A model generated the notes under the pieces. That model searched no databases, was not told the DNA's origin, and saw only the letters and a program-made list of their open reading frames with translations. Below, in pieces: positions 1 through 14,325 of a stretch of DNA of 14,325 nucleotides; within the stretch, counting starts at the first letter, position 1, and each line of letters begins with the position of its first letter. Made by a program: the position numbers and the translations under genes. This DNA comes from an archaeon (GTDB lineage Archaea; Asgardarchaeota; Heimdallarchaeia; Heimdallarchaeales; JAJRWK01), in assembly GCA_024276795.1 (NCBI GenBank), contig JAJRWK010000177.1:1-14325 (forward strand), given 5' to 3'.

Positions 1-137
1 CCGTGACCGCAAGTCAAGCCGGCTGGCGTGACAGCCAGTAGTGAGCTGTGCTCGCGAAAGCTGTCAAGCTCTGGTTCGCCAGGGCCATAGCGGCCGGGTG
101 ATACCCGCTCCCATCCCGAACGCGGAAATCACGGCGG
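1..137 (+). rRNA. 5S rRNA locus in circularly permuted order: 3' portion 11-74, UUCG-capped helix I 68-85, 5' portion 79-127, complementary flanks 1-10 and 122-134
   Basis: Conserved 5S blocks can be read directly: AAGUCAAGCC (11-20), GCCAUAGCGG (84-93) and CCCAUCCCGAAC (110-121). Helix V is GACAGC 30-35 with GCUGUC 60-65, enclosing a loop-E-like AGUA/GAAA and a short helix IV hairpin at 41-55. The blocks occur in the order 3' part then 5' part, joined by GCUCUGG-UUCG-CCAGGGC. The left flank is cut by the window edge. Confidence 0.72.
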
Positions 138-158
138 TTTTCTTATACGCTATTTTTT
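138..158 (+). terminator. Oligo-T tracts (T4 at 138-141, T6 at 153-158) immediately after the 5S locus
   Basis: T-runs directly follow the 3' flank helix. Archaeal RNA polymerase terminates at oligo-T. Confidence 0.4.
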
Positions 159-393
159 GGATTCATGTTTATGTTTCAATATTTATGCTTTGGATTAAGA
201 GGCGATTGAGAAAAAAAGAAGACAAATCTCTTCTCAAAAATATATCGATAAAATGATTATTTCTTGTTTTCAAGTTCAACATCTGGTAAATGATTTATGT
301 GAATCGATGTAGAGATTGATGAGATTCATGGGTCTGCTTGGGTTTAATGAACTGATTAATTATTTTCCTCTTCGATCATGAACCAGATAAAAG

Positions 394-401
394 AATATAA
401 A
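394..401 (+). promoter_or_regulatory. TATA-like box (AATATAAA) for the Lrp/AsnC gene
   Basis: An AT-rich box lies about 28-35 nt upstream of ATG 429, which would give a leaderless or very short-leader mRNA. Confidence 0.3.
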
Positions 402-428
402 CGAAAAAATGAACGTTATTAATGAACC

Positions 429-938
429 ATGTCTGAAGGAAGTCGTGTTAATCGAAAAAGAACAATTACCTTTGATGCGCTCGATAGGCAATTGTTACAT
501 GAACTGCAAGAGGACTGTAGAATCCAGTATCGCGAATTAGCAAAGCGAACTGGCAAAGCAATTGGGACGATTTCGAATCGTATTCAAAATCTAACCCGAA
601 GAGGTATTATCAAGCGCTGGACGGTCCAAATAGACCCCGAAAGCCTTGGCTACGACTTTACAGCAATCCTACACATCAAGATCGACGTCGTTCACATAAA
701 TCAGATCAACAAAGAATTAACCAAAGTAAAGGAACTCTTTGCTTTATACAACGTAACTGGGGATAATGATATCGTCGCACTCGGTCGCTTTGTTAATCGG
801 CGACATCTTGACCAAGTGATTCACAAGATTTTAGCAATTCCTCATATTCAAAGAACCTCTACAAGTCTTGTTTTACGCACACTAAAGGAAGACTTGCGAG
901 TTCATGTTCCTCAGCATGAAGAATCAAAGACTGGTTGA
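429..938 (+). CDS. Lrp/AsnC-family transcriptional regulator
   Basis: 169 aa. The N-terminal HTH (LDRQLLHELQEDCRIQYRELAKRTGKAIGTISNRIQNL) is followed by a RAM/AsnC_trans_reg-like C-terminal domain. ATG start, TGA stop. Confidence 0.9.
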   Translation: MSEGSRVNRKRTITFDALDRQLLHELQEDCRIQYRELAKRTGKAIGTISNRIQNLTRRGIIKRWTVQIDPESLGYDFTAILHIKIDVVHINQINKELTKVKELFALYNVTGDNDIVALGRFVNRRHLDQVIHKILAIPHIQRTSTSLVLRTLKEDLRVHVPQHEESKTG

Positions 939-943
939 ACATA

Positions 944-2223
944 ATGAAAACAGAGAGAACTTATCAGTACGCGAAATGGACATATCATTTGAAAGAGTCA
1001 GAAATTCGCAGACTTCTACGTTTTAACCCTCCGTATTATTTTGCAGGGGGAAAACCTGGAGCGCTGCCTTTACAGATTATGTCATCTATTATGGAAAGAA
1101 TCATTTCTGAAGAACTTTCTGGAAGGGATGAATTGGAAGCACCCCTGCTCTAGACTATGGTCCATCAGAAGGTATTCCTGAATTACGACAAGTGTTGGGC
1201 GAACGATTACGTAAACGTGATGGAATTGCTTTGACGAAAGGCGAGGAATACAAGGAAGTTATTATAACTACGGGTTCCCAACAAGCAGTTCATGGGATCA
1301 TTGACGCCATGGTAAATCCTGGCGACGTCATAATCGTTCCGATGCCGGTTTACTTGGGCTTTCTTGGTTCAGCAATCAAGTCGGGAGCCAAGATTGTCTC
1401 AATTCCCACGGATAACCAAGGTATCATACCAGAAGGTTTGAACAGAGCCTTGTAACTGCTCGAAAGAGACGAAAAAACTTTGCCCAAGTTAATTCATACC
1501 ATACCATTTTCGGACAATCCAAAAGGAACTACGCTCTCTTCTAGTCGGAAAGCAGCAATATTCAATATTGCCGAGCAATGGGATGTCCTTCTCATAGAGG
1601 ACGCTGCATACAAAGAGATTCGTTATGGTCAAGCAAGAGAAAAGCCCTTGGATCCCATCAAAAAACTGGATAAAGGGAATACTAGGGTTGCATATGTAAA
1701 TTCATCAAGTAAGGAAGCAGCGGTTCTACGGATCGGTTACTCTGTAATTCCTTCTGGGATAAATGAACAAATCATTAAGACCAAAGGATACTATGATCTT
1801 TGTACTCCATCAATAACTCAAAAGATGGCTTTGCACTATTACCGAGACTATATTGATAAAACCCTACCTAAGATAATTGATACTTACGAACAGAGAGCAT
1901 TAGCTATGAAACGTGCCGTTGATGAGTTCCTAGTCGGTTTAAGAACAGATCCTGAAGGTGGATTCTTTATTTGGTTCTCAAGTGAAAATGAAAGATTAGA
2001 CACAACTGCGCTCCTAAATACTGCACTTGAAGCAGGAGTGCTTTATGTTCCAGGAGCCGCGTTTTATCCTTCTTCTGGCTTAGCTTTGGCTTCTGACTTA
2101 TCCCGTTTTGTTCCAAGCGTCAGAAAATCAAATGAGATACGCCTTAGTTATAGTACTTCAAAACCAGAAGAAATCTCAAAAGGTATTGAAATACTTGGAA
2201 ATCTTTTTGCTTCTACGCCCTAA
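944..2223 (+). pseudogene. Class-I/II PLP-dependent aminotransferase (aromatic/2-aminoadipate aminotransferase-like), disrupted
   Basis: Three consecutive ORF fragments (935-1153, 1192-1455, 1480-2223) together read as one aminotransferase: YGPSEGIPELR, TTGSQQA, and the PLP-lysine context NSSSKEAAVLRIGYS. Fragments 1 and 2 differ in frame, with a C4 run at 1142-1145. Fragments 2 and 3 share a frame and are separated only by TAA at 1453-1455. Confidence 0.8.
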
Positions 2224-2357
2224 GGCTTTCAGAAGGTAGCTCTCTTGAAAAATTGCTTGAAAATAAGATGTTCACTCTGATCTTGGAGTGGGTTGCAAAA
2301 ATTCGGAGGCGAAATTAGGCTTTGCCAATTTATTGGAGGTGTAATTTTTCCACGTTC

Positions 2358-3224
2358 TTATAGTTGTGCAACTTTATTGATGGGGTAGGTTCTGGTAATC
2401 CTGCTGATCTTAAGATAAATCAATCCAATTCCGACCCAGTAGAGGAGGTATGCTCCAATCTCTAGGAGTGTAGGTTTGTCTTGATATCCAAACAAGGATC
2501 GGAGTAGTGCTCCCAAGGCACTAGTTTTGTCGTTAAGAACACCACTGAGATCCATTATTGGTTGGTTCCATGCTGCTGTGGCGGCTCCAAAAACACCTAA
2601 TTCTTGGAATTCATGAACTCCTTGTGAGAACAAGCCAGCTGCGAATAAGATCAGGATAATACTTGTAACGTTGAAAAATTGTCTAAGATTCAGTTTGACG
2701 GTTCCTCGCATCAATTGGATGGCAACTATGATTGCTATGCTGATTCCGGCAATGCTTCCAGTGAATACAGCGAATCGGTTTGCAGATGTCCGTATTCCTG
2801 CTAGGAAAAGTACGGTTTCGATTCCTTCTCGGAACACTGCTACAAATGAGAGAAGCATTAGTCCGTGGGGATTGGCTCCAGAGATTGTCTCCTTTACTTT
2901 TGTCTCGAGTTCTAATTTCAAGTATTTTGCGTTGTGAAACATCCAAACAATCATCCATGTGAGAACTCCTGCTGCCAAGATCATGACAGATCCTTCAAAA
3001 ACTGTTTCAGCTGTGCCTTCGAATCCTTCCAAAAGAAGTTCGAAGACAACCGCGCCTAAAATGCTTAACGCAATGGCTATTCCGGTGCCTTTCCAGACTT
3101 CACGCTTTAAAGGATCGTTCTGTGTCTTGGTCAAGTATGCCAACAGTATGCCAATGATGAGAGCCGCTTCAATCGTTTCTCTAAGAGTAATGATAAATGC
3201 AGCTATTGAGAATATTTCTGCCAT
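2358..3224 (-). CDS. FTR1/EfeU-family high-affinity iron permease
   Basis: 288 aa polytopic membrane protein with two REXXE motifs (LRETIEAAL and FREGIETVLF), the signature of the FTR1/EfeU family. Confidence 0.9.
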   Translation of the reverse strand: MAEIFSIAAFIITLRETIEAALIIGILLAYLTKTQNDPLKREVWKGTGIAIALSILGAVVFELLLEGFEGTAETVFEGSVMILAAGVLTWMIVWMFHNAKYLKLELETKVKETISGANPHGLMLLSFVAVFREGIETVLFLAGIRTSANRFAVFTGSIAGISIAIIVAIQLMRGTVKLNLRQFFNVTSIILILFAAGLFSQGVHEFQELGVFGAATAAWNQPIMDLSGVLNDKTSALGALLRSLFGYQDKPTLLEIGAYLLYWVGIGLIYLKISRITRTYPINKVAQL

Positions 3225-3235
3225 GTAATCACCAA

Positions 3236-3254
3236 GTTAGGTTGCCCGAACTTT
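3236..3254. promoter_or_regulatory. Operator-like dyad GTTAGGTTGCCCGAACTTT (TTAGG-N4-CCGAA), proximal to the ftr1 start
   Basis: 18 of 19 positions match the copy at 3286-3304. It lies 12 nt upstream of the ftr1 ATG, and its core resembles the DtxR/IdeR box core TTAGG-N4-CCTAA. Confidence 0.5.
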
Positions 3255-3275
3255 CACTCGGATCTTCTATTCCGG

Positions 3276-3285
3276 TAATAAAAAT
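3276..3285 (-). promoter_or_regulatory. TATA-like box for ftr1 (minus-strand ATTTTTATTA)
   Basis: An AT-rich box about 52-61 nt upstream of the ftr1 ATG, bracketed by the two dyad boxes. Confidence 0.3.
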
Positions 3286-3304
3286 GTTAGGTTACCCGAA
3301 CTTT
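3286..3304. promoter_or_regulatory. Operator-like dyad GTTAGGTTACCCGAACTTT (TTAGG-N4-CCGAA), distal ftr1 copy
   Basis: A direct repeat of the 3236-3254 box, exactly 50 bp away and abutting the TATA-like box. Confidence 0.5.
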
Positions 3305-3419
3305 ACCTTGCTTTACAAACAGTATGAACATGAACAAATAAACGAGAAGAAAATAGAAAAAACTCTCCTATTGCTCAAGAAAAAGAGAAAAAATAACAAT
3401 GTGAATTGATTATTGCTGG

Positions 3420-4061
3420 CTAAGACTTCAAAATCTTGTAGGAAAAGTCTTCCATACCGAGTGGAAGCTCTTCATCAGGTCCTAGTTCTCCTCGTTCCCT
3501 GAGAATCTGCTGAGTTAATAAGTGATAAACTCGGGCTAATGCCCGTCGCCCTTTGTTATTGCAAGGGATTACAACGTCCACATAGCTAGTTACGTTGTCA
3601 GTATCGCACAGAGCGACGACGGGAATACCCATCTTAACCGCTTCACTCAAGGCTTGGGAATCTGTTCGGGGATCATTTAGAAAAATGATTTCAGGTTCAA
3701 TATATCCTCTATGTGAGGGGTTCGTCATAGTTCCGGGAATGAATCGCCCAGGAATTGCTTTGAAACCAGCAACCCTTGCCATTTTTGCCACTGGAACCGT
3801 ACCGTACTGTCTTGCAGAAAACACAGCTACTGATTCTGGATCAAATCTTGCAAGTAGCTTGGCTACGGCCCGAATTCTGTCATCCGTCGCCTTAACATCC
3901 AAAACATAGAGCCCGTCAGTGCGAACTTTGTAAATATATGGCTTCATGTAGGATGTGGCTAGTTTTGTTCCAATGTGAACTCCGGACTCCAGATAGTCAT
4001 CCAAGGGTATGAGGAGTGTAGACTCATCTATCTGCGGGGCTTCGGACATCGATTCTCCCAT
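3420..4061 (-). CDS. rps2: 30S ribosomal protein uS2 (archaeal/eukaryotic SA-type)
   Basis: 213 aa. GVHIGT, YIYKVRTDGLYVLDV and PVVALCDTD are typical of archaeal uS2. AGGAG (plus-strand CTCCT, 4069-4073) lies 7 nt upstream of the ATG. Confidence 0.95.
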   Translation of the reverse strand: MGESMSEAPQIDESTLLIPLDDYLESGVHIGTKLATSYMKPYIYKVRTDGLYVLDVKATDDRIRAVAKLLARFDPESVAVFSARQYGTVPVAKMARVAGFKAIPGRFIPGTMTNPSHRGYIEPEIIFLNDPRTDSQALSEAVKMGIPVVALCDTDNVTSYVDVVIPCNNKGRRALARVYHLLTQQILRERGELGPDEELPLGMEDFSYKILKS

Positions 4062-4144
4062 TGCTAATCTCCTATCAAAATCCCATATCTAGGTATTAAA
4101 ACAGTTTTTGTTTTGCCATTGGTCGTTTTGAATACGAGTTTTGC

Positions 4145-4843
4145 TTAGTCTCCCACGGCGAGATGTAATAGCAATGCGATAAATGCAATCACCGTTAAGA
4201 CCCACTGGCGATGAATCCACTTGATAAGTCCTCTGGCTTCCTCTATTTCCCAGAAGGGGCGGTATTTCTGCCACATGACCAGACCTGCTAGAGACATCAC
4301 GGTGAATGAAACACCAGCTACCATTCCCGTCCAGAATGCCCCCGCGGAGGAGTTCCAGTACGACCACCCATGCAATAATCCAAAAATAGTGGCTAGACCT
4401 AGCGTGGCCACGTGGATGTAAAATAGCGGTTTTCTCAGCTTCCGATACGCCGACGCGACAAATGCTCTGATTTCAGGGTATTCTTTCTTTGGCAAGTATT
4501 TTTGTGTGTAAATGTGAAGCCGTCTCAGAAATACATACGCAAAGCCGATTGCCAATAAGGGTAGCGTTGCTTCTCCTAAGCCACCAAAAGCGCCACCTTC
4601 ACTGTCTCCCTCATAGCCGTCGTCATCCGCAAGCATTGAAGTGGTTGTCAACAGCACCAGAACCGAAATAACCAACAAGGAGACCATCAGAAATCGCTTC
4701 TTATTACTTAGTTGTTGAACAATGCGTAACCTGCCGTTTTTCACAATTGCAAAAAGCGTCCTCATTATAGAAAAATTATGTGGTAAATCTCGTAGATTTT
4801 GCAAACATAGTGATTTGGCGGAGGATATTCGGGGACGAAACAA
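4145..4843 (-). CDS. Hypothetical polytopic membrane protein, possibly a b-type cytochrome or ferric-reductase-like
   Basis: About 5 predicted TM helices. His pairs sit inside helices: IHVATLGLATIFGLLH (H-x13-H) and IHRQWVLTVIAFIALLLH (H-x15-H). An acidic DDDGYEGDSEGG stretch follows the first helix. The start is uncertain: TTG at 4843, ATG at 4765 or ATG at 4687. Confidence 0.55.
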   Translation of the reverse strand: MFRPRISSAKSLCLQNLRDLPHNFSIMRTLFAIVKNGRLRIVQQLSNKKRFLMVSLLVISVLVLLTTTSMLADDDGYEGDSEGGAFGGLGEATLPLLAIGFAYVFLRRLHIYTQKYLPKKEYPEIRAFVASAYRKLRKPLFYIHVATLGLATIFGLLHGWSYWNSSAGAFWTGMVAGVSFTVMSLAGLVMWQKYRPFWEIEEARGLIKWIHRQWVLTVIAFIALLLHLAVGD

Positions 4844-4860
4844 TGTTGCTATTATGCTAT

Positions 4861-5121
4861 TTATTGTTGAGAAGAAAATAAGAATTTCATGATACAGCCC
4901 TTTGTATTACATTTTGAGCACATTGAACCTTTCTCGGCGAGTGAGCATGTGGACAACATTGTTGATGATAATTGAATGCCTAATTTCCTCAGAATACCTT
5001 GTTCTTCAAGGATTTTCAAGAGATTTTCAGCTTTACTTTTTGTGATTCCAAGACGGTCCGAAAGCGTAGAACTGGAAACAATTTTTTCTCTTTTGATGAC
5101 GGCGATTGCTTTTTCGATCAA
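4861..5121 (-). CDS. FeoC-like small winged-helix protein with a C-terminal Cys cluster
   Basis: Proposed TTG start at 5121-5119 overlaps the feoB TGA (TTGA). The wHTH-like segment IEKAIAVIKREKIVSSSTLSDRLGITKSKAENLLKILEEQGILRK is followed by C-x8-C-x2-C-x4-C. The track ORF (to 5202) extends into feoB and is probably over-long. Confidence 0.6.
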   Translation of the reverse strand: MIEKAIAVIKREKIVSSSTLSDRLGITKSKAENLLKILEEQGILRKLGIQLSSTMLSTCSLAEKGSMCSKCNTKGCIMKFLFSSQQ

Positions 5122-7217
5122 AATAACCCCCCAACATAAACGATGACAAAGGCGACAAGCCAGCCCGCTAGTAGTCCGATCATAACTGAAAATACCGCCC
5201 ATTTTGTACCTATTTCATTCTTGATAGCCACTAGGGTTGCAATACAAGGCGTGTACATAAGAATGAAGAACATGTAAGCTAATCCCGATATGGGATCAAC
5301 GCTATTTCCCAAAGCTCCTAGAAGCGTTTCTTCCCCTTTTATTCCGTAGAGTAGCCCAAGCGTACTAATCACAATTTCTTTTGCCACAAAACCAAAAAGT
5401 AGCGCAACGACCAGTTCTGTGTTCCATCCCAGTGGGGAGAAAATAGGCAAGAGGAGTTTACCAAGCAGGAAGATCCATGATTCTTGCATTATACCAGCAT
5501 CGTTCATTGCGTCTGGACCCAAGAACCCTTTCGGTCCCGTAACGGACAATATCCAGATGCCAATTACTCCTCCAGCAATCCAAGACGCGGCATGTTCTAC
5601 GAACTCTCGTAAATATAAATAAGTCTGATAAAAGATAGTTCGCAAAGACGGAACAGAGAGATCAGGCATTTCAAGCAACAAGGATGTTTCTTCTCCTCGT
5701 GTCAATGTGTTTCTTAAAATCCAACTTACAAGCACCGCCATTGTGATTCCTGCAAAGTAAACTAAGGTCAGAATGCTTCCAGCATGCTTAGGGAAAAACG
5801 ACGCGCTTAGCATGACGAATACGGGAAATCGAGCGCTACACGGAATAAAGGGATTGGCCAAGATCGTTGTAATTCTCTCTTTTCGATCTGAGATAGACTT
5901 AGTTGAAAGCACTCCTGATACATTACAACCAAAGCCAAGGATCAACGGTGCTATCGACTTTCCAGATAGACCTAGCTTGGACATGAATCTATCTGTAATG
6001 AACACGACTCTAGCCAAATATCCTGATTGTTCCATTAATGTTAGTCCGATGAAGAGCAATGCTATTTGTGGAACGAAAATTAGCACAAATCCCACACCAT
6101 CAATTATTCCATCAGCCAGAAATGAAGCTATAACAGGAGATGGAATCGTATTCTTAACTTCCTTGGCAAGATTGTGAAATAAGAGATCCAACAAGTCTGA
6201 GCCTGGCTGGGAAACAACAAAAATCGTTTGAAACATAAGCCACATTATCGTGATGAAGATAATAATGCCCCAAACGGGGTGAAGCAATATTCTATCAATT
6301 TTTTCAGAAATGCTGTGTTGTCCAGCTTTACTCCTTCTAATTAGTACTTGCTTCTGCATCTGCTCGATTATTTCATACTCTTTTTCAATAAGCCAGATGT
6401 CTAATCCATTCTTGAGATCGAATTCGTGTTCTGTGTTCTTAATTATCCTTTCAATTGAGTCTCGCAAATCAGTGCTTAGTCGTTTCCAGAGGTAATCGTC
6501 CCTTAAGGCAATGAAATACGCCAATGTCTCTTTGGTTAAATGAGCCAGATCATTCTCTGGAAAACTGTGTAAATTCAATATATTCTTAATCTCAGCTTCT
6601 GCTTTCTCAAAAACTTTGGTTTTCTTGAGTTGCGGCAGAAGAATTGGTCGCGGTAATCTTGGTTGCTCGAGCCGACTGAAAATAGTGTTCTTCAATTGTG
6701 TTAGATCCGATTTGTTGAATGAATTTATTACCAACACCGGAACACCGAGTAATTCTTCCATCTTTTTGATGTCAATACTTATGCCTTGTTCTGTCATCTT
6801 ATCTGAAAACGTAACTACCAATATCATGCTCTTGTTTAATGTTAAAAGCTGATGAGTCAGGAAAAGGCTTCGTTCAAGTTTCGTGCCGTCTACAACATTA
6901 ACTATGATCTCGTATTGGCCCTTAACCAATATCTCCCGTGGAAAAATCTCTTCGGGAGATGCTGGACCGAACCCGTAAATTCCAGGTAAATCCATTACCG
7001 TAGCTGAAAATGAATTCAATCTGCATTCTCCAATCTTTCCTGACACGGTTATTCCTGGAAAGTTTGCTACCTTCTGGCTTGCACCAGTCAAGAAATTAAA
7101 AATCGCAGTTTTCCCAACATTGGGATTGCCAACAAGCAATACGTCTGAGCGATACGCATTGGTTTTACTTGTCAGTTCTTTCTTATCAAGGATTGTTGGC
7201 CTCAAATTACATGCCAC
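5118..7217 (-). CDS. feoB: Ferrous iron transporter FeoB
   Basis: 699 aa. The N-terminal G-domain has GNPNVGKT (G1), DLPG (G3) and NVVD (G4), followed by a large polytopic membrane domain. GTG start 5 nt after the feoA stop. Confidence 0.95.
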   Translation of the reverse strand: MACNLRPTILDKKELTSKTNAYRSDVLLVGNPNVGKTAIFNFLTGASQKVANFPGITVSGKIGECRLNSFSATVMDLPGIYGFGPASPEEIFPREILVKGQYEIIVNVVDGTKLERSLFLTHQLLTLNKSMILVVTFSDKMTEQGISIDIKKMEELLGVPVLVINSFNKSDLTQLKNTIFSRLEQPRLPRPILLPQLKKTKVFEKAEAEIKNILNLHSFPENDLAHLTKETLAYFIALRDDYLWKRLSTDLRDSIERIIKNTEHEFDLKNGLDIWLIEKEYEIIEQMQKQVLIRRSKAGQHSISEKIDRILLHPVWGIIIFITIMWLMFQTIFVVSQPGSDLLDLLFHNLAKEVKNTIPSPVIASFLADGIIDGVGFVLIFVPQIALLFIGLTLMEQSGYLARVVFITDRFMSKLGLSGKSIAPLILGFGCNVSGVLSTKSISDRKERITTILANPFIPCSARFPVFVMLSASFFPKHAGSILTLVYFAGITMAVLVSWILRNTLTRGEETSLLLEMPDLSVPSLRTIFYQTYLYLREFVEHAASWIAGGVIGIWILSVTGPKGFLGPDAMNDAGIMQESWIFLLGKLLLPIFSPLGWNTELVVALLFGFVAKEIVISTLGLLYGIKGEETLLGALGNSVDPISGLAYMFFILMYTPCIATLVAIKNEIGTKWAVFSVMIGLLAGWLVAFVIVYVGGLF

Positions 7218-7222
7218 CCATT

Positions 7223-7474
7223 CTAACGGGCCTTATTCGGCGTAACTTGTCGAACTATTATCTTTTCGGCCAGTTTTCTTCCGATCACTAGTTTAGAATG
7301 GTCTATTTCTACTAGAATGGGGCCTTTGCCGACATTCTCCAGTACCACGAGTGTTTTGTTTTTTCTCATTCCCATTTGAGCAAGTCTCCTTTTGGAAAAG
7401 GAATCGCCATTGATCTCATTGATAAGAACTTGCGAGCGAGGTTTGATTTCTGCTAGGACACTCATGGTAACCAC
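7223..7474 (-). CDS. feoA: FeoA-domain protein (ferrous iron transport protein A)
   Basis: 83 aa SH3-like FeoA pattern (RLAQMGMRKNKTLVVLENVGKGPILVEIDHSKLVIGRKLAEKIIV), immediately upstream of feoB. GTG start at 7474, with an alternative ATG at 7465. Confidence 0.85.
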   Translation of the reverse strand: MVTMSVLAEIKPRSQVLINEINGDSFSKRRLAQMGMRKNKTLVVLENVGKGPILVEIDHSKLVIGRKLAEKIIVRQVTPNKAR

Positions 7475-7494
7475 TTGAAACGAATCGACATATC

Positions 7495-7509
7495 TTCGGG
7501 TGACCTAAC
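7495..7509. promoter_or_regulatory. Operator-like dyad (minus strand GTTAGGTCACCCGAA), proximal to feoA
   Basis: It has the same TTAGG-N4-CCGAA core as the two ftr1 boxes, and lies between the TATA-like box (7536-7545) and the feoA start. Confidence 0.5.
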
Positions 7510-7535
7510 TTTTTGAGAAATATTAATTTATTCAC

Positions 7536-7545
7536 TTTATAAAAA
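7536..7545 (-). promoter_or_regulatory. TATA-like box for feoA (minus-strand TTTTTATAAA)
   Basis: An AT-rich box about 62-71 nt upstream of the feoA start, flanked by dyads on both sides as at ftr1. Confidence 0.3.
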
Positions 7546-7583
7546 GCGATATGATCAATTGATCGCGATTCACTGTTCATTTA

Positions 7584-7597
7584 TTCGGGTGTCCGAA
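7584..7597. promoter_or_regulatory. Palindromic operator-like dyad TTCGGGTGTCCGAA (TTCGG-N4-CCGAA), distal to feoA
   Basis: Perfect 5-bp inverted arms with the same N4 spacing. It shares TTCGGGTG with the 7495-7509 site. Confidence 0.4.
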
Positions 7598-7868
7598 TAT
7601 TTGTTTGATCTTTTATTCAAAGTATCGCTCAAAATTCTTGTCTCTGCATCCTCAAACATATGGAAAGGGAAGTAGATACGGAATAAACCTAATGCTGATA
7701 GCAATTCACTTCTTGTAAAACGGAAGAAAACACCGTTAGGAACCTATTTTTCTTAAGTGTATTCGATGAGGATGTGTGAAACCTCTCAGAACAATCACAA
7801 CAAACAGTTAATATATCAATAGACTTAGCTCAAATAAATTAAAAGGATAGATATTCGGAGGATCATCA

Positions 7869-8615
7869 GTGATAGAGTATTTCAGTGGTTCCTACAGCTC
7901 ATTAAGAAAATACTGGGAGAAAAAGTTTCGGTCAGAGCAATTTAAATCCCTCGGCACTAGGGAGCCTGCTGTTGAATTTACCTTGGAGAAAATAAGGAAG
8001 GTTCTCCGCCCCCACCACCTCTGGATCGATATTGGGACAGGTCCCGGCTCCGTTTACGGAAAAGCCCGTGATATGGGCATAGCCAGTCATTTCTTAGGTC
8101 TAGATTTCTCCAAAGCAATGTTACAGAGATTTGATGATCCTCAGATTTTGAAAGTCTTAGGAGACGGACGATATTATCCATTGAGGAATAATTGCGCGGA
8201 ATTAGGTACTAGCTTTTTCGTATGGTCTGATTATAGTGATTTGACCCCCGTTGTCCAAATGTTCTACTCAATTGTTAAGTCGTCAGGACATGTGATCCTT
8301 ATCGACTACGCCCGTGGCGATTCTTACTGGGAGTTACGGCGAATGCTTCACGGATTTAGGGGAATCGTTGGAAACATTCACTTGCGAACGCCACAAGAGG
8401 CTAGGCATGTTTTTGAAAAAATAGGGTTTGAGATAGAATATGCTGACTACGTTGGCTATGAAGTGCCCATGACCGCGATGCCTAATCTTGTTTCGGCAAC
8501 TGACCTCCCAATTATTCAAGAGCAGAGACCGGAAGCTTACGCGTCGCTTACTGAGTTGCGCTCGAGAAGGGTTCACACTCGTAGGCATTATCTTGTCATT
8601 GCGAATAAGCCATGA
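7869..8615 (+). CDS. Class I SAM-dependent methyltransferase
   Basis: 248 aa. Motif I is WIDIGTGPG, followed by the post-I acidic LGLDFS. GTG start is preceded by GGAGG (7857-7861) at a 7-nt spacing. Confidence 0.85.
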   Translation: MIEYFSGSYSSLRKYWEKKFRSEQFKSLGTREPAVEFTLEKIRKVLRPHHLWIDIGTGPGSVYGKARDMGIASHFLGLDFSKAMLQRFDDPQILKVLGDGRYYPLRNNCAELGTSFFVWSDYSDLTPVVQMFYSIVKSSGHVILIDYARGDSYWELRRMLHGFRGIVGNIHLRTPQEARHVFEKIGFEIEYADYVGYEVPMTAMPNLVSATDLPIIQEQRPEAYASLTELRSRRVHTRRHYLVIANKP

Positions 8616-8631
8616 GCGTTGACAATAAGTG

Positions 8632-8689
8632 CCCGGGAGATCATCCTGCAAGGGGGAAACAGTCTCTTCCCGGGAATCTATCCCTTTTT
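8632..8689 (+). terminator. GC-rich inverted repeat (CCCGGGA 8632-8638 / TCCCGGG 8668-8674) followed by T5 (8685-8689)
   Basis: It lies in the convergent intergenic region just after the methyltransferase stop. The loop is long (29 nt), so the hairpin is weak evidence. The T5 run is the main signal. Confidence 0.25.
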
Positions 8690-8705
8690 ATCCCCCAAGG
8701 GCCGC

Positions 8706-9521
8706 TCATCCCGTCCAAATGGACAGTCCGCCCCCTATTTTGGAGACGGCATGTTCAGCCATCTCCATTATCTCTATGGGTGCAAGTTGTTCAATTGTTT
8801 TTCGATCCAGAATAACTACCATTCTTTGTGTTTGTGCGTTAAGTGTTCCAACGATGGGGATGATTCTTCTGGTGTCGATAGTAGTATCTTTGTCAAGGGT
8901 TCGATTTCCTATCTGCTCGTTCACCCATTTAAATAGTTCCTTTCTTGCTAGGTGTTCCCCAACTTCCCTTAGGGAGGCTTTGTGTTGATTTCTGCTTAAC
9001 CATTTTTTCGGAACCCACTTTTCCCAATCAAAATCAAGGATCCAAGTGTGAATGCTCTTGTTTCCCGTGTATACAAACAGAAACTCAAAATCTTTTTTTA
9101 GTACGTCTCTTAGTAGTCTAGCCGTTTCAATGGAGGATTCCAGACTTGTATCTTCTTCAAATGGAACAATTCCGGAGGAAATCATTCGGGGGTGGCCTAG
9201 CACACGTTTAGAAAACGCTCGTGGTTCGAGGAATTCTGCTGAAGACATGAAGCAACGAATAGGATATCTATCAAGTTTCAGGTATGCACGAATTGCTTTT
9301 CCCAGTTTTTTATTTCCAATTGTTCGCCAATGGAGAGTTCGTTGTAGGCTAGCCCACGACTGCTTTCTCTTGATTTTTCCTTTGTGGATTCGCTTCACTA
9401 AGCCCCATATTTTTATTGCTCGGAATTTTAGGTCAACTGATCCGCCATATTCCCAACCCGAGTAGAATGAAGAAATGAATTTTCTGTCTTGCTGGTTGAT
9501 ATTAATCTTTCTTAGGGCCAT
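8706..9521 (-). CDS. Archaeo-eukaryotic primase (AEP) small-subunit-like protein, compact PriS-like
   Basis: 271 aa. PriS-like blocks appear in the canonical order: PIRCFMSSAEFLEP, IVPFEEDTS (the DxD position reads E-E-D), FVYTGNKSIHTWI (the SGxRGxH-type motif) and LDKDTTIDTRRIIPIVGTLNAQTQ (the D...R-L-I-R-x-P-x-S-L-H type motif). GAGG lies 7 nt upstream of the ATG. Confidence 0.6.
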   Translation of the reverse strand: MALRKININQQDRKFISSFYSGWEYGGSVDLKFRAIKIWGLVKRIHKGKIKRKQSWASLQRTLHWRTIGNKKLGKAIRAYLKLDRYPIRCFMSSAEFLEPRAFSKRVLGHPRMISSGIVPFEEDTSLESSIETARLLRDVLKKDFEFLFVYTGNKSIHTWILDFDWEKWVPKKWLSRNQHKASLREVGEHLARKELFKWVNEQIGNRTLDKDTTIDTRRIIPIVGTLNAQTQRMVVILDRKTIEQLAPIEIMEMAEHAVSKIGGGLSIWTG

Positions 9522-9536
9522 TCGCTTGCCTCATGT

Positions 9537-9543
9537 AAAAAAA
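9537..9543 (-). terminator. T7 tract on the minus strand between infB and the PriS-like gene
   Basis: The plus-strand A7 run at 9537-9543 lies 35 nt downstream of the infB stop. It is an oligo-T archaeal termination signal. Confidence 0.3.
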
Positions 9544-9577
9544 GCTGTTAACAATAAAGTATTTTCCCGTGTGTATC

Positions 9578-11400
9578 TTATCCGTAGGGCCAATATTTGA
9601 AGCCAGCCCTTTGTTTGATCTTAACCATTTCCTCTAGAAGTTCTAACTCTCCTGGTTCTAATTGATCCTTGTATTTTGTCATAAGAAGCCTAGCGTCTCT
9701 TTTCCTAATGTCAACATAGAGGATCATTTCTTCTTTGATTTGGCGTCCTACAGTAGGTCCTCGAATGCTAACAGCAACTTGCTTTCCTACAGTTGCTTTC
9801 TCAATGTTTTGTCGGTTTTCCTGGATCTGTTGTATTACACCGACTCTTCGATTGTCTTCACGGATGAGAATATTTCTCGGCTTGATCATTCCAGCGAGGA
9901 CTTCAACACCAACAACTGCTGGTTTGCTGATTCTAAAAATATAATTAGGTAAAATCTTGATTTTTCCTGGTCTTTGGAGGTCTGCAAGAACTTGGCTTTT
10001 TTCTTTCTCCTCTGTCTCTGCTTTCCACGCCATATATTCATCTATGATATGATATATGATGTTTCCAGTAAAAATTGGAAGACCTTGGAGATAAGCTTCT
10101 TCTTCTGCTTCTCCCTGGAACCCAACATTGAAACCGAGAATTACACCATACTGGGGGAGTTTTTCCGCAGTTATCAGAGCTTCTATGACATCTCTTTTTG
10201 TAATGTCTCCAACATCGGCGATTCTTATTGGGATCCCATTACTTTTGAGCATTCCAATCAACGCTTCTAGAGACCCCAAAGTGTCGGCTTTGAGAATAAT
10301 CCCTTCATCTTGGGTTTCGATTCTTAAAGATCGGAGTTCATCTTCGATTTCTTGAGAAAGCTGATTGATTTCTTCTTCAGAATTCGCGACAAAGATTGGT
10401 GCGCCTGCTAGTGCATTTTCAGGATCTTGGACAAGAAGTTTTACTCCTGCGGATGCAAATATTTCATTGGTTCGAGTAAATTTATCTCTTGGATCTCTCA
10501 TTTCATCTAATGGTTTTGGAAGGAGCAAAGCTTTGACTCGACTTACTCTTGCACCGTGTTTGTTGCGAAAACAACAGTGTCATCTTTGCGCATCACACCG
10601 TCGTATAGAACGATGTCTAATGTTACCCCCATTCCTTCCTCTTCTCTTACTTCGAGAACAACTCCAATCCCGGGTCCTTCACTGTAGCGAAGTCGCTTCA
10701 TCAAGTATTGTTGAGTTATTCCAGCAAGAATTAAGAAGAGATCAGGGATCCCTTCTTTAGTGTGAGCACTGACCGGCACAATTGCTACGGATTTGGTATA
10801 ATCTTTTATTCTGTCATAGCGCTCTGACAGAAAGCCCAGGTCGGATAATTCCCCTTGAACCTCATAGATCTTGTTTTCGAGCTCTTGTTGTGTTCTCTTG
10901 TTTTGTTTCTTGATTGTGCCAATGAATGACTCTCCAGGGTTTGCTTTCCACCCCGGAACTCGGTCAATTTTATTCAAAGCCACGATGAATGGTGTTTTTC
11001 TCTGTTTTAGGATGTCTATTGATTCATAGGTTTGTGCTTGAAAACCTCTAGTAGCATCAACAACCAATATTGCAATGTCCGCGACGCTAGCCCCCCTTGC
11101 TCTTAGGTTCACAAACGCTGCGTGTCCTGGAGTGTCGATGATTAAGAGGCCGGGGATCTTTAGATCGATTTTTATTTTCATGACTTCTGCTACAGGTCTA
11201 GCTGCTTCGAGGATTGTCTCTGAAGGGAAGAATGATGCGCCCACATGTTGTGTTATTCCCCCTGCCTCTCTTGCTTGTACTGCTGTTCCTCGCACAGAGT
11301 CAAGCAAAGACGTTTTCCCGCTATCAACATGACCAAGAACAACAGCAATGGGGGATCGGATTCGTTTTTTCTCATCAGGGGGGTTATTCGTCTTGGACAT
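9578..11400 (-). CDS. infB: Translation initiation factor aIF5B (IF-2), interrupted by a 1-nt frameshift near 10559-10561
   Basis: The N-terminal ORF (11400-10543) has GHVDSGKT, DTPGH and NKID. The C-terminal ORF (10528-9578) continues with LLPKPLDEMRDPRDKF and domains III-IV. GAGGTGA (plus-strand 11405-11411) precedes the ATG. Confidence 0.93.
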
Positions 11401-11443
11401 TTTCTCACCTCAATAAAATAATGGTGCTAAGAGGAAAGAACCA

Positions 11444-11902
11444 TTATTGCTCATAGATCCAGGTTTCTTGTACCCAATTCCAATCTACTAGCTCACTTTT
11501 TTCGAAATAGACATTCATTTCATATTTTGCATTCTCGGGGGAATCGGCAGCATGAACAAGATTTCGGCCGATATTCAAACCAAAATCGCCCCTGATAGTT
11601 CCCGGAGCCGCGTCTTGAGGATTGGTTGAGCCTAGAATTGTCCTCATCTTTTGAATGGCATTTTCACCCTCTACAACCATGGGGACTGCGGGTCCAGAAG
11701 TGATGAATTTGACAAGCCCGTTGTAAAACGGTTTACCCTCATGAACAGCGTAGTGTTTTTTGGCGTGTTCTAAAGTTGGGAAAATAAATTTCATGGCAAC
11801 AATTTTTAATCCTGATTTTTCTATTCGTGAAATTATTTCACCAATCAGCCCTCGCTGAACTGCATCGGGTTTTATCATTACGAATGTCCTTTCCTTTTCC
11901 AT
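11444..11902 (-). CDS. ndk: Nucleoside diphosphate kinase
   Basis: 152 aa. ERTFVMIKPDAVQRGLIGEII, GSTNP..A.PGTIRGDFG and the catalytic-His context NLVHAADS. Confidence 0.97.
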   Translation of the reverse strand: MEKERTFVMIKPDAVQRGLIGEIISRIEKSGLKIVAMKFIFPTLEHAKKHYAVHEGKPFYNGLVKFITSGPAVPMVVEGENAIQKMRTILGSTNPQDAAPGTIRGDFGLNIGRNLVHAADSPENAKYEMNVYFEKSELVDWNWVQETWIYEQ

Positions 11903-12111
11903 AACCTGTCACCTAATAGCAAGCTCATTTGTACCGTCCCTTCTAAAATAGTTCTGATAGGATACTCGGCGATTGCTAACCAAGTTATGTCTTGGGGACA
12001 TTTTGGAGAAACTCTTTTGTTTCCCTCGCGGATTAATATATGTGTGGTTTCTTATGGAAAGCGAAATAAAACCAGTTGAAGACTCAGAATGTGGTGAACA
12101 TTAATTATCAC

Positions 12112-12187
12112 GGATCCGTGGCCTAGTTTGGAAGGGCACCGGCCTCCGGAGCCGGCGGCAGGGGTTCAAATCCCCTCGGATCCGCCA
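12112..12187 (+). tRNA. tRNA-Arg (anticodon CCG), CCA encoded
   Basis: 76-nt cloverleaf folded by hand. Acceptor is GGATCCG/CGGATCC, D stem GCCT/GGGC, anticodon stem CCGGC/GCCGG with loop CTCCGGA, T arm AGGGG-TTCAAAT-CCCCT, discriminator G, then CCA. Confidence 0.95.
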
Positions 12188-12195
12188 AAATCATA

Positions 12196-12202
12196 TTTTT
12201 TT
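12196..12202 (+). terminator. T7 tract downstream of tRNA-Arg
   Basis: An oligo-T run 9 nt after the encoded CCA. Confidence 0.45.
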
Positions 12203-12268
12203 GATAGAATCATCTCCGCTCTTACAAGGAATAGAAATTAATATTGCACACAATCCAGAAGAGACAGA

Positions 12269-13126
12269 ATGCCCTCCCGTAAGACGACTCCCATTGATAA
12301 GTTTCTCTCAGAAGACGACGCTAAAGAGACACCGAAGCCATCTAAGAACGGAATAGATCCTCTACTTGAGAAAATCCAAGAACTTGTTAAGGTCTTTGCT
12401 AATGAATCTGGTCATTCTTATCGTGCCCAAATTGGGAGATACCGTGCCTCAAGCGTCCCTTATTGTAATCGGAAAATCGCTTTTGAAATGCTATTGGGGG
12501 TTGAGGAACTTGAAGAATTAGAAGAAGACACTCGATTAGTTGGAACTGCGATGACAGGACAGATCATCCACGATTTTCTAGAAAAAGCCTTGGAACCAAT
12601 CTTGATCTCATCAGAAGAAGAAGTAGAGGTTAATCTGGGTGAATTCGTTATTTCCGGCCATTATGACTTGCTCGTAAAAGATGTTGACGGAAATAAAATA
12701 GTGATTGACGTAAAAACGTGTTCTGACGCTTCAAAGGTTCAGGCAAAGGAGGCGCACGTTCGACAATTATCTGTCTATCAAGCAGCCCTAGGTGGTATTG
12801 ACGGAGCTCTTCTGTACGTTGAGCGTAATAACTTTCAGATGAAGATGTTTAGATTCCCCTTTGACAAGGAAATATTTTCACAAGTGGTTGTGAAGATGAC
12901 AGAACTCCATTCAAGAATAACTCGTACTTGGGAGTATTTTGAGAAAAAACAGCGAGAAGGAATGCCCCAACTCATTGGTCTGACTCTTGATCAGGTATTA
13001 GAAGCAGTGAAGCTTGATCTTGTACCACCGAGAGAACCAGAATTTGAATATGAATGTCGAAACGCTTGGTCTCGATGTCGTTTCTACGACATATGTTATA
13101 GTTCAAACTCTCGTTATGGACGCTAG
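12269..13126 (+). CDS. Cas4/RecB-like PD-(D/E)xK nuclease with a putative Fe-S cluster
   Basis: 285 aa. N-terminal Cys (SVPYCNRK), GQIIHDFLE, GHYDLL (Asp), IDVKT (D-x-K), QLSVYQ (QxxxY) and a C-terminal Cys triad CRNAWSRCRFYDIC. A TATA-like AAATTAATATT (12235-12245) lies 24-34 nt upstream of the ATG. Confidence 0.7.
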   Translation: MPSRKTTPIDKFLSEDDAKETPKPSKNGIDPLLEKIQELVKVFANESGHSYRAQIGRYRASSVPYCNRKIAFEMLLGVEELEELEEDTRLVGTAMTGQIIHDFLEKALEPILISSEEEVEVNLGEFVISGHYDLLVKDVDGNKIVIDVKTCSDASKVQAKEAHVRQLSVYQAALGGIDGALLYVERNNFQMKMFRFPFDKEIFSQVVVKMTELHSRITRTWEYFEKKQREGMPQLIGLTLDQVLEAVKLDLVPPREPEFEYECRNAWSRCRFYDICYSSNSRYGR

Positions 13127-13216
13127 TCCGATGATTCACGTTCCATTGACGGTGATCGTTAGCATTGCAAATGAATTAGACGAAAGTTATAAAACAACAG
13201 TATCCATTGATGATCC

Positions 13217-14325
13217 GTGCCAGAAGAATTTGATGTTATCGTGGTTGGTGCAGGACCTGCTGGTAGTCGAGCCGCAATTGAAGCAGCGAAGGGAGGAGCA
13301 ACGACTCTATTGTTGGAAGAGCATCCCGTTGTCGGGCAGCCAATTGCTTGTGGGGAAGGCATAAGTCGACACGGCTTGGACTTCTTCGGCTTGCCCGCTG
13401 AAGACGCTCCTTACTACAACCTCTCAGTGAAAGAATTCAAAATGTTTGCACCTAATGGTAGCGTTGTCAAACTCCACATAGATGGTTTCATGATTCACAG
13501 AGATAAATTTGATCAATATAATGCAAAACTAGCTGAAGAATTAGGCGCAGATGTAAGAACTAGCCATCGTGTGGAAAATGTAACGCGAGAAAACAATCAA
13601 ATGCGGGTAGAAGTCTTGAAAAAAAACAAAGATCGAGTTGAATTCATCTCGAAAATAGTGATCGATGCAACAGGACCCGCAGCTAGAGTCGGACGCATGC
13701 TGGGGAGACCAATCCCTGAAAAAAGAGTATATGGCATAGAATATAAGATGAAGGGGGTGTCTACGGACAGTTTTGATTTCTATCTCGATTTCGAAAAGTT
13801 CCCAAGAGGCTATACTTGGGTTTTCCCCAAAGGAAATGATGTAAGCAATGTAGGAATCGTAATGGATGGCCCATATGCCAAAGAACGCCTAAATGAATTT
13901 ATTAAAGATCAGAAAATTGAGGGAGAAATAATTGATTATATAGGAGGAACCATACCCATGACGGGGCCGATATACGATGCAGTTGATGACAATTTCATCG
14001 CAGCCGGGGACGCAAATGGAACTGCCAACGCTCTTTTCTACGGGGGCAATCGCGTGGCAATGACTTCTGGAATGCTCGCCGGAAAGGTGGCAGCAAAAGC
14101 AATTGCTGAAAACAACGTTTCCAAAGAGCGCTTGAAGGAATTCGATGAACTGACCCGTAGTTACCCTTTTGCCGACCCTTCTATCCTCGACGCCCATCGA
14201 ATTTTCTATTCTTTCAAAAACCAGACATATAGTCGATTCTCCAGAGCTCTGAACAACGTCTATCTCGACAAATTAGGAATCACGGGCCGTCTAAAAATAC
14301 TCAAGCTCTGGCTATTCGATAAAGA
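13217..14325 (+). CDS. FAD-dependent geranylgeranyl reductase family protein (archaeal lipid/prenyl reductase type), 3'-truncated by the window edge
   Basis: This ORF is absent from the ORF track because no stop is reached. The frame is open by hand from TGA at 13211-13213 to the window end. GTG start at 13217 gives MPEEFDVIVVGAGPAGSRAAIEAAKGG (Rossmann GxGxxG), then ACGEG, RGYTWVFPKG and AAGDANG. A TATA-like TTATAAAA (13187-13194) lies 23-30 nt upstream. Confidence 0.85.
   Translation, partial: MPEEFDVIVVGAGPAGSRAAIEAAKGGATTLLLEEHPVVGQPIACGEGISRHGLDFFGLPAEDAPYYNLSVKEFKMFAPNGSVVKLHIDGFMIHRDKFDQYNAKLAEELGADVRTSHRVENVTRENNQMRVEVLKKNKDRVEFISKIVIDATGPAARVGRMLGRPIPEKRVYGIEYKMKGVSTDSFDFYLDFEKFPRGYTWVFPKGNDVSNVGIVMDGPYAKERLNEFIKDQKIEGEIIDYIGGTIPMTGPIYDAVDDNFIAAGDANGTANALFYGGNRVAMTSGMLAGKVAAKAIAENNVSKERLKEFDELTRSYPFADPSILDAHRIFYSFKNQTYSRFSRALNNVYLDKLGITGRLKILKLWLFDK

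What the first reader, a model, noticed from the sequence alone, without database searches (positions are those of the whole stretch)
1..137. Circularly permuted 5S rRNA gene with UUCG-closed helix I and bulge-helix-bulge-like flanks
Nt 11-74 carry the 3' two-thirds of a 5S rRNA: the helix III/II 3' strands AAGUCAAGCCGGCUGGCGU, helix V 30-35/60-65, a loop-E-like AGUA/GAAA and the helix IV hairpin 41-55. Nt 79-127 carry the 5' third: CCAGGGC, CAUA, helix II GCGGCCGGG, and loop C CCCAUCCCGAAC followed by GCGGAA. Helix I is therefore not formed by free ends. It is a closed 7-bp hairpin, GCUCUGG (68-74) paired with CCAGGGC (79-85), capped by a UUCG tetraloop (75-78). The new ends fall at the conserved AA bulge of helix III. 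The flanks are complementary: CCGUGA (1-6) pairs with UCACGG (129-134), and CCGC (7-10) pairs with GCGG (122-125). This leaves A126-A128 as a 3-nt bulge and AAG (11-13) unpaired on the opposite strand. That helix, 3-nt bulge, 4-bp helix, bulge geometry is the one recognised by the archaeal splicing endonuclease. The outer helix on the second side is not evident, so the motif is relaxed. Cleavage in both bulges followed by RtcB-type ligation would produce GCGGAA-GUCAAGCC, the canonical 5S junction, on a covalently closed RNA of about 115 nt. BHB-dependent circular intermediates are known for archaeal 16S/23S rRNA. Permuted genes are known for some tRNAs, for Thermoproteus SRP RNA and for Pyrococcus 23S rRNA. 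I am not aware of a described permuted or circular 5S rRNA gene.
Basis: partly seen in the sequence, partly recalled or inferred. Interest (0 to 1): 0.9.

Follow-up and report, generated by a model that had tools for sequence, protein, structure and literature searches.

The report
Circularly permuted 5S rRNA gene in Asgard archaea
This archaeal contig carries a real, conserved 5S ribosomal RNA gene whose two halves are in swapped order. Its flanks fold into the kind of signal that archaeal splicing enzymes cut and re-join, so the 5S RNA is probably made as a closed circle, which could also explain why no 5S gene could be predicted in the complete Heimdallarchaeum genomes.

Summary
Window 13-127 is a complete 5S rRNA in permuted order: 3' part, helix I closed by UUCG, then 5' part.

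A covariance model built only from canonical haloarchaeal 5S genes, permuted in silico at the same point, matches window 13-127 end to end at 72 bits. Rfam's co-linear model gives 38.4 bits, and only about 77-135 of that hit is real.

The same arrangement occurs in other Heimdallarchaeota assemblies, inside a 45-kb scaffold and in at least two copies per genome. A 64%-identical version occurs in Candidatus Freyarchaeota, inside a 124-kb contig. Each fully assembled copy has a TATA-like box, a 9-13 bp flank helix with compensatory changes, and a T-run. Nine 5S base pairs covary.

In both lineages the geometry is outer helix, AAA bulge, a 4-position central helix, then AAG. The standard BHB cleavage rule then yields the canonical ...GGAA-GUCAAGCC junction. 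The inner helix is missing, so the motif is relaxed. Asgard splicing endonuclease is reported to be the broad-specificity type.

Cleavage, ligation and the circular product are inferred; no RNA data were available. I found no description of a permuted 5S gene outside organelles.

The parts
1..6 (+). 5' strand of the outer processing helix (CCGUGA). It is cut short by the contig end; the full strand in relatives is CCGCCGUGA.
   Evidence: It pairs with 129-134. The full 9-10 bp helix is seen in L001 and L016, 10-12 bp in L003 and 13 bp in L004. Five of the ten bulge-proximal pairs show changes on both sides across the three lineages (read).
7..10 (+). 5' strand of the central 4-bp helix (CCGC) of the BHB-like motif. 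It pairs with GCGG 122-125.
   Evidence: The pairs are CCGC/GCGG in the window, CCGU/GCGG in L001, L016 and L003, and CUGG/ACGG (3 bp plus G.A) in L004. The BHB conformer lies 0.3-1.1 kcal/mol above the MFE in Heimdall precursors and 5.6 kcal/mol above it in Freyarchaeota. With the rest of the 5S kept in its native fold it lies 2.4-3.9 kcal/mol above the MFE.
11..13 (+). AAG, the second 'bulge' (really a loop, because no inner helix closes it). The predicted cleavage is between A12 and G13.
   Evidence: AAG directly follows the 4-nt central strand in all four loci. The BHB rule of cutting after the 2nd nt of each 3-nt bulge is established knowledge. Cleavage itself is inferred.
13..127 (+). 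Body of the permuted 5S rRNA, 115 nt, which is the predicted excised and circularised product.
   Evidence: Model R1 matches 13-127 at 72.0 bits over model positions 1-126 of 126. The circular and de-permuted MFE folds are the canonical 5S fold. 97.8% of pair cells are standard pairs and 9 pairs covary.
13..28 (+). GUCAAGCC plus the helix II 3' strand. This covers the proximal 3' strand of helix III, loop B and the helix II 3' strand.
   Evidence: MFE pairs are 13-16 with 99-102 and 19-25 with 91-97.
29..66 (+). Helix V, a loop-E-like internal loop and a shortened helix IV hairpin (41-55).
   Evidence: Three helix V pairs covary.
68..85 (+). Helix I as a closed hairpin: GCUCUGG (68-74), UUCG (75-78), CCAGGGC (79-85).
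   Evidence: The caps are UUCG, CUCG and CACG in the three lineages, which all fit YNMG. Four helix I pairs have compensatory changes.
86..125 (+). Loop A (CAUA), the helix II 5' strand (90-98), helix III and loop C (CCCAUCCCGAAC 110-121, GCGG 122-125).
   Evidence: Rfam aligns 77-135 to RF00001 positions 1 to about 58 with high posterior probability.
126..128 (+). AAA, the 3-nt bulge on the 3' strand. A126-A127 are the conserved 5S helix III AA bulge. The predicted cleavage is between A127 and A128.
   Evidence: GGAAA is invariant in all loci.
129..137 (+). 3' strand of the outer processing helix (UCACGGCGG).
138..144 (+). T-run (TTTTCTT) directly after the helix, a likely archaeal transcription terminator.
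   Evidence: The run is T4 in the window, T8 in L001 and L016, T5 in L003, and T5 seven nt downstream in L004. Terminator function is inferred.

Best explanation
Window 1-144 is the 3' nine-tenths of a small independent transcription unit that encodes a circularly permuted 5S rRNA of a Heimdall-group Asgard archaeon.

Shown by the sequence:
- The gene order is helix III proximal 3' strand and helix II 3' strand, then helices V and IV, then the helix I 3' strand, a YNMG tetraloop, the helix I 5' strand, the helix II 5' strand, and finally helix III with loop C.
- The break lies exactly at the conserved AA bulge of helix III.
- The body is bracketed by a covarying 9-13 bp helix, preceded by a TATA-like box and followed by a T-run.

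Inferred:
- In the precursor, the four flank nucleotides CCGY pair with GCGG, which is the 3' strand of distal helix III.
- This gives outer helix, 3-nt bulge (AAA), 4-bp helix, then AAG. That is a relaxed bulge-helix-bulge (bulge-helix-loop type) substrate.
- The splicing endonuclease EndA cuts after the second nucleotide of each bulge, at A127|A128 and A12|G13.
- RtcB joins A127 to G13.
- This restores the canonical ...CGGAA-GUCAAGCC... helix III on a covalently closed RNA of 115 nt (122 nt in Freyarchaeota).

Least certain step: because helix I is capped by only a conserved, stable 4-nt loop, the circle is probably itself the form built into the 50S subunit, not a precursor that is re-opened.
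For: Identity as a 5S rRNA:
- The permuted-format model built from canonical 5S genes only gives full-length hits: 72.0 bits (window, L001, L016), 69.9 (L003) and 85.1 (L004). Native canonical genes give only partial hits.
- De-permuted sequences fold into the canonical 5S fold.
- They align co-linearly with haloarchaeal and bacterial 5S genes at 55-69% identity.
- blastn gives a single HSP spanning the junction.

Under selection:
- Across three distinct sequences, 97.8% of pair cells are standard pairs and 9 pairs have compensatory changes. Register-shift controls give 28-44%.

A real gene and not an artefact:
- It lies inside a 45,367-bp scaffold and a 124,588-bp contig.
- It recurs in NCBI, ENA, JGI and Logan assemblies.
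- At least two genomes carry two copies each, both permuted.

Transcription unit:
- A TATA-like box ends 29-30 nt upstream of the outer helix in the Heimdall loci and 23 nt upstream in Freyarchaeota. A T-run follows the helix.

Processing motif:
- The outer helix covaries.
- The AAA bulge is invariant.
- The central helix forms 4 of 4 pairs in Heimdall and 3 of 4 in Freyarchaeota. The spacing from the outer helix to the required cut is identical in both lineages.
- The BHB conformer is energetically accessible.

Literature:
- Asgard EndA is the (alpha-beta)2 type with the L1 loop that confers broad specificity for relaxed BHB and BHL substrates (PMC5829648).
- A permuted SRP RNA gene in Thermoproteus is matured by EndA into a functional circle (PMC4731332).
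- No 5S gene could be predicted in circularized Heimdallarchaeum genomes (PMC8813620).
Against: - There is no RNA evidence of any kind. No junction reads, RNase R data or northern blots were available.
- The motif is not a canonical hBHBh'. There is no inner helix directly closing the second bulge. Opposite it lies a loop of about 19 nt if the rest of the 5S is folded.
- In Freyarchaeota the central helix has a G.A mismatch, and the BHB conformer is 5.6 kcal/mol above the MFE.
- In every precursor the MFE fold pairs GCGG within helix III and not with the flank.
- Only three distinct sequences support the covariation.
- I could not scan any complete genome of these lineages, so the absence of a co-linear 5S gene is not shown. 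A 20-kb sample of the complete Ca. Heimdallarchaeum genome held neither type, which is uninformative.
Confidence: 0.7

Rival explanations
1. The first steps are the same (EndA cut, RtcB ligation), but the circle is only an intermediate. An endonuclease then opens the helix I tetraloop, which gives a conventional linear 5S rRNA with normal ends. This is how permuted tRNA genes are matured.
For: Permuted tRNA genes of Cyanidioschyzon are matured through a circular intermediate that is re-cut (summarised in PMC4267664). Circular archaeal 16S and 23S rRNAs have classically been viewed as intermediates that are re-linearised (PMC12918454).
Against: - The connector is only 4 nt and fits the stable YNMG family in all three lineages (UUCG, CUCG, CACG). 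That looks like a structural cap and not a processing spacer.
- No archaeal enzyme is known that would cut a tetraloop on a 5S helix (own knowledge).
- Closed-helix-I permuted 5S works in engineered E. coli ribosomes (PMC7283268 abstract).
- Circular 23S rRNA is reported within mature archaeal ribosomes (PMC12918454).
Confidence: 0.17
2. There is no ligation. The mature RNA is a linear permuted 5S. Either the flank helix is retained as a new terminal stem protruding from helix III, or it is trimmed to leave a nick at the AA bulge. This would be analogous to the permuted mitochondrial 5S rRNAs of brown algae.
For: Permuted 5S rRNAs that stay permuted in the final product exist in brown-algal mitochondria (PMC4267664). 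The MFE fold of every precursor is 'mature 5S fold plus terminal helix'.
Against: - The conserved geometry has no explanation under this model. That geometry is a 3-nt bulge, a 4-nt strand complementary to GCGG, then AAG, placed so that the BHB cutting rule reproduces the canonical junction in two lineages whose 5S sequences are only 64.5% identical.
- A 9-13 bp stem at the helix III AA bulge would sit on a conserved ribosomal-protein binding surface (own knowledge).
- Products of EndA cleavage are normally ligated by RtcB (own knowledge).
Confidence: 0.1
3. The locus encodes a 5S-derived paralogue with some other role, or none. The ribosomal 5S rRNA comes from a normal co-linear gene elsewhere in the genome.
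For: I could not search whole genomes of these lineages. Some Asgard MAGs of other lineages are reported to have 5S genes.
Against: - All 5S helices and the loop A, loop C and loop E-like motifs are conserved, with compensatory changes.
- There are at least two copies per genome, each with its own promoter region.
- No 5S gene was predictable in complete Heimdallarchaeum genomes.
Confidence: 0.03
4. The feature is an artefact or debris: decayed tandem 5S fragments, or a chimeric join at a contig end.
For: The window contig starts inside the feature. It also carries two frameshifts and an in-frame stop in conserved genes.
Against: - The identical unit lies inside long contigs from independent assemblies.
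- It has promoter-like and terminator-like signals.
- It shows covariation.
- The permutation point is the same in a lineage whose 5S is only 64.5% identical.
Confidence: 0.01

Closest known systems
Permuted SRP RNA gene of Thermoproteus tenax (Plagens et al. 2015, eLife, PMC4731332)
   Same: It is an essential, universally conserved structural RNA encoded by a permuted gene, which made canonical gene finders fail. The termini are brought together by a flank structure that the tRNA splicing endonuclease processes. They are ligated into a covalently closed circle, and that circle is the functional RNA.
   Different: The RNA is different (SRP RNA versus 5S rRNA) and so is the phylum (Thermoproteota versus Asgard). 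The Thermoproteus case has RNA-seq and in vitro cleavage evidence. Here the processing is only inferred.
BHB-dependent circular pre-16S and pre-23S rRNA, and permuted or circular 23S rRNA in archaea (Pyrococcus PMC7758197; PMC12918454)
   Same: A processing stem formed by leader and trailer carries a BHB. EndA cuts it and RtcB ligates, which makes a circular rRNA. For 23S rRNA the circle can be the ribosomal form.
   Different: Those genes are co-linear, and circularisation joins the natural ends. Here the gene itself is permuted and ligation is needed to rebuild an internal helix (helix III). The 2026 Genome Biology paper states that 5S rRNA processing, unlike that of 16S and 23S, does not usually involve excision and circularisation.
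Permuted mitochondrial 5S rRNA of brown algae and other stramenopiles (Valach et al. 2014, PMC4267664; model mtPerm-5S)
   Same: It is a natural 5S rRNA whose helix I is a closed hairpin and whose ends lie elsewhere. Standard 5S models miss it.
   Different: It is organellar. The ends lie at the three-way junction between domains alpha and gamma, not in helix III. There is no BHB and no ligation, so the final RNA stays linear and permuted.
Circularly permuted tRNA genes (Cyanidioschyzon merolae; also reported in Thermofilum pendens, from my own knowledge)
   Same: The 3' half precedes the 5' half. A BHB-type motif at the junction is cut and ligated to give a circular RNA.
   Different: The tRNA circle is re-opened by RNase P and tRNase Z at a spacer to give normal ends. 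Here the connector is a 4-nt tetraloop with no evident processing signal.
Low-level circular 5S rRNA reads in Sulfolobus and Halobacterium (Danan et al. 2012, PMC3326292)
   Same: Circular 5S species have been detected in archaea by circRNA-seq.
   Different: Those come from co-linear genes and join the natural helix I ends. They were of low abundance, were not validated by RT-PCR, and were possibly degradation products.

Membership tests
5S rRNA (Rfam RF00001) | Conserved sequence blocks: loop A CAUAG, loop C CCCAUCCCGAAC, and GGAAGU(Y)AAGC across the helix III bulge | tested here: met
   The blocks are present at 86-90, 110-121 and, after joining 127 to 13, as CGGAA-GUCAAGCC.
5S rRNA (Rfam RF00001) | Three-way junction with helices I-V, loop E and the helix III AA bulge, maintained by covariation | tested here: met
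   The MFE fold of the de-permuted and circular forms is the canonical fold. 97.8% of pair cells are standard pairs and 9 pairs have compensatory changes, against 28-44% for shifted registers. Helix IV is shorter than in haloarchaea.
5S rRNA (Rfam RF00001) | Co-linear gene order, with free 5' and 3' ends forming helix I | tested here: not met
   RF00001 gives 38.4 bits in the window, with only 77-135 truly aligned. Window 1-80 gives nothing. L001, L003, L004 and L016 give nothing at gathering. L004 gives two partial hits of 30.9 and 26.9 bits. Canonical genes score 68-106 bits. In permuted order the match is full length at 70-85 bits.
5S rRNA (Rfam RF00001) | It is the 5S component of the large ribosomal subunit | not testable with these tools
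   This needs ribosome purification or cryo-EM.
BHB-processed permuted or circular archaeal RNAs (permuted tRNA, Thermoproteus SRP RNA, circular pre-rRNA) | Leader and trailer form a helix next to the junction to be ligated | tested here: met
   The outer helix is 9-13 bp in all loci. Five of the ten bulge-proximal pairs show changes on both sides between lineages.
BHB-processed permuted or circular archaeal RNAs (permuted tRNA, Thermoproteus SRP RNA, circular pre-rRNA) | Strict hBHBh': two 3-nt bulges on opposite strands, 4 bp apart, each closed by a helix | tested here: not met
   The first bulge (AAA) and the 4-bp helix are present, although Freyarchaeota has 3 bp plus G.A. The second trinucleotide (AAG) is not closed by a contiguous inner helix.
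BHB-processed permuted or circular archaeal RNAs (permuted tRNA, Thermoproteus SRP RNA, circular pre-rRNA) | Relaxed motif (HBh' or bulge-helix-loop): a long helix, one 3-nt bulge, a 4-bp helix, and the second site in a loop at the same spacing | tested here: met
   The geometry is conserved in the Heimdall and Freyarchaeota loci. The definition of relaxed forms is taken from PMC5829648.
BHB-processed permuted or circular archaeal RNAs (permuted tRNA, Thermoproteus SRP RNA, circular pre-rRNA) | Cutting after the 2nd nt of each bulge and ligating yields the functional sequence | tested here: met
   The cuts at 127|128 and 12|13 give ...GCGGAA-GUCAAGCC..., which is co-linear with canonical 5S. 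The cutting rule itself is established knowledge and was not tested.
BHB-processed permuted or circular archaeal RNAs (permuted tRNA, Thermoproteus SRP RNA, circular pre-rRNA) | Actual cleavage by EndA, ligation by RtcB, and a circular product | not testable with these tools
   No transcriptome or biochemical data are available. EndA and RtcB genes are not on this contig. The literature says Asgard EndA is the broad-specificity (alpha-beta)2 type with the L1 loop.
Permuted mitochondrial 5S rRNA (mtPerm-5S type) | A 5' hairpin replaces helix I, the ends lie at the alpha/gamma junction, and the product is linear | tested here: not met
   Here the break is in the helix III bulge and loop A is continuous. 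No Rfam family other than RF00001 matched 1-260 at a meaningful score.

The most novel reading that the evidence does not exclude
In at least two Asgard lineages, a Heimdallarchaeota clade and Candidatus Freyarchaeota, the only 5S rRNA genes are circularly permuted. The 5S rRNA that sits in the ribosome would then be a covalently closed circle made by the tRNA-splicing machinery. This would be the first circular 5S rRNA and the first permuted 5S gene outside organelles. It could also explain why no 5S gene could be predicted in the complete Heimdallarchaeum genomes.
Probability: 0.45. Interest if true: 0.9.

Novelty: new variant of a known kind. Interest (0 to 1): 0.82.

Why it matters
5S rRNA is one of the most conserved and most easily recognised genes in cellular life. 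A permuted cellular 5S gene has not been described in the literature I could search.

- **Annotation.** It would explain a concrete gap. 5S genes 'could not be predicted' in circularized Heimdallarchaeum genomes. Rfam either misses these loci or gives a mis-bounded call, which affects MIMAG 'high-quality' MAG scoring.
- **RNA processing.** It would extend moonlighting by the splicing endonuclease and RtcB from tRNA, SRP RNA and 16S/23S rRNA to the last rRNA thought not to use that route.
- **Ribosome biology.** It would add a probably circular 5S to the recently reported circular 23S in archaeal ribosomes.
- **Phylogenetic context.** It occurs in the archaeal group closest to eukaryotes.
- **Testability.** The question can be tested directly with existing Asgard enrichment cultures and metatranscriptomes.

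Tried and rejected
- **Extending the contig leftward.** An exact-protein look-up found nothing at first. Later searches showed that the window is the whole 14,325-bp contig. I used relatives instead.
- **Rfam on window 1-80 alone.** This gave no 5S hit, so the 3' part cannot be recognised on its own. The tools cannot search a user-made sequence with Rfam. I therefore inverted the test: I permuted canonical 5S genes in silico, built model R1 and searched the native DNA.
- **A first model alignment that included three bacterial 5S genes.** MAFFT misaligned helices IV and V, and RNAalifold lost helix V. I replaced it with seven haloarchaeal sequences and an explicit Rfam-derived structure.
- **Looking for more Freyarchaeota-type loci through TrpRS synteny.** No 5S lies next to TrpRS in relatives at 65-81% identity.
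- **Looking through Lrp synteny at 55-59% identity.** No 5S was found.
- **A 20-kb sample of the complete Ca. Heimdallarchaeum genome around rpS2.** Neither a canonical nor a permuted 5S was found. This is uninformative.
- **Split gene with a large intron.** I considered whether the window holds one, but there is no second copy of the 3' part in the window.
- **Tandem fragments.** Rejected, because the upstream DNA in L001, L016, L003 and L004 is AT-rich promoter-like sequence and not 5S.
- **Scan limits.** The true taxonomic spread is therefore unknown.
Full report
**What is in the sequence**

Window 1-144 reads CCGUGA-CCGC-AAG, then a 115-nt body (13-127), then A-UCACGGCGG-UUUUCUU.
- The 3' strands of helices III and II are at 13-28.
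- Helix V pairs 29/30-35 with 60-65/66. The loop-E-like strands are CAGUA and GAAA.
- A short helix IV hairpin lies at 41-55.
- Helix I (68-74 with 79-85) is closed by UUCG (75-78).
- Then come CAUA, the helix II 5' strand, loop C (CCCAUCCCGAAC) and GCGGAA (122-127).

The window is an entire NCBI contig of 14,325 bp. It starts 3 nt inside the flank helix.

The organism is an Asgard archaeon of the Heimdall group. Its ribosomal protein S2 is 60-68% identical to those of Kariarchaeaceae and Heimdallarchaeaceae MAGs. Its closest relatives are MAGs named Candidatus Heimdallarchaeota.

**Is it a 5S rRNA, and is it permuted?**

Rfam's co-linear model RF00001 gives one hit at 77-196. It scores 38.4 bits against a cut-off of 38, and only 77-135 is really aligned; the rest is AT-rich spacer. 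Window 1-80 alone gives nothing. Canonical 5S genes fetched from plasmids score 68-106 bits.

- I took seven canonical haloarchaeal 5S genes and cut them in silico between the helix III AA bulge and the following G.
- I closed helix I with UUCG, imposed the Rfam consensus pairs and built model R1.
- R1 contains no Asgard sequence. It matches window 13-127 over model positions 1-126 of 126 at 72.0 bits, E about 1e-14.
- Native canonical genes give only two partial hits each.

Other evidence agrees.
- The de-permuted sequence (79-127 joined to 13-74) folds by MFE straight into the 5S three-way junction.
- It aligns co-linearly with canonical 5S genes at 55-69% identity.
- blastn gives a single HSP (query 5-88) that spans the junction at 49|50 with haloarchaeal 5S genes.

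So the score does improve on de-permutation. The refutation criterion of 'decayed tandem fragments' is not met.

**Is it real and conserved?**

A pattern scan of 185,579 species genomes found the same arrangement in two Heimdallarchaeota MAGs: JALTMP010000118.1 (L001) and JAMOVR010000354.1 (L002). A looser pattern was designed to exclude co-linear genes. On JGI metagenomes it found the JAMOVR contig again (L003) and a divergent copy, L004.

Following the neighbouring Lrp gene gave several more observations.
- L016 is a 45,367-bp ENA scaffold with the unit in its interior (2683-2797), upstream of the same Lrp gene as in the window.
- Several other contigs of relatives break at or inside the unit: the window itself, L017, L015, L018, L036 and L037.
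- This behaviour is expected of a repeat.
- JALTMP contig 118 has one internal copy, and its end lies 54 nt upstream of the Lrp gene that follows a 5S copy in the window and L016.
- The JAMOVR-type genome has a second copy downstream of a TFIIB gene, with an identical promoter region.
- There are therefore at least two copies per genome, all permuted.

L004 belongs to Candidatus Freyarchaeota. Its TrpRS is 100% identical to a protein annotated as Candidatus Freyarchaeota. The same locus is present in four assemblies, including a 124,588-bp contig. Its 5S body is only 64.5% identical to the window's, which is as distant as the haloarchaeal 5S genes are. It is nevertheless permuted at exactly the same point and scores 85.1 bits with R1.

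Across the three distinct sequences, 97.8% of cells form standard pairs and 9 pairs carry compensatory changes. Four of those are in helix I and three in helix V. Shifted registers give 28-44%. Three sequences is a small sample, and the alignment was fitted to the model. Even so, together with the full-length model hits, this excludes pseudogenes.

**The transcription unit**

Upstream DNA in L001, L016, L003, L036 and L004 is AT-rich and not 5S-like.
- A TATA-like box ends 29-30 nt before the outer helix in the Heimdall loci: ATAAATAA in L001, AGATAAATT in L016 and CATTTATT in L003.
- In Freyarchaeota it (ATTTATATT) ends 23 nt before the helix, which there is 4 bp longer.
- A conserved TTGCTG lies just before the helix.
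- A T-run follows the helix directly, or within 7 nt in Freyarchaeota.

The promoter and terminator functions are inferred from position and composition.

**The flanks**

| Lineage | Outer helix | Length |
|---|---|---|
| Window / L001 / L016 | (A)CCGCCGUGA with UCACGGCGG(U) | 9-10 bp |
| L003 | GCCGUCGUGA with UCGCGACGGC | 10 bp |
| L004 | CUGGGCACCGUGG with CCACGGUGCCCAG | 13 bp |

Five of the ten pairs nearest the bulge change on both sides between lineages (read; folds).

Next on the 5' strand come four nucleotides that can pair with the 3' strand of distal helix III. These are CCGC in the window, CCGU in the other Heimdall loci, and CUGG in Freyarchaeota against ACGG (3 pairs plus G.A). 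This leaves AAA bulged on the 3' strand and AAG following on the 5' strand. GGAAA is invariant.

Assume the established rule that the archaeal splicing endonuclease cuts after the second nucleotide of each 3-nt bulge, with the bulges 4 bp apart. The cuts then fall at 127|128 and 12|13. Ligation gives ...GCGGAA-GUCAAGCC..., which is the canonical junction, in both lineages.

There is no inner helix directly closing the second bulge, so this is a relaxed motif of the bulge-helix-loop type.

The MFE fold of the precursors keeps GCGG inside helix III. The BHB conformer costs only 0.3-1.1 kcal/mol more in Heimdall. It costs 2.4-3.9 kcal/mol more if the remainder of the 5S is held in its native fold. 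In Freyarchaeota it costs 5.6 kcal/mol more.

Kaneta et al. report that Asgard archaea have the (alpha-beta)2 EndA with the L1 loop. That loop gives TACK-type enzymes their broad specificity for relaxed BHB and BHL substrates (PMC5829648).

**Mechanism proposed**

- Shown: a permuted, conserved, structurally intact 5S gene with its own promoter-like and terminator-like signals and a covarying flank helix.
- Inferred: EndA cleavage at the relaxed BHB, and RtcB ligation to a 115-nt circle (122 nt in Freyarchaeota). This rebuilds helix III with its AA bulge.
- Least certain: whether the circle is the mature form.

The helix I cap is only 4 nt and fits the stable YNMG consensus in all three lineages (UUCG, CUCG, CACG). 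That looks like a permanent cap and not a processing spacer. Three precedents support this view.
- 5S with a closed helix I works in engineered E. coli ribosomes (PMC7283268, abstract).
- The Thermoproteus SRP RNA circle is functional (PMC4731332).
- Circular 23S rRNA is reported in mature archaeal ribosomes (PMC12918454).

I put about 0.7 on excision and ligation. I put about 0.45 overall on a circular mature 5S that is the cell's only 5S.

**Rivals**

- Re-linearisation in the tetraloop, about 0.17.
- A linear permuted or nicked product without ligation, as in brown-algal mitochondria, about 0.10. This model does not explain the conserved cut-site geometry.
- A non-ribosomal paralogue with a normal 5S elsewhere, about 0.03.
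- Artefact or pseudogene, about 0.01, refuted.

**Comparison with what is known**

The closest analogue is the permuted SRP RNA gene of Thermoproteus tenax. There the gene was also missed by standard searches, and the RNA is processed by the splicing endonuclease into a functional circle.

Other comparisons:
- Permuted 5S rRNAs are known only from stramenopile mitochondria. They have a different break point, no BHB and a linear product.
- Low-level circular 5S reads from co-linear genes in Sulfolobus and Halobacterium were not validated.
- Full-text searches for permuted or circular 5S rRNA in archaea, and for 5S rRNA in Heimdall or Freyarchaeota lineages, found no description of this gene.
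- Wu et al. [quoted passage not shown] This fits the finding but is not proof, because that lineage's rpS2 is only about 60% identical to the window's.

**Verdict**

It is a new variant of a known kind: a BHB-processed permuted RNA gene, here applied for the first time to 5S rRNA. It is of high interest and directly testable.

Noticed in passing
window 77-196: Rfam's gathering-threshold 5S call (38.4 bits against a cut-off of 38) is mis-bounded. Only 77-135 is 5S and the rest is AT-rich spacer. Annotation pipelines would either report this wrong interval or, as for L001, L003, L004 and L016, report no 5S at all.
   Followed up: yes
window 944-2211: The class I/II aminotransferase gene is disrupted. 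There is a frame change near 1132-1141 and an in-frame stop at 1453-1455. The orthologues in L015 and L016 are intact (423-426 aa). The cause could be sequencing or assembly error, pseudogenisation or recoding.
   Followed up: partly
window 9578-11400 (- strand): The aIF5B/IF-2 gene is split by a frameshift near 10558-10576. The orthologue in L003 is one 610-aa ORF. Together with the aminotransferase lesions, this suggests a contig of modest consensus quality.
   Followed up: partly
window 1; L017 1; L015 1; L018 1; L036 16683; L037 16663: Contigs of several independent assemblies end at or inside the permuted 5S unit. This indicates a genomic repeat. At least two genomes hold two copies, and in the JAMOVR-type genome the copies share about 70 nt of identical upstream (promoter) sequence.
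   Followed up: yes
L001 1860-1880; L016 2655-2668; L003 14030-14045; L004 1955-1965: A short motif, TTGCTG (TGCTG in Freyarchaeota), lies just upstream of the outer helix in all loci, about where transcription should start. Its role is unknown.
   Followed up: no
L016 2684-2902 (-); L004 1866-2285 (+): Gene callers and ORF lists place spurious ORFs without Pfam hits (72 aa and 139 aa) over the permuted 5S.
   Followed up: no
window 12112-12187: tRNA-Arg(CCG), 65.4 bits, GC 0.68 in a contig of 41% GC. No intron was detected.
   Followed up: no
window 8706-9521 (-) and 4145-4843 (-): These two ORFs have no Pfam match. The first is conserved (52% identity) in L003, next to aIF5B.
   Followed up: no
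window 9578-11902 versus L003 3378-5966: The aIF5B-NDK block is syntenic with the JAMOVR-type contig but inverted relative to the 5S unit. So the 5S neighbourhood is rearranged between close relatives. L001 shares only the 5S unit itself with the window, at 97% identity.
   Followed up: partly
L004 1687-1767: Two weak C/D-box sRNA-like Rfam matches (sR3 and sR23, E about 0.3) lie about 200 nt upstream of the Freyarchaeota 5S. They are probably chance matches.
   Followed up: no
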